DNA from: Nanobdellota archaeon
GTDB taxonomy: Archaea; Nanobdellota; Nanobdellia; Pacearchaeales; GW2011-AR1
Length of the DNA stretch: 64,000 nucleotides
Assembly: GCA_038045385.1 (NCBI GenBank)
Contig: JBBSYE010000008.1
Span: 11,208-75,207, forward strand
Reading direction: 5' to 3'
Shown here: positions 1 through 64,000 of the stretch, in pieces
Layout of the letters: each line of letters starts with the position of its first letter
How positions within the stretch are numbered: the stretch's first letter is position 1
Translations under genes and position numbers: made by a program
The notes under the pieces: generated by a model
Told to the model about the DNA's origin: nothing
Databases searched by the model: none
The model's input: the letters and a program-made list of their open reading frames with translations, nothing else

Positions 1-384
1 AACCAGACGACTACAAGCGATATTCCGCTTTTGTTGAATAATACTGGAAATAAGAATATTTCAGATATGAATATCCAGATTAATGCTACTGATCTAGTTG
101 GAGAAGTTGATAGTGGTAAGGCTATTTATGCTAAGAATTTCTCGGTTAGTATCTTTTCAGGGGTTGGGAGTGCTTGTGCTTTGAATACAAATATGACTTC
201 TCAGTTGAATAAGTCTGATTTCCAGTATATTGCTAATGCGACTTTGACTAGGGGTAATTTTACTATTAATGATGGGACTGGGCAAAGAAATCTTTATACC
301 TGTCTTAGACTTGTTGGAAATGAATTAACTCAACAGCCTTACTCTACTCTTTCTCAAGGATCATGGACGGTGAAAATAGTATGA
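1..384 (+). CDS. Surface/secreted protein, 5'-truncated by window edge
   Basis: Frame 1 is open from base 1 to the TGA at 382-384. It is Asn/Thr-rich with N-x-S/T sequons, and its stop overlaps the next start (ATGA). Confidence 0.4.
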   Translation, partial: NQTTTSDIPLLLNNTGNKNISDMNIQINATDLVGEVDSGKAIYAKNFSVSIFSGVGSACALNTNMTSQLNKSDFQYIANATLTRGNFTINDGTGQRNLYTCLRLVGNELTQQPYSTLSQGSWTVKIV

Positions 385-917
385 TGACAAAAAATATCTT
401 ATTTGGAGTTCTTGTAAGCTTTCTTCTTGTTTCTTCAGTTAGTGCATTCGGAGTTACGACTCCTTACTGGGATGAAAATCCATTACAACTTTCAAGCGGA
501 CAGACGCATGAATTTAATTTTGAATTACAGAATTTTGTAGGAAGTCAAGATTATATAGTTAAAGCTTCTCTTTTCAAAAATGAGGGAATTGCTACTCTTA
601 TAGACCCTCAAGAGACTTATTCTGTTCCTTTGGGTACTAAAGATACTAAAATTCCGATAAGAGTTAAGATTCCTGATGATGCTATTCCTGGACAGAAATA
701 TACTATTGGAATTTCTTTTACAACAATAACGACAGACCAACCAGGTTCCTTTGGGTTAGGTAGCGCTGTTGAGACTTATGTTCCTGTACAAGTTGTTGCA
801 GAGACTCCCTCGGCTAGTTCTTTTAATGTGTCCTCTAATTTGGTATATATTGGCGTTGCTATTGTAATTGTTCTTTTTGTATTCTTCGTCTGGAAAAGAA
901 GAAAGTCTAATTCTTGA
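381..917 (+). CDS. Surface protein with signal peptide and C-terminal TM anchor plus basic tail
   Basis: N-terminus MMTKNILFGVLVSFLLVSSVSA resembles a signal peptide. C-terminus is SSFNVSSNLVYIGVAIVIVLFVFFVWKRRKSNS. The ATG at 381 overlaps the upstream stop. Confidence 0.55.
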   Translation: MMTKNILFGVLVSFLLVSSVSAFGVTTPYWDENPLQLSSGQTHEFNFELQNFVGSQDYIVKASLFKNEGIATLIDPQETYSVPLGTKDTKIPIRVKIPDDAIPGQKYTIGISFTTITTDQPGSFGLGSAVETYVPVQVVAETPSASSFNVSSNLVYIGVAIVIVLFVFFVWKRRKSNS

Positions 918-967
918 AGGGCTTATTTTTACTTAATATTTATATAATCTAAAAATAGGTAAATCTA

Positions 968-2668
968 ATGAGGGGTAAAAGATATCTGCTTTTTTTATTG
1001 CTTTTTACCTTTTGTTTATTTCAACTCTCTTTTTATTTAGCTTATGGACTGACTATAACTGGAAGAGCTGTAATGCAACAGGCTACTGTGAATATAACTA
1101 TTGTATCAACGGCTCCCTCTTTGAACATTAGTCGTCCTCTCAATGCGACTTATTTTACTAATCAGTCCCTTCCTTTAGCTTATTCTGTTAGTGGCGCTCT
1201 TAACGTGTGGTTCAACATTGATAATGGGGTAAATATTTCTCTTCCTGCTTCTTCTTATCAAGGTAATTTTAGTACTGGTGCTGGAAGTCATACGCTTTTT
1301 ATATTTGCTAACAACAGCGATTCTGTATTAACAAAAAAGAATGTTAGTTTTTTTGTTAATCTTACCGAGCATTATATAAATTATAGTGAATTCCAGGGAA
1401 ATTATTCTGGAAATTCTACAAACTTTGGCAGTTATAGTGAAGATGAACTTCAAAACTTGACTGGAATTAGATTTCAAGACATAAGGGCTGGGCAAATTTT
1501 CTTTCCAGGAGCAATAAATGTGACTAATGTTGGAGAATCTAATGTGGATATAAGCCAGTTCATAAACATTTCATTTAATCGCGTTGAGCTTAACTCTACG
1601 GGCTTGGGAAATTTTAATACTAGCGCGACTTTGTCTATTTATGATTTGAGCTTTTCTAATCCTTCTATATTAAGAGATGGCTCTGAATGTCCTTCTTCTA
1701 TTTGTACAGAACAGAGTTATTCTGATGGGAATTTTGTTTTTAACGTCACTGGATTTAGTACGTATAGTGCAGAAGAAAGTTCTTCTGATGACGATGGCGG
1801 TTCTGGTTCAAGTGGAAGCTCTGGAGGTTCTGGAGGCGGTGGCGGTGGTGGCGGAGGAGGAGGTGCAAGCGCAAAACCTACTCCGAAGATAACTGTTGAC
1901 CCTGAAACAATTTCAATTGGATTGGAACAAGGAGAAACTAAAGAAGGAGAATTTATGGTGAAAAATATAGATTCAAAGCTGAAAGATGTAAAAATTAAAG
2001 TTCTGAAAATAGAGGACATAATAAAATTAAATGAAGAAAATTTTATTCTCGAACCTGGGGAAGCTAAATCTGTGGGATTTGATGTGATTGCAAAAGAAAA
2101 TGCACTTGCTGAGACGAGAATTGGAAAAATAATCGTTTCGGCTTTCGGAGAGGCGCATGAAATCTTAGTAGCGATTAACATAAATCCGAGCGGGGCTCTT
2201 TTTGACTTAAAAGTGGGAATACTGAAGAAATACGAAACTGTGTTACCAGGAGAAGAGATAATAGCTACCTTGGATATATTTAACCTTGGGCAGCTTGGTG
2301 CGGTTGATGTGCTTATTGTTCATGAGCTTATTGATGAAAATGGGAATAGTGTTTCGAGGCAAGAGCAAAGCGTTGCTGTTGAGACTCAAGCAAGTTTCAT
2401 TATAAATCATAAAGTTCCGCTCGGACTTGAGCTTGGAAGATATGCTCTCGTAGTTTCTGTGGATTATGATGGGGGGAAGCAAGCTTCTACTAGCCACTGG
2501 GTAAATATCGGCAAAGAAGATTCTTTTTTTGATAATATTTCAATATCTGTTTCTCTGGGGATAACTATTGCTTTGATTTTGGTAATCGCGATTATCTTTG
2601 CTATAATAATTTTTGAGGATAGAAGAATGTTAGAAAATCTAAGGAAGGGCTCGAGGTATAAGAAGTGA
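968..2668 (+). CDS. Large surface protein with poly-Gly/Ser linker and C-terminal TM anchor
   Basis: 566 aa with a hydrophobic N-terminus and many N-x-S/T sequons. It has a GGSGSSGSSGGSGGGGGGGGGGG linker and a C-terminal TM followed by a basic tail. Confidence 0.6.
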   Translation: MRGKRYLLFLLLFTFCLFQLSFYLAYGLTITGRAVMQQATVNITIVSTAPSLNISRPLNATYFTNQSLPLAYSVSGALNVWFNIDNGVNISLPASSYQGNFSTGAGSHTLFIFANNSDSVLTKKNVSFFVNLTEHYINYSEFQGNYSGNSTNFGSYSEDELQNLTGIRFQDIRAGQIFFPGAINVTNVGESNVDISQFINISFNRVELNSTGLGNFNTSATLSIYDLSFSNPSILRDGSECPSSICTEQSYSDGNFVFNVTGFSTYSAEESSSDDDGGSGSSGSSGGSGGGGGGGGGGGASAKPTPKITVDPETISIGLEQGETKEGEFMVKNIDSKLKDVKIKVLKIEDIIKLNEENFILEPGEAKSVGFDVIAKENALAETRIGKIIVSAFGEAHEILVAININPSGALFDLKVGILKKYETVLPGEEIIATLDIFNLGQLGAVDVLIVHELIDENGNSVSRQEQSVAVETQASFIINHKVPLGLELGRYALVVSVDYDGGKQASTSHWVNIGKEDSFFDNISISVSLGITIALILVIAIIFAIIIFEDRRMLENLRKGSRYKK

Positions 2669-3060
2669 AAGAGATCCTTTATATTTTAGTGATTTTTGGT
2701 CTTGCCCTTTCTATTTATTCAAGTTATGTTACCAGCAGGATAAAAAGAAACATAAATTATAGGCCATTTTGTGATGTAAACAATAGAGTATCTTGCACTA
2801 AAGTTTTTAATAGCCTTTATGGATCTCACTTTGGCATTCCTAATTCTTGGTGGGGAGTAATATTCTATATTTTTATTTTTGTCTTATTGACCTTTGGGTA
2901 TTTGGAGATATTATTTTTTTCTGCAATGGTTTCTGTTTTTTTCTCTCTTTACCTAGGTTATCTGATGTATTCTAGAATAGGTAAATTTTGCTTTATTTGT
3001 AGCCTTATCTATCTAATTAATATCGCTCTTGCGATTATATCGTATAATGTTGCCTTTTGA
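2665..3060 (+). CDS. Vitamin K epoxide reductase (VKOR) family disulfide oxidoreductase
   Basis: Four hydrophobic segments. The loop has a Cys pair CDVNNRVSC followed by conserved Ser/Gly (FNSLYGSHFGIPNSWWG), and the last TM carries CFIC (CXXC). The GTG start overlaps the upstream stop. Confidence 0.7.
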   Translation: MKEILYILVIFGLALSIYSSYVTSRIKRNINYRPFCDVNNRVSCTKVFNSLYGSHFGIPNSWWGVIFYIFIFVLLTFGYLEILFFSAMVSVFFSLYLGYLMYSRIGKFCFICSLIYLINIALAIISYNVAF

Positions 3061-3115
3061 TTGTTTTGAGCGGTTTGGACACAATCTTTATAAAACATAT
3101 TCGCTTGGCTAGAAG

Positions 3116-3412
3116 ATGAAAAGAGAGGAAATTGTTGATAATAGTTTTGGCATTTCATCAGTTATCTTTTCTATATTAGGAATTTTGTTTTCTATTGTTA
3201 TCCCCTTTGTTGGTTTGATATTGGCAGTTCTTGGGCTTGGTTTTGGGTTGATGCAAAAGAAGAGAACTAAGAATAAATGGAGCAAATTGGGGATTATTCT
3301 TGGAGTTATTGGAATTTTATTAGGATTAGTTTTTAGCGTTTTAACTGTAATCTATGCGTTTAAGATTGCTCAAGAAAGCGGGGCTTTGCCTTTTGGAGTG
3401 GATTATGGTTAA
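3116..3412 (+). CDS. Small integral membrane protein
   Basis: 98 aa with two long hydrophobic Gly/Leu-rich segments separated by KKRTKNKW. Confidence 0.45.
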   Translation: MKREEIVDNSFGISSVIFSILGILFSIVIPFVGLILAVLGLGFGLMQKKRTKNKWSKLGIILGVIGILLGLVFSVLTVIYAFKIAQESGALPFGVDYG

Positions 3413-3956
3413 AAGAGGAGCGCTTGAGCTTTCTGTTGGGACTATTGTTATTTTAGTTTTAGCTATGAGTATGTTGATTCTTGGAATAGTTCTCATAAGG
3501 AATATCTTTGATTTTGGAAATGAGGCTGTTGAACTTATTGATAGTAATGTAAAGGCACAAATTAATGATTTATTTAACGAAGATGATAGTCAAAAGACTA
3601 CCGTGTATTTGCCTGGAGGGGAGGCTGTGATTCAACCTGGGAATAGATATAATATTAGATTTGCTATCAAAAATGTTCTTACTGGGGTAAGCGGTGCTCA
3701 AGAGTTTAGATATGCTGTTTCTGTTGCTGAAATTGAGCCTGGATGTCAGCTCACTCTTGCAAAAGCTAATGGATTTATAGTTCAAGGTAAAAGCAGTAGC
3801 GTTAAAATTGCTCCTGGCGCAGCTCCTGAAGAAAGGACAATTGTTATTTCTGTTCCAGAAGGATCGCCACTATGCACTTTGACATATAACATAGATGTGA
3901 CGCAAGCAGGCACATTCTATGATGGATCTTCTTTCCTTGTTACAATAACGAGTTAA
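3405..3956 (+). CDS. Pilin-like protein with archaeal class III (type IV prepilin-like) signal peptide
   Basis: The internal ATG at 3405 gives MVKRGALELSVGTIVILVLAMSMLILGIVLI: a short basic N-terminus, Gly, then a roughly 20 aa hydrophobic helix. Confidence 0.55.
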   Translation: MVKRGALELSVGTIVILVLAMSMLILGIVLIRNIFDFGNEAVELIDSNVKAQINDLFNEDDSQKTTVYLPGGEAVIQPGNRYNIRFAIKNVLTGVSGAQEFRYAVSVAEIEPGCQLTLAKANGFIVQGKSSSVKIAPGAAPEERTIVISVPEGSPLCTLTYNIDVTQAGTFYDGSSFLVTITS

Positions 3957-4009
3957 TTATTGAAATTTTTCACAGATTTATTTATATAGTCTAATGGTGG
4001 GAAAATAAG

Positions 4010-4348
4010 GTGGTTGCAATAAGCAAAGAAAATGAAAGGTGGGTTTTGAAAGCCGTTAGAGATCTTAGTGAATTTAGCGGGCTCATGATGCAGGCAGTTA
4101 ATCTTCCTCAAAAAGGTGTTACTATGAGAAGTGGAAATACTCATTATTTCTCGCCTTATGACATCTATCGCCATGGGAATAATATAAAATTTGAGGATCT
4201 TGATGAGATATTTATCGCACCACATGCAAGTAATGTTCCAGATGTACTAGAAAGTTTAATCAAGAAAGGTAATGTTGATAAAATATATGCTGGAGGATAT
4301 CCTTATTATCGGGCATGTATAAGAAATAAATCTTCCAATAAACCTTAA
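4010..4348 (+). CDS. Hypothetical protein
   Basis: 112-aa ORF in an otherwise empty gap. No motif recognised. Confidence 0.35.
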   Translation: MVAISKENERWVLKAVRDLSEFSGLMMQAVNLPQKGVTMRSGNTHYFSPYDIYRHGNNIKFEDLDEIFIAPHASNVPDVLESLIKKGNVDKIYAGGYPYYRACIRNKSSNKP

Positions 4349-4371
4349 AAACTGCCTTTCTCTAGAATTAT

Positions 4372-4938
4372 ATGAAAAATTTTGCTAAATATCGCTGGTT
4401 TTACACTTCAAAAGGAACGCTTGTTGTTGGGGGAAAAAGCGCTGAACAGAATGATTTGCTTTTGAATGAGATTAAAAACTCTGGAAAGAGATATTACATT
4501 ATGCATACGTCCTCTCCAGGAAGTCCTTTTTCTGTTATTATAAAAGAGCCTTCAAAAATCGGAGAGGGGGAGCTTGAGGAATGTGCGATTTTTACTGCTT
4601 GTTTTAGCCAAGATTGGAAACGCAAAAAGAAAACTAGTGAAATACATATTTTTGAAAGTGGGCAGATTTCTAAGCCTTCTGGTTTAAAGAGCGGTAGCTG
4701 GAAAGTTGAAGGAAAGGTTAAGAAGATTTCCGTCCAATTGGGCTTGGTTTTGAGCTTGCAGGAAGATATATTGAGGGCAGTACCTGAAAAAAGCGCTAAA
4801 GAAAAACTTGCATTTATTAAGCCAGGAGATTCTGATAAGAAAGAACTTGTGGCTGAAATAAAAGAGATTATTGGCAAGAAATTTTCAGAAGAAGAGATTA
4901 TTTCTGCTCTGCCTGCGGGGGGTATAAAAATATGTTAA
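4372..4938 (+). CDS. NFACT-R (DUF814) domain RNA-binding protein
   Basis: GTLVVGGKSAEQNDLLLNE...YYIMHTSSPGSPFSVII matches the DUF814/NFACT-R pattern (v.GkNa.qNe.l....H....GS.v.i) recalled from memory. Confidence 0.55.
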   Translation: MKNFAKYRWFYTSKGTLVVGGKSAEQNDLLLNEIKNSGKRYYIMHTSSPGSPFSVIIKEPSKIGEGELEECAIFTACFSQDWKRKKKTSEIHIFESGQISKPSGLKSGSWKVEGKVKKISVQLGLVLSLQEDILRAVPEKSAKEKLAFIKPGDSDKKELVAEIKEIIGKKFSEEEIISALPAGGIKIC

Positions 4939-5180
4939 GAATATTAAAGTTTCAAATTGGAAAGCTAGGATTGAATGAGGGAGTTATCTTGAGCTTGAAG
5001 AATGCTTTGAAAACTCATAAAATAATTAGGATCTCTGTTTTGCGGGGAGCTACGCCTAGCAAAGAAAAAGTTAAAGAAATGGCTTTGAAAATTGAGGACT
5101 CTATAGAAGGGGTTTCGACGAGAACTGTTGGTTTTACTATCATTTTAAAGAGAACAAAAGCCTTTATTTCTGAAAAGTAG
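4932..5180 (+). CDS. CRM/YhbY-like RNA-binding domain protein
   Basis: 82 aa. FQIGKLGLNEGVILSLKNALKTHKIIRISVL resembles the YhbY/CRS1 signature. It sits upstream of rps19e, as in many archaea. Confidence 0.55.
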   Translation: MLRILKFQIGKLGLNEGVILSLKNALKTHKIIRISVLRGATPSKEKVKEMALKIEDSIEGVSTRTVGFTIILKRTKAFISEK

Positions 5181-5224
5181 AGGGCTAAAGTAAGATTTAT
5201 AAGGCATCTTTTGCATGCTCAAAC

Positions 5225-5632
5225 ATGACAGATATTCGCACCATGCCTGCAACGGAATATAACGCTCGCTTGGCGATAATGATAAAAGAATTAGATGAAT
5301 TTGAAGTGCCTGAATGGGTTGCTTTTGTTAAAACAGGAGTAGCAAAGCAAAGGCCGAATATAGATCCTGATTTTTGGTACAAACGTGCTGCAAGTATAAT
5401 GAGACAAGCATATACTAGGGGAATTATTGGAGTTGGCCGATTAAGGACGAGATTTGGAGGTAGAAAGAATAGAGGAATGAGGCCTGCAGAATTTAGGCCT
5501 GCGGGTGGAAAAATAATTAGAAAAATACTACAACAGGCAGAGAGTGCTGGATTACTTGAAAAAGCTAAAGGAAGCAAAGCTGGAAGACAACTTACTGCTA
5601 AAGGGAAGAGCTTTATGGAGAGTGTGAAATGA
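5225..5632 (+). CDS. rps19e: Ribosomal protein eS19
   Basis: VPEWVAFVKTGVAKQRPNIDPDFWYKRAASIMRQAY...GGKIIRKILQQAESAGLL is a typical S19e sequence. Confidence 0.9.
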   Translation: MTDIRTMPATEYNARLAIMIKELDEFEVPEWVAFVKTGVAKQRPNIDPDFWYKRAASIMRQAYTRGIIGVGRLRTRFGGRKNRGMRPAEFRPAGGKIIRKILQQAESAGLLEKAKGSKAGRQLTAKGKSFMESVK

Positions 5633-5829
5633 GAAATGCTTATCAGAAAAAAATTACTTTAGGGACACACGCGAAACATACTAAATGGGCTCCAATTTGG
5701 GCGCTTGTTAGAAAACTTGGAAAGGGAAAGAAAAAACATCCTTCTGAAATAACTGCACAAAGAAGAAGCTGGAGACATACTAAATTGAAAGTTGGGCCTA
5801 GAATAACCGGCAAGAAACATTTAGGATAA
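5629..5829 (+). CDS. rpl39e: Ribosomal protein eL39
   Basis: Small basic protein. APIWALVRK...RRSWRHTKLKV fits the L39e pattern (vP.W...k...R.WRr.kl). It lies between rps19e and rpl31e, the conserved archaeal order. Confidence 0.75.
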   Translation: MRNAYQKKITLGTHAKHTKWAPIWALVRKLGKGKKKHPSEITAQRRSWRHTKLKVGPRITGKKHLG

Positions 5830-5830
5830 A

Positions 5831-6352
5831 ATGGCAGAGACTACGCAAAAAACAGATAGTGAAAGAAGTTATATTATTCCTTTGAGAGATGCTTGGAGAA
5901 ATAAATCGAATTATAAGAGATCAAGAGCTGCCGTGCAAGAGGTTAAGAGATTTGTTGCTAGACATATGAAGCTACAAGGAGATATTGAGAGAGTTAGCGT
6001 TGATATACATTTAAATAATGAAATTTGGCATCGCGGTTCTAGAAAACCTCCGGCAAGAATTGAAGTTAAAGTTAAGAGAGATGGTGAGAATGTTATTGTA
6101 ATGCTTGTTAAAGAGCCGAAACATCTTGAGTTTGTTAAAGCTAGACATGTTAAGAGACATAAAAAAATAGATTCAAAGAAGGTTAAGGAGCCAGAAAAAG
6201 AAAGAACTCAAGAAGAGAAGAAGGCTGAAGAAGAAAAGGAAAAGTCTGTTGCCATTGCTAACGAGAAACTGGCGGAAGATAATGCTAGAGCAATAAAACA
6301 TACTACTAAGATAAAGACTCCAAAGATAAATAGAATGGCTTTGCAGAAGTAA
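5831..6352 (+). CDS. rpl31e: Ribosomal protein eL31 with Lys/Glu-rich C-terminal extension
   Basis: ERSYIIPLRDAWRNKSNYKRSRAAVQEVKRFVARHMK...IWHRGSRKPPARIEVKV is the L31e core. About 80 extra K/E-rich residues follow. Confidence 0.85.
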   Translation: MAETTQKTDSERSYIIPLRDAWRNKSNYKRSRAAVQEVKRFVARHMKLQGDIERVSVDIHLNNEIWHRGSRKPPARIEVKVKRDGENVIVMLVKEPKHLEFVKARHVKRHKKIDSKKVKEPEKERTQEEKKAEEEKEKSVAIANEKLAEDNARAIKHTTKIKTPKINRMALQK

Positions 6353-6379
6353 TTTAAAGACAGCTCTTTTTTCTAGATA

Positions 6380-7087
6380 ATGAACGAATTGTTAGATATA
6401 AAATCTGAACTGAAAAGATATTCTAGCCCTGAACGATCTCAAGGAAGCATTCGATTTTTTAAAACTGGGCCTGGAGAATACGGCGAAGGAGATAAATTTA
6501 TTGGAGTTAGCGTGCCTGATACGAGAAAGGTTGCTAAGAAATATTATTCCGCTGATCTTGCGGATGTAGGAACTCTTATGTCTTCTGTGATACATGAGGA
6601 AAGATTGCTTGGGCTTTTTATACTTGTTAATAAATATAAGAAAAATCCAAAAATGAGAGATAGGATATTCAATTTTTATTTGGATAATATCTCGAGAGTA
6701 AATAATTGGGATCTTGTTGATTCAAGTGCAGATAAGATAGTCGGAGAGTTTCTTCTTGCACAGGGAGATTTATCTTTTTTAAAGAAACTTGCCCTATCGG
6801 ATAATCTTTGGGAGAGAAGAATCGCCATAGTAAGCACATTTGCGCATATAAGGGCTAAGTCTTATGGGGCTAGTCTTTATATTTCAGATTTACTTTTGAA
6901 AGATAATGAGGATTTAATCCACAAAGCATGCGGATGGATGCTACGTGAGGTTGGGAAGCGCAATCTTGAAATCTTAAAGACTTATTTAATTGAAAGATAT
7001 AAAATTATGCCGAGAACGATGCTTAGATATTCTATTGAGAGATTTCCTGAAGCTGAAAGGAAACGATATTTGAGGGGAGAAATATGA
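6380..7087 (+). CDS. DNA alkylation repair protein (AlkD/AlkC-like HEAT repeat)
   Basis: N-terminus LKRYSSPERSQGSIRFFKTGPGEYGEGDKFIGVSVPDTRKVAKKY, with helical repeats through the C-terminus, typical of the PF08713-type family. Confidence 0.65.
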   Translation: MNELLDIKSELKRYSSPERSQGSIRFFKTGPGEYGEGDKFIGVSVPDTRKVAKKYYSADLADVGTLMSSVIHEERLLGLFILVNKYKKNPKMRDRIFNFYLDNISRVNNWDLVDSSADKIVGEFLLAQGDLSFLKKLALSDNLWERRIAIVSTFAHIRAKSYGASLYISDLLLKDNEDLIHKACGWMLREVGKRNLEILKTYLIERYKIMPRTMLRYSIERFPEAERKRYLRGEI

Positions 7088-7905
7088 AGCCTTTTTCAGA
7101 GTTGCTCGAATTTTCTATTATAAATCTTGATAAGCCAGCGGGCCCGACGAGCTTTGAAGTTGCTCTTAAAGTTAAAGATATTTTTGAGATTGATAAAGTT
7201 GGACATTGCGGTACACTTGACCCCGGAGTGAGTGGAGTATTGCCTTTAACTCTTGGAAGAGCTTGCAAGATTTCGGAATACTTTAAGAGTAGAGATAAAA
7301 AATATGTTGGGATTATGAGATTGCATGAGGAAATTAAAGATAAAGAGCTGAAAAAAATTATAGATAATTTTATTGGAAAAATAAGGCAAATGCCTCCAGT
7401 AAGAAGTAGTGTGAAGCGAGAGGAAAGAGAAAGGGAAATTTATTCTTTTGATATTCTTGAGCGCGAAGATAAAGATGTGCTTTTTGAATGTCATGTTGAG
7501 GCTGGGACTTATATTCGTAAGCTTATTCATGATATTGGACTTGAGATTGGAGGAGCACATATGTTGGAGTTAAGGAGGACTGGCGCGGGATTTTTTGATG
7601 AGCTAGAAAGTGTGACATTATATCAGCTTGAAGAGGCAATTGACGAATATAAGAAAGGCAAAGAGGGAAAGATAAGGAAAATATTAATTCCTGCTGAAGA
7701 AGCAATTGCGGAGATAATGCCTTCTGTTCAGCTTAAAAATAATGTTGAGCAGATTCTCAAGGGCAAACCGCTTATGATTGGAGATGTTGGTAATTTGCCT
7801 GAAAGCGAGAGATTTGCTCTTTTTTATAATAAGAAATTTATTGCTATTATGCGGAAGTCTTTAGAGGGAGAAATTATAGCAAGAGCTGAATTTGTTTTTA
7901 ATTAG
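7084..7905 (+). CDS. cbf5: tRNA/rRNA pseudouridine synthase Cbf5 (TruB family) with PUA domain
   Basis: INLDKPAGPTSFEV...VGHCGTLDPGVSGVLPLTLGRACK carries the TruB catalytic Asp motif. The C-terminus is PUA-like. Confidence 0.85.
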   Translation: MKPFSELLEFSIINLDKPAGPTSFEVALKVKDIFEIDKVGHCGTLDPGVSGVLPLTLGRACKISEYFKSRDKKYVGIMRLHEEIKDKELKKIIDNFIGKIRQMPPVRSSVKREEREREIYSFDILEREDKDVLFECHVEAGTYIRKLIHDIGLEIGGAHMLELRRTGAGFFDELESVTLYQLEEAIDEYKKGKEGKIRKILIPAEEAIAEIMPSVQLKNNVEQILKGKPLMIGDVGNLPESERFALFYNKKFIAIMRKSLEGEIIARAEFVFN

Positions 7906-7937
7906 ATTTATATATTAATTAAATTGTATTTTGAACC

Positions 7938-8138
7938 ATGGAAAAAATAGGTAAGAGAGAAAAATATGCAGAGTTATTTTCTGGTCTAATTATTGGAATT
8001 GGTTTGGGTTACGGGGGAGTTATCTGCTCTTATGTGCTCCCGTATAATGTTTTGCAGATTAATGGGTCTAAGATTATTGCAGAAACTAATGACCGAATAG
8101 AAGAGAGTCCTCTTTTAGTTAAACTACGGAAACCTTAA
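7938..8138 (+). CDS. Small hypothetical membrane protein
   Basis: 66-aa ORF with one Gly-rich hydrophobic segment. Confidence 0.3.
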   Translation: MEKIGKREKYAELFSGLIIGIGLGYGGVICSYVLPYNVLQINGSKIIAETNDRIEESPLLVKLRKP

Positions 8139-8161
8139 AAGCTGACTTTATTCTTAATTAA

Positions 8162-8782
8162 ATGAGAGAATTTGTTTATTATTCGCGCACAGCGCCTACA
8201 AGTGGAAACTTCGGAGAAGATTTGCAAAAAGCTGGAAGAATTGATATTGCTATACATACAGTTATAGGAGTTTTCTTTTTGAGTCATAAGCTAAGAAGTG
8301 ATGCTAAATTGCATTTAATTTTTGCTGGTCCGCCTGATCCGACTAAACATCTTGAGTTGCATCCCGTTGTTGAAGGCAAAACTGGGGTTGATAAGATTTA
8401 TCTTGGGAAAAAAGATGTCGGAATAATCTTGAAAAAAATGCTTTACAAATATCGTGAAGGCGAGAAAAGAGAGGTCTTTCCGGGATTTTGGATTGAAAAG
8501 AAGAATTTCCATGACGTTGTTAATGGACTTGATGATGAAGGAAGGAATTTGTATATTTTAGATAAAGATGGGGAGGACATAAGAACTGTTGATATAAAGG
8601 AGAATCCTGTTTTTATTTTGGGAGACCATAAAGGGCTACCTGAAAAAGAATATAAGAGACTTGCGAGAATTTGCACGCCAGTTTCAATAGGTAAGAGAAT
8701 GTATTTTGCTTCGCAGGCTGTTGCTATTGTGAATAACGAGCTGGATAGACGAGAAGATGAGGGAAGATTAAAAAAAGAATAA
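8162..8782 (+). CDS. trmY: tRNA (pseudouridine54-N1)-methyltransferase TrmY (SPOUT, DUF358)
   Basis: MREFVYYSRTAPTSGNF...AGRIDIAIHTVIGVFFLSHKLRSD...FILGDHKGLP parallels Mj1640-type TrmY along its whole length. Confidence 0.75.
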   Translation: MREFVYYSRTAPTSGNFGEDLQKAGRIDIAIHTVIGVFFLSHKLRSDAKLHLIFAGPPDPTKHLELHPVVEGKTGVDKIYLGKKDVGIILKKMLYKYREGEKREVFPGFWIEKKNFHDVVNGLDDEGRNLYILDKDGEDIRTVDIKENPVFILGDHKGLPEKEYKRLARICTPVSIGKRMYFASQAVAIVNNELDRREDEGRLKKE

Positions 8783-8811
8783 GAAAAAAATAAATTTTAG
8801 TTTAAATCTTT

Positions 8812-9123
8812 TTAAACGCAACGACCTGCAGAGCAAGTTTTATTGAGTTGTGCACAATTTTGATTCCATTGCTGTTTATAGATTGTTCCGTTAACATTAG
8901 AACAAGCATATTCAATCAATGTTGAATTGTTTGTGCAGAAATCTGTTAGGGTGAAATTTGAACCGCTTAACTCGACGCCGTAAGTGATGCCTAATCTTGT
9001 GACATTCACTCCTCCGTCGGTATCCAAACAGCTTTGAACTTCTGATTGCTTGACGAGAGTTGCTGCAAAAGCTATTGTTGATAAAATCAATACTGCTGCA
9101 AAAACCATGACGATTTTTTTCAT
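8812..9123 (-). CDS. Secreted Cys-rich protein with a CxDTDGG domain
   Basis: The ATG at 9123 gives the signal peptide MKKIVMVFAAVLILSTIAFA. The mature part has CLDTDGG and 6 Cys. The upstream ORF extension is AT-rich junk. Confidence 0.55.
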   Translation of the reverse strand: MKKIVMVFAAVLILSTIAFAATLVKQSEVQSCLDTDGGVNVTRLGITYGVELSGSNFTLTDFCTNNSTLIEYACSNVNGTIYKQQWNQNCAQLNKTCSAGRCV

Positions 9124-9254
9124 TTTTATTACCTCCTTATAAATTTTGTTTTTTATAGAATAAATGATATATATAGATTGTTGTTGAATTTTAGCCAATT
9201 CAGAATAATTTTTAATCACCGAAATATATATATAGGTAAAAATTATATTTGCTT

Positions 9255-10055
9255 ATGGAAAAGAGTGAGTTGGGTGTTTTTGCTTTTACTATTTTAGCTT
9301 TATCTTTGATTTTTATCGTTAGTTCTAGCGTTTCTTTTGTAAGTGCTACACATAATGCTACGCATAATTCTACTAATCAGACAGCAAGTTGCGTTGATAG
9401 TGATGGGGGTTTGAATTATTATGTGTTTGGAAGAGTTACGCAAAATGGCTCAAATGGTTCAACTGTCACTAACGATGTATGTAGTGGTTCTGCTATTGTT
9501 GAGGCTTATTGTAGCGGTGTAAATACACGAGTTGAATGGTGGAGCTGCCCTTATGGATGTGCTAATGGTGCTTGTCTTTCCAATCCTGGGGGAAATTCAA
9601 CAAATCAAACACATCGTGCTTGTGTTAACAACACTTGTGCTTTAGTTAATGGTAGCGGGTCAAATCAATGTTCAACGTTAGGGGCAAGCTGTGGAAATCA
9701 AACTGCTATCTGCGGTAATGGTGTTGTTGAAAGCGGAGAAGTTTGCGATCCTCCTGGAAGTTCTATTTCTTGTACATCTCAAGGAGTTGCTGGGACTAGG
9801 ACTTGTAATGCTCAATGTACAAGCTATGGTTCTTGTATAATTCCTTATCATAATGAATGTAGAGAAGTGAATGGAACAAAAAGTTGCGTTCCTATTCCTG
9901 GAAATGGGACTGTTCAATGCAGAAATGATGCTGGATGTCAGACTGGTCCTCTAAAGGGCGGAAATACTGGTAGAGGGTCTTCAACAAGCGTACAATACTC
10001 TCCTCCTTCTGCTTTATTTGCAAAGTTGATGTGTTTTTTTAGTAGCAAGTGTTAG
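9255..10055 (+). CDS. Secreted Cys-rich protein: CxDSDGG domain plus CGNG..E.GE.CD repeat
   Basis: Has a signal peptide. CVDSDGGLNYY...EAYCSG...CANGAC is paralogous to 8812-9123. CGNGVVESGEVCDPPG resembles the Myxococcus-type cysteine-rich repeat. Confidence 0.55.
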   Translation: MEKSELGVFAFTILALSLIFIVSSSVSFVSATHNATHNSTNQTASCVDSDGGLNYYVFGRVTQNGSNGSTVTNDVCSGSAIVEAYCSGVNTRVEWWSCPYGCANGACLSNPGGNSTNQTHRACVNNTCALVNGSGSNQCSTLGASCGNQTAICGNGVVESGEVCDPPGSSISCTSQGVAGTRTCNAQCTSYGSCIIPYHNECREVNGTKSCVPIPGNGTVQCRNDAGCQTGPLKGGNTGRGSSTSVQYSPPSALFAKLMCFFSSKC

Positions 10056-10148
10056 TTTGAGAAATTAATAGAGTAGTTTTGATATTGACTTTTGTATCTA
10101 TAATTGAAACGCAATAAAACTTAAATAGAGGAGAGTAAAAATATAAAC

Positions 10149-10910
10149 ATGACAAAGGGTGTGGCGATAAAATTTAAGTCTTATGATGAGACTGTTCCTG
10201 CACTTCTTAGAGTAATAAAGCTTGATGAAGAGCTAAAGAAGCATGATAAGATTGTGTTGAAGCCTAATTTGCATTCTAACTCTGAGCACTTTACACCGAC
10301 TGATTTTGTTGAGCAAGTTGTGAGATTTTGTGTGCAACATAAAAATCCTGGAGCTGAAATCGTTATAGCTGAAGGATCTGATGGGCATGATACTCTTGAT
10401 TTGTTCGAAGAGCGAGGATATAGAGTAATAGCAGAGAAATATGGAGTTGGACTTGTTGACTTGAATAGAACCGATGTTGAAGTTGTTAGCGATAGTGATT
10501 TTTTGATTAAAGATAGCGTTATGTATCCGAGGGTTATGAAGAATTCTTTTGTCATTTCGCTTCCATTGTTAAAGAAACATGATAGCTTTGGGCTAACTGG
10601 CTCTTTGTATAATCTACTCGGAGTTTATCCTGGAAGCCATTATAGGGGATTTTTCTCAAGGAATAAGAATAAGCTTGTTGGGCCTGTTAAGTATCAGATT
10701 CATGATATAGTTAAGGCTAAAATGCCTGGGCTATCGCTAGTGGATGCTCACGAGCAGGGATATATTCTTGCAGGTCATCCTCTTGAGACTGATAAGCAGG
10801 CAGCGAAGATTTTAGGGCTTGATTGGCGTTCGGTTGGACATTTGAGATTGGTTGATGAGAGCTTGAAGCCTAAGAAAGCTGAAATTATGCCTGTTCTTGA
10901 AAGACAATAA
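10149..10910 (+). CDS. DUF362 domain protein
   Basis: VAIKFKSYDETVPALLRVIKLDEELKKHDKIVLKPNL and the overall layout resemble DUF362 family proteins. Confidence 0.55.
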   Translation: MTKGVAIKFKSYDETVPALLRVIKLDEELKKHDKIVLKPNLHSNSEHFTPTDFVEQVVRFCVQHKNPGAEIVIAEGSDGHDTLDLFEERGYRVIAEKYGVGLVDLNRTDVEVVSDSDFLIKDSVMYPRVMKNSFVISLPLLKKHDSFGLTGSLYNLLGVYPGSHYRGFFSRNKNKLVGPVKYQIHDIVKAKMPGLSLVDAHEQGYILAGHPLETDKQAAKILGLDWRSVGHLRLVDESLKPKKAEIMPVLERQ

Positions 10911-10941
10911 ATTATATTAACCCAGGTATTTGAGGAATTAT

Positions 10942-11217
10942 ATGAAAAAGAGCGTAAGATTGTTGATTAGTGGCTCATTACAGCCGATGTTTTATAATGA
11001 ATATATTAAGAAAAATGCAGATATACTTAATCTTAGAGGATATTTGAGAAATCTTGAGGATGGGAGAGTTGAAGTTTTTCTTGAGGGAGATATGAAGGCC
11101 ATTGAAGAGATGCTTGAGGTTTGTAAGCAAGGGCCTTATAATACGCAGATTAGAAATATTGAGAGGAAGGAAGAACGTTATCAGGACTTCAAAGATTTTA
11201 GAGTGATGAGGATTTAG
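10942..11217 (+). CDS. acyP: Acylphosphatase
   Basis: About 91 aa. VRLLISGSLQPMFYNEYIKKNADILNLRGYLRNLEDGRVEVFLEG fits the acylphosphatase signature (V.G.VQGV.FR......A..l.l.G.V.N..dG.Vev...G). Confidence 0.7.
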   Translation: MKKSVRLLISGSLQPMFYNEYIKKNADILNLRGYLRNLEDGRVEVFLEGDMKAIEEMLEVCKQGPYNTQIRNIERKEERYQDFKDFRVMRI

Positions 11218-11268
11218 GTATTTTTAATTCTCCAAACATTTAAAAACTTCTGTTTAACGCAATCAAAT

Positions 11269-12096
11269 ATGGAAGAATACAAATCTACTGAAAGATGTAA
11301 AACTTCAGGGTTAGATATGAGAGAAACTCTTGAATGGTATAAAGATTCTGGAATTGAAATGCCTGAAATTAATGAAATGAGTTTCCCTTATCCTATTGAA
11401 AATGGAGGATTAATAGAATTATCAGAACGAGAATTGGGTGGGCTTTTGGCTTTGTTTCCTGAAAATGCAAGGAGAAGATTGATTCTTAGGAAAGTGGTTG
11501 GACAACCATCTACTTGGTTTCATGGAAGTTCGACAAATGAACAACCGCGACCGACAACCAATCAAGCAGAGGCATTATCCCTAACAGCGATAATTCCTTC
11601 TTATATTGATTATACTCCTTGGACTGAATTAAAAGTGCCTACGGCAGATATTTGGTTGTATAAAATTCCGCAAAATTCTGCTTCTGAAGAGGTTAGAAAA
11701 ATTGTTTTGGCTGAGGGATTTATTCATGAACTTGGTCATGGCATAGTTCAGCCCGCTTTGTATGTAAAAGACCATAATCTAAAATTCCCAGATGGAAAAA
11801 TTGTTAATGGTTTGGATGCAATGTTGCATTTTGCTGAATTAGCAGAACAACATTCGCCTATTTCACACTATGCCTCAACATACAGGGGACTGAACAACAA
11901 ATTTGAAAGCGATAGACCAAATTATAATGCAAAAACTGCTATTAGCGAAGAAATGTGCGAGACTATAGCCGGGTATATTCTTGATTTCTCTTATTGTGGA
12001 AATGATGCAAGAGGGAAAAATCCATTTGCAGATAGACTAGAGATTAGAGATTTTGTAGGGAATTTTTTAAATGCAGAATTAGTAAAGAAAGATTAG
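11269..12096 (+). CDS. Putative zinc metalloprotease (HExxH)
   Basis: 275 aa with a single FIHELGHGIV zincin-like motif. No family recognised. Confidence 0.4.
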   Translation: MEEYKSTERCKTSGLDMRETLEWYKDSGIEMPEINEMSFPYPIENGGLIELSERELGGLLALFPENARRRLILRKVVGQPSTWFHGSSTNEQPRPTTNQAEALSLTAIIPSYIDYTPWTELKVPTADIWLYKIPQNSASEEVRKIVLAEGFIHELGHGIVQPALYVKDHNLKFPDGKIVNGLDAMLHFAELAEQHSPISHYASTYRGLNNKFESDRPNYNAKTAISEEMCETIAGYILDFSYCGNDARGKNPFADRLEIRDFVGNFLNAELVKKD

Positions 12097-12149
12097 AGCT
12101 TTATTAATGAACTCAATAATTATATAAACTACTTTTTTCTAAATCAATA

Positions 12150-14273
12150 ATGGGCAGACAAGACGAAATAATAAAAGAAAGAATGCGAAAGATTGAGGAG
12201 CTTCGCGCTAGTGGGATAAATCCTTATCCTTATTCTTATGACCAAAAAGATTCTGCCGCCGACTTGCAAGAAGAACATGCTAAACTTAAAACAGAAGGAA
12301 AATCTAAAAAAATTGTGAAAGTGGCTGGACGATTAATGAGCGTTAGAGATATCGGAAAGATTGCATTTGGTGTGTTGCAAGATGGCTCTGGGAGAATACA
12401 AGTTTTGTTGCAAGATGGAGAGACGCCAGATAAGACTTTTGAATTCTTTAAGAAATATGTTGATTCTGGAGATTTTATTGGCGTTGAAGGTCCTGTTCTT
12501 AGGACTAAAAGAGGGGAGTTAAGCGTGCTTGTTAAGAAGATGGAATTGTTATCTAAATCTATTTTGCCTTTACCTGATAAATGGCACGGACTAGAGGATA
12601 AAGAAGAGCGATATAGAAAGAGATATGTTGATTTGCTTATGAGTCCTGAAGTTAAAGAAGTTTTTTTAAAGAGAGAGAAAATTATTGATTCCATTCGCGA
12701 GTTCTTGAAATCTAAAAAGTTTAACGAGGTTGATACGCCTTACTTACAGAGTGTTTATGGCGGGGCAGCTGCAAGGCCATTTAAGACGCATTTGAATGCG
12801 CTGAACATTGAATTATTTTTGGCTATATCCCCGGAGCTATATTTGAAGAGATTGATTGTTGGAGGATTTGATAGAGTTTTTACTATCGCAAGAAATTTTA
12901 GAAATGAAGGAATTGATAGATGGCATAATCCTGAATTTACGATGATGGAAATCTATCAAGCTTATGCGGACTATAATGATATGATGACTCTGACAGAGGA
13001 TTTATTTGAGCATGTCGCTAAAAAGGTTAATGGGACTAGTAAAGTAAAAATTGGGGATAAAGAGATTGACTTTAAGGCTCCTTGGAAAAGAATGACTATG
13101 CTTGATGCAATAAAGAAATTTGCTAAAATTGATGCAGATAAAATGTCCTCAAGTGAGCTGGGAGATTTTATGCGAAAGAATAGAGTTGAGCCAAAAGGCG
13201 AGAGCTGGGGTTGGAGAGTGCAAGCGATATTCGAGCATTTTTGCGAGAAGCACCTAGAACAGCCGACTTTTATTATTGATCATCCTGTTGAGACTACGCC
13301 GCTATGTAAGACGCATAGAAGCGGGGATAAGAGATTGATTGAGAGATTTGAGCCTTTTGCTTTAGGTGCGGAGTTGGCTAATGCTTATTCTGAACTGAAT
13401 GATCCAGTTTTGCAGAGAAAAATGCTTGAGGATCAGCAGAGCGAATTGAGCAAGGGAAATGCTGAAGCAAATCCTTATGATGAAGATTTTGTTAATGCTA
13501 TTGAGACTGGACTTCCGCCTACTGGCGGATTGGGAATTGGAATAGATAGAATGGTGATTCTTATGCTTGGACAGGAATCTATCAGAGATGTAATATTATT
13601 TCCATTTATGAAACCTGTGCAGGAAGAAAAAAGACCTGAGCCTGTTGAAGATAAAAGCGTTCATATTGAGGGCAAAAGACATCCTGAATTGCCAAAAGAA
13701 ATTCCCGCTGGGAAAGCTGTGTCTAGAAAAGAGGCTTTAGCGCTTCTTATGGAGTATGTTAAATCGGATAGTCTTCAGCAACATTGCTTATCTTTAGAGG
13801 CCGTAATGAGGGCCTACGCCCGTAAACTTGGGGAGAATGAAGAGCTATGGGGAATTACTGGATTATTACATGATTTTGATTATGAGAAATTCCCTGAAAA
13901 GCACACTATTGCAGGAACTTCAATACTTATTGAGAAAAAATATCCAAAAGAGATAATCCATGCAATTCTATCTCACTACTCGTCTTTCACTGGAGTTCCA
14001 CGTAAGACTCGCATGGAAAAAGTTCTTTTTGCTGTGGACGAACTTGTGGGTTTAATTACTGCTTTGTCTAAAGTTAGAGCTGACAAATTTGCAGGAATGA
14101 CTCCTGAGTCTGTTGAGAAAGCAATGAAAAAGAAAGATTTTGCTGCTAAGATAGATAGAAAAGATATTGAACTTGGTATTGCTGAAATGGAAAGTATTGG
14201 GGTAGACAGAGAAGAACATTTTAACCTTGTTATTGAAGCTCTTAGAAATTGGCATATGGGGAAAAATGGTTGA
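12150..14273 (+). CDS. lysS: Class II lysyl-tRNA synthetase fused to a C-terminal HD-superfamily hydrolase domain
   Basis: N-terminal OB fold plus class II core (FRNEGIDRWHNPEFTMMEIYQAY, GGLGIGIDRMVILM) ending near FPFMKP. A further roughly 215 aa carry LLHDFDYEKFPEKH...ILSHY (HD, COG2316-like). Confidence 0.9.
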   Translation: MGRQDEIIKERMRKIEELRASGINPYPYSYDQKDSAADLQEEHAKLKTEGKSKKIVKVAGRLMSVRDIGKIAFGVLQDGSGRIQVLLQDGETPDKTFEFFKKYVDSGDFIGVEGPVLRTKRGELSVLVKKMELLSKSILPLPDKWHGLEDKEERYRKRYVDLLMSPEVKEVFLKREKIIDSIREFLKSKKFNEVDTPYLQSVYGGAAARPFKTHLNALNIELFLAISPELYLKRLIVGGFDRVFTIARNFRNEGIDRWHNPEFTMMEIYQAYADYNDMMTLTEDLFEHVAKKVNGTSKVKIGDKEIDFKAPWKRMTMLDAIKKFAKIDADKMSSSELGDFMRKNRVEPKGESWGWRVQAIFEHFCEKHLEQPTFIIDHPVETTPLCKTHRSGDKRLIERFEPFALGAELANAYSELNDPVLQRKMLEDQQSELSKGNAEANPYDEDFVNAIETGLPPTGGLGIGIDRMVILMLGQESIRDVILFPFMKPVQEEKRPEPVEDKSVHIEGKRHPELPKEIPAGKAVSRKEALALLMEYVKSDSLQQHCLSLEAVMRAYARKLGENEELWGITGLLHDFDYEKFPEKHTIAGTSILIEKKYPKEIIHAILSHYSSFTGVPRKTRMEKVLFAVDELVGLITALSKVRADKFAGMTPESVEKAMKKKDFAAKIDRKDIELGIAEMESIGVDREEHFNLVIEALRNWHMGKNG

Positions 14274-14350
14274 ACTTATTAGTAGAAAATCTTCGGGATA
14301 AAATTTATGACAACATTTATAAATCTGGTTATATTGGTATAATCAATACT

Positions 14351-14575
14351 ATGACAATAGAATTTGAAGCAGGATTGAAGCGATGGGGAAGGTCGTTTGG
14401 AATAGTCGTGCCTATGGAAAAAGTAAGACTTGGAGATTTCAGGGAGAATGAAAAGCTACGAATAGCTATAGTGAAAGAGAAAACTCCTTTAAAGAAGCAT
14501 TTCGGAAGTCATACGTTCAGTAGATCTGTTGAGGAAATCTTAAATGAAGGAGATAGAGAATCCTGGGACGAATAA
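14351..14575 (+). CDS. AbrB/SpoVT-type antitoxin (VapB-like)
   Basis: The ATG at 14351 gives MTIEFEAGLKRWGRSFGIVVPMEKVRLGDFRENEKLRI, which looks like a swapped-hairpin fold. It overlaps the downstream PIN gene. Confidence 0.5.
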   Translation: MTIEFEAGLKRWGRSFGIVVPMEKVRLGDFRENEKLRIAIVKEKTPLKKHFGSHTFSRSVEEILNEGDRESWDE

Positions 14576-14936
14576 AGAGACATATTTTTTTGATACTTAT
14601 GCTCTTTTTGAAATAATCGGGGGAAATCTTAACTATCAGAAGTATTCAGATTGCAATATCGTAACAACCATTTTTAATCTTGCAGAGTTTAATTATAACC
14701 TGAAGAAAGATATGCCTAAAAAGAAAGCTGATGATTATACAGAAGATTATTACGATTTCATGGTTGAAGTTGAACTTGAAGATGTGAAAAAAGCTATGGA
14801 TTTAAAATCAGCAATGAGAGAGCTGTCAATTCCTGATGCAATTGGCTATATCGTAGCGCAGAGACTTGGAGTTAAGTTTCTTACAGGAGATTCTGATTTT
14901 GCTGACATGAAGAATGTTGAATTTGTTAAGAAATGA
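14544..14936 (+). CDS. PIN-domain toxin (VapC-like)
   Basis: YFFDTYALFEI (N-terminal Asp) and LTGDSDFADM (C-terminal Asp) are PIN hallmarks. The gene overlaps the antitoxin by 32 nt. Confidence 0.65.
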   Translation: MKEIENPGTNKETYFFDTYALFEIIGGNLNYQKYSDCNIVTTIFNLAEFNYNLKKDMPKKKADDYTEDYYDFMVEVELEDVKKAMDLKSAMRELSIPDAIGYIVAQRLGVKFLTGDSDFADMKNVEFVKK

Positions 14937-14975
14937 AGACAATAGATTTAAAACTATATTTTTCTTTGCTGGACT

Positions 14976-15149
14976 ATGGGTGATGTAGAATTAATTATTA
15001 AGAGCAAGATTAAGTCTGCAGTTCCTGAATTAAGCGTTGCTAGTGAGGTGCCTGAAGCGTTGAATAAAAAAGTTCTTGAGCTTTTGAGAGTGGCTAGTGA
15101 GAGAGCAAAGGCTAATGGGCGGAGAACTTTACAGGCGAGAGATTTGTGA
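14976..15149 (+). CDS. DUF1931 histone-fold-like small protein
   Basis: 57-aa ORF absent from the track: MGDVELIIKSKIKSAVPELSVASEVPEALNKKVLELLRVASERAKANGRRTLQARDL. The ending ANGR.T..ARDL is typical of DUF1931/histone-fold proteins. Confidence 0.5.
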   Translation: MGDVELIIKSKIKSAVPELSVASEVPEALNKKVLELLRVASERAKANGRRTLQARDL

Positions 15150-15264
15150 GATTAAATGATAAGCAGGTTTTATTTTTTCCTTGTAAAATAGCTATTGCGC
15201 GTGCTTTTCTGGAAGTTAATTGAGCAAGATAATCTTTAGTTTCTTTTGCGTGAATTTTGTCAAT

Positions 15265-15975
15265 TTATTCTAGAGCTCTAGCTTCAAAATCGGCGCGCGT
15301 GCCTTCGGCACGAACGAAATCCACACGACCACTCGCACTGGAGCCCGCGACGCCCCAATCCGCGTTCCAATGGCCGCCCCTATAGCGGTCCAGCCTGCGA
15401 AGACCTGAATATCCAACAGGACTAAATCTTCTAAGGGCTTCTTTTGCTTGCTCTCCGTGTATGATTAAAGAATCGTCTTCACTAAAAGCAAATTCTAGCC
15501 CTTTATTTTTTAGGACAAAACTTGAGGGATGAGCTAATATTGGTAACTGCCAATTTCTTTTTTGTGCTTCAATTATTAGAGGGGTGGCTAGTTCTTTATT
15601 TGGGGATCCATCTGAATATATTGCTAAACCCAAGTCTCTATAAACTCCGTTGGTTAATTTGCCTTGTTTATCTAATTGCATTGCTTCGTCAAAAGTTAGT
15701 GTTCTCTTTTTTGATGGTGCTAAAACTTCGTTTGCAACCACCATAAGCTGAAAGTTTGAACCATTTATTTCTCCTGTTTCTTTATTATATTGCCAGTATG
15801 CGTTTGCCCATGGGGCGTTTGCATATTTTTCTTTGATTTTTTCAACGACGCCTTGATGCAAATCTCTTGCGCCATCATGTATTAATTTTTCTGCATAGCT
15901 AATGCGTTGGACTGGCTCTAATAAAACAATTCTTTCTGCTTCTTGCGCTTGGTTTGTCATGTTTTTTCTACTCAT
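15265..15975 (-). CDS. Candidate DGR target protein with GC-rich VR-like C-terminus
   Basis: 236 aa with no signal peptide. The C-terminus RRLDRYRGGHWNADWGVAGSSASGRVDFVRAEG is encoded by a sharply GC-rich patch and resembles the VR of 25286-26068. Confidence 0.6.
   Translation of the reverse strand: MSRKNMTNQAQEAERIVLLEPVQRISYAEKLIHDGARDLHQGVVEKIKEKYANAPWANAYWQYNKETGEINGSNFQLMVVANEVLAPSKKRTLTFDEAMQLDKQGKLTNGVYRDLGLAIYSDGSPNKELATPLIIEAQKRNWQLPILAHPSSFVLKNKGLEFAFSEDDSLIIHGEQAKEALRRFSPVGYSGLRRLDRYRGGHWNADWGVAGSSASGRVDFVRAEGTRADFEARALE
15298..15312 (-). other. Hairpin just 3' of the VR-like region (6-bp stem, GAA loop on coding strand)
   Basis: The plus strand reads cgtgcc-ttc-ggcacg, a perfect 6-bp stem. 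The position and GAA loop match the hairpin at 25302-25314. Confidence 0.5.
15316..15399 (-). repeat. VR-like variable region (orphan: no matching TR in this window)
   Basis: GC-rich island in an AT-rich gene. It shares RLD..G..W...G.A.G..(V/F) spacing with the TR/VR at 24987-25421 but differs at non-adenine TR positions and in length. Confidence 0.5.
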
Positions 15976-16075
15976 ATCGGGTATTTAAAGATAATTATTA
16001 TTGAATTTAGACGATAGCAAGTATTTTATACCTTAAGATATTGTGTTTTTTATGAAGATGAAAGGAGGATATAAT

Positions 16076-16852
16076 ATGAATAGACTATATGTTGCTTTGA
16101 TAATTCCATTACTTTTGCTTTCAATAGCGGGATTTGCGATTGCTGAATCTGTTGATATTGAAGATGGAGATGATGACTCTGATTCTGTAAGCGGGGTTGA
16201 TGATTCTGAAGAAACAAGCGATCCATTTGAATCAAGCGATGAGACTAAAGATGTTGAGGATGCGCTTGAAGAGAATGAGGTTGATGACGATGATGTTAAG
16301 AGTGTCTTATCTGGAGATAGTGCCGTTACTCATGTGATAACACACGGACAAGGATACTTAGTTTCAAGTTCTGGGGAAATTTCACTGACAAGTGGATTTT
16401 GGAATTCGTTTACTAGGGCTGAAGTCTCTAGGGGAAAGGGATTCTTGAATATCGGTGGAGCGAAGTTTGTGCTTAAGGCGACAAGTTCAAGCGAAACTGA
16501 AAAGAAATTCGACCTTTATAGAAGAGAGGTTAAAGTTGGAAGCGCTACATTTACTAGAACTAAGACTGATAATAATAAGGCCTTGTGGGATGTTGATGTT
16601 AGCATAACTACTGATGAAAGAAGCGTAACTGCTGAAGGGGTATTTGCTACGGCTACTAGAAGCGTGACTAAATCTCAGGAGCGAGATGATGACTCTGATA
16701 ACGAAAAGGTTAGCGACAGAATCAAAGAAGCAAGAGAATTAGCTAAAGAGGAAGCTAAGCAAACTCAGGAAACTTCAAAGAGATGGTTCCAGTTCTGGAA
16801 GAGAGAAGCTAAAGAAGTGGGGCAGAATAATGCTGACTCTGATGCTGAATAA
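16076..16852 (+). CDS. Secreted acidic protein
   Basis: The ATG at 16076 gives the signal-like MNRLYVALIIPLLLLSIAGFAIA, followed by a long Asp/Glu/Ser-rich stretch. No family recognised. Confidence 0.5.
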   Translation: MNRLYVALIIPLLLLSIAGFAIAESVDIEDGDDDSDSVSGVDDSEETSDPFESSDETKDVEDALEENEVDDDDVKSVLSGDSAVTHVITHGQGYLVSSSGEISLTSGFWNSFTRAEVSRGKGFLNIGGAKFVLKATSSSETEKKFDLYRREVKVGSATFTRTKTDNNKALWDVDVSITTDERSVTAEGVFATATRSVTKSQERDDDSDNEKVSDRIKEARELAKEEAKQTQETSKRWFQFWKREAKEVGQNNADSDAE

Positions 16853-16924
16853 GGATATTTTTATTTTTCTTTTTTTCCTTTAGTTTTGAGTTGGTTTTTT
16901 ATACTCTCGAGCTTTCTAATTTTT

Positions 16925-17335
16925 ATGAATGAAAGGTCTGAAAAGGGTAGGAAGGGTAGAGTAAATGGTAGAATTTTTGAGCTTAAAGTTAGAAAAGATT
17001 TGGAAAAAAAAGGGTGGGTTGTTGCGAAGTGGAGTAATAATGTTGAGTTAAACGAAGAAGATGGGGAGCTTATACCTGCAAAGCGAAAGTATAATCCTTT
17101 TACTAAATTTGCTTCTTTTGGAAATGGATTTCCTGACTTTATAACTTATAAGCTACTTGAATCGGGAAGTTATGAGGTTATCGGCGTGGAAGTTAAGTCA
17201 AGGGGTTATTTGGATAAAGAAGAGAGAATAAAATGTTCATGGCTTCTCAAGAATAAGATATTTAATAGTGTTTCAATTGCCAAGAAAGGTAAGCAAAGAG
17301 GAGAGATAATTTATGATAAGTTTAACACTGGCTGA
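16925..17335 (+). CDS. PD-(D/E)xK nuclease, Holliday junction resolvase Hjc-like
   Basis: GRIFELKVRKDLEKKGWVV...GFPDFI...YEVIGVEVKSRG matches the Hjc layout (G..fE..l...L...G..v...D.....iEvK). Confidence 0.45.
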   Translation: MNERSEKGRKGRVNGRIFELKVRKDLEKKGWVVAKWSNNVELNEEDGELIPAKRKYNPFTKFASFGNGFPDFITYKLLESGSYEVIGVEVKSRGYLDKEERIKCSWLLKNKIFNSVSIAKKGKQRGEIIYDKFNTG

Positions 17336-17397
17336 AAATGCCTATAGACTATGGGTTGTATCATAAGTTATTTATAATGAAAAAATCTGTTATTTAA

Positions 17398-18120
17398 ATG
17401 AGCCAAGATAAGAGATTCAAGGGGAAATTAAGCGATGATTATGACTTGTTTAGCAAAGTTTCTCTTCATGAAGATGAAATTCAAGAAACTGTAGCGATAG
17501 CAATAAAGGAATATTTCGCAAATAAAAATCAAGAAATTATAACAGTTTTGGAATTGGGAAGCGGCACCGGGCTTACAACTTCAGTTATATTAAACTCTGA
17601 TAAGAGAACGATAGTTACTGCGGTAGATAATGAGAAATCTATGATGAATCAGATTAATGAAAAAATGAAGAAAGATATAGAAAAAGGTAGAGTCAAGCCA
17701 ATAAGAGAAGATTGCTTAGAATATCTTAGAAATATTGATCAGGATAGCTTTGATGTTTTTGCTAGCGCTTGGACACTTCATAACTTTAACAAAGATTATA
17801 GAAAATTGGTTTTAGAAGAAATATACAGAGTCCTAAAGAAAGGGGGATTTTTCGTTAATGCAGACAAATATGCCTTAGATAATCCAGAAGAACAAAAGAA
17901 GGAATCTAAAACACATATTGCTCGATTTGCAGAGTTTGAAAGGCTAGGTAGACCTGATTTAAAAGAAAAATGGACTCAACACTATCTTGAAGATGAAAAG
18001 CCGGAAATAATTATGATTGAGGGAGAAGCAATATCGCAAATGGAAGAAATTGGCTTTATGAACATTAAGATTCCTTACAGAAAAAGTATAAATGCGACAA
18101 TAACTGCAGAAAAACATTAA
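17398..18120 (+). CDS. Class I SAM-dependent methyltransferase
   Basis: Motif I VLELGSGTGLTT, an acidic loop at VTAVDNE, and post-I/II motifs (FDVFASAWTLHNF, LKKGGFFV). Confidence 0.7.
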   Translation: MSQDKRFKGKLSDDYDLFSKVSLHEDEIQETVAIAIKEYFANKNQEIITVLELGSGTGLTTSVILNSDKRTIVTAVDNEKSMMNQINEKMKKDIEKGRVKPIREDCLEYLRNIDQDSFDVFASAWTLHNFNKDYRKLVLEEIYRVLKKGGFFVNADKYALDNPEEQKKESKTHIARFAEFERLGRPDLKEKWTQHYLEDEKPEIIMIEGEAISQMEEIGFMNIKIPYRKSINATITAEKH

Positions 18121-18159
18121 CTTTTAAACTTAGGCACTTTTTTCTTTAGCTTGTATGTG

Positions 18160-19107
18160 TTAATTTATTGATTGTTTTGTAATGTATTCATAAGCGCTAT
18201 ATGCGGCAGTGCAACCTTCAGCAACGCCAGTTATGGCTTGTTTGAATGGTTTGTCTGCGACATCGCCTGCTGCGAAAATGCCTTCTATGTTTGTAGCGGA
18301 GGTTTTATGGTCAATTATTATCTCGCCCTTGTCATTGAGCTTGACGCCAAGTGGCCTGGCAAGATCAGAAAGGAAGATATGGCCTATTGCGACGAATACG
18401 CCATCTAGCACTAGCTCTTTTGAGCCATTATAAGATTTGTCAAGAATAACTTTTTCTACTTTTTTTGTGCCGATGATTTGAGTTATGTTAGTGTTGTTGA
18501 TAATCTCTATTTTCTTATTTTGTTCTATTCTCTTTAAGTTAATTGGCTCTGCGCGAATCTTATCTTTACGATAGATTATGTAAACTTTTTTTACATGACC
18601 TGCAAGTAATAGAGCATCTTTTGCTGCGCTGTCCGAGCCCCCTACAACTGCAACGACTTTATTTTTGTATAATGGAGCATCACATAAGGCGCAATAGGCA
18701 ACACCGCGATTTTCAAGCTCTTTTGAACCAGGGACTTCAAGCTTGCGCCATTTTGTGCCTGTTGCAAAGAGAATTGATTTTCCTTGATAAATTGAACTTG
18801 AGGTTTTTACGCTGAAGCTGGATTTACTTTTTGCTATTGATTCTACACGTTCGTCTTTTATGCTCACTAGGTCGTATGACTCTGCATGTTCACGAATTTT
18901 ATCCGCAAGTTCCGTCCCTGTTAGCTTGATAAAACCAGGATAATTTTCGACGATATCGGTAGTTGTTATTACCCCTCCTAAAGCGAGTTCAGAGCTGAAT
19001 GAACTGCCCAGACATATGGTCTTAAGGCCTAGACGAGCGGAATACATTGCGGCTGCAAGTCCAGTAACGCCTGCACCAATAATTATTGAATCGTAATTTT
19101 CTGCCAT
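18160..19107 (-). CDS. trxB: Thioredoxin-disulfide reductase
   Basis: FAD motif IIIGAGVTGLAAA, redox CALCDAP, NADPH motif VAVVGGSDSAAKDA, and C-terminal GIFAAGDV. Confidence 0.85.
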   Translation of the reverse strand: MAENYDSIIIGAGVTGLAAAMYSARLGLKTICLGSSFSSELALGGVITTTDIVENYPGFIKLTGTELADKIREHAESYDLVSIKDERVESIAKSKSSFSVKTSSSIYQGKSILFATGTKWRKLEVPGSKELENRGVAYCALCDAPLYKNKVVAVVGGSDSAAKDALLLAGHVKKVYIIYRKDKIRAEPINLKRIEQNKKIEIINNTNITQIIGTKKVEKVILDKSYNGSKELVLDGVFVAIGHIFLSDLARPLGVKLNDKGEIIIDHKTSATNIEGIFAAGDVADKPFKQAITGVAEGCTAAYSAYEYITKQSIN

Positions 19108-19353
19108 TTACTTTTTCCCCTTTAATACCCGGTCTAGTTTTTTATTTATCTCAGCCACATTTTTTTCTATTGAACGTACTCTGAATCCCAATTTTATTCT
19201 AATTATCGCCTGAATTATCATTATTACCATATAGATTATGAAGATTATACCTGCGGTTTTTGCTAAAGTTAGAATAAAAGATAAATCTGGAGAAAATGCT
19301 TGGAATATATTTTCGCTTAAAGCAGCGATAATTGAAGATGAATTTTCTGCCAT
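19108..19353 (-). CDS. Small membrane protein
   Basis: 81 aa with one central TM. It abuts the trxB start directly. Confidence 0.4.
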   Translation of the reverse strand: MAENSSSIIAALSENIFQAFSPDLSFILTLAKTAGIIFIIYMVIMIIQAIIRIKLGFRVRSIEKNVAEINKKLDRVLKGKK

Positions 19354-19402
19354 CTAATCTTATGGATAATTAGGGTTAAAAATCTATTTGCCTTTGTTTT
19401 AT

Positions 19403-20125
19403 ATGGAAAAACTTGGGGCTATTTTTATATGTCTGGTTTTGACTTCTAGTTTTTATTTAGTTTATCAATTTGCAGAGAAAGATAAAGAGCAAGTTATGAT
19501 CGTGAGAGTTATTGATGGAGATACTTTTGTTCTTGAAGATGGGAGAACTATAAGACTTTTAAATATAAATTCGCCTGAAAAAAAGACTTTTGCTGCGCAA
19601 GAAGCGACTGACTTTTTAGAAGAACTAGTTGGAAAGGATATTGAAATTGAAGTGACTGGTATGGAAAAATATGGGAGATTTTTAGCTAGAGCTTACGTAC
19701 CGGAATATCTTAATCTTGAAATTGTAAATAGAGGTTTTGCGAGTATTTTTCTTGTTGATGATTCTGAAACTAGAAAATTTTACAAAACTCAAGAGAAAGC
19801 TATTCTTGAGGGAGTTGGAATGTGGAAACATTCTCAATATTTTGGTTGTTTAGATGCTGAAATTAATAAGAAAGATGAATTTGTTGATTTTGAGGTTAAT
19901 TGTAAAAATAACTTGTTAAAATGGAGTGTGAAAGATGAAAGCACAAAGACTTACACTATTAAACGCTCGATTTCGGAAGATTTTATGCTTTATTCTTACG
20001 AGGGAGAGGACTCTGAAGCTAAAAGATTTTGGAATGAAGGGAATGTATGGAATAATGATAGAGATTCGATATTCGTGCGTGATGAGAAAGGAGAGTTGGT
20101 TTTTTATGAAAGTTACGGATACTAG
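19403..20125 (+). CDS. Membrane-anchored staphylococcal-type nuclease (SNase) fused to a lamin-tail-like domain
   Basis: N-terminal TM. VRVIDGDTFVLEDGRTIRLLNINSPEK...GRFLARAY is SNase-like. C-terminal EFVDFEV...LLKWSVKD...NVWNNDRDSIFVRDEKGELV is LTD-like. Confidence 0.65.
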   Translation: MEKLGAIFICLVLTSSFYLVYQFAEKDKEQVMIVRVIDGDTFVLEDGRTIRLLNINSPEKKTFAAQEATDFLEELVGKDIEIEVTGMEKYGRFLARAYVPEYLNLEIVNRGFASIFLVDDSETRKFYKTQEKAILEGVGMWKHSQYFGCLDAEINKKDEFVDFEVNCKNNLLKWSVKDESTKTYTIKRSISEDFMLYSYEGEDSEAKRFWNEGNVWNNDRDSIFVRDEKGELVFYESYGY

Positions 20126-20312
20126 ATTATTTTTTCTGTTTTTCATGGTCATTATGCTTGCTAGCGGAGTTTTAGCAGAGAAAATTGTGCTCACTCATTC
20201 AGAAACTGAGGAAGAAATTACGCCTTATGGGTTCATAGTTTTGAATTTTCAATTTATCTTTGGAGCTTTTTGTCTTCTACTTGTGATTTTTATAATTTGG
20301 CGATTGCTCTAG
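20106..20312 (+). CDS. Small two-TM membrane protein (tentative)
   Basis: The internal ATG at 20106 gives a 68-aa protein with N- and C-terminal hydrophobic segments. The longer ORF upstream lies inside the SNase gene. Confidence 0.3.
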   Translation: MKVTDTRLFFLFFMVIMLASGVLAEKIVLTHSETEEEITPYGFIVLNFQFIFGAFCLLLVIFIIWRLL

Positions 20313-20353
20313 AGGTTAGAAAGAATTTAAAAGGGGCTTGAACTGAAGGAAAT

Positions 20354-20791
20354 ATGGAAAAAATTGAATCAAGAATGATATTAGAGATTCTTGGTAGACC
20401 TGCTGAACATATAGTTGTTGCATTAAATGAGGTTATAGATAAAATCGGGAAAGAGCAAGGCGTTAAGCTAGTTAGCCGTAAAGTGCACGAGCCGAAGGCC
20501 TTGAAAGATACTAAAGATTTGTTCACTACTTTTGCGGAAATTGAGGTTGAATTTGATTCTGTTATAAATTGTTTCAGAATTGTATTCACTTATCTCCCGG
20601 CTAATGTTGAGATTATATCTCCTGAAACTTTTAAGATGAAAAATGACGATTTGAATACTCTTGTTAATGCTCTTGCGGCCAGATTGCATGATTATGATTC
20701 TATTGCGAAGAGACTCGTTGGGGAGCGAGAGATATTAATCAATAAGCTTAATGAAAAGAAAAAAGATGATAAACCTGCGGAAAAAATTTAA
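20354..20791 (+). CDS. Hypothetical cytoplasmic protein
   Basis: 145-aa ORF with clean coding appearance. No motif recognised. Confidence 0.45.
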   Translation: MEKIESRMILEILGRPAEHIVVALNEVIDKIGKEQGVKLVSRKVHEPKALKDTKDLFTTFAEIEVEFDSVINCFRIVFTYLPANVEIISPETFKMKNDDLNTLVNALAARLHDYDSIAKRLVGEREILINKLNEKKKDDKPAEKI

Positions 20792-21981
20792 CCCAAATCT
20801 TTTTCTGCTTTTGATACTTTTGAGCTAAATGCCGAACTAGATTTATTGGTTTTATAGTACCTGAATATTATCCATAATAAGCCTAATAATACGATTGTGC
20901 CTATAACATAGCCTAACCAAGAGTAACTTGATTCTGTTTTTGGCTCGCAAACGCTAATGCAACATTTGCTTTCGTCTAAAGATTCAATAGTATCTGTTGA
21001 ACAGACTTTATCTGCAGAACAGGATATTCCAGATAATTCTGCGCAATAATATCCTTTTGTATTTGATATCAAGTCTGGGCTGGATACTTGAGATTGATTT
21101 TCCGTAAAAAGTATTTCAATTGGGAGTTCGTAAGTTTCATTGCCTAATTCAAATGAGATTGTATCTATTATTGCTTTGTCTCGCGATTTTGGCTCTATTT
21201 CAATTTCTAAAGAGCCATTTTCTTCTATTCCAATTTTTGCTGGTTTAATTGTGAACAGCTCGTCATTATAATTGAAAGATACGTCGGTTAAAGACTCGCC
21301 AAAATTTGTTATTCTGAATTTTATTGGAGTTCTATCTGAAATTAGATATGTTCCATAAATCTTTCTTGGTAGAAATTTGATTCGCTCGTATCTATCTGTT
21401 GAGCTTTCAGAGTTTGAATATACAAATATATCGTAGGTTCCGACTTTTAGCTTGTTTAGACCTTGTGGAAAATTGGAAAACTGGAAAGATATGCTGTTCT
21501 CTCCTGGAGAGAGGATTATGTTTTGATGATTTGGAATTGAAGTTTGGATTTCAGTATTTGCATTTGCAAAAGAGTTAATTATAATACTCGCTTGGGTTGA
21601 GCCTTCAAATAGAGCAGGACGGACGTTATAATCTGCATTTTCTGAAGTGGTAAATATTGGTATTTCTATATCTGAAATTTCTTGTGTTCCTTGCTGTACT
21701 ACTTGGGCGTCTTTTATTATTAATGTGTAATTTGCCTCGTTTGATGGCGCTAGGCCATAAACATAATAGTCTCCGTTGAAGCGTTTAATTCCGTGTTCAA
21801 ATGGAACTTCAACATTTATTCTTTTTAATATAACTTGCTCTTGTGATATTGAATTTTGTATTTGAATTGGGAGTTTGATTACGAAAGTTTCTTGTTGTTT
21901 TAATGTTATATTTAAGTCCAGAGATAGAGAGCTTGCAAAGGGCATAAGCAAAAATAGGGCTATGAAAAATAATCCTTTCAT
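20788..21981 (-). CDS. Surface protein with Cys-rich stalk and C-terminal TM
   Basis: Signal peptide MKGLFFIALFLLMPFASS. C-terminus is YYCAELSGISCSADKVCS...KCCISVCEPKTESSYSWLGYVIG-TM plus a basic tail. Confidence 0.55.
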   Translation of the reverse strand: MKGLFFIALFLLMPFASSLSLDLNITLKQQETFVIKLPIQIQNSISQEQVILKRINVEVPFEHGIKRFNGDYYVYGLAPSNEANYTLIIKDAQVVQQGTQEISDIEIPIFTTSENADYNVRPALFEGSTQASIIINSFANANTEIQTSIPNHQNIILSPGENSISFQFSNFPQGLNKLKVGTYDIFVYSNSESSTDRYERIKFLPRKIYGTYLISDRTPIKFRITNFGESLTDVSFNYNDELFTIKPAKIGIEENGSLEIEIEPKSRDKAIIDTISFELGNETYELPIEILFTENQSQVSSPDLISNTKGYYCAELSGISCSADKVCSTDTIESLDESKCCISVCEPKTESSYSWLGYVIGTIVLLGLLWIIFRYYKTNKSSSAFSSKVSKAEKDLG

Positions 21982-22017
21982 GGAATTATTATTGGAAAGA
22001 GGTTTATATGTATTGCG

Positions 22018-23835
22018 TTATTTCCCAATTTCTCTCAACTTCTTTAGAGTTTCTTCCATTTCTTTATCTAATCTAGAAGGCGCTCTTCTTTGAGGCTGTG
22101 ACGATACTGGAGCATATGGTCTAGTTTGCGAGGGTAGCATTGGGGGGAATGGAGGTCTTCTTGTTATAACTTGGGAAGACTTTAGTCCGCCGCGGTTTCT
22201 GAATTTGAAATACCAAAGCTGAAGCTTCTTACGATAAACTATGGCCAATACTACTAAGACTATTAGCAGAAGAAGTAAAATTATCCAGCCGTAGCTGCTC
22301 CCTGAAGAGCTTTCTGTATCTTTTGCGAAACAGCAAACTTCGCTAGATAAAGAGCATTGATCTGAACTTTCATCTTCAAATTCAAGGTCACATGAACTTT
22401 GACAGAAACCTCCTGATGATGTACATTGGTCTTCGCTTGTAGTTGAAGGCTCGCAAACTCCAGTGCAACAGCTTCCGTCTGATGAAGGAAGTTCTGTGCT
22501 TGAGCAGCGCTCATTGGATGTACAAACTTGCCCAAGAAGCTGAGAGCAAGATTTTCTGCTTGACTCTAGAGAACAGCATTTTAGTGAGCCTGAACAAACA
22601 TAATTGCCTAAAATTTCTCCGCCGCCATCAAGACATTCAAGAAGAGGGCTACATGAAAAACCTGCGGTTTGGCATTGTTCTATACTCCCTCCGCCCCCTA
22701 TTGAACCTGAACGGGAGGAATCTGGAAATGCGCTATAAAGGACGAATGCCGTGTCTCTTATGTTATTGTTGTTCCAGCAGCCTTTTGGAGTTTGAATGCT
22801 TTGTAGATAGGACTTTGCATTGTCTGATTCTGTTGACTGGCGACCTTGTAAAGCTAATAGTGCTAGCGATGTATCGTAGAATTTATTGTAAGGAGTGGTT
22901 GGAGCTTCCCAGAACTTGCTCTGCTTCTGTGCTTGGACAAGAGTTGAATAATGGTCATCTGCATTTGTAAGTTTGAAGATGAAAGAACTTGGAAGAAGAT
23001 TTTGATTCTCTGGAGCTAAAGCGAGAAGATATGGGATATAGGCAGAGATGTCGTCGCCAGCCTGTTGTAATGCAAGGGCTGCCCAAAGTGTTCCTTCATA
23101 ATCGCAGGAGCTAGAGAGCTTGAAGCATTTTGCATTTACTTGTTCTATTGTTGTGCCTGAAGATGAAGCTGAATGTGTATCTGGAGAAATGAATATGGTT
23201 TCTATTCCTGACTTTTGATATACTAATGTGCTAATAAAATCTTGATTGCAAGAGATTTCAAATTTCTGTTCTAGACAGCTTGAGGAAATTTGGAGCCAGA
23301 AGCCTGAAGGAATTACAGAAAGACAACTTCCTGCATCGCCTGAAATTTTTTGATCTTCTCCTATGTTAATCGTCCTTGTTGTTGAGCCTTGCTTTATTGT
23401 GCATGTGCTTGAGATGTGATTTGAAATGTCAATCATCACAAACCAGCTAAGATCGCTCGTGGAGCCATTGCGCTCATAAAGATATTTTTTTATGTCATTA
23501 GTATTTTTGCCGATATGATCATAGGCCAATAAAACTTGGGCAGTTTCTTTTAGTTTACAGGATGATTTTGGCCAGCAATTTTTGTTTGAACGCTCGTCTT
23601 CAATTTTATCTCTAGTTTTTTGGCTTTCTCCGAGAGCTAGAGTGCTGAATATTGCTTCACTTAAAGAGAGAGAGGAAGAGGTTTTGTTACCTAGCTCTGA
23701 TTCAAGGCATTGGTATGCTTTGTCTATTGAGTCGTCTGAAATATCTGCTGACGGGGAGGTTTGATTATCCGCCGCAAAAACTTGAGAGATAGATATCAAA
23801 AGAACTAATGTAAACAAAAAAACACCTTTTTTCAT
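22018..23835 (-). CDS. Surface protein: alpha/alpha-toroid (prenyltransferase/terpene-cyclase-like repeat) ectodomain, Cys-rich stalk, TM, Pro-rich cytoplasmic tail
   Basis: Has a signal peptide. Repeats include LWAALALQQAGDD, TSLALLALQGRQS and DTAFVLYSAF. A stalk with about 30 Cys (CCTGVCEP) precedes SSYGWIILL-TM and RRPPFPPMLPSQTRP. Confidence 0.6.
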   Translation of the reverse strand: MKKGVFLFTLVLLISISQVFAADNQTSPSADISDDSIDKAYQCLESELGNKTSSSLSLSEAIFSTLALGESQKTRDKIEDERSNKNCWPKSSCKLKETAQVLLAYDHIGKNTNDIKKYLYERNGSTSDLSWFVMIDISNHISSTCTIKQGSTTRTINIGEDQKISGDAGSCLSVIPSGFWLQISSSCLEQKFEISCNQDFISTLVYQKSGIETIFISPDTHSASSSGTTIEQVNAKCFKLSSSCDYEGTLWAALALQQAGDDISAYIPYLLALAPENQNLLPSSFIFKLTNADDHYSTLVQAQKQSKFWEAPTTPYNKFYDTSLALLALQGRQSTESDNAKSYLQSIQTPKGCWNNNNIRDTAFVLYSAFPDSSRSGSIGGGGSIEQCQTAGFSCSPLLECLDGGGEILGNYVCSGSLKCCSLESSRKSCSQLLGQVCTSNERCSSTELPSSDGSCCTGVCEPSTTSEDQCTSSGGFCQSSCDLEFEDESSDQCSLSSEVCCFAKDTESSSGSSYGWIILLLLLIVLVVLAIVYRKKLQLWYFKFRNRGGLKSSQVITRRPPFPPMLPSQTRPYAPVSSQPQRRAPSRLDKEMEETLKKLREIGK

Positions 23836-23877
23836 GTATATGTCTTAACTCTGCGATATTTAAAAAGGTTCTGTCAG

Positions 23878-24348
23878 TTATTTATTATCCTGGGTTGGGG
23901 AATATATCTTCTGCACTATTTTTCTCCTTACCTTAAGACTATTCGCCCATTTGGCGTAAGCGTTCCAACCTTGAAAACTTTCTAAAATTTTGTCTTTGGA
24001 AATTTTTCCATTTTTATAATCAGCGATTTTTGCAACCATCTTTCTGATATTTCTCTTTCTTAGAAGCCTGAAATAGTAAAAATTACGAAAACCTATGAAG
24101 TCAATACCTCTTGAAAGTTGAGTAATTTTTGATTTTTGAGGATGTAATTCTAACTTTAATTTATCTGCTAAAAATAGATTAATTTGTTCTTTCCAGATTT
24201 CAAGCTGTTCTTTGCTTTCATGTAAAATTACAAAATCATCAACATATCTTATGTAATATTTTACTTTCAGTGAGTGTTTGACAAAATAGTCCAACTCATT
24301 CAAATAGACATTTGCAAAGAATTGGCTTGTGAGATTGCCGAAAGGCAT
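23878..24348 (-). CDS. DGR reverse transcriptase, C-terminal segment (after frame break)
   Basis: Contains the DGR-RT hallmark GNLTSQFFANVYLNELDYF and the catalytic YVDDF. The frame stays open upstream through LIFWLEPKG into the (AG)8 tract. Confidence 0.8.
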   Translation of the reverse strand: MPFGNLTSQFFANVYLNELDYFVKHSLKVKYYIRYVDDFVILHESKEQLEIWKEQINLFLADKLKLELHPQKSKITQLSRGIDFIGFRNFYYFRLLRKRNIRKMVAKIADYKNGKISKDKILESFQGWNAYAKWANSLKVRRKIVQKIYSPTQDNK

Positions 24349-24371
24349 CCCCTTTGGCTCCAGCCAAAAAA

Positions 24372-24965
24372 TTAACTCTCTCTCTCTCTCTTCGTTTCGG
24401 AGTTCGCAACAATTTTTTTGATTAGACCGATAATATTTTCATCTTTAATCTTTTTTGAGAGAATTTTGACTAGAATTTTATGGTTAACCTTTTCAAAATA
24501 ATGTTTTATATCTGCTTTTAAACAATATCCTTTTATTTGGTTATGAGTGAAAGTTCCATTAGTTTTTCCGTTTTGAGAAATTTTTCTTACAAATTGTTCA
24601 AATCTCTTTAATGCAAATAAGTTGCATTTACCTTTTTGGTTTGCACATGAATCATAAATAAAAGTTGTACCGAAAATTGGTTCAATAATTTGAATTAGTG
24701 CGTGATGTACAATTCTGTCAGGAAAAGCTGATTTAGAGATTTTTCGGGTTTTAGGGTCTCGCAAAATAAAAGTTTTCAATTGCTCTGGTTTGTAAGTTAA
24801 ATTTTCAAGCTCTTCTTTAAGCTTAGTAAGATTTTTTCTTAGAGAGGTTTCAAATTCAAGCACATAGTTTTTCTTTGTTTTGCCCTTTCGTGCATTTTTC
24901 CATGCAAGATTCAAGTTTTTAGGTGTGAAAATTTTTTTATAAAGGTTATTGTATGTTTTTGCCAT
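24372..24965 (-). CDS. DGR reverse transcriptase, N-terminal segment (before frame break)
   Basis: The ATG at 24965 gives MAKTYNNLYKKIFTPKNLNLAWKNARKGK...RDPKTRKISKSAFPDRIVHHAL (RT motifs 1-2). It terminates just after the (AG)8 tract. Confidence 0.8.
   Translation of the reverse strand: MAKTYNNLYKKIFTPKNLNLAWKNARKGKTKKNYVLEFETSLRKNLTKLKEELENLTYKPEQLKTFILRDPKTRKISKSAFPDRIVHHALIQIIEPIFGTTFIYDSCANQKGKCNLFALKRFEQFVRKISQNGKTNGTFTHNQIKGYCLKADIKHYFEKVNHKILVKILSKKIKDENIIGLIKKIVANSETKRERES
24376..24391 (-). repeat. (AG)8 dinucleotide tract at the RT frame break
   Basis: The plus strand reads ctctctctctctctct. The two RT segments are in different frames on either side. Losing one AG unit (or gaining two) would join them. 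Confidence 0.9.
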
Positions 24966-24986
24966 ATTTGGTCTTAGTGCTAGAGC

Positions 24987-25083
24987 CATTCCAAAAGCAT
25001 AGCCGTTGTTGTCGTTCCAGTTGTTGCCATTGACGTTCAACCTGTTGCTGTCCGCGTTCCTGTTGGAATTCAAATCCGCAACC
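24987..25083 (-). repeat. DGR template repeat (TR)
   Basis: 97 nt, AAC-rich (reads N-S-N-R-N-A-D-S-N-R-L-N-V-N-G-N-N-W-N-D-N-N-G-Y). It ends 22 nt upstream of the RT ATG and aligns to 25322-25421. Confidence 0.85.
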
Positions 25084-25285
25084 GGACTATGTAGCCTTTT
25101 GCTCTAAAGTAAAATCACCAATGCTTCATTGTTCGCTCTGCTCATTTTCGTTCCTTCATCGCTACCAAATGTTGCATCTGCATTTCATACCCTTACGAGC
25201 ATAAGCAAAAGGCGTGTGGCCCTAGCGTGGTTTTATACCAAACTAAGACAAAATAATAGAGAAATCTCTTGTTAATAAGTGTTTA

Positions 25286-26068
25286 CTAATTTTTTTGCGC
25301 AGCCGCTTCGCGGTCATCTAACACCCCAAAAGCACAGCCGCCGTCGACGTCGTACCAGTAGTCGCCAACGACGTCCAACCTGCCGCTGCCCGCGCCCCTG
25401 TCGGAATCCAAACCCGCAACCTTTAATATAGATTCTTTAGTAGGCTCAAAGGCATACACATTAACTCCTCTTGGATAATTCGTTTTGCAAGCAATTAGTT
25501 TTAGAATTTTGGTCTTCGGAGCATGCTCTAAAATCCTTGCTAGTCCGCCTTCTAAAAAGACATCTTGTTCTTGGACTCCTCTTTCAAAAGAAGCGTAATC
25601 TGCGAAGCCAAAGTCTCTTAAATTTTCTGAATTTTCTACTAAATAGACTTGTCCTTTGCCTGTTTTTATTGGAGAGATTCCATTTAGATATTGTTTAAGA
25701 ATTGCTTCATTAGTTATTGGGTCGCCTTGCTCATCTTTCGGAGGATTAGCAAACACTCCTTCGTTTGTTCTTACTATCCATCCTGCTTGGAGCCATCTTG
25801 GGTCAAATATCTGAGGTTTAGCTCTATTTGCAAAATCGCATGATGCAACTAGAATAGATTCTCTTGTAGTTGGTGCTCTAAATGTTATTTCTTCTCCTGT
25901 TTCGGGATGTGAATAAAGTTTTTGCATTTCTTTAGCATTGTTACTAAAATACTCAGGACCGAAAGCTTTTGCACTTGCTATTCGGTTATGTTTTTTAATT
26001 AGTATTAGACTTCTTGGCGGAGCCTTTGGCTTTCCTGCTTCAATTATTTCGTATCCTGTTTCTGTCAT
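25286..26068 (-). CDS. DGR target (variable) protein
   Basis: 260 aa with no signal peptide. The C-terminus GLDSDRGAGSGRLDVVGDYWYDVDGGCAFGVL is encoded by the VR. Confidence 0.8.
   Translation of the reverse strand: MTETGYEIIEAGKPKAPPRSLILIKKHNRIASAKAFGPEYFSNNAKEMQKLYSHPETGEEITFRAPTTRESILVASCDFANRAKPQIFDPRWLQAGWIVRTNEGVFANPPKDEQGDPITNEAILKQYLNGISPIKTGKGQVYLVENSENLRDFGFADYASFERGVQEQDVFLEGGLARILEHAPKTKILKLIACKTNYPRGVNVYAFEPTKESILKVAGLDSDRGAGSGRLDVVGDYWYDVDGGCAFGVLDDREAAAQKN
25302..25314 (-). other. Hairpin 8 nt 3' of the VR (4-bp GC stem plus G-U, GAA loop on coding strand)
   Basis: The plus strand reads g-ccgc-ttc-gcgg-t. Its position is analogous to hairpins described downstream of the VR/IMH in characterised DGRs. 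Confidence 0.5.
25322..25421 (-). repeat. DGR variable repeat (VR) at the 3' end of the target gene
   Basis: Aligns to the TR with 20 substitutions, all at TR adenines, plus one extra GGC codon. It is GC-rich relative to its flanks. Confidence 0.85.
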
Positions 26069-26137
26069 ACTTTATTTAGAAATAATCCCTATTTAAATCT
26101 TTCTATTATATTGTATCTTGGTAGTGGTAACTAAATA

Positions 26138-26458
26138 TTATTGTTGTCCTGAAAACAAAGAAACCAGTGTTTTATCTATCTCTTTATCAATTAGCTGAAA
26201 TTTTCTTTCATTCAAGAAAGTTCTTTTTGACAGCTCATCGTGAAGCCTTTTTTTAAGCAGAGCTTTAATTTCAGCTTTATCTTGCGTATTCCAATTATAA
26301 TCGAGAGCTAGTTTTTCTGCTTGAATAAGATAATTCTGAGATTCTTTTTTGTACTTATCTGCATACATATCGCCACTATTTACGATAGAACCAATGCTGT
26401 GGGCTAAGGCTAAGGATAAGAATACTACTAAATTTTTTATTTTATCTTTTTTTGTCAT
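26138..26458 (-). CDS. Hypothetical small protein downstream of the NTase gene
   Basis: The ATG at 26458 gives MTKKDKIKNLVVFLSLALAHSIG..., a hydrophobic N-terminus followed by a helical region. It overlaps the NTase gene end by 17 nt. Confidence 0.4.
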   Translation of the reverse strand: MTKKDKIKNLVVFLSLALAHSIGSIVNSGDMYADKYKKESQNYLIQAEKLALDYNWNTQDKAEIKALLKKRLHDELSKRTFLNERKFQLIDKEIDKTLVSLFSGQQ

Positions 26459-27236
26459 GATTAAGAATAGCGTAAATTTCTGCAATTTCTTTTCTTAATA
26501 TGTTTTGAAGCTCTTTCTGTGTTTTTTTGGCTAATTGATGGTCATTTTTCATAACGCTAAAAATTTTTTCTCCAATGGTTTCTTTAATCTCTAAATCTAT
26601 GTTTTTTTGAGAATATTCTTTTCTTTCGAGAAAATGTTTTATTGATAATAGCTTTCTTAAAGAATCATAAAAAACCTTTCCAGAATCTAGAGGATATTTT
26701 GATAGGTCTTCTGGAAACATCAATAAATATTTTATGTGGTTTTCATCAATTATTATTGGGGGCATCTTTGGAATAGGCTTATTTGAAAGAGAATTATAGA
26801 GCATGCTTCTAACTAATGGAGAAATTTTTAACTGTTCAGATAGTTCTTTTTCATTAACGCAGATTAAATGCATTTTAAAATTAACTTCTTTTGTAATTAT
26901 TGAATGAAATTTCTCTTCTAAATTTTTGATTTCAGAAACAATCATAACATCTATATCGTTATAGTCTAAGTCTTTTGTAAGAAAAGAGCCGAAAATAAAA
27001 ACTTGCTTTATTTCGGGATATCTTGTAAGAACGGAGAAAATTTTCCTTGTTATTTCTTCTTTGAATGGACTCAATTTTTGCGTATTTTTTGAATAATAAA
27101 ATTTTGAACCCTTCTCTAAAAGATTTACTTCAACAAGGTCTCCGACTTCAAAGTAAGGCATTTTATCTTTTGGTATGTAAATCTGATTAAACCTGCTCCC
27201 TCGTGAGATTACATGAGTAAAGGTCTGATTGTTCAT
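26442..27236 (-). CDS. AbrB-like N-terminal domain plus minimal nucleotidyltransferase domain protein
   Basis: IYIPKDKMPYFEVGDLVEV is AbrB/SpoVT-like. VFIFGSFLTKDLDYNDIDVMIVS is the GS...D.D polymerase-beta NTase motif. Confidence 0.6.
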   Translation of the reverse strand: MNNQTFTHVISRGSRFNQIYIPKDKMPYFEVGDLVEVNLLEKGSKFYYSKNTQKLSPFKEEITRKIFSVLTRYPEIKQVFIFGSFLTKDLDYNDIDVMIVSEIKNLEEKFHSIITKEVNFKMHLICVNEKELSEQLKISPLVRSMLYNSLSNKPIPKMPPIIIDENHIKYLLMFPEDLSKYPLDSGKVFYDSLRKLLSIKHFLERKEYSQKNIDLEIKETIGEKIFSVMKNDHQLAKKTQKELQNILRKEIAEIYAILNHDKKR

Positions 27237-27305
27237 AATACGGACTAAGTACGTACTATTTATAAGGTTTGTGGTATGTCTGAATAAATGAAATTAATAA
27301 GAATC

Positions 27306-28868
27306 TTAGTTTTTCTGCATGTGTCTTAATTTTCTCAAAACGTCTACAATTGGATTTTTCGTTTGTGGCTCTTTATCCAATAAATTGAGGTCTTTATAGA
27401 AACTTGCATTTGAATAATTTGGCGGGAGAATTTTGCGTTTTTGTCTAAAATTCCAATCTATCTGACTTTTTATGTACCCTTCTTTTAAGGGGATTTTATT
27501 TTTTTTGTTCCATTCATATATTTTTGCAACAATATAATCTTCTGGGAATTCAAGACAGCGTAAGAAAGTAAGAAGTATGAATAACCCTCTCTTTCTGCCG
27601 TCTGTTAAACCTTGGAGAAGTTTTTTTATTGCGGGAGGAAAATCTTTTTCAGAAACCCCTGAAAAATCTGCGCTTTGAGTGTATTCTGATTTCTTTTGAT
27701 AAGATTTTTCTTCAAATTGCTTTTTTTCTTTATAGTATGCGAGGGCTGCGTTCAAAAGAAATAGGGCTTCATTTTCTTCTGCAACTGGATAAAAGTCCCT
27801 TATTATAACTTTTAGAGGGTCTGCGTCTCTTGGACTAAATTTATCTATTTCTTCTTTTTTTATCACAATACTTGCAAGAGCGGTTTTTTCATGAAGAGAG
27901 TATGGCATTCTGAATAGATGTCTTGGGGAAACAAGCACAAGGTCTAAAGAGCCTAACTTGTTGGCATCAAACTCTTCTTCGAATTTTGCTGACTGGTTAG
28001 AGCCTTTTTCATAGATTATTTTTTGGGGATTTGTGATATCTTGAGTTTTATTGAAAGAACTTGTTTTGCAGTTCTCGCAATAATAGTATTTCTTTCTTTC
28101 AATTTCTTCAAAGAAACCAGGACAAGTAGGGTCAGTGCATTTTAACTTGCGCTTTGTAGGTTGATAGTCTGGCCTTTCATATGGAGTATTGCAGCGGTTA
28201 CATTCAAAGCGTACACTCTGTTTTTCTATTGATCTTGAGCCACATGAAGGGCACTTGGCTTCAAATAAATCGGATTTTGCAAGATTAGTCTTTCTTTGTA
28301 AGGCTTCAAAATTAACTCCCGTTTCAGAGACTAGACGATTATATTTTGGCTTTATTGAATGAGTAATATATTCGACAAGGGCTCTTGGCCACTCTGGAAA
28401 GGTTTTTCTTACTTCTTGACCGAGGTGAATTTCTGGAAATGCGCTTGAAGGAACTATTATATGGAAACCTTTATTGCCGGAGAATTTTATTCCATAAGAA
28501 AAGACTTTGTTTAATTCAAGAAATTCTATTACTAACTTTAGAGCAATTTTTGAATAATCTATATATGGGGAGTCTATATCTATTAGTAAGTCCCATCCGC
28601 TTCTTAATTCAGACATTTCATCTGGAGTCATTTCAGTAGTTAGTTTTAGGGGGTCAGACCATAATTCCTCAGAACCATGGAAAGAAGTTGCTCCGCGTGC
28701 AACAAGATTGGTTATATCATTTTCATAGCTTAACATATCTGGTCGCTTGCCGAAGCCTTCACCATAGCGTGGAACAACTTCACGATTTTTTGAAAATGAT
28801 AATATTGCTTTTACAACCTTGGGATTTGAATAGTAAAGGTTTGTGATTTTATTTATTTTTTCGCTCAT
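27306..28868 (-). CDS. priS: DNA primase catalytic subunit PriS with Zn-ribbon insert and C-terminal helical extension
   Basis: GFGKRPD, WDLLIDIDS (DxD) and KFSGNKGFHIIVP are AEP motifs. Also CPSCGS...CNRC, and a C-terminal roughly 120-aa helical domain (GRKRGLFILLTFL). Confidence 0.8.
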   Translation of the reverse strand: MSEKINKITNLYYSNPKVVKAILSFSKNREVVPRYGEGFGKRPDMLSYENDITNLVARGATSFHGSEELWSDPLKLTTEMTPDEMSELRSGWDLLIDIDSPYIDYSKIALKLVIEFLELNKVFSYGIKFSGNKGFHIIVPSSAFPEIHLGQEVRKTFPEWPRALVEYITHSIKPKYNRLVSETGVNFEALQRKTNLAKSDLFEAKCPSCGSRSIEKQSVRFECNRCNTPYERPDYQPTKRKLKCTDPTCPGFFEEIERKKYYYCENCKTSSFNKTQDITNPQKIIYEKGSNQSAKFEEEFDANKLGSLDLVLVSPRHLFRMPYSLHEKTALASIVIKKEEIDKFSPRDADPLKVIIRDFYPVAEENEALFLLNAALAYYKEKKQFEEKSYQKKSEYTQSADFSGVSEKDFPPAIKKLLQGLTDGRKRGLFILLTFLRCLEFPEDYIVAKIYEWNKKNKIPLKEGYIKSQIDWNFRQKRKILPPNYSNASFYKDLNLLDKEPQTKNPIVDVLRKLRHMQKN

Positions 28869-28963
28869 GGAAAATCCAACTTGGAGTATTATATATTGTT
28901 TGCTGTTGGCTTCTAACACTCAAACATCATAAAGCTTAAAAGTGATATATGCTCGGAGGTAAT

Positions 28964-29692
28964 ATGATGTTAAAATTGGATGACCCTAAGTTGTTTGCGA
29001 ATATAATATCCATTATATCTGAGCTAGTTACGGAGGTAAGATTAAAGATTACAAAAGAGGGAATGGGGTTGGTTGCTATTGACCCTGCGAGCGTTGCTAT
29101 GGCTTATTTCCATATTCCTGCAGAGCTATTCTCGATATTTGAAGTTGAAAAAGATGAAGTTTTGGGAATTAATTTAGATAATCTACATTCAGTCTTAAGA
29201 AGGTGCGGACTTGGGAGCTCATTGACTTTGGAAAAACATGAAAATACTTTGAGATTGGGAATTCATGATAAAATAAAGCGCGACTTTACCTTGGCGCTGA
29301 TTAGCGTTGAAGGCGAAGATAGGGAGTTTCCAAAATGGGAATTTACAAGTGTGATAAAGATGGATGCTCAAGCTTTTGTTGAAGTAATTGAAGATTGTAT
29401 GGTTGTTTCTGATGCATGTACATTTTTTGCAGAGCCAAATAAGTTCTCTGTTGAAGCGAGAGGATTAAATTCTGCAAGAGCTGAATTTTCAAGTGATGAA
29501 ATTGAGATTTATTCTGATACTAGCTCCGCTCGTTTCTCGCTGGAATATTTGAGCAAGTTTGTTAAGGGAGCAAAGATAGCTTCAAGAGTTGAGATTAATT
29601 TTTCAGATAATAAACCGATGAGAATAAACTTCCCTTCTGGAAAAGTTATGTTGTCTTTTGTTCTTGCACCGAGAGTTGAGCAGGACGATTAA
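28964..29692 (+). CDS. pcn: DNA polymerase sliding clamp PCNA
   Basis: MMLKLDDPKLFANIISIISELVTEVRLKITKEGMGLVAIDPASVAM with a two-domain length of about 243 aa. The exact start (28949, 28964 or 28967) is uncertain. Confidence 0.85.
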   Translation: MMLKLDDPKLFANIISIISELVTEVRLKITKEGMGLVAIDPASVAMAYFHIPAELFSIFEVEKDEVLGINLDNLHSVLRRCGLGSSLTLEKHENTLRLGIHDKIKRDFTLALISVEGEDREFPKWEFTSVIKMDAQAFVEVIEDCMVVSDACTFFAEPNKFSVEARGLNSARAEFSSDEIEIYSDTSSARFSLEYLSKFVKGAKIASRVEINFSDNKPMRINFPSGKVMLSFVLAPRVEQDD

Positions 29693-29720
29693 TTTAAATA
29701 TTATCAGAATTTAGCTTGTT

Positions 29721-30089
29721 ATGCCTTTCTCAAGAATGATTAGGAACTCGGTTATTATCGGAATAATCCTTGCAATAGTCTTTCCTATTTTGTTTTTATT
29801 TTCAGATATTGATATTTTGTCAGAAGGTTTACTTTATTTGGGATTTTCTGCTTTAAGCATTTTAATATTTGGAGGATTTGGAGCATTTTTTGAATCTCCT
29901 ATTGCTCTATTTTACTTAGTCTTGCATTTTGGAATATTTGTCTTGCTAAGCTTAGGAATTTCTTTTTTATATAATCATTTTAGAAAAAGTAAAGAAATTT
30001 CATTTTTACATCAAATTTTGGTTGCTTTCATTGTAACTTTAATTATATCTTTTTTAGTTGGACTAATTAGCTATTCTTTTTTGATTTAA
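29721..30089 (+). CDS. Integral membrane protein
   Basis: 122 aa with four hydrophobic segments. Confidence 0.45.
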   Translation: MPFSRMIRNSVIIGIILAIVFPILFLFSDIDILSEGLLYLGFSALSILIFGGFGAFFESPIALFYLVLHFGIFVLLSLGISFLYNHFRKSKEISFLHQILVAFIVTLIISFLVGLISYSFLI

Positions 30090-30111
30090 TACTTCGTAAT
30101 ACTTTTTAAGA

Positions 30112-30129
30112 TAAAGTATATAAAGTATA
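30112..30129 (+). repeat. Tandem 9-nt duplication taaagtata x2 in the promoter region of the RHH/pilin-like operon
   Basis: taaagtata occurs at 30112-30120 and again at 30121-30129. It is TATA-like and lies about 20-30 nt upstream of the GTG at 30146. Confidence 0.6.
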
Positions 30130-30145
30130 TTTTGTGTTATTTTAT

Positions 30146-30286
30146 GTGAAAACTAGAGTTTCATTTACTATTGAAGAGGATTTAGATAAGAAGCTTGATG
30201 CTAAACTCAAGGATACAAAATATAGAAATAAGTCTCATTTGATTGAAATTGCTCTACGTAAATTTATTGAGGAGAAAAATGATTAA
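30146..30286 (+). CDS. Ribbon-helix-helix (CopG-like) DNA-binding protein
   Basis: 46-aa ORF absent from the track: VKTRVSFTIEEDLDKKLDAKLKDTKYRNKSHLIEIALRKFIEEKND. It starts at GTG (start uncertain) and overlaps the next gene by 8 nt. Confidence 0.5.
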   Translation: MKTRVSFTIEEDLDKKLDAKLKDTKYRNKSHLIEIALRKFIEEKND

Positions 30287-31031
30287 AAGAGGACAAGTAG
30301 TTATTTTTGTTATAATTGCGCTTTTGCTTATCGGAGCTTTGCTTTTATTTTTTACTCTGCGAAATTCCCCAAGTGTAGCGATTGGGGAAGAATTTTCTGC
30401 ACAAGCTTTCTTAGGGCAATGTTTACGTCCTGAAATAGTGAAAAATGTTGATTCTCTTCTTGCTAAAGGCGGATTTGCTGAGCCGAATGATACAATTATT
30501 TACGATGATAAAAAAATAATTTATTTGTGTAAAAATATAAATTATTATGAAAAATGTATAATGCAACATCCAACTTATATTGATGAAGTCAGAAACGAAC
30601 TTGAGCGAGAACTTGGGGATGAGATTACGAATTGTTTTACTCTTTTGAACGATGAATTGAATAGAAGAGGATTTAATGTATCTGAAAAAGAACTTGAGTA
30701 TTCTGCTGTTCTAAAACAGGGCTCTGCTGAAATTTCTATTGACAAAGAACTTGTTTTATCAAAGGGAGAAACAAGCGAGAGTTTTGATAATTTTATTATT
30801 ATCGCAAAAAGCCCTATTTATGAGCTTCTTGATGCTGCTCAAGAAATAGCTCGGCAAGAGGGACAGTTCTGTTATTTTGAAAACCTTGGATATAGTTTAA
30901 TTTATCGGGATATAAGTATCGATAAAGATATCATGTCAGAAGCAACAAAGATTTATACACTTACCCATAAGGAAAGTGGGAAGAAACTGATGATTGCAAT
31001 AAGGGGGTGTGCTATTCCAGCCGGACTATGA
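30279..31031 (+). CDS. Pilin-like protein A1 (class III signal peptide plus ~220-aa globular domain)
   Basis: MIKRGQVVIFVIIALLLIGALLLFF. Paralogous to 34735-35496 (for example LGQCLRPE/MRSCLKSK, IIYLCKN/IQYLCYT, and a PAG ending). Confidence 0.6.
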   Translation: MIKRGQVVIFVIIALLLIGALLLFFTLRNSPSVAIGEEFSAQAFLGQCLRPEIVKNVDSLLAKGGFAEPNDTIIYDDKKIIYLCKNINYYEKCIMQHPTYIDEVRNELERELGDEITNCFTLLNDELNRRGFNVSEKELEYSAVLKQGSAEISIDKELVLSKGETSESFDNFIIIAKSPIYELLDAAQEIARQEGQFCYFENLGYSLIYRDISIDKDIMSEATKIYTLTHKESGKKLMIAIRGCAIPAGL

Positions 31032-34000
31032 AATTAACTGCTTTATTTGAGATTGCGCTTCTAGTTGTTGCGATTGCTTCTTTTTCTTATATCATTGGCC
31101 AGTATGATGCTCAAATAGGAGAGATAGAAGAAGAGGGGAAATTTGTTAAGGCCGCTAGAGGAATAATAATAGGTTTACTTGATGATAATTTAGTTTCTGC
31201 GGCAGATGGTATTTGGACTTGTGCGCAAGATAAACAGGGAAGTGTTTGTCAAGAATATCCTGCAATTAATTGTAATGCAAATTGCAACGTTCCATGTTTT
31301 ACTGGGAGAAGAGCTGACTTTGGGGATTGTCGCTTGGGAACTTGTATTGATAAAATAGAAGGAACTTGCTCTCCGCAGAGTCCAAAAAAACTTTGTGAAT
31401 CCGGAAGTGGGGTGTGGAAAGCTGATGAGACTTCTGAGCTTGTTGAATGTAGAAGAGGATGCTGTCTTATTGGGGATGGAGCTCAATTTTTAACCGAAAA
31501 AAGTTGTCAGACTTCACAGGCGAGATTGGGGCTTGCGGGAGAATTTAGGCCCGTTGATAATGAACTTCAATGCCTTGCTTTAGCAAATAGGGAAGTTGAG
31601 GGGGCGTGTGTATTTGGCTTAGAAGAAGATAGAAGTTGTAAATTCATTAAAAAGGGAAGCTGTCTTGATCAGGGAGGACAATTCTTTGAGAATAAGCTAT
31701 GTTCAAGTGCTGAATTGCAAACTGATTGTGAAAAACAAAAAAGAATTGGATGCTTTCCAGATAGAGATGAAGTCTATTGGTTTGATAGTTGTGGAAATCG
31801 CGAGAATATATATGATGCGAATAAAGATAAAAGTTGGAATAACGGTTTAATCTTGGCTAAAGGGGGCAGTTGTGAATTAGCCATAGGAAATAATTTGCTG
31901 GCTAGACAGGGAAGTTGTGGAAATTGTAATTATCTTTTAGGTAGTGTTTGTGGTGTGCCTAGAGCGCAGGATGAAAAGCCTTCTGCTGGAAATGCTGTAT
32001 GTCGCGACTTAAATTGTATTGATGAAAAGGGAAATAAGAGAAAACATGGAGAGGCCTGGTGTGCTTTTGAAAGTCAAATTGGGATAGAAGGAACTGGTAA
32101 TGCGCAGAGAAGTGTTGACGTGCCGGGAAGCACTCATTACAGAAAGGTTTGCTTTGAAGGGGAGATAAAAATTGAGCCTTGTCAGGGTTTTAGAAATGAA
32201 GTTTGCGTTGAATCTAGAGATGAAGTAGCTAAGTTTTCGCAGGCGCAATGTAGAGTTAATTTATGGCAGAAATGTCTTGAAGCAAATGGCGATAAGGATA
32301 AACTTGCTGATTGTGAGAAAACTACAGATTGTAAGATAAAAACTGTTGACTTAGGAAAAGGATTTAAGTTTGACAGATGCGTTCCTAAAACTCCACCTGG
32401 TTTTGATTTATTAGCTAACGCAGGAGGAGAAGTCTCAGAAGGTCTTTGTAGTCTTGGGACGCAGACTTGTACAGTAGTTTATCAGAAAAGCATTACCGGA
32501 AAATGGAAGTGTAAACAAAATTGCGATTGTAGAAAAGCAAAGTTTACGGAAACTATGAATAATCTTTGTATGAGTTTGGGAGATTGTGGGGCTAGTGTTA
32601 ATGTTGCTGGAGAATTTACTGATGCAGGTTATAGTGTTAAGAAAGCGCCTAAGTTATCGCAGGCTTACATTGCCGCGCTGAAAACGCTAGCGACGCCAAA
32701 AGAGGGGCAGAAAGTTGCGCCTTTATCTGAAGCGGAAATTACGGCGCTCTTTAATTTGGACCCTTCACAATCATCAAGTTCAAAGCAAAGTAAAATTGGC
32801 GAATATCTTGGATATCTTGGCCTTGGAGCTACAGGCACTGCTTATGCTGCGGGGGCAATTCTTGGTCCTTCTGTAGGGCCTGGAGCGATAAGTTATACCT
32901 TTGGTCAATTTGGCGCTTGGGGAAATGCTCTCGGTTCTGTCGCAGCTGGGGCTGCAATAGGTTTTGTCATTGGAAAAGCTCTTGGATTAGAGGGGGATGC
33001 TTTGACGGCAGTTGTTTTAGCGAGCGCAATTACGGCGGTAGTAGTCACGCAATTTTTCAATGTTGCTCTATTAAGTTTTGCATTCCTTGCTTGGGTTGGA
33101 GGTGTTGGATTAGTAGTAGGTATTGGTCTTTTACTTATTGGAGTTGGTAAAACTAAGAAAGTAAAAGTTGAATTTACATGTAATCCTTGGCAACCGCCTA
33201 AAGGAGGAGCAAGTTGTGATAAATGTGGAAAAGATGGATTACCTTGTAATAAATATCAATGTCAAAGTCTCGGGCAGTTATGTGAGTTTGTAAACGAAGG
33301 GACAAAAGATGAAGCCTGTATAAATGTAAATCCAAATGATGTTCTTTCGCCGATAATAAAGCCATATCAAGACGCGCTTATTGGAGGTTTTAGTTATACT
33401 AATATCGGAGATAATGGATATACTTTGAAAGGGTCTGGAAGCGATGGATGTGTTCCTGCATACCAACAAGTTCGCTTTGGAATTTCTCTAAATGAAAGAG
33501 GAGCTTGTAAGATTGATAGCGTGAGAAAAGTGAATTTTGATGCTATGGAATTTAATTTTGGAGGAAGTAGTTTGTATAAATTTAATCATACACAAATTCT
33601 ATTCCTTCCATCCCTTGATGCTCTTGCTCAAGCGCAAAGCGAGGGTGTTGTGCAAGATAATGAAGAGCCAATTGATACTGACTTGACAGTTGTTATTGAT
33701 CCTACAAAGAGAAATGATTTTACTATTTATGCAAGATGTCAAGATAAATCGGGAAATAGTAACGTGAATGAATATGCTATTAACTTCTGTATTTCTGCTG
33801 CGCCAGATAGAACTGCGCCAATAATAAATGAATTCATTCCTGCTTCGCCAGGATATATTGCTTTTGGAGGAACTGGAAGAAATGTTACATTTTTTGTTAA
33901 TGAGCCATCTGAATGTCGCTGGGCTAGCATTGATAGCGATTATGATTCAATGACTCAGCAAGCAATATGTAATAGCGACGTGGAAGATGTAACAATAAAA

Positions 34001-34696
34001 GGATTTGAATGCTCGACAAACTTGCCTGTTACGACTGATGTGAGTAATTACTATTTCAGATGTAAAGATCAACCTTGGCTGACTGGAAATGTGACTTTGG
34101 ATAATGGAAAGACTAGAAATAAGAATGCACAAAGCGCTCTTTATGTTTTAAGAAAGACTGCTATTCCATTGACTATTGTTTCTATAAATCCAAATAATAA
34201 AACGATAAGTTCTGGCGGAATTCCGATTGTTGTTGACTTGGAAGTTCAAACTGCTGGAGGGCAAGGACCAAGATATTGCGAATTTAGTAGTGCGGGGCAG
34301 TTTGTAACCTTCTTTGAAAATTCTGGAGATAGACATAAACAGCCAGGATTACAATTTATTGAACAGAGAGCTTATGATATCCCTATTAGATGTAAAGATG
34401 AGGCAGGGAATGTTGCTAGTTCTTCTGCGAAATTTACAACATATATTGATAATCAAGGGCCAAGGATAACTAGGGCCTTTAGACAAAATGGATTGACTAT
34501 TGTGACTAATGAAAATGCAAGATGCGCTTATAGCTTGAGAGATTGCACATTCTTATTTTCAAATGGAACTTTGCTGACTGGAAATGAACTTGTGCATAGC
34601 ACTTCATTTAATATTACGGCGACACATTACGTTTCTTGCAGAGATAGATTTGATAATCCTGGAGCTTGTATAGCAGTCAGAGCAGGAGAATTTTGA
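31028..34696 (+). CDS. Giant Cys-rich surface protein B1 (fused form): N-terminal Cys-rich ectodomain, Gly/Ala-rich multi-TM core, C-terminal Cys knot plus four Ig/HYR-like repeats
   Basis: The ATG at 31028 overlaps the A1 stop (ATGA). The N-terminal half is paralogous to 35493-37034 and the C-terminal half to 38830-41283. RC(K/R)D..GN motifs recur. Confidence 0.7.
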   Translation: MKLTALFEIALLVVAIASFSYIIGQYDAQIGEIEEEGKFVKAARGIIIGLLDDNLVSAADGIWTCAQDKQGSVCQEYPAINCNANCNVPCFTGRRADFGDCRLGTCIDKIEGTCSPQSPKKLCESGSGVWKADETSELVECRRGCCLIGDGAQFLTEKSCQTSQARLGLAGEFRPVDNELQCLALANREVEGACVFGLEEDRSCKFIKKGSCLDQGGQFFENKLCSSAELQTDCEKQKRIGCFPDRDEVYWFDSCGNRENIYDANKDKSWNNGLILAKGGSCELAIGNNLLARQGSCGNCNYLLGSVCGVPRAQDEKPSAGNAVCRDLNCIDEKGNKRKHGEAWCAFESQIGIEGTGNAQRSVDVPGSTHYRKVCFEGEIKIEPCQGFRNEVCVESRDEVAKFSQAQCRVNLWQKCLEANGDKDKLADCEKTTDCKIKTVDLGKGFKFDRCVPKTPPGFDLLANAGGEVSEGLCSLGTQTCTVVYQKSITGKWKCKQNCDCRKAKFTETMNNLCMSLGDCGASVNVAGEFTDAGYSVKKAPKLSQAYIAALKTLATPKEGQKVAPLSEAEITALFNLDPSQSSSSKQSKIGEYLGYLGLGATGTAYAAGAILGPSVGPGAISYTFGQFGAWGNALGSVAAGAAIGFVIGKALGLEGDALTAVVLASAITAVVVTQFFNVALLSFAFLAWVGGVGLVVGIGLLLIGVGKTKKVKVEFTCNPWQPPKGGASCDKCGKDGLPCNKYQCQSLGQLCEFVNEGTKDEACINVNPNDVLSPIIKPYQDALIGGFSYTNIGDNGYTLKGSGSDGCVPAYQQVRFGISLNERGACKIDSVRKVNFDAMEFNFGGSSLYKFNHTQILFLPSLDALAQAQSEGVVQDNEEPIDTDLTVVIDPTKRNDFTIYARCQDKSGNSNVNEYAINFCISAAPDRTAPIINEFIPASPGYIAFGGTGRNVTFFVNEPSECRWASIDSDYDSMTQQAICNSDVEDVTIKGFECSTNLPVTTDVSNYYFRCKDQPWLTGNVTLDNGKTRNKNAQSALYVLRKTAIPLTIVSINPNNKTISSGGIPIVVDLEVQTAGGQGPRYCEFSSAGQFVTFFENSGDRHKQPGLQFIEQRAYDIPIRCKDEAGNVASSSAKFTTYIDNQGPRITRAFRQNGLTIVTNENARCAYSLRDCTFLFSNGTLLTGNELVHSTSFNITATHYVSCRDRFDNPGACIAVRAGEF

Positions 34697-34734
34697 TGCG
34701 TAACTATTATAAACATTTGTCAGCTTCTAGAAAG

Positions 34735-35496
34735 ATGAAAAGAGGACAGGTAGCAATTTTTGTGATAGTTGCTATTGTGCTTGTAGGATTTGTTCTAGCT
34801 CTTTTCTTTTTACCGCAAGCTCGTGTTCTGCTACCTGGGGGAGAATCTCAAGATCCTGGAAGTTTTATGCGTTCATGTTTGAAGTCTAAATTAGAAGAAG
34901 GATTGGGGAAGCTGGCTGAACAGGGAGGCTCTTTGAATCCGTCTCCTTCTACTTCTTATCAAGGAAAAGAAATTCAATATCTATGTTATACTGATGAAAA
35001 TTATCTTCCTTGTATTGTGCAGAAACCGCTTCTTGTAAAAAGTTTTCAACAAGAACTTGAGAATTATGTTCGTTCAGATGTTAAAAGATGTGTCTCTGAT
35101 TTAAAAAGCGATTATGAATCTAGAGGTTACACTGTAAGCTCGAGCAGTGGAGATTTTAACGTAAGCATAATTCCAGGAAGAATATCTCTTGAACTTGAAG
35201 AGGGAATTACGATAAGCAAGGAAACTACGCAAACTTTTAAGTCATTTTCAGCGACGCAAAGCAGCGAGCTTTACAACTTATTATTGATTGCTACGAGTAT
35301 AGTGGATTTTGAATCTAAACTTGGAGATTCAGAAACAACTTTATATATACAATATTACCCTGAATTAAAGATAGAGAAAATGAGAAGAGATGCTGATAAA
35401 ATTTATACTTTAACTAACGTGAATAGTGGAGAGAGCTTTACTTTTGCTACACGAAGTTTAGTCTGGCCTGCGGGCTTTGGAGGAGAGTTATCGTGA
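34735..35496 (+). CDS. Pilin-like protein A2 (class III signal peptide), paralog of A1
   Basis: The ATG at 34735 gives MKRGQVAIFVIVAIVLVGFVLALFF. A TATA-like ctattataaa lies about 26 nt upstream. The stop overlaps the next GTG start. Confidence 0.6.
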   Translation: MKRGQVAIFVIVAIVLVGFVLALFFLPQARVLLPGGESQDPGSFMRSCLKSKLEEGLGKLAEQGGSLNPSPSTSYQGKEIQYLCYTDENYLPCIVQKPLLVKSFQQELENYVRSDVKRCVSDLKSDYESRGYTVSSSSGDFNVSIIPGRISLELEEGITISKETTQTFKSFSATQSSELYNLLLIATSIVDFESKLGDSETTLYIQYYPELKIEKMRRDADKIYTLTNVNSGESFTFATRSLVWPAGFGGELS

Positions 35497-37034
35497 AGAA
35501 ATTTATTTTTGCTTTGGGGTTTTTTACTTTGTTTATTTTTACTTTTAGTCTTTCTTCAGCCTTGACTGCAACGGTTTGTTGTGAGAAGACTAAACTTGGA
35601 GCTTTTTGTCAGAATGCTCCTGCTGAACAATGTGATTCTGCTTTTCAACAAGTGCAGACTAGTTGCGATTCAACAAGCTTTTGCAAGGCAGGAACTTGCT
35701 ATGACTCTAGCGAGGGAACTTGCTTGGATAATACTCCACAAAGAGTATGCAATGCTAATGGCGGAGTTTGGAGTGCAGAGGCGCCAGCTCAATGTAACCT
35801 TGGATGTTGCGTTCTTGGAGACCAAGCTGCTTTTGTTTCGCTTGTGAGATGCAAAAGATTATCTTCTTTTCTTGGATTACAAACTAATTTTAATAGTGGA
35901 ATTGGAAATGAAGTTTCTTGTATAGCTTCAGTTCAAGCACAAGATAAAGGGGCGTGTGTTTATGAGTTTGAATTTGAGAAAACCTGCAAGTTTACGACGA
36001 GAGCTGAATGTTCTGCAAGTACAGGAACAAGTAATGGAACTACTTCTGGAGGAAATTTTTATAAGGATAAATTATGCTCGGCTGAAGAACTTGGAACTAT
36101 TTGTGGACCTTCACAGAAGACTACTTGCGCTCCTGGAAAAGATGAAGTCTATTTTGTTGATACTTGCGGAAATCCTGCGAATATTTATGACTCAAGTAAG
36201 GCAAGCGATAAAGAATATTGGACTAATGTAAAGCAAAAGAGTGAGAGTTGTGCTCCAAATAGCGCGAATGCTGGAAGTTCAAGCTGCGGAAATTGTAATT
36301 ATCTTCTTGGAAGTTTTTGTAGAAGTGAAAGTGCCTCTAATGGGAGAGCTAGAATTGGGAACAATATTTGTGCTGATTTGAATTGTGTTGATGAAAATAA
36401 TGTGGAAAGAAAACATGGAGAGTCTTGGTGTTTGAATGATGATAAGCAGACTGGAAAAGCAGCAAATAGTGTTGGAAGTAGATTCTTTAGAAGGATATGT
36501 ATGAATGGGGAAGTCGTTACCGAACCTTGCGGAGATTTTAGAGCGCAAGAATGTGTTCAAGATGAGATTGAAACTTCTCTTGGTAAATTCTCACAGTCTG
36601 CTTGTCGTGTTAATAGATGGCAAGATTGCTTAGCTCAAACTGAAAAGCTAGATTGTGAAAATACGGATAGAAGAGACTGTATATGGAAAGCTGGGTTGGA
36701 ATTGGCGAATGAAACTATAAATGGCGTTTGTGTTCCGGCTAATACTCCTGGACTGAATTTTTGGAATAGCGAAGAGACAAAGACAATTTGTGGACAGGGA
36801 AATAAAGCTTGCGTTGTGACTTATGAAAAAGGATTATTTGGGGGAGAGGAGTGTGTTGATAATTGTGAATGTCTTGAAACTGGATGGGAACAGAATTATG
36901 CTAACCTTTGTTCGTCTTTGGGAGATTGCGGGCCTAAATTGAATTGGGCTGGAAGTAAGGGATTCAAAGAAGGATACAAGAAGCAAATTGGCGGGGAAAA
37001 GCTCTTGAAAGAGCTTGGACTTGCTGAAGAATAG
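35493..37034 (+). CDS. Cys-rich secreted protein B2N, paralog of the N-terminal half of B1
   Basis: Has a signal peptide. Blocks shared with B1 include GCCVLGDQAAF, SSCGNCNYLLGSFC, CADLNCVDENNVERKHGESWC, FSQSACRVNRWQDC and LCSSLGDCGP. Confidence 0.65.
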   Translation: MKKFIFALGFFTLFIFTFSLSSALTATVCCEKTKLGAFCQNAPAEQCDSAFQQVQTSCDSTSFCKAGTCYDSSEGTCLDNTPQRVCNANGGVWSAEAPAQCNLGCCVLGDQAAFVSLVRCKRLSSFLGLQTNFNSGIGNEVSCIASVQAQDKGACVYEFEFEKTCKFTTRAECSASTGTSNGTTSGGNFYKDKLCSAEELGTICGPSQKTTCAPGKDEVYFVDTCGNPANIYDSSKASDKEYWTNVKQKSESCAPNSANAGSSSCGNCNYLLGSFCRSESASNGRARIGNNICADLNCVDENNVERKHGESWCLNDDKQTGKAANSVGSRFFRRICMNGEVVTEPCGDFRAQECVQDEIETSLGKFSQSACRVNRWQDCLAQTEKLDCENTDRRDCIWKAGLELANETINGVCVPANTPGLNFWNSEETKTICGQGNKACVVTYEKGLFGGEECVDNCECLETGWEQNYANLCSSLGDCGPKLNWAGSKGFKEGYKKQIGGEKLLKELGLAEE

Positions 37035-37077
37035 CGAAAAAAGAAAAGTTTATATACCCCTCGTAAGTAGTGTTTTT

Positions 37078-37641
37078 ATGAGTAAGTTTAGTAGAAGTGC
37101 TAAAGTAGGAATTTCTGGATTATTGTTAGGCGGTGCTGTATCTTTGCAAGGTTGCGGAGAAATTATCGCTGGGTTGCTTATTTCAGAGGCCATTAATGGC
37201 CAAACTAGAGCATTAAATCAGAATGCTGCTCAAATGGCTAATACTCCTCAAGGTAACGTGCCAGCTTCAAACTATAATCAGAATTATCCAGTAGGAGTTC
37301 CTTCTCAAGCTTCTTTTGTTTGTAACTCTGTTTCTGATGAAAATAGGAATAATTTATTTGATAAATGGGAGATTTCTGGCGAAAAAAATAGTTTTTCTGC
37401 TCATGAAAATGTGAACTTGGGACTTAATGTCTCCGGACGTCAAGGACAAAATTTAATTGTTCGTATTTTTGATGTTTCAACTTTTAATAACGTAGATTCT
37501 ACAAGAATTGGTAGTGTAATTACTAATCCTTCGGCTTTTGTATATACTTTGGAATCTGGTAAGTTAGGGAAGGGCAAATATAAGGCAGAATGGTATGCAG
37601 ATAATAGAGAAATTTGTAGCTCTGTATTTTCAATAAATTAA
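37078..37641 (+). CDS. Lipobox-type secreted protein L1
   Basis: MSKFSRSAKVGISGLLLGGAVSLQGC: signal peptide ending in L-Q-G-C. A TATA-like gtttatata lies about 25 nt upstream. Confidence 0.55.
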   Translation: MSKFSRSAKVGISGLLLGGAVSLQGCGEIIAGLLISEAINGQTRALNQNAAQMANTPQGNVPASNYNQNYPVGVPSQASFVCNSVSDENRNNLFDKWEISGEKNSFSAHENVNLGLNVSGRQGQNLIVRIFDVSTFNNVDSTRIGSVITNPSAFVYTLESGKLGKGKYKAEWYADNREICSSVFSIN

Positions 37642-37662
37642 TTTTTCTTTCGTCTAAATCGG

Positions 37663-37674
37663 AAAATATAAATA
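37663..37674 (+). promoter_or_regulatory. TATA-box-like promoter element for L2 (leaderless)
   Basis: aaaatataaata lies about 25-28 nt upstream of the ATG at 37696. The surrounding roughly 37 nt are near-identical to 38331-38366. Confidence 0.4.
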
Positions 37675-37695
37675 CTATTAATTAACTTTAAAGTG

Positions 37696-38304
37696 ATGAA
37701 ATTAGCTAATAGATTGGTCGCTGGGAGTGTTGGATTAGCTGGGATGTTGAATCTGACTGGATGTATCCCGTTTATGGCCGGATATATTGGTGGTTCGCTA
37801 GCAAACCCTAGAAATCCTGTTTATGTTCCAGTTCCTACGCCTGCTCCGCAACAGAATCCAACTGGATTTTCCATTAAGAATGGTTATTTTAGAGCGGAAG
37901 GAGAAACTCCTTTTAAAAAATGGATTGATGGTGCTAACGGGGGTTTGATTAATGGAATTATGGAAGGAAATGAATTTGTTAATTTTTATCCCGAAGTTGA
38001 AATTAATACGCAAGTTCAAGTCTATATTACGGCTCATTTAATTAACGCTAAAGGATCTACTCTTAATGGAGAGATGAGAACAGCAGAGGGCATCTTAGCG
38101 TATACTGCTTCTCCTTCTTTTGTTGGAGAGGATGGTGAAGTTCTCTTGCCTTGGCCAATTCAATTAAAAAAAATTGTGGAAGAGAGTCCTTCGGAGTCAT
38201 ATTCAACAAGAATGTATATGAACGGTAAATCTGTTGAAGAATTTAGATTTAAGAATACTAATTTTCAACAATTTCAACAAAGCAGTTTGCGTTTTGGTAA
38301 TTAA
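37696..38304 (+). CDS. Lipobox-type secreted protein L2
   Basis: MKLANRLVAGSVGLAGMLNLTGC: signal peptide ending in L-T-G-C. Confidence 0.55.
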   Translation: MKLANRLVAGSVGLAGMLNLTGCIPFMAGYIGGSLANPRNPVYVPVPTPAPQQNPTGFSIKNGYFRAEGETPFKKWIDGANGGLINGIMEGNEFVNFYPEVEINTQVQVYITAHLINAKGSTLNGEMRTAEGILAYTASPSFVGEDGEVLLPWPIQLKKIVEESPSESYSTRMYMNGKSVEEFRFKNTNFQQFQQSSLRFGN

Positions 38305-38332
38305 TAGTAAGAGAATATTTGGTCCTAAATAG

Positions 38333-38345
38333 AAAAATATAAATA
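38333..38345 (+). promoter_or_regulatory. TATA-box-like promoter element for L3 (leaderless)
   Basis: aaaaatataaata lies about 27 nt upstream of the ATG at 38367, within a duplicated intergenic block shared with L2. Confidence 0.4.
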
Positions 38346-38366
38346 CTATCAATTCACTATAAAGTA

Positions 38367-38735
38367 ATGAAAAAGTATAATAGGTTCGCAATAGGAAGTC
38401 TTGGATTAGCTGGAGTTTTAGCTATACAAGGTTGTGGACCTCTTCTTAATGCTGGTGGGCAGTCTGCAATTTATGCAGGAAACGCTGGAGTTGGTATTCC
38501 CTTATCTGCTTTAGGACAAGGCATTGGCGCGATTGAGGCAGGTAGAGCTTCTAGTTCAAATGTTAATGTGAATAATAATTTTAATGGAAATAGTCAATCG
38601 GATAATCGCAATAAAAATTATAGTGATGTTCCATATAAAATGCCTCCAAATCCTTATGAGCCTAAATATAGTGATGTTCCGTATAAGATGCCTGATAATA
38701 ATCCTTATTATAAAAATGCAGATCATAATCCCTGA
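38367..38735 (+). CDS. Lipobox-type secreted protein L3 with YSDVPYKMP repeat
   Basis: MKKYNRFAIGSLGLAGVLAIQGC: signal peptide ending in I-Q-G-C. The tail is Asn/Pro/Tyr-rich. Confidence 0.55.
   Translation: MKKYNRFAIGSLGLAGVLAIQGCGPLLNAGGQSAIYAGNAGVGIPLSALGQGIGAIEAGRASSSNVNVNNNFNGNSQSDNRNKNYSDVPYKMPPNPYEPKYSDVPYKMPDNNPYYKNADHNP
38619..38693 (+). repeat. Two copies of a 27-nt direct repeat, 48 nt apart
   Basis: tatagtgatgttccatataaaatgcct at 38619-38645 versus tatagtgatgttccgtataagatgcct at 38667-38693 (2 mismatches). It encodes YSDVPYKMP. Confidence 0.8.
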
Positions 38736-38829
38736 CGTGCTCTGAGAATAATCTCTATAAAGATTAAAAATAAGATATTCTTGTTCCGCTACACAATATG
38801 TTTATAAGTATGTGTTCTTTTTTAGTTTT

Positions 38830-41283
38830 ATGCTAAAGAGGGCGAATAATTTTGTTGTTTGTGCAACTTTATTTCAAGTAGCGCTTATCGTTTCATTTTC
38901 TATTGCGATTAGTTTCTTAATTGCACAAACAATTCCTTCTGTAATAGCAAATACTAGTCCAGCAGTAAGTGTAGTTCCTGTTAGTCATGTTCCAACTTAT
39001 ACCACTTCTTCAGGTCCGTATGTCTTTGACATTGATTTTGGAAAGGGATCTGTTCCAGTAAAATGGACAGGCACTAATCCAGAGACTGGCATTGCTAATG
39101 GAATTCTTGCTGATGGAACTCCTACTTCATGGAAATCTATTCCCAACTCTGAAATAGCACAGGCAGATATTACCAATAAGTTTTCTGCAGGACAACTTGA
39201 TAATTGGGGTAAAACCACTTTAATTGGTGGAAAGTCTGTTGCTAATGTAGATTTTTTAGGAGATCCTAATAAATTTGGACTAGTTAGAGATGGACAACTT
39301 ACCCCAGAAGGAATAGAAATCGCTGAAAAGGCTGGAATTAAAAACCCTGCAATTGACCCTACAGGAGCCATTGTTGGAAACGGAGAAAGTTATTCATATT
39401 CTCTTTTGGGATATCAAATAACTAGTAACTTCTTTTTGGGTCACCTTATTGAAGGGGCTTCGTGGGCATTGTTTGTTGTTGGGGCTATTCAGTTAGTTGG
39501 AGGAATTGCAGGACTTGATCCAAAATTAACTAATACATTAAGTATTGCTGCGGCTTCTGGAATAATTGGGGGTAAGGCGATTTACGGACTTTTTGGACAA
39601 GCAACTCCTGGTTTAAGTGGAAGCGGTGGAATTGCTGGGGCAGGAGCCCAAGTATTAAGTCCGTTGCAAGCAGGCCTCATCGGCATTGGCATCGCAGCTA
39701 TCGTCTTCGTATTATTATATAAAGATGAAAAGAAAAAAGTTGTTACGCTACAATGCTTGCCGTGGGAAGCGCCACTTGGCGGATCTAAATGCGAGCAATG
39801 TAACGGAGATCCTCTAAAGCCGTGTTCTGAATATCGTTGTAAATCTCTTGGGCAGGCGTGCGAGATTGTTAATAAGGGAACTGCTGAAGAGAGATGTGTT
39901 TGGGTTGCGCGTAATGACGTGAGTAGCGCTACAATTGAACCTTGGGCTGAATCGCTTAAACCGTTGAATCAAGGCTTGAGATTTACTCCTGATAGCACAA
40001 TAAGACCGCCAAATAGAGGAGTTAAGATTGTTAGCAATAAGGCTGGGGGATGCGTTATGCCTTTCACTCCACTTGAATTTGGAATAAGAACTAATGAGCC
40101 GACTCAATGTAAGATAGATACCGAGAGACCGAATGGAACTACTGCTTTTGATAGTATGCAATTTTACTTTGGAGATAGTAATTATTATGCATATAATCAT
40201 ACGCAAACTATGAGATTGCCTTCACCGAATGCTATTGCTGATGAGGCAGGATTAGAGCTTGAGAATAATGGGGCGTTTAATTATTTTGTAAGATGTAGAG
40301 ATGCTAATGGTAACGAAAACGTTGATGATTTTGTAATAAACTTCTGCGTTGATAAAAGTCCTGATACTACTCCTCCTGTGATTGAGTCTACTTCGATAAA
40401 TAGCGGAAGTCCCGTTGGTGCGGGAGTGCAGAATTTATCTTTGGGAGTTTATGTTAACGAACCTAGCCAATGTAAATGGAGTATTCAAGATAAGAACTAT
40501 AATGATATGGAGAATACTATGAGTTGTGTAAGCAAGATTTATCAGCAGAATGCAAAACAGTTGTATCCTTGTGTGGCTAACTTGAATGGGATTAAAGATA
40601 GAGCGACGAATACTTTCTATTTCAGATGTAAAGATCAACCCTTGAAGAATGATAGTGAAAGAAATGTTAATAGCGAGAGTTATGTATTTATTCTAAAAGG
40701 CAGTCAGGCCCTAAATATTATTAAGACTTCTCCTAATTCGACGATAACTGGAAGTACTGATGTTGTGCCTGTTAATTTGAGCGTTGAAACTAGCAATGGG
40801 GCTGAAGAAGGCAAGGCAATATGTTACTTTAGTCCAACTGGAGTTGAGGGAAGTTATGTTTTGATGTTCCAGACTAATAGCTATAAACACACACAGATAT
40901 TATCGTTGACTTCTGGAAATTACAATTATAGATTTAGATGTGTTGATGCTGGAGGAAATGCTGCTGAATCAAGTTCGAGCTTCAACGTCTTGACGGATAG
41001 GCAGGCGCCTTTTGTCACTAGAGTTTATCGTGAGGGAACTGATGCTCTAAAAGTTGTAACTAATGAAGACGCTGAATGCACTTACTCGACTACGAGCTGT
41101 AACTATAATTTTGCTGAAGGTCTTAAATTTATTTATAATCCTGTAACGACTAAGAATCAGCATTTTGCAAGATGGGAATCTAGCAAGACTTACTATATCA
41201 AATGTAAAGATGGATATGATAATCAGCCTGCACCAAATGCTTGTAGCGTTATCGCTAGTGCAACTAATGTTAAACAGAAATAG
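38830..41283 (+). CDS. Cys-rich membrane/surface protein B2C, paralog of the C-terminal half of B1
   Basis: The ATG at 38830 has a TATA-like tttataag about 26 nt upstream. It has a Gly/Ala-rich TM core, then LQCLPWEAPLGGSKCEQCNGDPLKPCSEYRCKSLGQACE, then four RC(K/R)D..GN repeats as in B1. Confidence 0.7.
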   Translation: MLKRANNFVVCATLFQVALIVSFSIAISFLIAQTIPSVIANTSPAVSVVPVSHVPTYTTSSGPYVFDIDFGKGSVPVKWTGTNPETGIANGILADGTPTSWKSIPNSEIAQADITNKFSAGQLDNWGKTTLIGGKSVANVDFLGDPNKFGLVRDGQLTPEGIEIAEKAGIKNPAIDPTGAIVGNGESYSYSLLGYQITSNFFLGHLIEGASWALFVVGAIQLVGGIAGLDPKLTNTLSIAAASGIIGGKAIYGLFGQATPGLSGSGGIAGAGAQVLSPLQAGLIGIGIAAIVFVLLYKDEKKKVVTLQCLPWEAPLGGSKCEQCNGDPLKPCSEYRCKSLGQACEIVNKGTAEERCVWVARNDVSSATIEPWAESLKPLNQGLRFTPDSTIRPPNRGVKIVSNKAGGCVMPFTPLEFGIRTNEPTQCKIDTERPNGTTAFDSMQFYFGDSNYYAYNHTQTMRLPSPNAIADEAGLELENNGAFNYFVRCRDANGNENVDDFVINFCVDKSPDTTPPVIESTSINSGSPVGAGVQNLSLGVYVNEPSQCKWSIQDKNYNDMENTMSCVSKIYQQNAKQLYPCVANLNGIKDRATNTFYFRCKDQPLKNDSERNVNSESYVFILKGSQALNIIKTSPNSTITGSTDVVPVNLSVETSNGAEEGKAICYFSPTGVEGSYVLMFQTNSYKHTQILSLTSGNYNYRFRCVDAGGNAAESSSSFNVLTDRQAPFVTRVYREGTDALKVVTNEDAECTYSTTSCNYNFAEGLKFIYNPVTTKNQHFARWESSKTYYIKCKDGYDNQPAPNACSVIASATNVKQK

Positions 41284-41319
41284 CGAAACCTTTAATTAGC
41301 TTTTTCTTCTTTTGCTAGT

Positions 41320-41793
41320 ATGAGAAAGAGAGGTTTTGAAATGTCCTTTAACTTTATACTTTCAATAATAATAATTGCATTTATTATTGCAGCTGCAGGA
41401 TATGCTGTAAGTCATTTTTTAAGTTTGAGAGATTGTGCTGAAGCGGGACTTTTTTATCAAGAGCTTAAAAGAGAGATAGATAAATCTTGGACTTCTGAAA
41501 TTGCAAGTCAGACTTTTTCTTCGAGTGTGCCTTCTGGTATAGAGAGCATTTGTATTGGTAATGTTAGCACAAGCTCTGATTTGAAAGAGTATGATTCTTT
41601 GAAGAGATATAGACGGCAAGGGTATCTGCTTTTCTTCTATCCTGTTGAGAAAGCTTGCGGTCAGGCAGCATATAAATTGGAACATCTTGATTTGCAGACA
41701 ACTGGAACACTCAAATGCTATCAAGTCAAGGAGGGCAAGGTGAACTTTGTTATTAGTAAAGATAGTGCGGCTTCTCTTGTTTCTATAAAATGA
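41320..41793 (+). CDS. Pilin-like protein (class III signal peptide)
   Basis: MRKRGFEMSFNFILSIIIIAFIIAAAGYAV. The stop overlaps the next start (ATGA). Confidence 0.55.
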   Translation: MRKRGFEMSFNFILSIIIIAFIIAAAGYAVSHFLSLRDCAEAGLFYQELKREIDKSWTSEIASQTFSSSVPSGIESICIGNVSTSSDLKEYDSLKRYRRQGYLLFFYPVEKACGQAAYKLEHLDLQTTGTLKCYQVKEGKVNFVISKDSAASLVSIK

Positions 41794-42722
41794 AGCGCGG
41801 ACTTGAGGTAAGCTTTGCTTGGATTTTTGCAATAATTGTCGGGGCTTTTATTTTATTTCTCGCAGTCTATGGGGCTTTTAATTTTATTTCACAAGGAGAA
41901 GTGCAAACAAATACAGAGACTTCGGCACAACTTGTTGCACTCTTGAGCCCGGTTGAAACTAGAATTGAAAGTGGAAAATATTCTAAAATTGATTTTGGAA
42001 ATGAAATTAGAGTGACGAATAAATGTAGTAGTCTTGGAACTTTTGGAGACCAAACTATCTCGACTCAAGGAAAATCTGGCTTTTCTGGGGGATGGACTGA
42101 ATCAGGAGTTCCTATAAGGATGATTAATAAATATTTTTTCTCCGATTCTATTGAAGAAGGCAAGACTTTGCATATTTTTACTAAGCCTTTTTATTCGCCT
42201 TATAAAATTGGAGACTTAATTATCGCTAGTGCGGATAACTATTGTTTTGTGAATGCTCCTGAAGACATTGTTGATGATTTGAAATCTATGGGCTTACCTC
42301 ATATCTCTTTTACTGACAAAATTAGCAAATGCGTTCAAAATGAGCGAGTTGTTTGCTTTTCGGGGACTTGTGAAATTAAAGTAGATTTAGCTAGAGGGGC
42401 TGTTGTAAAAAATGGGAAAATTGCTTATTATGTTGAAGATGAAAATAACGCAATATTTTATGCGGCAATATTTTCGGACTTGGTGATTTACGAATGTCAA
42501 ATAAAGAGATTGATGAAGAGAAATGCTGAACTAGCGGAACTCTATGCAAGGAAAGCTGAATTTTTACAAGGTAGCGGATGCTCGAGCAACCTTGCGCAAG
42601 AATTAAGAGCTTATTCAAACTTCGCGGGTTCTATAACTGGCTCGGGAGCACTTGGTAGCATAATGCAGGAGGCAGAAAGACTTGGAGATGAAAATGAAGT
42701 CCTTAGCTGTAGATTATTCTAG
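41790..42722 (+). CDS. Pilin-like protein (class III signal peptide), 310 aa
   Basis: MKRGLEVSFAWIFAIIVGAFILFLAVYGA. Confidence 0.55.
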   Translation: MKRGLEVSFAWIFAIIVGAFILFLAVYGAFNFISQGEVQTNTETSAQLVALLSPVETRIESGKYSKIDFGNEIRVTNKCSSLGTFGDQTISTQGKSGFSGGWTESGVPIRMINKYFFSDSIEEGKTLHIFTKPFYSPYKIGDLIIASADNYCFVNAPEDIVDDLKSMGLPHISFTDKISKCVQNERVVCFSGTCEIKVDLARGAVVKNGKIAYYVEDENNAIFYAAIFSDLVIYECQIKRLMKRNAELAELYARKAEFLQGSGCSSNLAQELRAYSNFAGSITGSGALGSIMQEAERLGDENEVLSCRLF

Positions 42723-43206
42723 AGGGCAGTTGAAAATACAGCAGATGGCTTTTGTACTAGTCGCCTTAATGATATTATTTGGAATTGTTATTATATTTTA
42801 CGTTTCAATAAAAACTGCCTCGCTTAAAAGTAGCGCTGAGGATATAGGAGATTTGAGATCTAGAGAGCTTGCTCGCAAACTTGCTGGAAGTCCTGAATTT
42901 ATTTATCCTTCTGGAGAGTGTGCCGCGTGTATTGATTTTGATAAAGTATTCGTGCTTAAGGAGAAAGCGCAATCTGGAGAGTATAGCTCATTTTGGGCAT
43001 CTCCACTTATTCAAGTAAGAAAGTTGGGATATGGGGAAGATTGTAATAGGCAAAACTACCCGAATTGTGGAGTTATAACGCTTAGTAACACGAGCGATGA
43101 TTTTAGCTCTGTAAGTTCTTTTGTAACTTTATGTCATTATGACTCTGCTATAAATGCTGAAAGATGTGAATTGGGTAAGATTGTTTTGGGGGTTAAAAGG
43201 CAATGA
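42688..43206 (+). CDS. Pilin-like protein (class III signal peptide)
   Basis: MKMKSLAVDYSRGQLKIQQMAFVLVALMILFGIVIIFYV. The start (42682, 42688 or 42694) is uncertain. It overlaps its neighbours on both sides. Confidence 0.5.
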   Translation: MKMKSLAVDYSRGQLKIQQMAFVLVALMILFGIVIIFYVSIKTASLKSSAEDIGDLRSRELARKLAGSPEFIYPSGECAACIDFDKVFVLKEKAQSGEYSSFWASPLIQVRKLGYGEDCNRQNYPNCGVITLSNTSDDFSSVSSFVTLCHYDSAINAERCELGKIVLGVKRQ

Positions 43207-43706
43207 AAAGAGGGCAAGAAGAGATAATTGGATTTGTTGCCATAGTAATTTTGCTTGCAGTAATTTTTCTTGTTTTTCTTGTGATATCATTTAGAAGCCC
43301 GGTTGAGGATATAAGAGAAAATAGTGAGGCGTATTACTTCTTATCAAGTGTCATGGAAGTTACAAGTAACTGCACTCGAGGACTTGATAATCAAGCTCTG
43401 AAGATAGCGGAACTTGCAAGTTCTTGTAGGCAAAATGATAAGTGTAACAATGACTTGGGCTCATGTGATGTGCTGAACATGACGTTAAATTATCTTGTTC
43501 AAGAAGGATTCAGACCTGGAGAAGATAGCGTGACTAAAGGGTATGTTTTAAAGACTAGATATGTTAGTAATTTAAGTTCTGGGCAAACTGGACAGGATAT
43601 TTCATCTATTAGCTCCGGAGTGTGTGGAAATTCTTTTAGCGGGGCTAGTTATTCAGTGCCAGATTATCCTGGGGTAATTACTTTTGAGTTAAAACTTTGC
43701 TCTTAA
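43203..43706 (+). CDS. Pilin-like protein (class III signal peptide)
   Basis: MKRGQEEIIGFVAIVILLAVIFLVFLV. The mature part contains several Cys. Confidence 0.55.
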   Translation: MKRGQEEIIGFVAIVILLAVIFLVFLVISFRSPVEDIRENSEAYYFLSSVMEVTSNCTRGLDNQALKIAELASSCRQNDKCNNDLGSCDVLNMTLNYLVQEGFRPGEDSVTKGYVLKTRYVSNLSSGQTGQDISSISSGVCGNSFSGASYSVPDYPGVITFELKLCS

Positions 43707-44059
43707 ATTTTAATTTCTATATGTACTGTATCTGCTAAAATTGAAGGTTTAAGACGAGTTCTTTTTCCAGTGCCTTCTTTTTTTAACTCTATAAATCCGA
43801 AGCGTTCTAGAAGTTTTACATCTTCGTATACTGACTTAAAGTTTCTTGAGACTAATTTAGCTAGCGCATAAACTGAAGATGGCTTCTTTGCTTTTATTGT
43901 ATGTAGTATTCTCGCTTTCTCATTTGAAAGTAGTTTCCTTAATGCTGAAAGTCCTTCGAAATCATATGGACTTTCATTGCCGAACATCTTGAAGAATGTT
44001 GAAAATGTTCCTTTGTCGTCGGTGATTGTTATCTCTCTAACTTTAGTTTTTGTGGCCAT
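43703..44059 (-). CDS. Winged-helix transcriptional regulator (ArsR/MarR-like, COG4190-type)
   Basis: ARILHTIKAKKPSSVYALAKLVSRNFKSVYEDVKLLERFGFIELKKEG is an HTH plus wing. The gene is convergent with the pilin-like operon and divergent from the S-layer gene. Confidence 0.55.
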   Translation of the reverse strand: MATKTKVREITITDDKGTFSTFFKMFGNESPYDFEGLSALRKLLSNEKARILHTIKAKKPSSVYALAKLVSRNFKSVYEDVKLLERFGFIELKKEGTGKRTRLKPSILADTVHIEIKI

Positions 44060-44427
44060 TTTTATCTATACTTATAATACCATATATCTTATAAATGTTG
44101 TTATTTTATATATGTTATTATCTGAATATATTACCCCTATACCATATATATGCCATATAACCATTTGAACGCGAGTGTCACTTACGCGAGTAATAGCAAA
44201 AGGTTTATAAAGGAATGATAGAGATTTGTCGGTAGCGAAGATAAAATGCGAATTTTATAAGAAAGGTTTTTAAAGGCCGATTAACTGGGTGATATACTCT
44301 AGAAAGCTTAGTACTAGAGAAACTCTATGATAAGTAGAGTCACTTGACGGGCTTCACAGCCTCCTCTATGGGGGGTCCTGCGGGACTGTTAAGGGTACAA
44401 AGCTGAAAGGGGGTTAGAAAAAAGAAA

Positions 44428-47121
44428 ATGTTTAAATTTAAAAAAATTGCGTCTGTTATGGCATCAACTGCCTTAATGTTATCAACTGTTGGACTAGCAC
44501 TTGCTGCAAATTATCCTCAACCTTTCGAGAGTGCGGGTACTGCTGCAGTAGTCTGGGGAACCAATGCTGATAGCTCTGACATCGCTGCTGCTGCTAGTAT
44601 TGCAACTGGTTTGCAATCTGCACTAGGTGATGGAGGAAGTACAACGACGACAACTATAACTGGCGAAGCATTCCCATTATTTACTAGTGGAACTGAAATT
44701 TATTTGAACGATACACTTAACGTTGCTAGAACAACTGTAACTGATGATAACCTTCCTACAATCTTGGAGGATGGAGACTTTTCAGGTAATGTTGATGCGG
44801 AATACACACAAACTATTGTGATTCCAAGTAATAGCCGTGTTTTGTTCGGACAACAGCCTAGTAGTAATGATGATCCTACGGTTTTTGTAAATCTTGGAAC
44901 TAGCTCAACTGCTATTGTTTATAATACAACAATAACTTTTGATAGAGCGGTTAACTTGACTCATGCAGATTCTGAAGGAGAGGCATTAAACTTGTTTGGA
45001 ACTGAATGGACAATCGGAGCAGACACTGATGGAGATACAATTGTATTGTATCAATCTTCAGAGCGTATAGCTCTTTCCTTAGGCGGAAGTAGTCCTAATC
45101 CTTCTGCAACTGTTGAAGTTGAAGGCAATAGTTATACTATTGAACTTGTTTCTGCTAGCGATTCTGATGCAACTATTAGGGTAACTGATAGTAGTGGAGG
45201 TACGCAAAGCAAAGAAATCAATGAGGATGATTCAAAGCAAATAAATGGAATAGAAGTTTCTGTTTCATATGCTGATGAATCTGATGCGACTGGAACTGTT
45301 TCTGCTGAAGTTACTGTAGGTAGTCAAAAGATTATCTTGGAAACTGGGCAGGCGGTTAAAGTTGGTTCTGATGAAGAATCTCTTGATGGAACTCTTGTTA
45401 GCTTTAATGGTGGAACTGTTGGAGCAATGACTAAATTAGTTATCCAAACTTTCTCAGATGATACTGATGAAGATGCTCTTATTACTGGAGGCACTTTTGC
45501 AGACCCTACATGGGGATCTTTTATCATGCAATTCACAGAGACTAGCTCTGATTTGGATGATGAAGGAAGAGATATGATTACTGTTTCAGCTAATGGTGAC
45601 GATGAAATGAAAATTTCATTCACGGACCATCGAAGTGATACAAATTCATTCGTTTGGCTTAATAACCAATCTCAAACTATGAGGCTTGCTAATAGCAATG
45701 ATGGTAAGGAACTTCTAAAAGTTGCAGAAGGAACTGCTTTAAACAGGTCTATGTTCGCAGTTGTTGGAAATCAGGATGAGGGAACTTTGGTTCGCTTGAA
45801 GACTGTTTCCAATAGTAGCGGAGATACTAATGACGATATTGTTTTTGAGAATGTCTTTGACACATCAACAACATATAAAGCGTCTATAACTAGCGAGGGA
45901 GCTGGAACTATTGATATAGGTGGTCAAACATTTGCTGTATCATATGTTGGAGCTTCAACTTCTCCACAAGACATAGTTGTCAGGTTAAATTATCCTGATA
46001 CTACTGACTCTGGAAATATTGTTCTTTATCCTACGATAGAGACAGACAAGGGGGCCAAGGTATCATTCTATGAACCTTTGACCATGAACTTGACTGCAGG
46101 ATCTACAAGCGCGACTGTCGGATCTGTTAATGCGGCTATGCAGAATTATACTGTTGTTAATTCTGGAACGACAAATATCACTGGATTATTATTCCCTGAT
46201 GGAGATAACTATAACACAGCAACTGCTGTGTCATACTACCTTGGAGGGGGAGTTAACGCTAACGGTAACGTTACAGTGGGTGGCGTTTCTTTGAATGCGA
46301 CAATAAACTCTACACAGGGCCCAACAAGCACGACAATCACTTCAGGTAGACTTACCTATAACGTGACTATTTCGGGTCATAACACAGTTACTGTGTTCTT
46401 ACTCGATCCAGTTAATGGAGGAAATATTGTTACTCCTTCTGTTGTTATTTGGGAAGAAACTGAAGATAGAACTGACAATGAAGAAGCTCTTGTAGTTACA
46501 CTTACTGGTGGAGGAACAAGTGCATCTGAAACAGAGGTTGATACCGTTGTTTCAACTGCTACTACCCCTGGAACCACAACTGGAAATGGAAATAGCTATA
46601 CCACATTAGAATCTAACGATGATTTGTCTCAAATTTTGACCTTGTATGGAACACTTGTCACACTTGACAATCCTACAAGCGGACAAAAGAGTGCGAAATT
46701 ATCATATCCTGACGATCAAGTTCAGGCAATGGTATACTTCACTGAGGCAACTGCTTCGGTAGGTGATGGTGCTACAAACACTGGCGTTGTTACAATCAGA
46801 GACTCGGAAGCAAGCACATATTCCTCAAGGAATATGGTTGTTGTTGGAGGAAGCTGCGTAAACACTGTAGCTGCTCAATTATTGGGCTCAAGTTGCGGAT
46901 CAAGCTTTACAAGCAGTACTGGAGCAGGTTCTGGTGAGTATATCATCGAGACCTTCACTTCACCTTTCTCAAGCAGCAAAGTTGCTGTACTTGTGGCTGG
47001 TTACAATGCTGATGACACTGAGAATGCCGCTACATACCTAAGAACACAGACTGTTGACACAACTGTCGGCAAGAAGTACAAAGGTACAACCGGAACTCAG
47101 GCGATACTTCAAACTGTTTAA
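44428..47121 (+). CDS. Probable S-layer protein
   Basis: Signal peptide ...STVGLALA. 897 aa, Thr/Ser/Asn/Gly-rich, with many N-x-S/T sequons. C-terminal VVVGGSCVNTVAAQLLG and VAVLVAGYNADDTENAATYL match archaeal S-layer domains. Confidence 0.6.
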   Translation: MFKFKKIASVMASTALMLSTVGLALAANYPQPFESAGTAAVVWGTNADSSDIAAAASIATGLQSALGDGGSTTTTTITGEAFPLFTSGTEIYLNDTLNVARTTVTDDNLPTILEDGDFSGNVDAEYTQTIVIPSNSRVLFGQQPSSNDDPTVFVNLGTSSTAIVYNTTITFDRAVNLTHADSEGEALNLFGTEWTIGADTDGDTIVLYQSSERIALSLGGSSPNPSATVEVEGNSYTIELVSASDSDATIRVTDSSGGTQSKEINEDDSKQINGIEVSVSYADESDATGTVSAEVTVGSQKIILETGQAVKVGSDEESLDGTLVSFNGGTVGAMTKLVIQTFSDDTDEDALITGGTFADPTWGSFIMQFTETSSDLDDEGRDMITVSANGDDEMKISFTDHRSDTNSFVWLNNQSQTMRLANSNDGKELLKVAEGTALNRSMFAVVGNQDEGTLVRLKTVSNSSGDTNDDIVFENVFDTSTTYKASITSEGAGTIDIGGQTFAVSYVGASTSPQDIVVRLNYPDTTDSGNIVLYPTIETDKGAKVSFYEPLTMNLTAGSTSATVGSVNAAMQNYTVVNSGTTNITGLLFPDGDNYNTATAVSYYLGGGVNANGNVTVGGVSLNATINSTQGPTSTTITSGRLTYNVTISGHNTVTVFLLDPVNGGNIVTPSVVIWEETEDRTDNEEALVVTLTGGGTSASETEVDTVVSTATTPGTTTGNGNSYTTLESNDDLSQILTLYGTLVTLDNPTSGQKSAKLSYPDDQVQAMVYFTEATASVGDGATNTGVVTIRDSEASTYSSRNMVVVGGSCVNTVAAQLLGSSCGSSFTSSTGAGSGEYIIETFTSPFSSSKVAVLVAGYNADDTENAATYLRTQTVDTTVGKKYKGTTGTQAILQTV

Positions 47122-47135
47122 GGATAGTAATATTA

Positions 47136-47161
47136 TTTTTTTCTTTTTTTTTCTTTTTTTT
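47136..47161 (+). terminator. Oligo-T archaeal termination signal after the S-layer gene
   Basis: T7-C-T9-C-T8 begins 15 nt after the stop codon. Confidence 0.45.
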
Positions 47162-47246
47162 ATCTCCTGCTGTCAAGCTTCGGAGAAAAATATTCATTAT
47201 TTTAGACATACATTAAATTTTTAAAAGGTAATTTGTTTTACCCTTT

Positions 47247-47780
47247 ATGAGAGCAATTGAAAGTTTTGAAGTGAGAGAGAAAAGAAGCAAAAGGAATAGA
47301 CTGATTATGGGCGTTCTTCTTATTGGCCTTATGGTGCTAAGTACAGCGGGTTACGCTTTTTATGGCGTGACTGATGCATCCGATTCTAATGTTTCAAGTG
47401 GGGGAATAAGATATGACGGAAGCTATTGGATATTTCCCTCAAGTTACTCGGATTTATATCTTTTTAATGACCCAACGAATATTGTTAAAGTTAATCTGAA
47501 TAATAGGGCTTTGAACTATGGGGGAAAGATCTTGTATATTGATTCTGAAGATAGCTTCGTTAGAGAGCATTTGGCTCTTAACTTGGGGACTTATTTTAAT
47601 GGAGTTTATGAGGCATGTTATGGTCCTTGCTTGAGAGACTTGCCTGAAAAAGATTGTAGTGAACCAATAATAATCTATCGAGATAGCTCAGAGAACTCTA
47701 TAAGGCAGGAACAGAATTGCTTTTTCATTAACGGAGATACAGGAGAGGTGGATAAGTTCATATTGAGCTTTACGCAATAA
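47247..47780 (+). CDS. Membrane-anchored hypothetical protein
   Basis: 177 aa with an N-terminal basic stretch plus TM (LIMGVLLIGLMVLSTAGYAF). Confidence 0.45.
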   Translation: MRAIESFEVREKRSKRNRLIMGVLLIGLMVLSTAGYAFYGVTDASDSNVSSGGIRYDGSYWIFPSSYSDLYLFNDPTNIVKVNLNNRALNYGGKILYIDSEDSFVREHLALNLGTYFNGVYEACYGPCLRDLPEKDCSEPIIIYRDSSENSIRQEQNCFFINGDTGEVDKFILSFTQ

Positions 47781-47821
47781 AAATACTTAAGATTTTTAAA
47801 CCATGAATGAGGGAATAATAG

Positions 47822-48496
47822 ATGACTGAAGACACTAAAATAGAAACTAAAGGAGAGAAAAAGAAGGAGAGAAAAATTGAGCATGAAATAATGTGGATAG
47901 TGGGTTTTGCAGTTGTGCTAGTGCTTATTTTTTTGGGAACTCAGCAGATTGTAAAATGGAATACTCAATTTGATTATGAGGGGCTGCATTTTACTAAAAC
48001 TAAAATAGGGAAAATTCCATTATATCATTATTATTATAACTTTGTTGATTCACAAGAAAATACTATAAGATATAATATGTATTTAAGAACAGATCCTAGA
48101 AAGAATGATATTCCTATTGATAGACCAGTGTTGATGACTACTAAACTCGCTTATGTTGCACTTGATTTAACGAGTGATTTGGAGGGATGTTCTGATAGTA
48201 ATCTTGCCGTCGGAGATTTTGCTTTATTTTTGCAACAGAATCAATTTGCCGTCAAGTCAGGTATTACTAATGAAAGTCTCGCGGACGAACTTGGGAAGGA
48301 TTATGTTACGTGTGAGCTTAAAGATACTGTTGAGGTTTTTGAAATAACTAGAGGTGAAGAAACTAGAATTGAATCTGAAGGTTTATGTACTAAAATTATT
48401 GTTGGTCCAGATTGCGAGATATTAAATGCTATAGAAAAGCTTAAAGTTTCAATAGTCTCTGATGCTCGTTCTAGAGCTCAAGGTCTTATTGGGTAG
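47822..48496 (+). CDS. Membrane-anchored hypothetical protein
   Basis: 224 aa with a K/E-rich N-terminus, then a TM (IMWIVGFAVVLVLIFLG). Confidence 0.45.
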   Translation: MTEDTKIETKGEKKKERKIEHEIMWIVGFAVVLVLIFLGTQQIVKWNTQFDYEGLHFTKTKIGKIPLYHYYYNFVDSQENTIRYNMYLRTDPRKNDIPIDRPVLMTTKLAYVALDLTSDLEGCSDSNLAVGDFALFLQQNQFAVKSGITNESLADELGKDYVTCELKDTVEVFEITRGEETRIESEGLCTKIIVGPDCEILNAIEKLKVSIVSDARSRAQGLIG

Positions 48497-49110
48497 CGTT
48501 TGCGTATCGTTCTATAAAGGAAGATTATTGGAATTAAAGCAATTATTAGTACAATTAATATCTCGCTGATGTAATCTTTAATTAATAATAAATTATTTCC
48601 AAAGAGTATGCCTAGATAAATTAATAATGCGCTCCAGAGTCCCGCGCCTATGGCTGTAAAAAGACTAAACTTGAATAAATTCATCCTAGTAAAACCTGCT
48701 GGGAGCGAGACGAAAGAGCGAAATGCTGGAATTAGACGACCAATTAAAGTGGTTATCTCACCATGATTATCAAAAAACTTTTCTGCGGTTGTTATATGCT
48801 CATGTTTGATGAAGAATATTTTTTCATATTTGAATAGAAGTTTATTTACTGCTCGCCTGCCTAGATGCCAGGCAAGAGAATAGTTTATTAGTGCGCCCGC
48901 GACGCTACCAAGAATGGCCATTAAAAGGACTAAAGTAAAAGATAACTGGCCTTGCGAGACCAAAACGCCAGCGGGAACTAATATTATTTCCGCTGGAAAG
49001 GGAATTATTGTGCTTTCAATAGTCATAAGAATAAATATTCCAAAGTAGCCCAAAGAACCTACGAGCGAAATCATGAGGTTTACAAATTGTTCTAATATCG
49101 CATTAAGCAT
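48478..49110 (-). CDS. DedA family membrane protein
   Basis: GYFGIFILMTIESTIIPFPAEIILVPAG and RLIPAFRSFVSLPAG are DedA/SNARE-associated signatures. Confidence 0.75.
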   Translation of the reverse strand: MLNAILEQFVNLMISLVGSLGYFGIFILMTIESTIIPFPAEIILVPAGVLVSQGQLSFTLVLLMAILGSVAGALINYSLAWHLGRRAVNKLLFKYEKIFFIKHEHITTAEKFFDNHGEITTLIGRLIPAFRSFVSLPAGFTRMNLFKFSLFTAIGAGLWSALLIYLGILFGNNLLLIKDYISEILIVLIIALIPIIFLYRTIRKRYPIRP

Positions 49111-49130
49111 AATTTATCTAATTAAACGTG

Positions 49131-49652
49131 CTATAAAAACTTGCTCTCGACTAAAAGAGATTTTATATCGCTGTAAATAGGAATCTCTTTTATTTTTAAT
49201 AGATATATATTCGCAAACCAAAGAAGAACTACGAAGATTGTGCTACCAATATACCAAGTCCATAGATGTGTAAAGTCAAAATACTTGAAACCTTTATAGA
49301 AGAAAATGCCGAAAACTATTATTCTTGCTACATTTACTAGATAGAAAGAAAAGAGAAGAAAAACTAGACTCTTTAGTCTTTTAGCTAAACTCATGGGAGT
49401 TGTTAAATTTAATATTAAGAGGAAATAATATGCAGAGCCTGCGATACAAGCATCGACTATATGTGCAAAATAGCCTTTGAAGCCAATTACATTACCTCCA
49501 TAGAGAGTTGCATCATAGAGATAATCGAATGCGTAGAAGACTGGATAGACCGTTAGAGGAGTGGCTATCGTGTATATTATCGCGATGTTTATCCCTAGAA
49601 TAAGAAGGATAATATAACGAATTGATAGAGAAACTGATTGATTATAGTCCAT
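49131..49652 (-). CDS. Small archaeosortase/exosortase-family protein
   Basis: 173 aa, polytopic. FAHIVDACIAGSAYYF gives a candidate Cys69, LVNVARII gives Arg110 (41 residues after the Cys, as I recall for ArtA), and FTHLW gives His129. Confidence 0.55.
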   Translation of the reverse strand: MDYNQSVSLSIRYIILLILGINIAIIYTIATPLTVYPVFYAFDYLYDATLYGGNVIGFKGYFAHIVDACIAGSAYYFLLILNLTTPMSLAKRLKSLVFLLFSFYLVNVARIIVFGIFFYKGFKYFDFTHLWTWYIGSTIFVVLLWFANIYLLKIKEIPIYSDIKSLLVESKFL

Positions 49653-49696
49653 TAAAGGTATAAAAAATTGAACTATAAATTGTTATCTATGAAGAT

Positions 49697-51337
49697 TTAT
49701 CTTTTAGCAAGTCTTATTGCTACAACGATAACAAGTATCAATAGTATTACATTGATAGCCCCGATTATCCAGATAAGATTGTTTCCGCCAAAGTCAAACG
49801 ATAAGCTCTTACTTGTAACATCGACTTCAACTTCTTGTCTGTCAACAGAGCCATTTGAATCTGTTTCAATGAAGAAGCTTTGTGTTCCGTCTGCATCTTC
49901 ATCTACATTGAACACGATTGTTACTTCAGCTGATTCGCCAGCATCAAGATTCAATAATCTCTCTGATACGTCGTCTAATGAAGCCCAGTCTTCATAACCG
50001 CTTAAAGCTATAATGAAAGTTCCATCGCTATCGCCAGTATTTCTAACTCTTGCAGTGATAGTCAATTGTTCTCCTGCTTTTGCATCTGAATCAAGAGATG
50101 CTGTTATGCTTGCTGAACCGCTATCTACATTACCAGGATTTCCAGTATTATCTGGAGAACAACCGATAACTTTCAAAGTTCCTAAGAACTTATCTTCAGA
50201 TTCAACATCGTAATCATCGCTATTGTCGTCATAGTCGTAGAATGTTGTGAACTCAAGATTATAGTTTCCATCGGTAGCGCTATCAGGGATTTCAAAGTTG
50301 AACTCTAGAGTTTTATCATCGCCTTCATCAAGATCTTCTCTTATTACAAAGTCTTGACTTATGCCTAGTTGAGCGTTTCTCATTTGAATTTTAACTTGAT
50401 CTTCATTCTGGCTTCCGATATTGAATACCGTGAAAGCTCCGCTTATTGTTTCTCCACATGTTGCTTGAGCTGGTAGCTCTATATCATCAACTACTATTGT
50501 TTTTTCGTCATCTGTTTCTTTCTTTACAGAGATACTTGTGAAAACTTTTCCTTGGAATTCATCTGAACAATCTCTTGCTTGGCCAGTATCATCACTATAT
50601 GCTTTGAATGCTAGCTTGTAGTTTCCTGAATCAAAATCTGCAGGAACTTTGAATTCGAAAGAGACTGTGTCGTCATCGTCATCGCCAAGATTACCAAGAT
50701 CTGCTTCTTCTTCATCAGAACTTGTGAAATCAAGATCATTAACAACATTTCTTCCTGCGCTATCGAATAAGCCCATTTCTACAATAACGTCATCAATGTC
50801 GTCATTTCCGTTGTTTTCAACATCAACATCAATAGATAAAACATCAAGAGGCATCCATTCCTCATCTTTATCTCCGCTATTGCTAACATCAACATCTTTG
50901 ATTGAAAGATTTGCGCCAGCTGGTCCGTTTGAACAGAATCCAGTTTGGAAATTAAGAGTTACTATCTTTGTAAAAGGAGCGCTTCCTGCATTTGAAATTC
51001 CAGTTATATTAAGTGTTCTTGAGAATTCTGAAACTGGAAAGCTTGTTAAATCGCTTCCTGTTAAGGTAATATTATATCTAAGACTTGTAGCCACATTATC
51101 TGCTGAACCGATTGGAGTTACTGCAAGATTGATTGTTTTTCCATCAAGAGTTTGACTTGAACCGCCAATTAAAGTAGCTGTGAAGTTTGTAACTTCTCCA
51201 GTGTTATCTACTTGAAGAGTAGTGCCTTTCTTTGTTACAGCAACAGAATCTGGAGCAGTAAATACAACTGCAGCGAAAACTAGACTTGATAATAGAACTG
51301 CTGTAATCAAAAATGCTGAAAGTAATTTCATATTCAT
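49697..51337 (-). CDS. Acidic surface protein (CARDB-like repeats) with C-terminal motif-TM-basic tail
   Basis: Signal peptide MNMKLLSAFLITAVLLSSLVFA. C-terminus is SLSFDFGGNNLIWIIGAINVILLILVIVVAIRLAKR. It lies immediately upstream of the sortase-like gene on the same strand. Confidence 0.65.
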   Translation of the reverse strand: MNMKLLSAFLITAVLLSSLVFAAVVFTAPDSVAVTKKGTTLQVDNTGEVTNFTATLIGGSSQTLDGKTINLAVTPIGSADNVATSLRYNITLTGSDLTSFPVSEFSRTLNITGISNAGSAPFTKIVTLNFQTGFCSNGPAGANLSIKDVDVSNSGDKDEEWMPLDVLSIDVDVENNGNDDIDDVIVEMGLFDSAGRNVVNDLDFTSSDEEEADLGNLGDDDDDTVSFEFKVPADFDSGNYKLAFKAYSDDTGQARDCSDEFQGKVFTSISVKKETDDEKTIVVDDIELPAQATCGETISGAFTVFNIGSQNEDQVKIQMRNAQLGISQDFVIREDLDEGDDKTLEFNFEIPDSATDGNYNLEFTTFYDYDDNSDDYDVESEDKFLGTLKVIGCSPDNTGNPGNVDSGSASITASLDSDAKAGEQLTITARVRNTGDSDGTFIIALSGYEDWASLDDVSERLLNLDAGESAEVTIVFNVDEDADGTQSFFIETDSNGSVDRQEVEVDVTSKSLSFDFGGNNLIWIIGAINVILLILVIVVAIRLAKR

Positions 51338-51449
51338 TTTGTGTTGTAACTCTGCAATTACTATGGTATTTAAACTTTTCTATTATAGAGAAGATACTAG
51401 ATTTTGAGAGTTTAGGCAATTATATATACTTTAGTCGTCTCTATTTTTT

Positions 51450-51827
51450 ATGGCTTTGAAAGCGAGAGAAAATCTTTTTAGTGCTTGGGCTTTACTTGTT
51501 GGAGTTGTTATTGCGCTTATTGGAGGCATTTTACTTAGTTTTGGAGGACAGGCGAATCCATTCATCTTGGGGGTTCTTCTTGTGCTTGGGCTACTACTAG
51601 GATTCTTTGTTGAAATCAATCAGCATGAGGCTAGTACATTCATGCTTGCTTCGCTTTCTCTTGTGATAGTGAGCTTTGCAGGGCAACAGGGCATTGCTAA
51701 TATTCAATTTGGAGAGATTGCATTGGGTAATATTATAGCTTCAACACTATCCGGATTGCTTGTAATGCTTGTGCCTGCGACGATTGTAGTTGCTATAAGA
51801 AGTATATTTTTGATTGCTAGGCGATAA
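51450..51827 (+). CDS. Integral membrane protein
   Basis: 125 aa with four hydrophobic segments. Confidence 0.45.
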   Translation: MALKARENLFSAWALLVGVVIALIGGILLSFGGQANPFILGVLLVLGLLLGFFVEINQHEASTFMLASLSLVIVSFAGQQGIANIQFGEIALGNIIASTLSGLLVMLVPATIVVAIRSIFLIARR

Positions 51828-51829
51828 AG

Positions 51830-52159
51830 TTACCCTGCGCTAAATTTGTAAATATTTCCTTGCAGTAACCCTGAAAGAACTTCAAGTTCCCATTTTTTAT
51901 TAATGCCTTCTTCCCAGGAATCGTACTCTTTAGAATAGGAAACTTCAACGCCAGCAAGTGATGCTTGATAAGGGAGAACTTCAAAGTCAGATTTTGTTTT
52001 TATTGGTAAATCAACCAGATGATTGGTCTCGCCAGATTTAATATTTAAGGTAACTAAACTCTCCATATCAGTTCGGTGACCTCCAGGCCTTCCACGAGTT
52101 AGAGAGATTACTTTTCCTCTTGTTCTGAAATTACTATCTGAATGTAGGGGTTCCATCAT
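51830..52159 (-). CDS. Hypothetical protein
   Basis: 109-aa ORF. No motif recognised. Confidence 0.4.
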   Translation of the reverse strand: MMEPLHSDSNFRTRGKVISLTRGRPGGHRTDMESLVTLNIKSGETNHLVDLPIKTKSDFEVLPYQASLAGVEVSYSKEYDSWEEGINKKWELEVLSGLLQGNIYKFSAG

Positions 52160-52246
52160 TCTTTTTTCCTAAACGTAAGGATATATAAATGTTATCATTT
52201 AATAATGATTATCTTTATTCAATTTAAAAAAATCTAAAAATAAGAA

Positions 52247-52627
52247 CTAATAGTCTTCTAAAGGATTAACTTTCTTCTCTGGAGCTAAAGCTTTGTGAAC
52301 TTCAGCGAATTGAGGAGTAGCGATTATTGTGTTTTCTCCGAAGCCTGCGATTGAGCCTTCAAGAGCTTCAATTGTCTTCTTGATTTTAGCGATTGCACGC
52401 TTTAGCTCTACAATATCCTTAGATTTTAGAGGTTTTATATCAATTATAGCTATTGTATAGCCTTCTCTTAGTGAATTTAGAATTTCATTGATATCGTCAT
52501 ACTGCTTTAACGAGAAAGGACGAACGATTACTTTGTTCTTTGACTCTTGAGCTTGAGTAACGTCAATTTCAAGGTAGTCTTCCGAAGGTCTTGAACCTCC
52601 GAACACGCTCTTTAAGTTAAATGCCAT
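52247..52627 (-). CDS. sepF: Cell division protein SepF (DUF552)
   Basis: VIVRPFSLKQYDDINEILNSLREGYTIAIIDIKPL...LKRAIAKIKKTIEALEGSIAGFGENTIIATP matches the SepF core. Confidence 0.7.
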   Translation of the reverse strand: MAFNLKSVFGGSRPSEDYLEIDVTQAQESKNKVIVRPFSLKQYDDINEILNSLREGYTIAIIDIKPLKSKDIVELKRAIAKIKKTIEALEGSIAGFGENTIIATPQFAEVHKALAPEKKVNPLEDY

Positions 52628-52708
52628 GTCGTATTATAGAGCATCAGTATATAAATATTATCGTTCTGAATTCGTAACTTTATAGGATATAATTAAAAAA
52701 TTATTTTT

Positions 52709-53029
52709 CTAATTTATCGGAGACTTTTCTATTTCTCGACGGATATCTTCAGATTTTTTTTCAAGAATTTTTTGTTGTTTTTCAAAACTTTGCATTTTAG
52801 TCTCAACTATAGTCTTTTTTTTCTGTAAATCCTCAAGAACTTTCTTCTTATCTGCTCTTATCATTACTGAACTAACTACTTGATAGACCTCTCCGGTTGA
52901 TGATTTGACTTCTCCTAGTGCAGTATTGAGTTCATTTAGCTCCATTTCTGAAGTTTGGAACTGCATTAAGATAGCTTGAAGATTTTGTTCTATAATTCCT
53001 AATTCTTGTATGTGCCTTGATGGGTTCAT
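52709..53029 (-). CDS. pfdB: Prefoldin beta subunit
   Basis: 106 aa with coiled coil, beta hairpins, coiled coil: QNLQAILMQFQTSEMELNELNTALGEV...VYQVVSSVMIRADKKKVLEDL. Confidence 0.7.
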   Translation of the reverse strand: MNPSRHIQELGIIEQNLQAILMQFQTSEMELNELNTALGEVKSSTGEVYQVVSSVMIRADKKKVLEDLQKKKTIVETKMQSFEKQQKILEKKSEDIRREIEKSPIN

Positions 53030-53163
53030 AGAGCTTTTACCTTTACAATGTGCTTTCTAGGTTTAAAGAATATTTTTGAATTGCAATGTGGACAGACAAA
53101 TCTTTTTTCTAATATCTTATTAGTTATTCCTTTGCCGCACTTGAAACATTTGTATTGAGCCAT
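53026..53163 (-). CDS. rpoP: RNA polymerase subunit Rpo12 (RpoP)
   Basis: 45-aa ORF absent from the track: MAQYKCFKCGKGITNKILEKRFVCPHCNSKIFFKPRKHIVKVKAL, a C4 zinc ribbon. The stop overlaps the pfdB start. Confidence 0.6.
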   Translation of the reverse strand: MAQYKCFKCGKGITNKILEKRFVCPHCNSKIFFKPRKHIVKVKAL

Positions 53164-53187
53164 TTTGTTATTTTGTGTTATAGGTTT

Positions 53188-53415
53188 TTAAGTCTGTCTA
53201 TTGAGCATGTAAGCATGTCCTGCAAAACGCTTTCCGCATCTTCTACATGACCAAATTCCAACAGATTCGCGCTTTGCGCCTGGGCGATTGCAGTAAGGAC
53301 AAGTTTGCTTTTTTCTTTGTAAAGCTTCTACTTGGTTTAATCTGTTACGAACGTTAGTGCCTGCGCGAACTCCAAATCTTCCTGCTGCTTTTGTCTTCTT
53401 TAATTTTGAACCCAT
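53188..53415 (-). CDS. rpl37ae: Ribosomal protein eL43 (L37Ae)
   Basis: KAAGRFGVRAGTNVRNRLNQVE...CPYCNRPGAKRESVGIWSCRRCGKRFAGHAY. The ATG at 53415 is preferred over the TTG at 53427. Confidence 0.85.
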   Translation of the reverse strand: MGSKLKKTKAAGRFGVRAGTNVRNRLNQVEALQRKKQTCPYCNRPGAKRESVGIWSCRRCGKRFAGHAYMLNRQT

Positions 53416-53513
53416 ATTTACTTTCAATCTATATGGTTTTTAAATTATGCGGTTTGTATGGATTCAAAATTAAGTTATGAGATGGGAAATAATTTGAGCT
53501 ACTTTTTATAGAA

Positions 53514-53696
53514 TCAAATCTGGTCATATTTTATCTCTTTTATTAAAAAATATTCTATTAGTATCAAAAGTAGAATAAAAGATATCATTTTCCACAAAGT
53601 AAAATTATTATTAAGACTATTAAGAAATGCTCCTATAATCCCTCCGATGATAGAAGATGTAATAATTAATCTTGCTTTTCTCCTTTCTTTGTTCAT
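53514..53696 (-). CDS. Small membrane protein (tentative)
   Basis: 60 aa with two hydrophobic segments. No other support. Confidence 0.25.
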   Translation of the reverse strand: MNKERRKARLIITSSIIGGIIGAFLNSLNNNFTLWKMISFILLLILIEYFLIKEIKYDQI

Positions 53697-53780
53697 CTTA
53701 TTTAATAAATTTAATGTTTACCTATTTATTATCCTTTCTTTCATTCTAGTATCTAAATCTTTAAATTGTCCCCAAGGGCT

Positions 53781-54290
53781 ATGGTCTTGATGGTTGAGAT
53801 TGATGAAAAGTGGTTTGATGGATGGCCTAAAGATAAATTCACACTTTATCTTGCTCATGCTTCTGCAAGTCGTCAACTTGTGAGACAATGGGAACTTGCA
53901 TTTGAGGCAAAACATCCTGAAATCGCTCTTGTAAATCCTTTTTATGATGTTGGGGGTCCTGGAGGAAGAGAGGACGTTAAGATTGCTGATATGGGAGGAT
54001 CGCCGATAATTCATAATAATCAGCACATACTTGTAGTTGAGAGAGATAAAGAAGTAATTAGAAGATGCTTTGGAATACTTGCTGTTCTCGATAAGAGTTT
54101 TACTATTGGTGCTCCACAAGAGATAGTATATGCACATATGTGGAATAAAAGACCGAGAATTTGCGTTTGCACTAATGGGCTTCATACTAATCCTTGGTTA
54201 TTATTCCATGCTGAAAAAGAATTTGTGTTTGCTTCTTTTGAAGAACTTGATGCTAGAATAAATGAGATTGTTGCGAAGTTTAAAATTTAG
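53781..54290 (+). CDS. Nucleoside 2-deoxyribosyltransferase-like protein (tentative)
   Basis: FTLYLAHASASRQ...LVNPF and RDKEVIRRCFGILAVLDKSFTIGAPQEIVYAH resemble the NDT-like Rossmann layout. This is a weak by-eye call. Confidence 0.4.
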   Translation: MVLMVEIDEKWFDGWPKDKFTLYLAHASASRQLVRQWELAFEAKHPEIALVNPFYDVGGPGGREDVKIADMGGSPIIHNNQHILVVERDKEVIRRCFGILAVLDKSFTIGAPQEIVYAHMWNKRPRICVCTNGLHTNPWLLFHAEKEFVFASFEELDARINEIVAKFKI

Positions 54291-54478
54291 TTTCTTAAAT
54301 AATTTTTAATTCTATTAGCGTATTTTATTATCTTTTCTCCGATAGTTTGAGATGAGCGAAATTCTTCTATTCTTTGGAACATATCATCCAAATCTCTTCT
54401 TGTTAGAACTTTTCCTGCTCTGTAAAGATAGTCATCGGAAGTTCGAGCACATTCGCAACCAAAATCATCAGCAGACAT
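54287..54478 (-). CDS. Small hypothetical protein
   Basis: The ATG at 54478 gives 63 aa. The longer ORF N-terminus (to 54550) runs through the tRNA gene and is discounted. Confidence 0.3.
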   Translation of the reverse strand: MSADDFGCECARTSDDYLYRAGKVLTRRDLDDMFQRIEEFRSSQTIGEKIIKYANRIKNYLRN

Positions 54479-54510
54479 AATATTAGAAATTTTTTTACTA
54501 TAAATAATTA

Positions 54511-54584
54511 TGGGGATACCCGGATTTGAACCGGGGCCGCGACTTCCCAAAAGTCGAATCCTAACCGAGCTAGACTATATCCCC
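54511..54584 (-). tRNA. tRNA-Pro (anticodon UGG)
   Basis: Folded by hand. There is a 7-bp acceptor stem (GGGGATA/TATCCCC), a D arm with G-U pairs, an anticodon stem CGACT/AGTCG with loop TTTGGGA, and a T arm CCCGG-TTCAAAT-CCGGG. The discriminator is A and no CCA is encoded. Confidence 0.9.
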
Positions 54585-55379
54585 AATTGCTTTAAGCGGT
54601 TTTATATCATTAATAAACTTTGGCACTTCATTTTTCCGATACAAACACACATTCTTTTTGTTTGCACTCACAAAATGATAGCCGAGATGAAGCGCTAAGT
54701 CTCTAAATTCTTCAAGTAATCTACGATTAAAATTAGTAAATTTGACATATCGTTGCTTTTCTCTTTTGCAGACATAGATACACCCGTCTGTATCAATAAG
54801 GCCTCGTATGCATCGTTTTGCATATATTTCTTTGCTCTTTATCCAATCTGGAATTCCGACATTGTTTTTGATTTTATCTCCTTGAATAAGACCAAAACTA
54901 GTCAATTCTTCGGCAAACTTAGAACTATAAAAATAGAGATAGCCTTGATTCGTGGTTTTAACGATATATGGTCTTAAGCCGGCCCCGGTTATCTTTTTGA
55001 AAAGAGCACCTACATAATCCATATAATTCGTGTTTCTTTTATCGAACGCGATTTTCACGCCGCCTTTATGAAAGTGCCCGTCTCCTAACATAATTCCAAC
55101 AAATTCTGCCAAATGCTCATCTTTTTTCAATTGATTCGTAACAGGTTGGCCATGGGCATATTTTCCAAGATTTCGCTCATAATTCATTATAGCTTCCGAT
55201 AAGTCAAATGAGCGATTAAGCAATCTCGATATCTTTTCTAGATGGCTTTCTTTAATCGTTTTATTAGCGAATAACAAATTTTTAACTTGAAAACCTGCTC
55301 TTTGTCCTAGTTGTTCCAGACTGTAACCGTTATTTCTCAAAGCAGTTTTAAGTTCTTCGGTAATAATATAGCGCTTCAT
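54570..55379 (-). CDS. Free-standing LAGLIDADG homing-endonuclease-like protein with N-terminal HTH
   Basis: Two LAGLIDADG motifs (LAEFVGIMLGDGHF and IRGLIDTDGCIY). N-terminal HTH at GYSLEQLGQRAG. The last 4 codons plus the stop lie inside tRNA-Pro. Confidence 0.75.
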   Translation of the reverse strand: MKRYIITEELKTALRNNGYSLEQLGQRAGFQVKNLLFANKTIKESHLEKISRLLNRSFDLSEAIMNYERNLGKYAHGQPVTNQLKKDEHLAEFVGIMLGDGHFHKGGVKIAFDKRNTNYMDYVGALFKKITGAGLRPYIVKTTNQGYLYFYSSKFAEELTSFGLIQGDKIKNNVGIPDWIKSKEIYAKRCIRGLIDTDGCIYVCKREKQRYVKFTNFNRRLLEEFRDLALHLGYHFVSANKKNVCLYRKNEVPKFINDIKPLKAIGDIV

Positions 55380-55438
55380 GTCAATTAAAAGAGCATCTAA
55401 AATATATATTTGCTGAAGTAACTTTACCGTCGTAAAAT

Positions 55439-56155
55439 TTATTTCTTCTTCGCTGGAGCCTTTTCTGCTGGGGCTTTAGCGCCTGCTACTGGGGCAGATG
55501 CTGGAGTTGAAGCGGATGCTATTGCTGCCGTTGCAGGTGTTGCTGCAGCTAATGCCGCCTTAGCGGCATCTTCAGCCAGTTTAGCGGCTTCTTCAGCTGC
55601 TTTTGTCGCTTCCTGTTTAGCTTTAACTGTTGCGAATGTTCTTGTCAAACGGGCTTTCTTATCTGGAGAAACATCTGTTTTTTCCTGTTTGATTTCTTTG
55701 TCATAAACGCCAGAGTCTATGTCTTCATTGACTTCTTTTGCGTTCTTGTCCTCTATCATTACGCCAAGAGAAACACAACTACCAATTACTAGTTTGACTG
55801 CATTTTTCAAATCTTTTGCTAACATATTTGGTAATTTTGTCTTCGCAATGGATATTATTTGTTCGATGGCTAAATTTCCGATTTTTACCTTTTCAGGTTG
55901 TCCAGAGCCTTTTTCAGCACCAAGTTCTTTTTTAATAAGTTCGGCAGTTGGAGGAGAGAAAACTTTTATTGTGAATGATTTTGTTTTTGTGTTAACATCT
56001 ATTTCTACTGGAACTTTAACGCCTTTGAAATCTGATGTTGCTGTATTAACGTCTGTAATTACTTTTCCTAAATTGACGCCAGTTGGGCCAAGCTGCTGAG
56101 CTATAGTTGGACCTGGCTTCATCGCCCCGCCTTCAATAATCATCTTAACTATCAT
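55439..56155 (-). CDS. rpl11: Ribosomal protein uL11 with Ala/Lys-rich C-terminal extension
   Basis: MIVKMIIEGGAMKPGPTIAQQLGPTGVNLGKV...FTIKVFSPPTAELIKKE. About 75 extra residues end in AKAPAEKAPAKKK. Confidence 0.85.
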   Translation of the reverse strand: MIVKMIIEGGAMKPGPTIAQQLGPTGVNLGKVITDVNTATSDFKGVKVPVEIDVNTKTKSFTIKVFSPPTAELIKKELGAEKGSGQPEKVKIGNLAIEQIISIAKTKLPNMLAKDLKNAVKLVIGSCVSLGVMIEDKNAKEVNEDIDSGVYDKEIKQEKTDVSPDKKARLTRTFATVKAKQEATKAAEEAAKLAEDAAKAALAAATPATAAIASASTPASAPVAGAKAPAEKAPAKKK

Positions 56156-56621
56156 TAGTTTCTTCTCCTGGAGTTTCAGGCTCGTTTTCACGCCTTATAA
56201 CTCTTACGTTATCCATTTTAACTGTTACTGGAATTGGAACTGCTGCGCCTAACAAAGAGACAACTACTTCCCGCTTTTGTTTATCCACACGAAGAACTTT
56301 TCCTTTTTCTTTCTTGAATAAATCTGCAATCATTTCAACTATATCTCCGACTTCAATCTTATAGTCTTCGACTTCTGGCTGGACCATGTTCTTTATTTCT
56401 TCAAATGTAACTGTCTTGCCGATTATTCCTTTTACATAAGGAAGATTGAAAACTGCATCTTCTGCTGCATCTCTGTCTGCTGCTTCAAGAATAATATATC
56501 CTCTTAATCCGTGAGGTCTAGCGACGGCGTAAACTGCAAGCTGTTTTTTTAGAACCTTGTCGGTAATCATTTCAATTGCTTTGTCTTCTTTATTTGTTGT
56601 GACTTTTATGATGTAAATCAT
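56145..56621 (-). CDS. spt5: Transcription elongation factor Spt5 (NusG)
   Basis: NGN domain (VYAVARPHGLRGYIILEA) plus KOW (GDIVEMIADLFKKEKGKVLRVD). It lies in the conserved secE-spt5-rpl11 order. Confidence 0.8.
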   Translation of the reverse strand: MIYIIKVTTNKEDKAIEMITDKVLKKQLAVYAVARPHGLRGYIILEAADRDAAEDAVFNLPYVKGIIGKTVTFEEIKNMVQPEVEDYKIEVGDIVEMIADLFKKEKGKVLRVDKQKREVVVSLLGAAVPIPVTVKMDNVRVIRRENEPETPGEETNDS

Positions 56622-56688
56622 GCTCTGCTACCTCGTGAACTTGCAAGAAGTAGTAATGAAGAAGATTTTAATCGGTATATAAATCTTA

Positions 56689-56859
56689 TCATACTATCGC
56701 TTTCATTATTAGAGAAACTGCAAAGCCACAGAATCCTAATAAGAGAACTCCAATTGCGGATACTTTAGCAACCAGCTTGAATTCTTCTCCAGAAGGCTTG
56801 CGTAAGACTCGCCAAACTCTTAATGATTGATTGAAAAAATTCTTGAATTTCTGATACAT
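56689..56859 (-). CDS. secE: Preprotein translocase subunit SecE (Sec61 gamma)
   Basis: 56-aa ORF absent from the track: MYQKFKNFFNQSLRVWRVLRKPSGEEFKLVAKVSAIGVLLLGFCGFAVSLIMKAIV. It has the KP..eEf motif plus a single TM. Confidence 0.65.
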   Translation of the reverse strand: MYQKFKNFFNQSLRVWRVLRKPSGEEFKLVAKVSAIGVLLLGFCGFAVSLIMKAIV

Positions 56860-56888
56860 TATTCTATGAGCTTTGAGATGTTTTTAAA

Positions 56889-57533
56889 TTAATCGCCTTC
56901 TTTAATTTCCTGGCCACATCTTAAGGTATTGTTTATTTGATCGATTAAAGTATATTTTTCCTTTGAAAGAGTTCTCATTGTTGAAGGAATCTTCATTAAG
57001 ATCAATCCTACAAACCCTCCAATTACTCCGCCAGCCATAGCACTTAAAATTGGAATTCCTGCTTCAACAAGACCTGCTATTGGTGCTAAATAATGAGAAG
57101 CTCGTTCTAGATAGTTTCCTGCAGAAACCGCTGGAGAACAAGTATAAATATAAGCCGCAACTCCTGAACCTAATCCTGCAAGTAATCCGCAAGTTCCTTC
57201 AAAATTATTAATGTCATTTGCTCTTATTTTACGAATATTTGCTTCATCATAAATAGTCCTGAAAGACATTAAGAATTCTTCTTTTCCCTCGCCATTCAAC
57301 TCAAAAGAGCAAGTTGCTGAGGAAGCATTTTTCTTGCTATCATCTAAGATTGCCTCAATTGTTCTTTGAACTCTATAAATTGAAGATTTTGGATCTGTAA
57401 AAGCAGGAAATGTAGAAGTATCAATATTATAACTCACCGAGAATGTCTTTGGCTCGTATTTTCTGGTAACGCCTAAGTTAGATAAGCGATCATATTTTGA
57501 AGAGCCCGTTGGAGAAAAGTCTGCTGAGTCCAT
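56889..57533 (-). CDS. Hypothetical membrane protein (soluble N-terminal domain, Gly-zipper TMs)
   Basis: 214 aa. The C-terminal third is Gly/Ala-rich and hydrophobic. Confidence 0.4.
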   Translation of the reverse strand: MDSADFSPTGSSKYDRLSNLGVTRKYEPKTFSVSYNIDTSTFPAFTDPKSSIYRVQRTIEAILDDSKKNASSATCSFELNGEGKEEFLMSFRTIYDEANIRKIRANDINNFEGTCGLLAGLGSGVAAYIYTCSPAVSAGNYLERASHYLAPIAGLVEAGIPILSAMAGGVIGGFVGLILMKIPSTMRTLSKEKYTLIDQINNTLRCGQEIKEGD

Positions 57534-57576
57534 ATTTTTCCTTAGAATTCTATCTTTTAATCTTTTCTATACTCTG

Positions 57577-58674
57577 CTAATCGCCATTTTCAACAAAATC
57601 TATGCCTAACTCGCTACTTATTGTTCCCGATTTATCTTTGAAGTTGAAATTTGTGCCTAGAATTTGAGAGCTTTGAACGCCAGTTATTATGAGAAGAACT
57701 TTTATTGATTTCTCCATGTCTGCCGAAATTTGAGCTCCTGAAATTATTTTTGCATCTGGTGATATTCTACTTCCAATTTCTTCCATTACTAATTTGTATT
57801 CATTTAGAGACATGTCTGGACCGCCAATTATATTGACTAGAGCGCCTTTTGCTTCTCTTATGTCTGCTTCGAGAAGAGGATTATTTATTGCTCGTTCTAC
57901 CGCTTCTATTGCTCGATTATGTGCTGAATCTGATTCGCCAATGCCAATCATTGAAACTCCTCCATTGGACATTACTGCTTTGATGTCTGCAAAGTCTAGA
58001 TTTACTAGGCCAGATGTTGTTATTAGTTCGGCGATTCCTTTCACGGAGTTAGTTAAAATTTCATCTGCTACTTTGAATGCTGTGTGTAATGGGAGTTCTG
58101 GAGCTAACTCAAGTAGCTTGTCGTTTGGAATTACTATTAATGTATCTGCTACTGCAGCCATTCTCTCTAAGCCATATTGAGCGTTTTCAATTCTCTTTTT
58201 TCCTTCTACAGTGAAAGGTAATGTGACTATTCCGATTGTTAAAGCTCCTTGTTTTTTTGCTAAATCGGCGACTACTGGCGCTGCGCCAGTTCCAGTTCCT
58301 CCGCCTAGACCGCAAGTGACAAAAACTAGATCACTATTACTAATTCTCTTTTTTATTTCCTGCTCTGACTCACGAGCAGCTTCTTCTCCGATTTTAGGAT
58401 TGCTTCCTGCGCCTAGTCCATGAGTTAATTCACGACCAATGAGAATTTTATGATCTGCATTGGAGTATAATAAATCTTGAGCGTCGGTATTTAATGCTAT
58501 GACCTCACAGCCTTTAATTCCGGTTTCTTTCATTCTTGAAACTGAATTTCCTCCACCGCCTCCACAACCAATAACTTTTATTCTCGCCACTTGATTTTGT
58601 ACTAAAGTTTCAAGCTCTTTATCTATTTCATGCGTGGCGCTTGAATGCCCTCTTTTTTCTATTGTCAATGCCAT
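57577..58674 (-). CDS. ftsZ: Cell division GTPase FtsZ
   Basis: IKVIGCGGGGGNSV, NTDAQDL and the tubulin signature GLGGGTGTGAAPVVA. Confidence 0.9.
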   Translation of the reverse strand: MALTIEKRGHSSATHEIDKELETLVQNQVARIKVIGCGGGGGNSVSRMKETGIKGCEVIALNTDAQDLLYSNADHKILIGRELTHGLGAGSNPKIGEEAARESEQEIKKRISNSDLVFVTCGLGGGTGTGAAPVVADLAKKQGALTIGIVTLPFTVEGKKRIENAQYGLERMAAVADTLIVIPNDKLLELAPELPLHTAFKVADEILTNSVKGIAELITTSGLVNLDFADIKAVMSNGGVSMIGIGESDSAHNRAIEAVERAINNPLLEADIREAKGALVNIIGGPDMSLNEYKLVMEEIGSRISPDAKIISGAQISADMEKSIKVLLIITGVQSSQILGTNFNFKDKSGTISSELGIDFVENGD

Positions 58675-58696
58675 TATTAATATAAAGATAGTTCGT

Positions 58697-59386
58697 TTAT
58701 AAGGATTGTTGTGTTTCTACTTCGGGATTTTGCAATTCTTCTGATTTAATAGGTTTCTTTTCTTCTTCTTTAAAAGATAATTTTTTACCGACTAATTTTT
58801 CAAATTTTTCGGCGAATGCATTTATGAATGGCTCTAGAGGTTTTTGCGCTGTTACTATTACTTCTTTCTCGTGGACTTCAAAATTTGGAATAAATCTAAA
58901 AAAAAAGCCAAAAAATGTTTCTGCACGCTCTTTAACGTCATGAACAATATGAAGAATTTTAAAATCATAAGATAAATCTTTTCCGGCAAGAGGATGATTA
59001 AAATCGGCTATTACTCTTGAGCCTGAAACTGCGCTTATTCTTACTAATGCTCCATCTAAGGCAAGAGTCATGCCTGCTTTAGGATAAACATTTTTTTCTA
59101 TGAATGCTTTCATTGGAATAGTTCTTATTAGTTCTGTTCTTCTTGGGCCAAACGCTTCTTTTGATGGAACTTCTATTGAATATTTTTTATTGAACTCTTT
59201 GCCTTCAAGAGCATTATCAAAGCCCTGATTAACCATGTGTTCTCCGACTATTAAGATTACTTTTCTTGGAGGATTTTCTGAATCTATTTCTTTTATATGT
59301 TCTTCATCGTTGGTATCGAAGATTTTTCCTTGGGTTCTTCCTGTGAAAACTATCTGGATAAAATCTCCTTTCTTGGTATTTTCCAT
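58697..59386 (-). CDS. FKBP-type peptidyl-prolyl cis-trans isomerase (SlyD/long archaeal FKBP type)
   Basis: GDFIQIVFTGRTQGKIFDTN...FNHPLAGKDLSYDFKILHI with an inserted flap and a C-terminal domain. Confidence 0.8.
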   Translation of the reverse strand: MENTKKGDFIQIVFTGRTQGKIFDTNDEEHIKEIDSENPPRKVILIVGEHMVNQGFDNALEGKEFNKKYSIEVPSKEAFGPRRTELIRTIPMKAFIEKNVYPKAGMTLALDGALVRISAVSGSRVIADFNHPLAGKDLSYDFKILHIVHDVKERAETFFGFFFRFIPNFEVHEKEVIVTAQKPLEPFINAFAEKFEKLVGKKLSFKEEEKKPIKSEELQNPEVETQQSL

Positions 59387-59436
59387 GTGTGCGTGTGTTT
59401 AGTAAGTTTTATAAACGTTTCTTGTGGGATTGTGTC

Positions 59437-59826
59437 ATGGTGTTGAAATTAATTAATGCTACAGAAGCTAAACCTGGCACAACTATTCTTGTTGATGGAG
59501 AAGCATACACGGTTAGAACTAACGATATTAGCAAAACTGGAAAACATGGGGCTAGTAAATGTCGTATTGAAGCTATTGGGGTTTTGAGTGATAAGAAGAA
59601 AGTTCTTGCTGTGCCTGGACATGAAAGATTTGAAGTTCCTATGATTACAAAGCGCAAAGCGCAAATTTTGAGTTTCAATGATGAGAGTGCTTCAGTTATG
59701 GATTTAGAAAGCTTTGAGACTATGGACTTACCTTACGCTGAAGAAGTTAAAGGCCAACTTGAGGCTGAAAAGACTGTTGAATATTGGAATGTTGAAGGTA
59801 AGAAAGTTATTAGGAGAGTATTCTAA
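59437..59826 (+). CDS. eif5a: Translation initiation factor 5A (aIF5A)
   Basis: ILVDGEAYTVRTNDISKTGKHGASKCRIEAIGV carries the hypusine-site motif STSKTGKHG-like. The ATG at 59437 is preferred. Confidence 0.85.
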   Translation: MVLKLINATEAKPGTTILVDGEAYTVRTNDISKTGKHGASKCRIEAIGVLSDKKKVLAVPGHERFEVPMITKRKAQILSFNDESASVMDLESFETMDLPYAEEVKGQLEAEKTVEYWNVEGKKVIRRVF

Positions 59827-59996
59827 TGGCTACAAAACTTGTTGTTGCTCATAATAGAATGTTCCGAAATGTTTTCGTTTGTAGAAATTGCAATCAGAAG
59901 ACGAGAACAGAACCTATCAGAGTCGCGAATAAGTCTGTCTCGTGCAGAAGATGCCACGGGCGAGTCTTCAGACCTGTTCGGACTAAAAAGAAGTGA
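59826..59996 (+). CDS. rpl40e: Ribosomal protein eL40
   Basis: 56-aa ORF absent from the track: MATKLVVAHNRMFRNVFVCRNCNQKTRTEPIRVANKSVSCRRCHGRVFRPVRTKKK, a C4 zinc ribbon. The start overlaps the aIF5A stop (TAATG). Confidence 0.6.
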   Translation: MATKLVVAHNRMFRNVFVCRNCNQKTRTEPIRVANKSVSCRRCHGRVFRPVRTKKK

Positions 59997-60001
59997 GTTA
60001 A

Positions 60002-61390
60002 ATGAGCTTTGTACTATACGATTTGACGTTTTTAGTAGTGTTTACATTAGCGGTAGTTCTTTTCCTTTATACTCACAGAGCGAAATTGCAGAGACAGGGA
60101 GTTTTGTATTTATATCGAACTAGCATTGGGTTGAAAATTATTGAGACTACAAGCAAAAAATATGCTAAAATTTTGAAACCATTACAATATGTTGTTGTTG
60201 CTACAGGATATTTACTGATGGGGCTTATGATTTATTTTCTTGTTACCCTTGTGAAACTTTATACTTCTAATGCCGTAGTTAGAGAGACTAAAATTCCGCC
60301 TATCTTACCTTTAATTCCTTACCTGCCTGATTTATTCAAAGTAGATTTTCTTCCGCCTTTCTACTTTACCTATTGGATTTTGATTATCGCTGTTGTTGCT
60401 ATTGTTCATGAATTTGCACATGGAATTTATGCTAGATATTATGGGATAAAAGTTCATGCGACTGGCTTTGGCTTTTTAGGTCCTTTCTTGGCTGCTTTCG
60501 TAGAGCCTGATGAAAAGCATATGCAGAAAGCTAAGAAATTTCCGCAATTAGTTATTCTCGGAGCGGGAGTATTTACAAATATAATTGTTGCTTTTCTATT
60601 TCTTGCGGTGATGTGGGCATTTTTCAGCGTTAGCTTTGTTCCTGCGGGAGTTAATTTTAATGCTTACGGAACTTCCGTGCTAAACCTTGATGATATTCAA
60701 AGCATAAACGGTTTACCTCTGAGTCAAGCTGGTATTTTTGCGGAGAATGATTCATTACAAAGAATTTTCGCTAACAATCAGAGTTATTTGACTAGTGGAG
60801 TTATTTTCTCTAAAGCGCTAGAACAAAATGCTGAAGCTATAATTGTTTATGATGATGCGCCTGCGATAAATGCGCAGTTTAAAGGGCCTATACTTGCCGT
60901 GGATAATGAGAAAATTGAAAATATTGATAGTCTTAGAGAAATTCTTTCTGATAAGCTCCCAGGAGAGACAATTGAAATTTTAACAATTGTTGATGATGAA
61001 AAGGAAACAATCTTGATTACTCTTGATGAGAAAGATGGAAATGCATATTTAGGAATTGGAATTCGACCGCCAAGAGGAAAGCTAATTGGTGCGATTTATT
61101 TTGTTGTCTCTAAAATAAAAGACCCTTTTGTTTATTATGAGCCGTTATATGGAGATTTTGCTGTATTCATTTATGATTTTCTATGGTGGATGGTAATAAT
61201 AAACTTCAGCGTTGCTTTAATGAATATGCTTCCCGTTGGTATATTTGACGGTGGGCGTTTCTTCTACCTCACAATTTGGGGCTTAACCGGAAGAGAAAAA
61301 TGGGGCAAGTGGGCTTTTGCGATAGCGACTTACGCTATACTTGCCGTTTTCGTTTGGATGACGTTGCGTTGGGTTTGGGTTTTCTTCTAG
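60002..61390 (+). CDS. Site-2 protease (M50 family) with PDZ domain
   Basis: HEFAHGIYA (HExxH) in a TM, NMLPVGIFDGGRF (NxxPxxxxDG), and a PDZ-like insert between them. Confidence 0.8.
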   Translation: MSFVLYDLTFLVVFTLAVVLFLYTHRAKLQRQGVLYLYRTSIGLKIIETTSKKYAKILKPLQYVVVATGYLLMGLMIYFLVTLVKLYTSNAVVRETKIPPILPLIPYLPDLFKVDFLPPFYFTYWILIIAVVAIVHEFAHGIYARYYGIKVHATGFGFLGPFLAAFVEPDEKHMQKAKKFPQLVILGAGVFTNIIVAFLFLAVMWAFFSVSFVPAGVNFNAYGTSVLNLDDIQSINGLPLSQAGIFAENDSLQRIFANNQSYLTSGVIFSKALEQNAEAIIVYDDAPAINAQFKGPILAVDNEKIENIDSLREILSDKLPGETIEILTIVDDEKETILITLDEKDGNAYLGIGIRPPRGKLIGAIYFVVSKIKDPFVYYEPLYGDFAVFIYDFLWWMVIINFSVALMNMLPVGIFDGGRFFYLTIWGLTGREKWGKWAFAIATYAILAVFVWMTLRWVWVFF

Positions 61391-61491
61391 GGGATTGGTT
61401 TTTTGTATTTTGATGAGATAGATAGATTTTGAAATAAGGTTATTAAATTACGAAAAGAAATGATTATAAATAAACCTTGCTCTTAGAAAAG

Positions 61492-61893
61492 ATGGTTATT
61501 TGTCCATTATGCGATCAAAAAATTTCTCTATTCCAAACTTGGAAAAATATAGATGGTGAAAAATACCATGAAAAGTGTTGGAAAAATCAAGAAAAAAGGG
61601 TTCTTTCAGGAAAGAAAGGAGAAAAAGTCGCAAGAGAATACAAAAGGAAATGTAACCGATGTGGCAAAATTTGGTATGTCCCTGTGGGAAAAGAATCTTC
61701 TATGAAGAGAGGGAACGCTTTAAACGCTTTAGTTGGAATAGGTACTGCTCTCCAGGGAAATTTTGATGCGAGCACACAAGCTACAAGAAACATTGATGCT
61801 CGAAATGAGACGCTTAGTAGAATCGGTAATTGTCCCGAGTGTCATTCTTCGAATTATAAACAAGAAATAGTTGCTTATTCTAAAAAGAGATAA
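61492..61893 (+). CDS. Zinc-ribbon protein, hypothetical
   Basis: Three CxxC pairs (CPLC, CNRC, CPEC). No family recognised. Confidence 0.4.
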   Translation: MVICPLCDQKISLFQTWKNIDGEKYHEKCWKNQEKRVLSGKKGEKVAREYKRKCNRCGKIWYVPVGKESSMKRGNALNALVGIGTALQGNFDASTQATRNIDARNETLSRIGNCPECHSSNYKQEIVAYSKKR

Positions 61894-62003
61894 ATTGGTA
61901 TATTATTGCAAATTTGTACCCTGCCCTGAAAAAAATATTATAGCGCAATTTCGCTGTAACCCTCTTAAAGAAAAGTCTTTAAGTGTGTCCGAGCTATAAT
62001 TTT

Positions 62004-62546
62004 ATGGCTAAAAAATTTGGATGGAAGAAGAAAGAAGGAGAAGAGTGGTATGAACTAAGGGTTGATCTCCCTTCCTTAAGTTTGAATCAATCTTTAAAGG
62101 TGCAAGAGATGTTCGATAATAAGAATCATCAGAGATTACAAGAAAGATTTAATTTATTGATAGTTGTGTTGACAACTTTTACTGTTCTTGGAGTATTTTT
62201 CAATTTTATCATCACTTCATACAATCATTTTTGTAAAGACCCCTCAGTTTGGTATTGGATATTTTTGGTTGCCTTTGTAATATCGGCTATTTGCTTTTTG
62301 TATATTGTATTACCTAAATCCTTTTTCAAAATACGAAAAAAGACTGCAACTTATACAAATAAAATCGATAATCCGTTTAGTATTTGGTTATTTTTGGATT
62401 TATTTGTTAATATCTTAACTATGTTGGCAGTTGTAACAATATTAGCTCAGTATTATAACGGAGGAAGGTTATTCTTTCTAATTGCCTTATTTATCTTTTG
62501 GGCTTTTCGACCCCTTTATTTGGCCTTAAAACAACTAAAAAAATAA
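62004..62546 (+). CDS. Hypothetical membrane protein
   Basis: ATG at 62004. Four hydrophobic segments. Confidence 0.4.
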   Translation: MAKKFGWKKKEGEEWYELRVDLPSLSLNQSLKVQEMFDNKNHQRLQERFNLLIVVLTTFTVLGVFFNFIITSYNHFCKDPSVWYWIFLVAFVISAICFLYIVLPKSFFKIRKKTATYTNKIDNPFSIWLFLDLFVNILTMLAVVTILAQYYNGGRLFFLIALFIFWAFRPLYLALKQLKK

Positions 62547-62547
62547 T

Positions 62548-63024
62548 ATGCGAAAAAATATTATTGTAGATATTGAAAGTTTTATTCTATTCCATAAAAA
62601 TAGAATTTCTTTGTTAAAGGAATTTGCAAAAAATAAATCTCACGGAAAACTCATCTTTCAAATTTCTTTTCTTGGATTTGAAAGCCTTGCCAGACTCTTA
62701 TATCCTAAAGAAAACGACTCGTCAAAGAGGTTTATTGATCTTCTTTCTCTTCCTAATATGGGGGTCGATAGAAATACAGCTACAGAACTTTATGGTTTTT
62801 GGAGAAATTCTTTAACTCATCAAGGATTCATTGCTTATCCTTGGACAACCTTAGAGGCATGGAGCGAATATGATATTCCCTTTTTATCTTATCCGGAAAA
62901 TAAATTAAGAACTTCAACTGAGTTTCCGCCGGAATCAATGATTGCTATCTACGAGAGTCGGATTGAATATTTAGAAGACTTTTTTAAGAAAACAGAGGCT
63001 AAGAAATTAGAATTTTACCCTTAA
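62548..63024 (+). CDS. Hypothetical protein
   Basis: 158-aa ORF that starts 2 nt after the upstream stop. Confidence 0.4.
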   Translation: MRKNIIVDIESFILFHKNRISLLKEFAKNKSHGKLIFQISFLGFESLARLLYPKENDSSKRFIDLLSLPNMGVDRNTATELYGFWRNSLTHQGFIAYPWTTLEAWSEYDIPFLSYPENKLRTSTEFPPESMIAIYESRIEYLEDFFKKTEAKKLEFYP

Positions 63025-63034
63025 TTTTAGAAGA

Positions 63035-63577
63035 TTAGTCTTTTAGGCTGAATATCTCTTTTTTAAAAAAATCTTCAACTTCTGAGATTAACCTAATGCT
63101 AGAATTATAGACTCCATCTAACATAATAAAAGAACCTCGTGCATCTTCAATAGTCCATATTTTATTTCCTTTATTGTCTGTGGGATATCTAAACCCTTCA
63201 AGTTCTAAGAAATATCTATTTTCATTTATTAAGTCATTATCTGTTATCAAAAGACGTGGCAATTTGCTTAGTTTAAAATTTGGATAGGCTTTTTCTATTT
63301 CTCCCAATAGTTTTCTTAAATCGTGAGTTGGTAAGTTCTTTCCAATCTTTCCTAATAAAGACTTAAAAGAAAGCTCAATATAATGATGAAAAAGATGAAG
63401 CGCGGGTAAAACATCTTCATCATCATATAGACTACCGAGGAAGGCTTCTTGTCTTTCTTTTTCTATCAAATTCAAAAAAGCCTTTCTATAAGAAACAGCG
63501 AACCTTCTGAACTGCATCCAAGATTCCTCTTCTTCCCCTATTTTGTCCCAAACTTGATATTCTCTATTTGTCATCAT
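63035..63577 (-). CDS. Hypothetical protein
   Basis: 180-aa ORF that looks helical. No motif recognised. Confidence 0.4.
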   Translation of the reverse strand: MMTNREYQVWDKIGEEEESWMQFRRFAVSYRKAFLNLIEKERQEAFLGSLYDDEDVLPALHLFHHYIELSFKSLLGKIGKNLPTHDLRKLLGEIEKAYPNFKLSKLPRLLITDNDLINENRYFLELEGFRYPTDNKGNKIWTIEDARGSFIMLDGVYNSSIRLISEVEDFFKKEIFSLKD

Positions 63578-63615
63578 CCCATAGAATTTAAATAGTTAAA
63601 ATATTTTGCTTTTTT

Positions 63616-63831
63616 ATGCAAAGACATTGGTCAGATAATGCGATAGATGATATTGTAGGGGCTTTCAGAGTTTTTGCTATATCTGCAATAGTAATATATG
63701 TTGCTTTAGCAATAGCAAAGGCTTTGTATCCGTCATTCCCTTTAAGCAACACTTCTTCTGGAATAGTTGCTATAATCTTAGGTATTTTCATTGTTCTTAT
63801 AAAATATATCAAAGGTAAAAATAATTATTAA
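63616..63831 (+). CDS. Small membrane protein (tentative)
   Basis: 71 aa with two TM segments. Preferred over the overlapping minus-strand ORF 63588-63812, which has no features. Confidence 0.25.
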   Translation: MQRHWSDNAIDDIVGAFRVFAISAIVIYVALAIAKALYPSFPLSNTSSGIVAIILGIFIVLIKYIKGKNNY

Positions 63832-64000
63832 AATGAGTTCAAAACTAATAAAGCCATATAATTCCGATGGTGGTGAACATGAGAATTTATACGAAATAAG
63901 CACAGAAGAGTCGCTAGAATGCCCTTTTTGCTTTATTCAAATAGAAATACAGATATTGCGAGGAATATTTTGGCCAGCGAAAGATTTACAACTTTTCTTG

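Follow-up and report, generated by a model that had tools for sequence, protein, structure and literature searches.

An orphan DGR variable region, possibly a frozen relic, in a DPANN archaeal genome

The gene TP2 (15265..15975, minus strand) lies in the window, the whole 64,000-nt stretch of DNA analysed here, and carries near its 3' end a GC-rich segment, VR2 (15320..15405, minus strand), which we regard with roughly 95% probability as a true variable region of a DGR, belonging to a family of AvpA-style targets. This assignment, already proposed in the initial annotation, is borne out by the cognate templates (TRs) of relatives, which differ from their VRs at adenines only, by VR variants within one relative and by matching codon columns. 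We lean towards reading VR2 as a frozen relic from which the RT-16/TR module has been lost.

The TP2 ORF encodes a protein of 236 aa with the C-terminal end ...GLRRLDRYRGGHWNADWGVAGSSASGRVDFVRAEGTRADFEARALE, and the protein tail as encoded is ...SGLRRLDRYRGGHWNADWGVAGSSASGRVDFVRAEGTRADFEARALE; the public annotation gives a product of 231 aa with its start at 15960. Sequence searches identified 12 close relatives and 102 cluster representatives from DPANN archaea, the hosts, where named, being Nanoarchaeota, Woesearchaeota or Parvarchaeum MAGs. No Pfam domain was found in TP2 or in any of these relatives. The family comprises about 100 protein clusters, has in common the GC island and hairpin described below and is built on the scaffold SGVRRLxRxRxGxWxAxWxxLxxSxxxGRVDW(V/I)(R/C)(A/G)E(G/A)TR, with variation at the positions marked x. 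The loci of the family are tied together by recurring synteny, the recurrent neighbours being TruB, an RNA methyltransferase, DUF362, acylphosphatase, an aminoacyl-tRNA synthetase and a PIN/MazE-like pair.

The end of TP2 exhibits a GC content of 0.66 at 15300-15399 against 0.33-0.41 in the remaining gene and its flanks (gene overall approximately 35%), and VR2 itself has the same value of 0.66. An island of 0.62-0.72 is present at the equivalent spot in three homologues from other genomes, which argues that the feature, described earlier from this one gene, is not due to chance. VR2 is the counterpart of the stretch that matches a TR in the relatives. Its scaffold begins CGC AGG CTG nnY CGC nnY AGG nnY GGC nnY TGG nnY GCG nnY TGG, and the codons in the variable columns are GAC, TAT, GGC, CAT, AAC, GAT, GGC, GGC, AGT and AGT, all of the form NNY. 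When VR2 and 19 other family VRs were aligned codon by codon with two cognate TRs (L003 and L032), the variable columns of the 20 VRs coincided with the AAY columns of the TRs, and the third base in these columns was, with few exceptions, C or T. The NNY codons of VR2 are thus placed at template AAY positions through the TRs of these two homologues rather than through a TR of its own. Reverse transcription with adenine misincorporation followed by retrohoming would convert AAY template codons to NNY and raise the GC content. Since the VR2 codons fit the NNY columns, the island can be read as the residue of such adenine-to-N rewriting, as had been suggested for the GC enrichment.

The 3' end of VR2 is IMH-like (GGT CGT GTG GAT; 15319..15330, minus strand). 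In the relatives, the VR ends in GGTCGGGTGGAT and the TR in GGTCGAATGGCT or GGTCGAATAGCC, and the IMH-type pair of the family is GGTCGGGT in the VR versus GGTCGAAT in the TR. In VR2, the IMH-type end GGTCGTGTGGAT is followed by a GC-rich hairpin, CGTGCC-GAA-GGCACG (15298..15312, minus strand), with a perfect 6-bp stem and a GAA loop; it lies within the TP2 coding sequence, where it encodes R-A-E-G-T. The perfect hairpin noted earlier is present, and its stem is kept by covariation within the family. Its folding energy alone is unremarkable for such a GC-rich sequence (z = -0.7). Among eight distinct family sequences the stem is paired in 97.9% of cells, and three of the six stem pairs show compensatory double changes. 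The observed covariation score was reached by 0 of 500 shuffles and slid controls collapsed; part of this set was fetched with a pattern that fixed some stem bases and left the covarying positions free. The stem variants CGT GCC GAA GGC ACG, CGT GGC GAA GCC ACG and TGC GGC GAA GCC GCA preserve pairing and alter the protein (RAEGT, RGEAT and CGEAA, respectively). The GAA-loop hairpin and the IMH-like end are conserved across the TP2 family, and together they may mark the homing site.

The relatives carry this family gene in several genomic arrangements, and among those examined a TR is present only in the L003/L013 lineage and in L032. In L003, the TR starts approximately 170 nt past the stop codon of the target gene and can be aligned with the VR along 86 nt, in which 13 positions differ, each of them an adenine in the TR. 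The Woesearchaeota MAG contig L032 encodes a complete cassette in the order target gene, RT-16, TR and RT; its TR and VR differ at 17 adenines and at no other position over 66 nt, and its RT is 65% identical to that of the window. The template in these relatives is a DGR RNA, made up of the RT-16 motif and the TR, whose coding sequence lies immediately downstream of the target gene. The 90% cluster of the L003 protein (P0011) contains eight sequences that differ mainly at the adenine-derived VR codons, with variants between samples, and the L003 lineage thus appears to be undergoing diversification or to have undergone it recently. The target gene, RT-16 RNA and TR lie together at 10001-11040 of L013 (also in L003, L014-L016 and L021), in a housekeeping neighbourhood of a groundwater DPANN lineage. 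No RT was found within approximately 10 kb on either side of the L013 locus, though its VR differs between samples, and loci of this type give the appearance of a TR RNA gene and an RT that are not linked.

Other relatives hold less of the cassette. In L001 and L030, an intact family gene is followed by the initial portion of the RT-16 region and by an RT remnant of 50 aa from the C-terminus (E = 9e-13), with no TR beside the gene. A matching TR is also absent from L017, L022, L028, L031 and L034 within the flanks at hand. The template-less family member of L017 (3166-3717), an ORF that appears N-terminally shortened, is located approximately 9 kb from a complete DGR (12427-13599) that serves a third, unrelated target type, a layout very like that of the window. 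Two contigs contain tandem paralogous targets (L035, with VRs at 1311-1417 and 2110-2216, and L018, also with two VRs) that have a common VR scaffold and differ mainly at the variable codon columns; judged by this pattern, the genes of each pair look like two targets of one TR.

Structural prediction of TP2 with AlphaFold, using the family alignment, gave a model with a pLDDT of 94.6. The VR accounts for two strands (192-197 and 203-207) and a loop; the final strand (220-225) is GRVDFV, encoded by the IMH, and a helix follows. The best PDB and viral matches of this model in Foldseek are almost all C-type lectin domains, at weak scores (E 0.02-0.4, TM approximately 0.45). Among PDB chains, the TP2 family profiles matched (E <= 10) only a de novo design protein and two further chains of no relation, none scoring better than E = 0.095. 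On the basis of the model, VR2 is predicted to be the ligand-binding tip of a C-type-lectin-like, AvpA-style DPANN target family. A comparison of the C-termini of both target proteins of the window for a C-type-lectin-like fold had been recommended; only TP2 gave such matches, all of them weak, and no PDB fold match was found for the model of the second protein, TP1.

TP1 (25286..26068, minus strand) is the target gene of the resident DGR, located approximately 9 kb from VR2, and belongs to a different and larger DPANN family than TP2. It contains VR1 (25322-25421, minus strand), followed by a counterpart of the TP2 hairpin with a 4-bp stem and a GAA loop (25303-25313, minus strand). The template of VR1 is TR1 (24987..25083, minus strand), and the two are a real adenine-mismatch pair, with 3' ends of TGGGGT in VR1 and TGGAAT in TR1. 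VR1 is 3 nt longer than TR1 owing to an extra GGC codon (GAC GGC GGC TGT versus AAC GGC TAT), and the remaining differences fall at TR adenines. This extra codon indicates that VR1 in its present form was not copied directly from TR1 as it now stands. Directly 5' of TR1 is the only RT-16 RNA of the window (Rfam RF03019; 25086..25248, minus strand), at full length and 88.8 bits. Paralogy of TP1 and TP2 was considered and is unsupported, with BLASTP E >= 1 and an hhalign alignment that does not pair the VRs. The common frame ascribed earlier to VR1 and VR2 holds for the R-L-D...W motif, which is present in both, but the likeness is otherwise loose (BLASTP E = 2.2; profile-profile probability 11%).

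The RT gene of this DGR (23878..24989, minus strand) is located 8.5 kb from VR2, and its product shares 65-70% identity with thousands of DGR RTs from DPANN archaea. A frameshift at a (GA)7 tract (24377-24390) divides the gene between two reading frames. Intact homologues are contiguous proteins of 345-365 aa, and the window RT is present as two fragments in several independent assemblies. The tract falls in a linker of variable length that immediately precedes the conserved GMPxGNLTSQ motif. The frame could be restored if GA units were gained or lost, and the tract might therefore be a slipped-strand on/off switch of the RT rather than a sign of simple decay. The contig L007 (ERR3858121) ends at window position 24249, inside the RT gene and approximately 130 nt from the tract, which might reflect read-level heterogeneity or coincidence. 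Among the 120 matches listed of more than 7,800, none was an additional RT of this MAG (locus-tag prefix AABW79), a result that is uninformative.

An RT-16 motif lies immediately 5' of the TR in all four DPANN DGRs examined (window 25086-25248, minus strand; L003 1994-2139; L017 13258-13400; L032 479-666), and none was found in this position for VR2. The paper that described motifs RT-1 to RT-19 placed them only as near RT genes. The constant position on the 5' side of the TR argues that RT-16 lies within the 5' portion of the DGR RNA and makes the motif useful for locating TRs.

An adenine-tolerant scan of the window recovered TR1 for VR1 and matched VR2 only to itself, in keeping with the earlier statement that the window holds no template for VR2. 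The sequence was extended beyond the window, through the genes at its edges, into L025 and L027 to a total of 79 kb (contig positions 165,848-244,533 of the 244.5-kb contig). The search for an A-rich near-copy recommended in the initial annotation was run on these 79 kb and detected no TR2, that is, no template differing from VR2 only at TR adenines such as those of the homologues L003 and L032. The same 79 kb contain no second RT-16 RNA; none was found around VR2 even at E <= 10, and none in L025 or L027. An adenine-tolerant IUPAC pattern of VR2 gave no match in public genome contigs, a set that does not include the source genome itself, or in viral contigs. The generic TR pattern NRNRNGNW gave only chance matches in viral contigs, located in a phage gene. 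A protein with 19 repeated matches to the VR (P0087) proved to be a repetitive artefact and irrelevant. Every contig that carries TP2, drawn from five samples, matches the window at 100% identity across 0.8-20 kb. The VR1 and VR2 proteins both form single-member clusters, VR1 being as invariant as VR2; because the population is clonal across assemblies, these clusters say nothing about activity.

TP2 itself ends at an in-frame TAA (15265..15267, minus strand) at a position where the relatives have GAA (Glu). The codon is followed by 33 in-frame codons (15166..15264, minus strand; IDKIHAKETKDYLAQLTSRKARAIAILQGKNKT) that are now untranslated and that correspond, by alignment to the relatives, to the C-terminal helix of the family. 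The nonsense codon shortens the protein, stripping it of this helix. These codons are still in frame and still helix-coding, which suggests that the truncation is recent. Production of the shortened lectin-like protein probably continues. No remnant of an RT or of RT-16 was found downstream of TP2, where the space is occupied by an opposite-strand ORF of 57 aa (14976-15149, plus strand; MGDVELIIKSKIKSAVPELSVASEVPEALNKKVLELLRVASERAKANGRRTLQARDL) and then by the PIN/MazE-like pair. The product of this small ORF resembles, we presume, small histone-fold or DUF1931-type proteins.

Two explanations that do without a template of VR2's own are already contradicted by these data. The GC-rich patch might be a mere conserved Gly/Arg/Trp-rich protein motif with no link to a DGR, a reading that would suit a VR2 copy lacking a TR and a hairpin of unexceptional energy. 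We consider it very improbable, given relatives with perfect adenine-only TR partners, compensatory stem changes that alter the protein, and variable columns that equal the TR AAY codons and end in C or T in AT-rich genomes. The chance that VR2 is instead a second target of the resident TR1 is close to nil. Its distance of about 9 kb from the DGR, the R-L-D...W motif common to VR1 and a like GAA-loop hairpin would favour such an arrangement, but TR1 and VR2 differ at many non-adenine positions and by a 16-nt stretch that is extra in VR2, so that TR1 is unfit as its template, as had been concluded before, and the adenine-tolerant scan assigns TR1 to VR1 and not to VR2.

VR2 had been suggested to have a lost or a remote template or to be a fossil. 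The absence of TR2 from 79 kb fits either a lost or a remote template, and the assemblies, being clonal, do not discriminate between the two. In the reading that we favour, VR2 would now be frozen, with its present sequence being one fixed variant. Signs of decay are found in the genome, namely the RT frameshift, the extra codon of VR1 and the nonsense TAA of TP2. The RT stump and partial RT-16 of L001, with no TR, are an apparent precedent for loss in situ. Counting against a relic, the 79 kb are only part of a 244.5-kb contig, and TR2 or another intact RT could lie further away in the genome. Neither the GC island nor the hairpin has eroded in this AT-rich genome and the 33 codons after the TAA are open, so that the loss is recent or selection is continuing. 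Retention of the hairpin in template-less family members could also mean that they are still targeted. VR2 might accordingly be an active remote target, with TR2 and RT-16 elsewhere and an RT acting in trans, either a second copy or the resident RT restored by slippage at the (GA)7 tract. We think this possible but doubtful. It gains from the L003/L013 lineage, in which a TR lies by the target, no RT is found within approximately 10 kb on either side and the VR varies between samples, and from the existence of tandem targets with one common scaffold (L035 and L018). The hairpin is moreover maintained by compensatory change in template-less members, DGR targets at a distance have been documented (Wu et al. 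2018, PMC5758913), and the option was left open for nanoarchaeal fragments by Paul et al. 2015 (PMC4372165). Against it are the absence of both TR2 and a second RT-16 RNA from 79 kb, a sole observed RT that is frameshifted in several assemblies, the nonsense codon of TP2 and the outright decay of a cassette in situ in the relative L001; no VR2 variant is on record either, though the clonal population makes that point uninformative.

A wider and more speculative proposal, which we hold to be rather unlikely, is that DPANN DGRs are dispersed networks of unlinked, reshuffled RT-16/TR RNA genes, RTs and lectin-like targets, in which template-less members such as VR2 are rewritten in trans and the (GA)7 tract serves as the on/off switch of the network. 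Rewriting of template-less members in trans would explain why the hairpin is kept by compensatory substitutions that alter the protein.

VR2 resembles fragmentary DGRs that have been described before. Paul et al. 2015 (PMC4372165) described fragmentary DGRs of the DUSEL4 Nanoarchaeota, with adenine-mutated VRs and no RT, as 'fossils ... or diversified remotely', and also hairpins with GRA triloops within the target gene and a GGGT (IMH) versus GAAT (IMH*) distinction. VR2 matches these already described nanoarchaeal fragments in its host group, its sequence-'orphan' target protein, the IMH/IMH* logic and the in-gene GRA-loop hairpin. It differs in that those fragments are described there as lacking an RT, whereas VR2 also lacks, or is apart from, a TR and is located 9 kb from a DGR serving another family.

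The protein AvpA (Handa et al. 2016, PMC5006420) is a single-domain, divergent C-type lectin of approximately 250 aa with a short VR located approximately 45 residues before the C-terminus. Its IMH encodes the last beta-strand, its C-terminal extension is helical and the DNA of that extension holds a hairpin; some AvpA homologues occur outside DGRs (PMC5006420). The TP2 model has a like layout of VR strands, last strand and helix, along with the weak C-type lectin fold matches. The AvpA motifs GxxVVVYAH, HPxxxPFxG and RFxGV are, however, not evident in the TP2 family alignment and no PDB sequence link was found; the fold matches of TP2 are weak (TM approximately 0.45), and AvpA is not among the 50 matches listed.

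The components of DGRs can act in trans (Wu et al. 2018, PMC5758913), and VR2 is like the remote targets of Treponema denticola in being a VR away from an RT and a TR. Those targets were assigned through a known TR with A-to-N differences only, whereas VR2 matches no available TR. With the Mtd DGR of Bordetella phage BPP-1, as presented in PMC5006420 and PMC4372165, VR2 would have in common adenine-specific mutagenic retrohoming, AAY codons in the template, the scaffold of a C-type lectin and an IMH with a GC-rich hairpin downstream. It differs from that system in that its host is a cellular archaeon and its hairpin is a triloop inside the ORF.

The position of RT-16 gives this Rfam family practical value as a marker for finding TRs in DPANN genomes. 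If the orphan VRs are still being diversified, surveys that need adjacency of RT and VR (Roux et al. 2021) would undercount DPANN targets. Members of the TP2 family represent several stages, namely a full cassette in L032, a TR without a linked RT in L003/L013, an RT stump in L001 and nothing in the window, L017, L028, L031 and L034. These stages show predicted binding sites built by a DGR outlasting the retroelement as fixed variants, and provide a clean case of DGR turnover in ultra-small archaea.

Follow-up and report, generated by a model that had tools for sequence, protein, structure and literature searches.

An accessory-less archaeal diversity-generating retroelement with an RT-16 RNA beside its template repeat and a reverse transcriptase interrupted at an (AG)8 microsatellite

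Cassette organization and adenine-specific variation

The window, meaning the whole 64-kb stretch of DNA analysed here, carries on its minus strand a cassette in which an orphan target gene with a C-terminal variable repeat (VR), an IMH and a GAA-triloop hairpin is followed by a TATA-like box, an RT-16 RNA, a template repeat (TR) with its IMH* and a reverse transcriptase (RT) gene. The TR adjoins the RT and the VR forms the 3' end of the protein-coding target, all on the same strand, which is the layout of a diversity-generating retroelement (DGR). The interval from VR to TR measures 238 nt and the RT start codon at 24965 lies 22 nt past the last TR base (21 nt between), both in agreement with an initial annotation of this DNA; the non-coding stretch from the target stop codon to the TR was recounted as 202 nt instead of the 197 nt given there. 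Within the 64-kb window, an adenine-tolerant scan of both strands returned no further VR, and no further RT was found.

The TR (24987..25083, minus strand; 97 nt with 29 mutable adenines, delimited by local alignment) was compared with the VR (25322..25421, minus strand; 100 nt), which encodes VAGLDSDRGAGSGRLDVVGDYWYDVDGGCAFGV near the C-terminus of the target. The computed local alignment contains 20 mismatches, every one at a TR adenine (16 A>G, 4 A>T), and thereby reproduces the earlier count of 20 substitutions confined to adenines of the RT-proximal copy. All 66 non-A positions of the TR core are identical in the VR, and the restriction of 20/20 mismatches to adenines has a hypergeometric P of 3e-13 (31 A in the 97 nt of the TR core). 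The count stands, but its last two A>G changes are not random mutagenesis: they convert TGGAAT of the TR (IMH*, 24993..24988) into TGGGGT at the VR 3' end (IMH core, 25323..25328, read from the sequence; both minus strand) and correspond to a fixed IMH*/IMH difference of the relatives, exact in 16/54 related loci and present as the same ..AAT/..GGT difference in most others. Hence 18 of the 29 mutable adenines have changed. These 29 adenines fall exclusively on codon positions 1 or 2, a design that gives 18 variable codons and approximately 8e16 possible proteins and makes a stop codon impossible.

A single 3-nt in-frame gap, with the VR being the longer copy, can be placed either as an extra GGC, in keeping with the additional GGC codon already noted in the initial annotation, or as a duplicated AAC with both adenines converted to G. 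Length differences between TR and VR occur in 11/54 related loci and in-frame indels beside AAC are known in DGRs (PMC5758913), an indel of 3 nt being normal for this DGR clade. Beyond the VR by 8 nt, and still inside the target ORF, lies the hairpin CCGC-GAA-GCGG (25303..25313, minus strand) followed by CTGCGCAAAAAAA; a GC stem with GAA triloop stands at this position in 28/54 related loci, in most of them followed by CGCAAAAA. The hairpin has 4 bp, and the window copy folded alone is not significant. The distinction between IMH in the VR and IMH* in the TR and the inverted repeat downstream of the VR are thus both present and recur in relatives, and together they follow the pattern described for Nanoarchaeota DGRs, where the IMH core TGGGGT is likewise found in the DUSEL4 elements (PMC4372165).

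The RT gene contains GNLTSQFFANVYLNELDYF and YVDDF, as the initial annotation had reported, and its motif 4 reads GNLTSQ, in accordance with the DGR signature (I/L/V)GxxxSQ. The comparison proposed there between DGR RTs and group II or retron RTs was carried out with a profile of the RT against solved structures and favours the Bordetella phage BPP-1 bRT (178 bits) over retron-type and group II RTs (108 bits), so that the element can be assigned to the Nanoarchaeota/Woesearchaeota DGR clade described in 2015. Uninterrupted homologs of this RT number thousands in Nanoarchaeota/Pacearchaeota, at 62-71% identity, and 54 related loci share the VR-spacer-TR-RT layout with 786/810 of their mismatches at A (97%). 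A diverged gene-fragment duplication lying beside a group II intron or retron-type RT could draw on the best NCBIfam match, a sub-threshold group II intron RT/maturase (141 bits against a cutoff of 300), and on the "retron-type" label attached to homologs in some sources. Such an origin is so improbable as to be regarded as already refuted, given differences at adenines only (20/20, against 0/66 at other positions), bRT as clearly the best solved relative and the same adenine-specific architecture in the 54 related loci. The locus is a genuine DGR of the accessory-less archaeal (DPANN) family, a kind already known, and the DGR signature recognized at the outset is borne out by the adenine-only differences, the bRT-like RT, the GxxxSQ motif, the layout and the IMH/IMH*/hairpin set. 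It is one more DGR added to the thousands already catalogued in DPANN archaea.

The target gene (25286..26068, minus strand) encodes a 260-aa protein of an orphan family, an exact match to the NCBI entry "hypothetical protein AABW79_04575, Nanoarchaeota archaeon". The protein is acidic (pI 5.8) and has no hydrophobic segment, its maximum Kyte-Doolittle hydropathy being 0.60, which agrees with the earlier remark that a signal peptide is missing; signal or TM domains are typically absent from archaeal DGR targets (PMC8144416), and for this clade the feature is normal. Pfam searches on 94-96 target homologs gave no meaningful match (single matches scattered over families, the best at E 0.0036), and neither sequence nor profile search found PDB relatives. 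An AlphaFold2 model of the target reached a pLDDT of 91.6 and had no Foldseek match in PDB or BFVD, and a target of another type, taken from the relative L010 and run against the PDB with the aim of locating AvpA, gave spurious LRR matches only. Only 2/53 related loci have this target family in common.

Avd is found in about 74% of DGRs and is not obligatory. No ORF reaching 40 aa lies on the coding strand of the spacer, and the flanking ORFs show no conservation across 53 relatives, consistent with the initial annotation, which had listed no Avd-like ORF. An upstream basic ORF of Avd-like size (106/115 aa, pI 9.4) was considered and rejected as a DGR component: the 106-aa ORF gave no match to the Avd family (PF05635), and the ORF has no counterpart in relatives and overlaps a nucleotidyltransferase gene. 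Cassettes devoid of accessory genes make up 29% of DGRs (PMC5758913), and the absence of Avd is normal for this DGR clade.

The RT-16 RNA and a predicted long-range helix around the template repeat

The spacer between target and TR had been read as non-coding; that reading is superseded, as the spacer is filled by a known structured RNA, RT-16 (Rfam RF03019; 25086..25248, minus strand), which ends 2 nt before the TR. The covariance-model match (88.8 bits against a gathering score of 50, E 4e-14) covers the full model 1-158 and identifies the element as a full-length member of RF03019. RT-16 adjoins the TR in 18/19 relatives tested, where its end falls between -4 and +3 nt relative to the TR start. 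Approximately 25 nt upstream of the RT-16 5' end lies a TATA-box-like CTTATTAA (25272..25279, minus strand), which aligns with the boxes TTTATAAAT and TTTTTAAAT of relatives and may be regarded as the putative promoter of the DGR RNA.

Two segments of RT-16 are predicted to pair with sequence at and just past the TR 3' end, forming a bipartite helix. The 5' strand of helix P0a, GTCTTAGT (25242..25249, minus strand), pairs with 24978..24971, and that of helix P0b, GCTAGGGCCA (25217..25226, minus strand), situated directly 5' of the invariant RT-16 CACACGCC, pairs with 24988..24979. The 3' strands follow each other on the minus strand as TGGCTCTAGC (P0b) and ACTAAGAC (P0a) over 24971..24988, where the P0b strand overlaps the last 2 nt of the TR and the whole ends 5 nt before the RT ATG. 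P0a shows compensatory changes in relatives and appears in both the MFE and centroid folds, and P0b appears in the MFE fold, the MFE fold with the long-range helix having a z of -3.7. Helix pairs were counted by anchored and permutation tests, as a full-length MAFFT alignment put the strands out of register. In the fixed-register covariation test of P0b, cognate strands formed 7.57 of 10 pairs against 5.67 +/- 0.19 for permuted partners, whose maximum in 10,000 permutations was 6.40. For the long-range helix, the cognate versus non-cognate test gave 9.04 against 7.22 +/- 0.22, with same-locus controls yielding P from 2e-6 to 8e-4. Covariation and folding thus support a predicted P0a/P0b helix that would join the RT-16 5' end to sequence at or just past the TR 3' end.

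The 5' strands of this helix can instead fold locally into P1, a hairpin of the Rfam model, so that, relative to the Rfam consensus, the long-range pairing would compete with P1 of RF03019. RT-16 has been described as lying "near RT genes" only, with no assigned role, and RT-10 alone was tied to DGRs (PMC5737381, Weinberg 2017). In comparison with the RF03019 description, RT-16 here flanks the DGR TR 5' end and its 5' part covaries with post-TR sequence. No statement of a link between RT-16 and a DGR TR was found in the literature searched.

The interrupted reverse transcriptase

The RT noted in the initial annotation is present, but not as a single reading frame. Its N-terminal part (24372..24965, minus strand) comprises the fingers and palm motifs 1-3, including KADIKHYF, and stops at a TAA (24374..24372) directly past a perfect (AG)8 microsatellite (24376..24391, minus strand) in a length-variable RT loop. 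The C-terminal part (23878..24375, minus strand), with GMPFGNLTSQFFAN, the catalytic YVDD (24246..24235) and the thumb, lies in the -1 frame, and the listed ORF of this part opens at an internal Met codon at 24348. The frame is therefore broken at the tract, and deletion of one AG unit restores a continuous 361-aa RT. As far as the tract, the conserved LIxxIxxN motif keeps to the ORF1 frame, which places the indel in or just after that tract. In-frame tract lengths are 7, 10 or 13 units; the 8 units present in this surface loop put the RT gene out of frame, and the element is therefore most likely switched off at present. The tract is the sole period-2 array of at least six units in the 64 kb.

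The identical (AG)8 allele was recovered from the NCBI MAG, from Logan ERR3858120 and SRR32696708 and from ENA ERZ1292633, an assembly of the Hainich H41 0.2-um sample; these four assemblies were made in different ways and cover at least three runs. No in-frame allele above 71% identity was present among 5.8 billion protein clusters, and a DNA-pattern search of JGI metagenomes for tract-length variants gave 0 matches, the organism being probably absent from that collection. The 90% cluster of the target has a single member, no partial target variant above 61% identity was found, and only one VR allele occurs across the assemblies and protein clusters searched. Assemblies report only the majority allele and would hide in-frame alleles of lower frequency as well as VR microdiversity, and the samples may all share one site, so that identity across assemblies is weak evidence of stasis. 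Of 117 positions that are otherwise invariant, 5 carry a private change in this RT, a number inside the range of 0-7 for intact homologs; together with 0/66 non-A differences between TR and VR, this suggests that the frameshift is most likely a recent event. A trans-acting RT could lie elsewhere in the genome, of which 64 kb are visible here, and several DGRs per genome are possible in Nanoarchaeota (PMC4372165).

We consider the most probable reading, to which we assign a probability of roughly 65%, to be a recently active, complete accessory-less DGR that is now most likely switched off by slippage that is recent and could in principle be reversed. A rival, clearly less probable reading is that (AG)n is an evolved contingency locus in which slipped-strand mispairing reversibly toggles the RT and with it target hypermutation, the window representing the OFF phase. 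Perfect and long AG tracts occupy the same RT loop in frame in at least four other lineages ((AG)10 in three, (AG)13 in one), the OFF allele is one unit from an ON length, the RT is free of other decay, and among 117 close homologs 8 have RERE loops and 16 have GGG loops. These counts are small, however, and the in-frame bias of protein matches is an ascertainment effect; the RERE-bearing RTs are scattered over the tree, so tracts may arise repeatedly in a length-tolerant loop, and no adaptive cause need be invoked for a microsatellite where the loop is permissive. The relatives with (AG)10 and (AG)13 are represented by ERZ27284379, ERR10503132, GCA_043813665.1 and DAIQOR010000001.1. Between lineages the tracts number 8, 10, 10, 10 and 13 units, only (AG)8 has been seen for the window element, and the ON allele of its RT is absent from every assembly and protein cluster searched.

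That a functional RT is still made despite the frameshift appears unlikely. It could arise as two polypeptides, by termination at the TAA at 24372, re-initiation at the ATG at 24348 (23 nt downstream) and assembly across the surface loop, or by -1 recoding or transcriptional slippage at an A7 run (24419..24413). The break does fall in the loop whose length varies most within the family, a type of site at which enzymes tolerate being split; GGAG..AGGGG precedes the ORF2 ATG, and the A7 run lies inside a 64-nt overlap of the two frames (the ORF2 frame being open from 24438). Yet the ORF2 ATG encodes the Met conserved in the GMPxGN motif and is no dedicated start, and if the frame changed at A7, LIxxIxxN would lose its I and N, both nearly invariant. 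A single continuous RT is present in 78/80 relatives, the two exceptions being L018, broken at N in an assembly gap, and L034, in which the GNLTSQ probe motif was not found; splitting or recoding is therefore no family trait. As the tract also has no canonical slippery heptamer, programmed frameshifting was rejected as the main reading. Still less credible is a sequencing or assembly error that hides an intact gene: microsatellites are error-prone in sequencing and two Logan contigs break in or beside the TR, suggesting locally difficult assembly, whereas 8 dinucleotide units are well within Illumina read accuracy, the same (AG)8 recurs in the differently produced assemblies named above, and an alternative allele was never assembled.

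Proposed mechanism and comparison with known systems

By analogy with the Bordetella phage paradigm, a single transcript would carry RT-16, the TR and the RT mRNA, and the bipartite helix between the RT-16 5' end and nucleotides at or just past IMH* would close the TR into a loop. The RT would then make cDNA from the TR, misincorporating opposite adenines, and this cDNA would replace the VR, with IMH and hairpin directing the replacement. Since the changes affect 18 of the 29 mutable adenines and spare every other base, mutagenesis has occurred in this lineage. Slippage in (AG)n to 8 units would subsequently have put the RT out of frame and turned the element off in the sampled population. A wider, rather doubtful proposal combines AG and poly-G tracts as on/off contingency switches with a helix-clamped RT-16 in the scaffolding role of Avd.

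Overall, the orphan Rfam RNA RT-16 gains a context as the TR 5' flank in archaeal DGRs that have no accessory gene, among them the Nanoarchaeota elements first described in 2015. RT-16 together with compensatory mutants provides defined material for tests of cDNA priming and termination in Avd-less DGRs. Long, perfect microsatellites recur in one loop across this RT family, and in the window element such a tract breaks the frame. If tract length varies within populations, hypermutation itself would be phase-variable, which would bear on estimates of DGR "activity" in metagenomes and on how symbionts with reduced genomes contain the cost that a mutator brings. Should the joint proposal of contingency switches and RT-16 scaffold hold, this would be the first microsatellite-gated DGR and among very few archaeal phase-variation systems proposed.

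AvpA, the variable protein of a Nanoarchaeota DGR, has a C-type lectin fold of divergent form (PMC5006420). It and the window target are both small (about 250 aa), cytoplasmic-looking orphans with the VR near the C-terminus, the invariant end of which (AFGV in the window target) forms the final beta-strand as in AvpA; unlike AvpA, the window target resembles no PDB chain, either by sequence or by Foldseek. CT/AG dinucleotide repeats in outer-membrane protein genes of Helicobacter pylori are simple-sequence-repeat contingency loci. The RT tract resembles them in being a perfect coding dinucleotide tract with a one-unit frame toggle and other lengths in relatives, and differs from them in that the gene it would control encodes a mutator enzyme and not a surface protein, the host is archaeal and one tract length is seen.

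The BPP-1 DGR (PMC6182149, bioRxiv 10.1101/2023.10.23.563531) shares with the window element TR-to-VR adenine mutagenesis and an IMH with a hairpin past the VR, and its bRT is the closest solved relative of the window RT. The predicted duplex spanning the TR resembles the "cPRT Stop" avd:Sp duplex of BPP-1, which likewise pairs sequence upstream of the TR with sequence downstream of it. In contrast to BPP-1, the window element has no Avd, and its structured RNA lies upstream of the TR (RT-16) and not in a 140-nt downstream spacer (RT-10). The distance from TR to RT ATG, set against BPP-1, is 21 nt only, and as the predicted helix starts at the last TR nucleotides, there would be no room for a BPP-1-type downstream cis-primer.

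The DUSEL4 Nanoarchaeota DGRs (Paul et al. 2015, PMC4372165) belong to the same RT clade and have the same target/TR/RT layout, TGGGGT/TGGAAT as IMH/IMH*, a GRA-triloop hairpin inside the target ORF and an orphan target without signal peptide. The window element differs from them in the interruption of its RT by the (AG)8 frameshift, in a target from another orphan family and in a spacer consisting of RNA, without an Avd-sized ORF of the kind drawn in that study. The Nanoarchaeota DGR of SCGC AAA011-G17 (L054) is among the relatives of the window element at 53% identity, and RT-16 is also found upstream of its TR. Together with the DPANN "clade 5" DGRs (Roux et al. 2021, PMC8144416), the DUSEL4 elements form the closest known systems.

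Repeat pair, reverse transcriptase and target protein

The template repeat (TR) and variable repeat (VR) of the diversity-generating retroelement (DGR) were delimited by computed local alignment to 25083..24987 (97 nt) and 25421..25322 (100 nt) of the minus strand, respectively, bearing out the coordinates and mismatch counts of the initial annotation. All 20 mismatches (16 A>G and 4 A>T) fall on adenines of the copy proximal to the reverse transcriptase (RT), for which P = 3e-13 given 31 adenines in the 97-nt TR; the non-adenine TR positions are identical in the VR at 66 of 66, and the alignment holds a single 3-nt gap with the VR as the longer copy. In the reading frame of the target the TR is VADLNSNRNADSNRLNVNGNNWNDNNGYAFGM, whose 29 mutable adenines each occupy codon position 1 or 2 and whose 18 variable codons allow for ~8e16 possible proteins, a stop codon being unreachable by adenine mutation from any TR codon. 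The two 3'-most A>G differences constitute the IMH*/IMH difference recurring in relatives (TGGAAT at the 3' end of the TR, TGGGGT at that of the VR), hence 18 of the 29 mutable adenines have actually changed. Across 54 related loci, 786 of 810 TR/VR mismatches lie at adenines; length differences, mostly of 3 or 6 nt and inside AAC runs, were observed in 11 of these loci and agree with the explanation by template slippage that was given by Wu et al. (PMC5758913). No additional VR was detected in the window by an adenine-tolerant scan of both strands, and no second RT by a six-frame motif scan.

Placement of the RT among DGRs was corroborated by its family profile, which scored best on the BPP-1 bRT (PDB 8ub7_A, whose identity a tblastn search of phage genomes confirmed) with 178 bits, as against at most 108 bits for retron-type and group II RTs. 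NCBIfam returned sub-threshold matches only, to group II, Drt3a and retron families. The target is a 260-aa protein (pI 5.8) with no hydrophobic segment, and no meaningful Pfam match was found in any of 96 homologs (35–61% identity). Its AlphaFold2 model is confident (pLDDT 91.6, pTM 0.89); neither PDB nor BFVD yielded a Foldseek match to it (best E 0.7 and 0.06, respectively, TM ~0.1), and the target-family profile had no match among PDB sequences. Archaeal DGR variable proteins are known orphans, and since the CLec fold of the solved one, AvpA, is itself barely recognisable by structure comparison (PMC5006420), a CLec target is compatible with the absent fold match. The target family occurs in merely 2 of 53 related cassettes, and the module of RT, TR and RT-16 (Rfam RF03019 RNA) is joined to at least three VR sequence types (..RLxVxGxxW....AFGV, ..GRVVVVSxE.. 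and ..SVAxFxAxSG..LxCxRxP...LGVR) carried by unrelated N-terminal domains, a pattern suggesting that targets are exchanged as modules.

No accessory gene was found, the spacer being without an ORF and the flanking genes unconserved in 53 relatives; a basic ORF of Avd size lies upstream of the target, but without a match to the Avd family (PF05635) or a counterpart in other loci. Accessory-less cassettes make up 29% of catalogued DGRs (PMC5758913), and the three features initially singled out as notable (no signal peptide, no Avd, a 3-nt VR/TR difference) are true but normal for the clade (PMC5758913, PMC8144416, and the length differences of the relatives). This basic ORF (106/115 aa, pI 9.4, helical-looking; 26138..26485, minus strand), directly upstream of the target and not kept beside related DGRs, overlaps a 264-aa Pol-beta-type nucleotidyltransferase (PF18765, PF01909; 26442..27236, minus), with which it could form an MNT/HEPN-like pair. 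Directly downstream of the RT lie proteins of 605 aa (22018..23835, minus) and 397 aa (20788..21981, minus), both beginning with a signal-like segment and ending in a hydrophobic anchor, the former with Cys-rich repeats and no Pfam match; a surface location is likely for both. Since the 605-aa protein has a homolog in just 1 of 53 related loci, the two are probably outside the cassette. An archaeal DNA primase small-subunit-like gene (27306..28919, minus), PCNA (28949..29692, plus) and a tRNA (54511..54584, minus) set the locus in a chromosomal, cellular context and not in a viral one. Positions 47136..47161 hold a T-rich tract of low complexity (TTTTTTTCTT x 2.6).

Frameshift at an AG microsatellite in the RT gene

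An RT with YVDDF adjoining the TR is indeed present, as first annotated; that it is split by a frameshift had been overlooked. The N-terminal ORF runs from ATG at 24965 to TAA at 24374..24372 (minus strand), directly past a perfect (AG)8 tract (24391..24376, minus), while GNLTSQFFAN, YVDD and the thumb follow in the -1 frame as far as 23878, and the Pfam RVT_1 match is divided between the two ORFs. Removing one AG unit or inserting one base restores a continuous 361-aa RT, which aligns end to end (97–99% coverage, 62–71% identity) with thousands of uninterrupted RTs of 345–410 aa named Nanoarchaeota, Pacearchaeota or Woesearchaeota. The loop that holds the break, immediately ahead of the invariant GMPxGNLTSQ, varies more in length than any other in the family. 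The nearly invariant LIxxIxxN is still in the frame of the first ORF up to the tract, which places the indel in or just after the tract and rules out an A7 run at 24419..24413 as its site. Within the 64 kb, (AG)8 is the sole dinucleotide array of at least 6 units.

Similar tracts were encountered across the family, with (RE)n loops in 8 and GGG loops in 16 of 117 close homologs. The four (RE)n cases with available DNA are all perfect repeats and in frame; the tract is (AG)10 in related loci L089, L090 and L091 and (AG)13 in L024, and the in-frame lengths for the window are 7, 10 and 13 units. Relative to the rest of 80 related loci, the 90-nt loop is enriched 15-fold in G runs of at least 7 and 9-fold in AG runs of at least 4, both from small counts. 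RTs with RERE loops are dispersed over the neighbour-joining tree, indicating either repeated origin of the tracts or an old origin with frequent loss. G7–G9 homopolymers encode the GGG loops of L032, L037, L038 and L066; they occupy the RT position of the AG tracts, ahead of GMPLGNLTSQ, in genomes otherwise AT-rich.

Splitting or recoding of the RT as a habit of the family was rejected, as 78 of 80 relatives have a continuous RT by both probe motifs or ORF span; the other two are L018, whose only interruption is an assembly gap, and L034, which gave no match to the GNLTSQ probe motif. As for the window's own lineage, the target protein has an exact match in the NCBI Nanoarchaeota MAG GCA_964356955.1 (contig CAYHJE010000001.1, 244,533 bp), and further copies of the locus came from the per-run Logan assemblies of ERR3858120 and SRR32696708/10/12 and from ENA assembly ERZ1292633, with a contig name indicative of Hainich groundwater well H41. 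Every recovered copy matches the window at 100% identity, and each contig reaching the tract (NCBI MAG, ERR3858120, SRR32696708, ERZ1292633) carries (AG)8. No in-frame allele was found among 5.8 billion protein clusters, the best match of the repaired RT being 71% identical; the target stands alone in its 90% cluster, with no partial variant found above 61% identity. Thus, wherever the organism has been assembled, the dominant alleles are the out-of-frame one of the RT and a single one of the VR. The RT shows no further decay beyond the frameshift: among 117 positions that do not vary in 17 homologs it has 5 private changes (intact homologs: 0–7), and there is no non-adenine drift between TR and VR; the frameshift is therefore probably young or reversible. 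Two Logan contigs of this locus, from SRR32696710 (ending at 24983) and SRR32696712 (ending at 25012), independently break inside or right after the TR. No k-mer common to TR and VR is of a length that would mislead assembly at k=31, and the breaks could stem from low coverage or from TR-like sequences of the community's other DGRs.

RT-16 RNA and the long-range helix around the TR

The spacer, noted initially as 197 nt of non-coding sequence, measures 202 nt from target stop codon to TR and matches an RNA family. Alignment of 26 loci revealed conserved blocks in the 200 nt upstream of the TR, and Rfam identified RT-16 at 25248..25086 (minus strand; full model, 88.8 bits, gathering score 50, E 4e-14). 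Of 19 relatives tested, 18 have RT-16 on the same strand, its 3' end falling -4 to +3 nt from the TR start; they include SCGC AAA011-G17 (L054), among the original archaeal DGR genomes. RT-1 to RT-19 were described by Weinberg et al. 2017 (PMC5737381) merely as motifs close to RT genes, with RT-10 linked to the BPP-1 DGR and other RT motifs speculated to serve DGRs; no published link between RT-16 and DGRs was found in the literature searched. A TATA-like box at 25279..25272 (minus), ~25 nt before the RT-16 5' end and aligning with TTTATAAAT-type boxes of relatives, suggests that the DGR RNA may start there.

RT-16 opens with GTCTTAGT (25249..25242), the complement of ACTAAGAC (24978..24971), and GCTAGGGCCA (25226..25217), just 5' of the invariant CACACGCC, is complementary to TGGCTCTAGC (24988..24979), a strand starting within IMH*. 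Compensatory changes occur in relatives, e.g. CCTAGCCA/TGGCTAGG, GTCCTAGA/TCTAGGAC, TTTGTCCCGACT/AGTCGGGACAGA and ATCCCAGC/GCTGGGAT. Cognate strands scored 9.04 versus 7.22 +/- 0.22 for non-cognate ones (maximum 8.09 in 10,000 permutations) and also exceeded same-locus controls (P 2e-6 to 8e-4), the 3' strand beginning 7–13 nt past the TR in 31 of 43 loci. The second helix, in fixed register from independent landmarks, forms 7.57 of 10 pairs versus 5.67 +/- 0.19 with permuted partners, and single positions switch pair type across loci (e.g. T-A/C-G, G-C/A-T). Both helices appear in the MFE and centroid folds of the 293-nt RNA (-85.4 kcal/mol, z = -3.7).

The Rfam consensus pairs these 5' strands with each other as the local P1 hairpin, which leaves room for two alternative conformations. 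Of the four strands (25249..25217 versus 24988..24971), A (GTCTTAG) and B (GCTAGGGCC) pair as P1 while B' (GGCTCTAGC) and A' (CTAAGAC) pair weakly, with ~3 bp in the window; alternatively, A:A' and B:B' give the long-range closure. This may be a conformational switch, located 5 nt from the RT start codon.

Proposed mechanism and relation to known DGRs

We establish here the anatomy of the cassette, its adenine-specific transfer signature, its RNA family, a covarying closure and a reproducible frameshift; the locus is an archaeal accessory-less DGR of a known kind. By analogy with the BPP-1 paradigm, a single transcript would comprise RT-16, the TR and the RT mRNA; the RT would bind the RNA scaffold, copy the TR and misincorporate at adenines, and the cDNA would replace the VR with the IMH and hairpin as guides. 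As 8 AG units permit no full-length RT, diversification is presumably off at present, and contraction by one unit would be expected to restore it. The fuller reading, a phase-variable DGR gated by its microsatellite and with an RNA scaffold in place of Avd, is a tentative one, to which we assign about one chance in five. At family level, the association of RT-16 with the TR under a covarying closure goes beyond the catalogue, as do the microsatellites that recur in a single RT loop, one of them having most likely inactivated the window's copy.

Eight nt past the VR and still within the target ORF, CCGC-GAA-GCGG is followed by CTGCGCAAAAAAA; this hairpin and tail, along with the TGGGGT/TGGAAT ends, reproduce exactly what was described for the Nanoarchaeota DGRs of DUSEL4 (PMC4372165). 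A GC stem with a GAA triloop occupies the same place in 28 of 54 related loci, and the window's 4-bp hairpin, folded alone, does not reach significance. The long-range helix is reminiscent of "cPRT Stop", the upstream:downstream duplex in the DGR RNA of BPP-1 (bioRxiv 10.1101/2023.10.23.563531); unlike in BPP-1, the duplex starts at the TR end, structured RNA lies upstream and there is no Avd.

What the first reader, a model, noticed from the sequence alone, without database searches (positions are those of the whole stretch)
24349..24400. DGR reverse transcriptase is split by a frameshift exactly at an (AG)8 tract: possible on/off switch, or an assembly error
Seen: the N-terminal RT segment reads ...VANSETKRERES then a stop. 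The C-terminal segment's frame is open back through ERERELIFWLEPKGMPFGNLTSQ. The two frames meet inside ctctctctctctctct (24376-24391, plus strand). Removing one AG unit (or adding two) yields one continuous RT of about 362 aa. Inference: slipped-strand change at the dinucleotide repeat would toggle RT production, and therefore diversification. A -1 ribosomal or transcriptional slip is an alternative. The trivial explanations are a consensus error at a low-complexity tract, or a decaying DGR.
Basis: partly seen in the sequence, partly recalled or inferred. Interest (0 to 1): 0.6.

Follow-up and report, generated by a model that had tools for sequence, protein, structure and literature searches.

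The report
Slippery-repeat off-switch in archaeal DGR enzyme
The reverse transcriptase that drives a targeted protein-mutation system (a DGR) in this tiny groundwater archaeon is thrown out of frame by a real run of eight AG pairs. Related archaea keep the same kind of slippery repeat at the same spot and change its length, so it most likely acts as a heritable on/off switch for hypermutation, here resting in the off position.

Summary
(CT)8 on the plus strand, which is (AG)8 in the gene, lies at 24376-24391 and splits an otherwise intact DGR reverse transcriptase (RT).

- **Not an assembly error.** Five independent assemblies, one of them labelled Hainich well H41, carry the identical (AG)8.
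- **Not chance.** It is the longest dinucleotide tract in the 783-kb genome.
- **Family pattern.** 37 of 64 RT loci examined in the same archaeal family carry poly-G or (AG)n/(TC)n in this loop, between RT motifs 3 and 4. Thirty of those are out of frame (17 need -1, 13 need +1), always at the tract.
- **No decay.** Both halves stay under purifying selection (dN/dS about 0.05-0.1), and conserved residues are retained.
- **Switching seen in relatives.** In two related RTs, near-identical contigs differ only in tract length: G9 intact versus G10 split, and (AG)6/(AG)9 intact versus (AG)8 split. In one of them they also differ at variable-region positions opposite template adenines.

I conclude this is the OFF state of a slipped-strand contingency switch. 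In this strain only OFF was seen and the variable region is static. Recoding at RNA level, or a dead copy, remain possible.

The parts
24376..24391 (-). (AG)8 simple-sequence repeat (CT8 on the plus strand), the point where the RT reading frame breaks. (AG)7 or (AG)10 would be in frame.
   Evidence: It is the longest dinucleotide tract in the genome. It is identical in 5 assemblies.
24372..24965 (-). RT N-terminal part: 197 codons from ATG 24965, covering RT motifs 1-3 including KADIKHYF, then TAA at 24372-24374.
   Evidence: (RVT_1 profile positions 8-110). It keeps 95.8% of family-conserved residues.
23878..24399 (-). RT C-terminal part in the -1 frame: loop remainder LIFWLEPK, motif 4 GMPFGNLTSQ, YVDDF, motifs 6-7 and thumb. 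Stop at 23878-23880.
   Evidence: (RVT_1 positions 116-204, E 5e-12). It keeps 96.6% of conserved residues.
24352..24369 (-). Short hairpin (UUUUGGC-UGGA-GCCAAAG) starting 7 nt 3' of the tract. Its significance is uncertain.
   Evidence: (z = -2.4). The same stem is seen in L060 and a different hairpin in L020, but most relatives have none.
24987..25083 (-). Template repeat (TR), 97 nt, AAC-rich, ending 22 nt before the RT start codon.
25322..25421 (-). Variable repeat (VR), 100 nt, at the 3' end of the target gene. It differs from the TR by 20 substitutions, all at TR adenines (17 A>G, 3 A>T), plus one 3-nt indel.
25286..26068 (-). DGR target gene (260 aa, no Pfam match). Its C-terminus carries the VR.
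   Evidence: The exact protein is found on 9 contigs from several samples, and its 90% cluster has one member, so no VR variant has been assembled.

Best explanation
The (AG)8 tract is the OFF setting of a simple-sequence-repeat switch built into the reverse transcriptase of this diversity-generating retroelement.

**Shown**
- The tract is real.
- It sits in a length-tolerant loop between RT motifs 3 and 4.
- It is the only lesion in the gene.
- In this archaeal family (Pacearchaeota-type Nanoarchaeota) the same loop very often holds poly-G or (AG)n/(TC)n.
- Those tracts are often the only such repeats in their genomes.
- They are mostly out of frame, in both directions.
- The flanking halves remain under purifying selection.
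- In two relatives, otherwise identical contigs carry different tract lengths that give intact or split RTs.

**Inferred**
- During DNA replication the tract gains or loses AG units by slipped-strand mispairing. Neither MutS nor NucS was found in this 89%-complete genome, so such slips would probably not be repaired.
- (AG)7 or (AG)10 cells would make full-length RT, and cDNA copied from the TR with errors at adenines would rewrite the VR of the 260-aa target.
- A further slip would return the cell to OFF and lock the new variant.
- The aquifer population sampled here rests at OFF. That fits its unchanging VR across samples.
For: 1. **Real sequence.** (AG)8 is identical in 5 independent assemblies that are 100% identical to the window.
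2. **Unique tract.** It is the only (AG)/(CT) tract of 6 or more units in the genome.
3. **Single lesion.** The joined RT aligns end to end with intact homologues of about 345-365 aa at up to 71% identity. It keeps all invariant residues, including GNLTSQ and YVDD. Conserved-site retention is 95.8% in the N half and 96.6% in the C half.
4. **Tolerant loop.** Its length varies among homologues from about 2-3 residues to 30 or more. It corresponds to the short 'LPDEGVG' stretch before IPIGSLTSQ in Bordetella bRT (8ub7, E 5.7e-53).
5. **Family census.** Of 64 RT loci, 37 have a long repeat in the loop: 17 need -1, 13 need +1 and 7 are in frame. Of 27 loci without a long repeat, 25 are in frame (Fisher p = 4e-9). 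The repeat lies inside the interval where the frame must change in 30 of 30 cases.
6. **Few extra lesions.** Of the 34 split loci fetched, 28 consist of just two stop-free pieces that meet at the loop or, in one case, a few residues after it.
7. **Selection.** dN/dS is about 0.05-0.11 for out-of-frame pairs in the half downstream of the break. Conserved-site retention there is 96.0% in out-of-frame genes and 97.2% in in-frame genes (p = 0.21).
8. **Specificity.** The RT tract is the only (AG) tract of 6 or more units in 10 of the 15 genomes whose hits were fully listed. It is the only G run of 9 or more in 4 of 12 genomes.
9. **Switching shown in relatives.** At the P0046 locus, G9 gives an intact 365-aa RT and G10 a split one, on contigs 99.89% identical. 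At the P0044 locus, (AG)6 and (AG)9 are intact and (AG)8 is split, with 0 other mismatches over 1.8-2.9 kb between some pairs. Every remaining difference falls in the VR. The substitutions lie at TR adenines, and one difference is a 3-nt indel.
10. **No recognisable mismatch repair.** Neither MutS nor NucS was found in the genome.
Against: - No (AG)6, 7, 9 or 10 allele of this strain exists in the 15-billion-protein collection, and the flank pattern was not found in the JGI contigs. All five assemblies show OFF, so switching of this particular tract is unobserved.
- Assemblies report only the majority allele.
- The genome's second DGR RT is also frameshifted (T6). The lineage might therefore simply be losing DGR function.
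- In-frame tracts are not enriched (7 of 37, against 1/3 expected by chance, p = 0.08). This equally fits a model in which the DNA frame does not matter.
- In the Rifle relative, two OFF contigs carry different VRs while the two ON contigs share one VR. That needs repeated ON-to-OFF moves, or some activity in the OFF state.
- My census is not an unbiased sample. It took the best 30 hits plus loci chosen because they were split.
Confidence: 0.62

Rival explanations
1. Dead or dying copy. A one-unit expansion of an ancestral in-frame (AG)7 inactivated the RT. It became fixed in this population and will not be reversed, so the DGR is decaying here, whatever the tract does in relatives.
For: - All five assemblies are OFF, and no ON allele is found anywhere.
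- The VR is identical in every sample, and the target's 90% cluster has a single member.
- The second DGR RT of the genome is also broken, at an unremarkable T6 run, in three assemblies.
- A few deviations occur at nearly invariant positions (P82, C114, F208).
Against: - There is no second lesion in 361 codons of a 36% G+C gene.
- About 96% of conserved residues are kept, the same as in in-frame relatives.
- TR/VR differences are purely at adenines, 20 of 20.
- The 3-nt TR/VR indel is not a sign of decay. The same kind of indel segregates in the actively diversifying VR of a relative.
- A single slip restores the frame, so the state is reversible by its nature.
Confidence: 0.18
2. Recoding at the RNA level. 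RNA polymerase slips on the repeat, or ribosomes shift by two bases on AGA/GAG codons. Some full-length RT would then be made whatever the DNA length, and the tract would act as a throttle rather than a switch.
For: - In-frame tracts are not enriched among relatives (7 of 37).
- Both out-of-frame states occur, yet the downstream halves stay conserved.
- A hairpin starts 7 nt after the window's tract (z = -2.4). This spacing is typical of frameshift stimulators.
- On a dinucleotide repeat, a two-base slip lets the tRNA re-pair perfectly, and +2 equals the -1 needed here (sequence reasoning).
- Two OFF alleles of the Rifle relative carry different VRs.
Against: - There is no X XXY YYZ heptamer.
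- No conserved downstream structure is seen across relatives.
- As far as I know, transcriptional slippage is documented for long A/T runs, not for dinucleotide repeats.
- DNA-level length changes are directly seen in relatives and suffice to explain the pattern.
- Nothing could be tested without RNA data.
Confidence: 0.12
3. Split enzyme. The two halves are made separately and assemble into an active RT, as with split genes of Nanoarchaeum. The second half would start from the nearly invariant Met of 'GMP', with a GGAG 9 nt upstream.
For: - Met206 is nearly invariant in the family.
- Gene callers start the C-terminal ORF there.
- Both halves are conserved in out-of-frame genes.
Against: - The Met is equally conserved in RTs that have no repeat and are never split, so it is a motif residue.
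- This reading gives no reason why a unique, hypermutable repeat should be kept at the junction.
- No split RT of this kind is known to me.
Confidence: 0.05
4. Assembly or consensus error at a low-complexity tract. The true genome would have an in-frame length.
For: Low-complexity tracts are error-prone, and several relatives' contigs end at or near the tract.
Against: - Five assemblies made by different pipelines from different runs give the same (AG)8.
- The same holds for the second RT's T6 run.
Confidence: 0.02

Closest known systems
Simple-sequence-repeat contingency loci (phase variation by slipped-strand mispairing), e.g. poly-G/C tracts of Campylobacter jejuni and Neisseria and CT/AG dinucleotide tracts of Helicobacter pylori outer-membrane and restriction-modification genes (general knowledge; reviews PMC11868660, PMC3315296)
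   Same: - An intragenic homopolymer or dinucleotide tract is far longer than the genome background.
- Unit gains and losses shift the frame.
- ON and OFF alleles occur in near-identical genomes (shown here for relatives).
- No mismatch-repair genes (MutS, NucS) were detected.
   Different: - The host is an archaeon (DPANN), where I know of no described repeat-based phase variation.
- The gated gene is not a surface or restriction gene. It is the engine of another diversity generator, so one stochastic mechanism controls a second.
- Different repeat types (poly-G, AG, TC, poly-C) occupy the same loop in different lineages.
Bordetella phage BPP-1 diversity-generating retroelement (bRT, Avd, TR, VR/mtd; structures 8ub7-8ube)
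   Same: - The RT is of the DGR clade (profile hit to bRT, E 5.7e-53, with the GxxxSQ and YxDD motifs).
- A TR/VR pair differs only at template adenines.
- The VR lies at the 3' end of the target gene.
- The TR lies just upstream of the RT.
   Different: - No Avd-like gene was recognised nearby.
- The loop before motif 4 is short in bRT. Here it is expanded and encoded by a slippery repeat.
- The RT is out of frame as it stands.
- As far as I know and could find, no repeat-based control of bRT or any other DGR RT has been published.
Programmed -1 ribosomal frameshifting (e.g. bacterial dnaX, IS elements; archaeal fucA1 of Saccharolobus solfataricus)
   Same: Two overlapping frames must be joined by a -1 shift, and a hairpin lies 7 nt downstream of the shift region.
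   Different: - There is no slippery heptamer.
- Relatives need +1 about as often as -1.
- The site is a length-variable repeat rather than a conserved signal.

Membership tests
Diversity-generating retroelement (DGR) | Reverse transcriptase of the DGR clade, with motif 4 [LIV]GxxxSQ and motif 5 YxDD | tested here: met
   GMPFGNLTSQ and YVDDF are present. A profile of the family hits Bordetella bRT 8ub7 at E 5.7e-53. Both halves match RVT_1.
Diversity-generating retroelement (DGR) | Template and variable repeats that differ only at template adenines, with the VR inside a target ORF | tested here: met
   TR is 24987-25083 and VR is 25322-25421. All 20 substitutions are at TR adenines, with one 3-nt indel. 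The VR is at the 3' end of the 260-aa ORF.
Diversity-generating retroelement (DGR) | Intact RT open reading frame | tested here: not met
   The frame is broken at (AG)8 in all five assemblies. It is a DGR by architecture, but with its RT in a non-productive frame.
Diversity-generating retroelement (DGR) | Ongoing VR diversification within the population | tested here: not met
   The exact target protein occurs on 9 contigs, and its 90% cluster has one member. Only consensus assemblies were tested. In a relative's DGR (P0044 locus), VR variants at TR adenines do segregate.
Diversity-generating retroelement (DGR) | Accessory protein Avd (not universal, especially in DPANN/CPR) | tested here: not met
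   The neighbouring ORFs give no Avd match. The 264-aa neighbour is a Pol-beta-type nucleotidyltransferase.
Repeat-based contingency locus (slipped-strand phase variation) | Intragenic repeat whose unit changes shift the frame and which is much longer than the genome background | tested here: met
   (AG)8 is the longest dinucleotide tract in 783 kb and the only (AG)/(CT) tract of 6 or more units. One unit fewer, or two more, restores the frame.
Repeat-based contingency locus (slipped-strand phase variation) | Tract-length polymorphism giving ON and OFF alleles among near-identical genomes | tested here: inconclusive
   This locus shows (AG)8 only, in 5 assemblies, with no other allele found. 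Homologous loci in relatives are polymorphic: G9/G10 and (AG)6/8/9 on contigs 99.2-100% identical outside the tract.
Repeat-based contingency locus (slipped-strand phase variation) | The gene stays functional, with purifying selection despite frequent OFF states | tested here: met
   dN/dS is about 0.05-0.11 in the downstream half of out-of-frame pairs. Conserved-site retention is 96% in out-of-frame genes and 97% in in-frame genes. 28 of 34 split loci show no other lesion.
Repeat-based contingency locus (slipped-strand phase variation) | Reversible switching measured within a clonal population, with a phenotype | not testable with these tools
Programmed -1 ribosomal frameshift | Slippery heptamer X XXY YYZ in the zero frame | tested here: not met
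   The sequence around the break is ACG AAG AGA GAG AGA GAG AGU UAA, which contains no such heptamer.
Programmed -1 ribosomal frameshift | Conserved shift direction and stimulatory structure among homologues | tested here: not met
   17 loci need -1 and 13 need +1. Downstream hairpins are present in the window, L060 and L020 but not in general.

The most novel reading that the evidence does not exclude
The tract may be a two-layer rheostat rather than a plain on/off switch. DNA slippage would set a heritable state. On top of that, slippage of RNA polymerase, or two-base ribosome shifts on the AGA/GAG repeat, would let 'OFF' alleles still make a trickle of RT.

In most cells of these DPANN archaea, and of the CPR bacteria with the same feature, hypermutation would then idle at a low level and surge after a one-unit slip. 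Three observations would follow from this:
- In-frame tracts are not enriched.
- Different VRs sit on identical OFF alleles in the Rifle relative.
- A hairpin follows the window's tract at the spacing typical of a frameshift stimulator.
Probability: 0.15. Interest if true: 0.85.

Novelty: new variant of a known kind. Interest (0 to 1): 0.7.

Why it matters
DGRs are the only known natural systems for targeted protein hypermutation in prokaryotes. How cells control them is largely unknown.

A slippery repeat kept inside the RT gene would mean that hypermutation itself is switched on and off stochastically and heritably. A cell could mutate its surface or ligand-binding protein, then lock the result.

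The pattern is common here. Roughly a third to a half of the RT genes listed for this archaeal family are split at the loop. About a fifth of RT matches in a sample across the phylum sit in short open frames that suggest the same.

As far as I could find, this would also be a first clear case of repeat-based phase variation in Archaea. It has three practical consequences:
- 'Broken' RTs in metagenomic DGR surveys should not be discarded as pseudogenes.
- DGR activity estimates should be stratified by tract state.
- The idea is directly testable with existing groundwater read sets.

The same pattern has already been flagged in other genomes of this scan. This window adds a case whose OFF state is verified in five assemblies. 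It also adds a statistical census of one family, and a relative in which tract length and VR vary together.

Tried and rejected
- **Read pile-ups.** I used independent public assemblies instead.
- **First allele look-up.** My first exact look-up of intact alleles used the MAKTYNN start, which gene callers do not use, so it was uninformative. I repeated it with the three starts actually on record for (AG)6, 7, 9 and 10. None was found.
- **Pattern scan.** A scan of JGI metagenome contigs with both flanks and a variable gap found nothing, not even the (AG)8 allele. The strain is simply absent from that collection.
- **dN/dS.** Synonymous sites are saturated (pS 0.6-0.8), so the values are rough upper-level indications only. 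I added a conserved-site retention test.
- **Conserved RNA structure.** Hairpins are present in some loci, and inverted repeats flank some G runs, but there is no general motif. I rejected this as a defining feature.
- **Classical -1 frameshift.** Rejected, because there is no heptamer and the shift directions are mixed.
- **The 3-nt TR/VR indel as a sign of decay.** Rejected after the same kind of indel was seen segregating in an active relative.
- **Second RT as a back-up enzyme.** The second DGR RT on contig C1 was considered as a possible substitute supplied from elsewhere in the genome. It is itself frameshifted.
- **Literature.** Four searches for a published description of repeat-controlled DGR RTs, plus text searches within two DGR survey papers, found none.
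Full report
**What is there**

On the minus strand of the window lies a compact diversity-generating retroelement (DGR). Its parts are:
- a 260-aa target gene (26068-25286);
- a variable repeat (VR, 25421-25322) at the 3' end of that gene;
- a 97-nt AAC-rich template repeat (TR, 25083-24987);
- a reverse transcriptase (RT) gene starting 22 nt after the TR, at ATG 24965.

TR and VR differ by 20 substitutions, all at TR adenines (17 A>G, 3 A>T out of 31 adenines), plus one 3-nt indel.

The RT frame reads ...VANSETKRERES and stops at TAA 24372-24374. A second frame, open from 24399, continues ...LIFWLEPKGMPFGNLTSQ...YVDDF... to 23878. The two frames meet in (AG)8, which is (CT)8 on the plus strand at 24376-24391. 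A -1 shift joins them. (AG)7 gives a 361-aa RT and (AG)10 a 363-aa RT.

**Is it real, and is it more than chance?**

The window is contig C8:11208-75207 of a 782,892-base, 8-contig, 35.5% G+C genome. In that genome (CT)8 is the only dinucleotide tract of 8 units. The next longest is (AT)6, and no other AG/CT tract exceeds 5 units.

I looked up contigs that encode the exact target protein and the exact C-terminal RT ORF instead. The locus occurs in:
- GCA_964356955.1;
- Logan assemblies of ERR3858120 and SRR32696708 (the Logan contigs of SRR32696710 and SRR32696712 carry the target gene but end in the TR, before the tract);
- ENA ERZ1292633, contig 'Hain_H41_02um...', which I take to be Hainich groundwater well H41.

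All are 100% identical to the window over 1.0-8.8 kb, and every contig that reaches the tract has (AG)8. An assembly error is therefore very unlikely.

**Is the gene otherwise sound?**

The joined protein finds thousands of full-length homologues of about 345-365 aa in Nanoarchaeota and Pacearchaeota, at 62-71% identity for the 120 best. It shares every invariant residue of a 41-sequence alignment. A profile of that alignment hits the Bordetella phage DGR RT (8ub7) at E 5.7e-53. The break lies in a loop between 'ILxN' and 'KGMPLGNLTSQ', that is, between RT motifs 3 and 4. That loop varies among homologues from about 2-3 residues to 30 or more and is short in bRT. No second lesion exists.

**The decisive lead: relatives**

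I searched 200 genomes of the same family with the joined RT. 86 genomes had matches. Very many matches were split in two at query residues about 190-205, the same loop.

I fetched 40 such loci, of which 35 span the loop and 5 are contig ends that start or stop in the RT gene, together with the 30 best-scoring loci.

The loop DNA of the split genes holds one of three repeat types:
- poly-G (G8-G11, usually followed by CGAA);
- (AG)n or (GA)n, with n from 5 to 27;
- (TC)14.

The census covers 64 loci:

| Loop content | Need -1 | Need +1 | In frame |
|---|---|---|---|
| Long repeat (37 loci) | 17 | 13 | 7 |
| No long repeat (27 loci) | 2 out of frame in total | | 25 |

- The association between frame break and repeat is strong (Fisher p = 4e-9).
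- In all 30 out-of-frame repeat-bearing genes, the repeat lies inside the interval where the frame must change.
- Of the 34 split loci fetched, 28 consist of just two stop-free pieces that meet at the loop or, in one case, a few residues after it.

The same-genus genome G102 also has a loop-split RT, with (AG)7 in the +1 state.

A coarser search across the phylum with the C-terminal half put about a fifth of RT matches in short open frames that suggest the same split. I did not fetch those loci.

This census is not an unbiased sample, because part of it was chosen for being split. However, in the ranked list, roughly 30 split loci stand beside about 54 intact ones.

**Are the split genes pseudogenes?**

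No, as a class.
- Synonymous sites between genera are saturated (pS 0.6-0.8) while pN is 0.10-0.15. This gives dN/dS of about 0.05-0.11 for pairs in which both genes are out of frame, in the half downstream of the break. In-frame pairs give similar values.
- Residues conserved in 90% or more of in-frame RTs are kept at 96.0% in the downstream half of out-of-frame genes, against 97.2% in in-frame genes (p = 0.21). The window's RT keeps 95.8% in the N half and 96.6% in the C half.
- The repeats are not a genome-wide habit. The RT tract is the only (AG) tract of 6 or more units in 10 of the 15 genomes whose hits were fully listed, and the only G run of 9 or more in 4 of 12 genomes.

A unique, hypermutable tract kept at one permissive loop of one gene, in several repeat flavours, is what selection for switchability predicts.

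**Direct evidence of switching, in relatives**

Clusters of proteins at 90% identity or more, built around two intact homologues, contained both full-length and truncated members. I fetched their DNA.

*P0046 locus (poly-G).* An ENA contig from sample set ANAN16-1 has G9 and an intact 365-aa RT. A JGI contig (3300025323) has G10 and a split RT. The two are 99.89% identical over 1,818 nt: one mismatch plus the one-base gap.

*P0044 locus ((AG)n).*

| Allele | RT | Contigs |
|---|---|---|
| (AG)6 | intact, 414 aa | L091 |
| (AG)9 | intact, 416 aa | L087 |
| (AG)8 | split | L088, L089, L090 |

- L087 and L091 differ by nothing but the 6-nt gap over 2,903 nt.
- L087 and L089 differ by nothing but a 2-nt gap over 1,805 nt.
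- All remaining differences between L087 and L088 or L090 fall in the VR. The substitutions are at positions where the TR has adenine, and one difference is a 3-nt indel.

In that population, then, the DGR diversifies its target and the RT tract changes length, and nothing else differs. This also shows that the window's 3-nt TR/VR indel is not a sign of decay.

**This strain**

- Only OFF was seen.
- Exact look-ups of (AG)6, 7, 9 and 10 products, with the start codons that gene callers actually use, found nothing.
- The target protein's 90% cluster has a single member, so no alternative VR has been assembled.
- A flank-pattern scan of JGI contigs found nothing.
- The genome's second DGR (contig C1) has 15 of 15 adenine-specific TR/VR differences. 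Its RT is frameshifted too, at an ordinary T6 run where T7 is needed, at the palm-thumb junction. This is identical in three assemblies. No intact DGR RT is therefore encoded anywhere in the consensus genome.
- Neither MutS nor NucS is detectable in the 89%-complete genome. Slippage intermediates would probably go unrepaired.

**Mechanism I commit to (confidence about 0.62)**

The tract is the OFF state of a slipped-strand contingency switch that gates RT synthesis, and hence mutagenic homing. (AG)7 or (AG)10 cells would be ON. The sampled population rests at OFF with a locked VR.

Shown:
- the reality of the tract;
- the single lesion;
- the family-wide association of tract and frame break;
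- selection on both halves;
- length polymorphism with ON and OFF alleles in relatives.

Inferred:
- switching of this particular tract;
- its rate;
- the consequence for homing.

**Rivals**

- **A dead copy in this lineage (0.18).** It fits the fixed OFF state, the static VR and the second broken RT. There is no decay signal, however.
- **RNA-level recoding (0.12).** Four things keep it alive. In-frame tracts are not enriched (7 of 37). A hairpin starts 7 nt after the tract (z = -2.4). A two-base slip on the repeat allows perfect re-pairing. Two identical OFF alleles of the Rifle relative carry different VRs, while the two ON alleles share one. Against it, there is no slippery heptamer, no conserved structure and no uniform shift direction.
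- **A split two-piece enzyme (0.05).** It does not explain why the repeat is kept.
- **Assembly error (0.02).**

**Comparison with what is known**

By architecture this is a DGR: an RT of the bRT clade, an adenine-specific TR/VR pair, and a VR at a target's 3' end. It has no recognisable Avd, and its RT is not in a productive frame.

The control element works like the repeat-based contingency loci of Campylobacter, Neisseria, Haemophilus and Helicobacter. It meets their sequence-level criteria. Polymorphism is shown only at homologous loci.

Four full-text searches and text searches within two DGR survey papers found no description of a repeat-controlled DGR RT. Paul et al. 2017 could not be read.

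Earlier notes of this scan report the same phenomenon in other CPR and DPANN genomes. I treated them as leads.

**Verdict**

I rate it a new variant of known kinds (phase variation applied to the DGR engine, in an archaeon), with interest 0.7.

Noticed in passing
L001:2098-2120 (= genome contig C1 about 100675-100697; outside the window): The genome's second DGR RT is also out of frame. GTTTTTTC (T6) separates '...GINFLGFRVF' from 'FYHKLIRK...', and T7 would join them; again a -1 shift is needed. The state is identical in three assemblies. Its TR (C1:101291-101379) and VR (C1:102287-102375) differ at 15 positions, all at template adenines.
   Followed up: partly
L051, L049, L053, L045 and other poly-G loci (loop region of relatives' RT genes): Poly-G tracts are nearly always followed by CGAAC or CGAAG. 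In some loci they are flanked by inverted repeats, so the G run would sit in a hairpin loop. An example is L051: AACTCGTTCG-G11-CGAACGAGTT. GCGAAC also precedes the (AG) tract in the window's subgroup. This may be a portable cassette, or it may reflect a slippage-promoting structure.
   Followed up: partly
L087:701-787 versus L088 and L090 (Rifle-type aquifer contigs, P0044 locus): Two contigs with the identical OFF tract (AG)8 carry different VRs, while the two ON contigs, (AG)6 and (AG)9, share one VR. With only four contigs this proves nothing. It is still the opposite of the naive expectation for a strict on/off switch.
   Followed up: partly
G079:C36 end / G079:C7 start; G086:C36 start; G141:C12 and C74 starts (loci L080-L084): Several relatives' contigs begin or end within about 100 nt of the RT repeat tract. 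This would be expected if tract-length heterogeneity or poly-G sequencing trouble breaks assemblies there.
   Followed up: no
P0002, P0016, P0029, P0103, P0111 (proteins) and L072: Some intact homologues encode 'PPP/PPPP' in the loop, which means a poly-C run on the coding strand (C7 in L072). Two repeat types are thus seen in both strand orientations: G runs with C runs, and AG tracts with TC tracts.
   Followed up: no
window 23665-23674: (AG)5 on the plus strand, (CT)5 in the gene, lies near the 5' end of the neighbouring 605-aa cysteine-rich secreted protein gene (22018-23835, minus strand). It is one of only five AG/CT-type tracts of 5 units in the genome.
   Followed up: no
window 26138-27236 (minus strand): Directly upstream of the DGR target lies a Pol-beta-type nucleotidyltransferase (264 aa). 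It overlaps a 115-aa helical ORF with no family match. The arrangement resembles a nucleotidyltransferase/HEPN-type pair. No Avd-like gene is present.
   Followed up: no
window 25297-25315 (minus strand): A G+C-rich stretch, GACCGCGAAGCGGCTGCGC, with a small CCGC-GAA-GCGG hairpin lies just 3' of the VR, inside the last codons of the target gene. It recalls the hairpin that marks DGR target sites in Bordetella phage.
   Followed up: no
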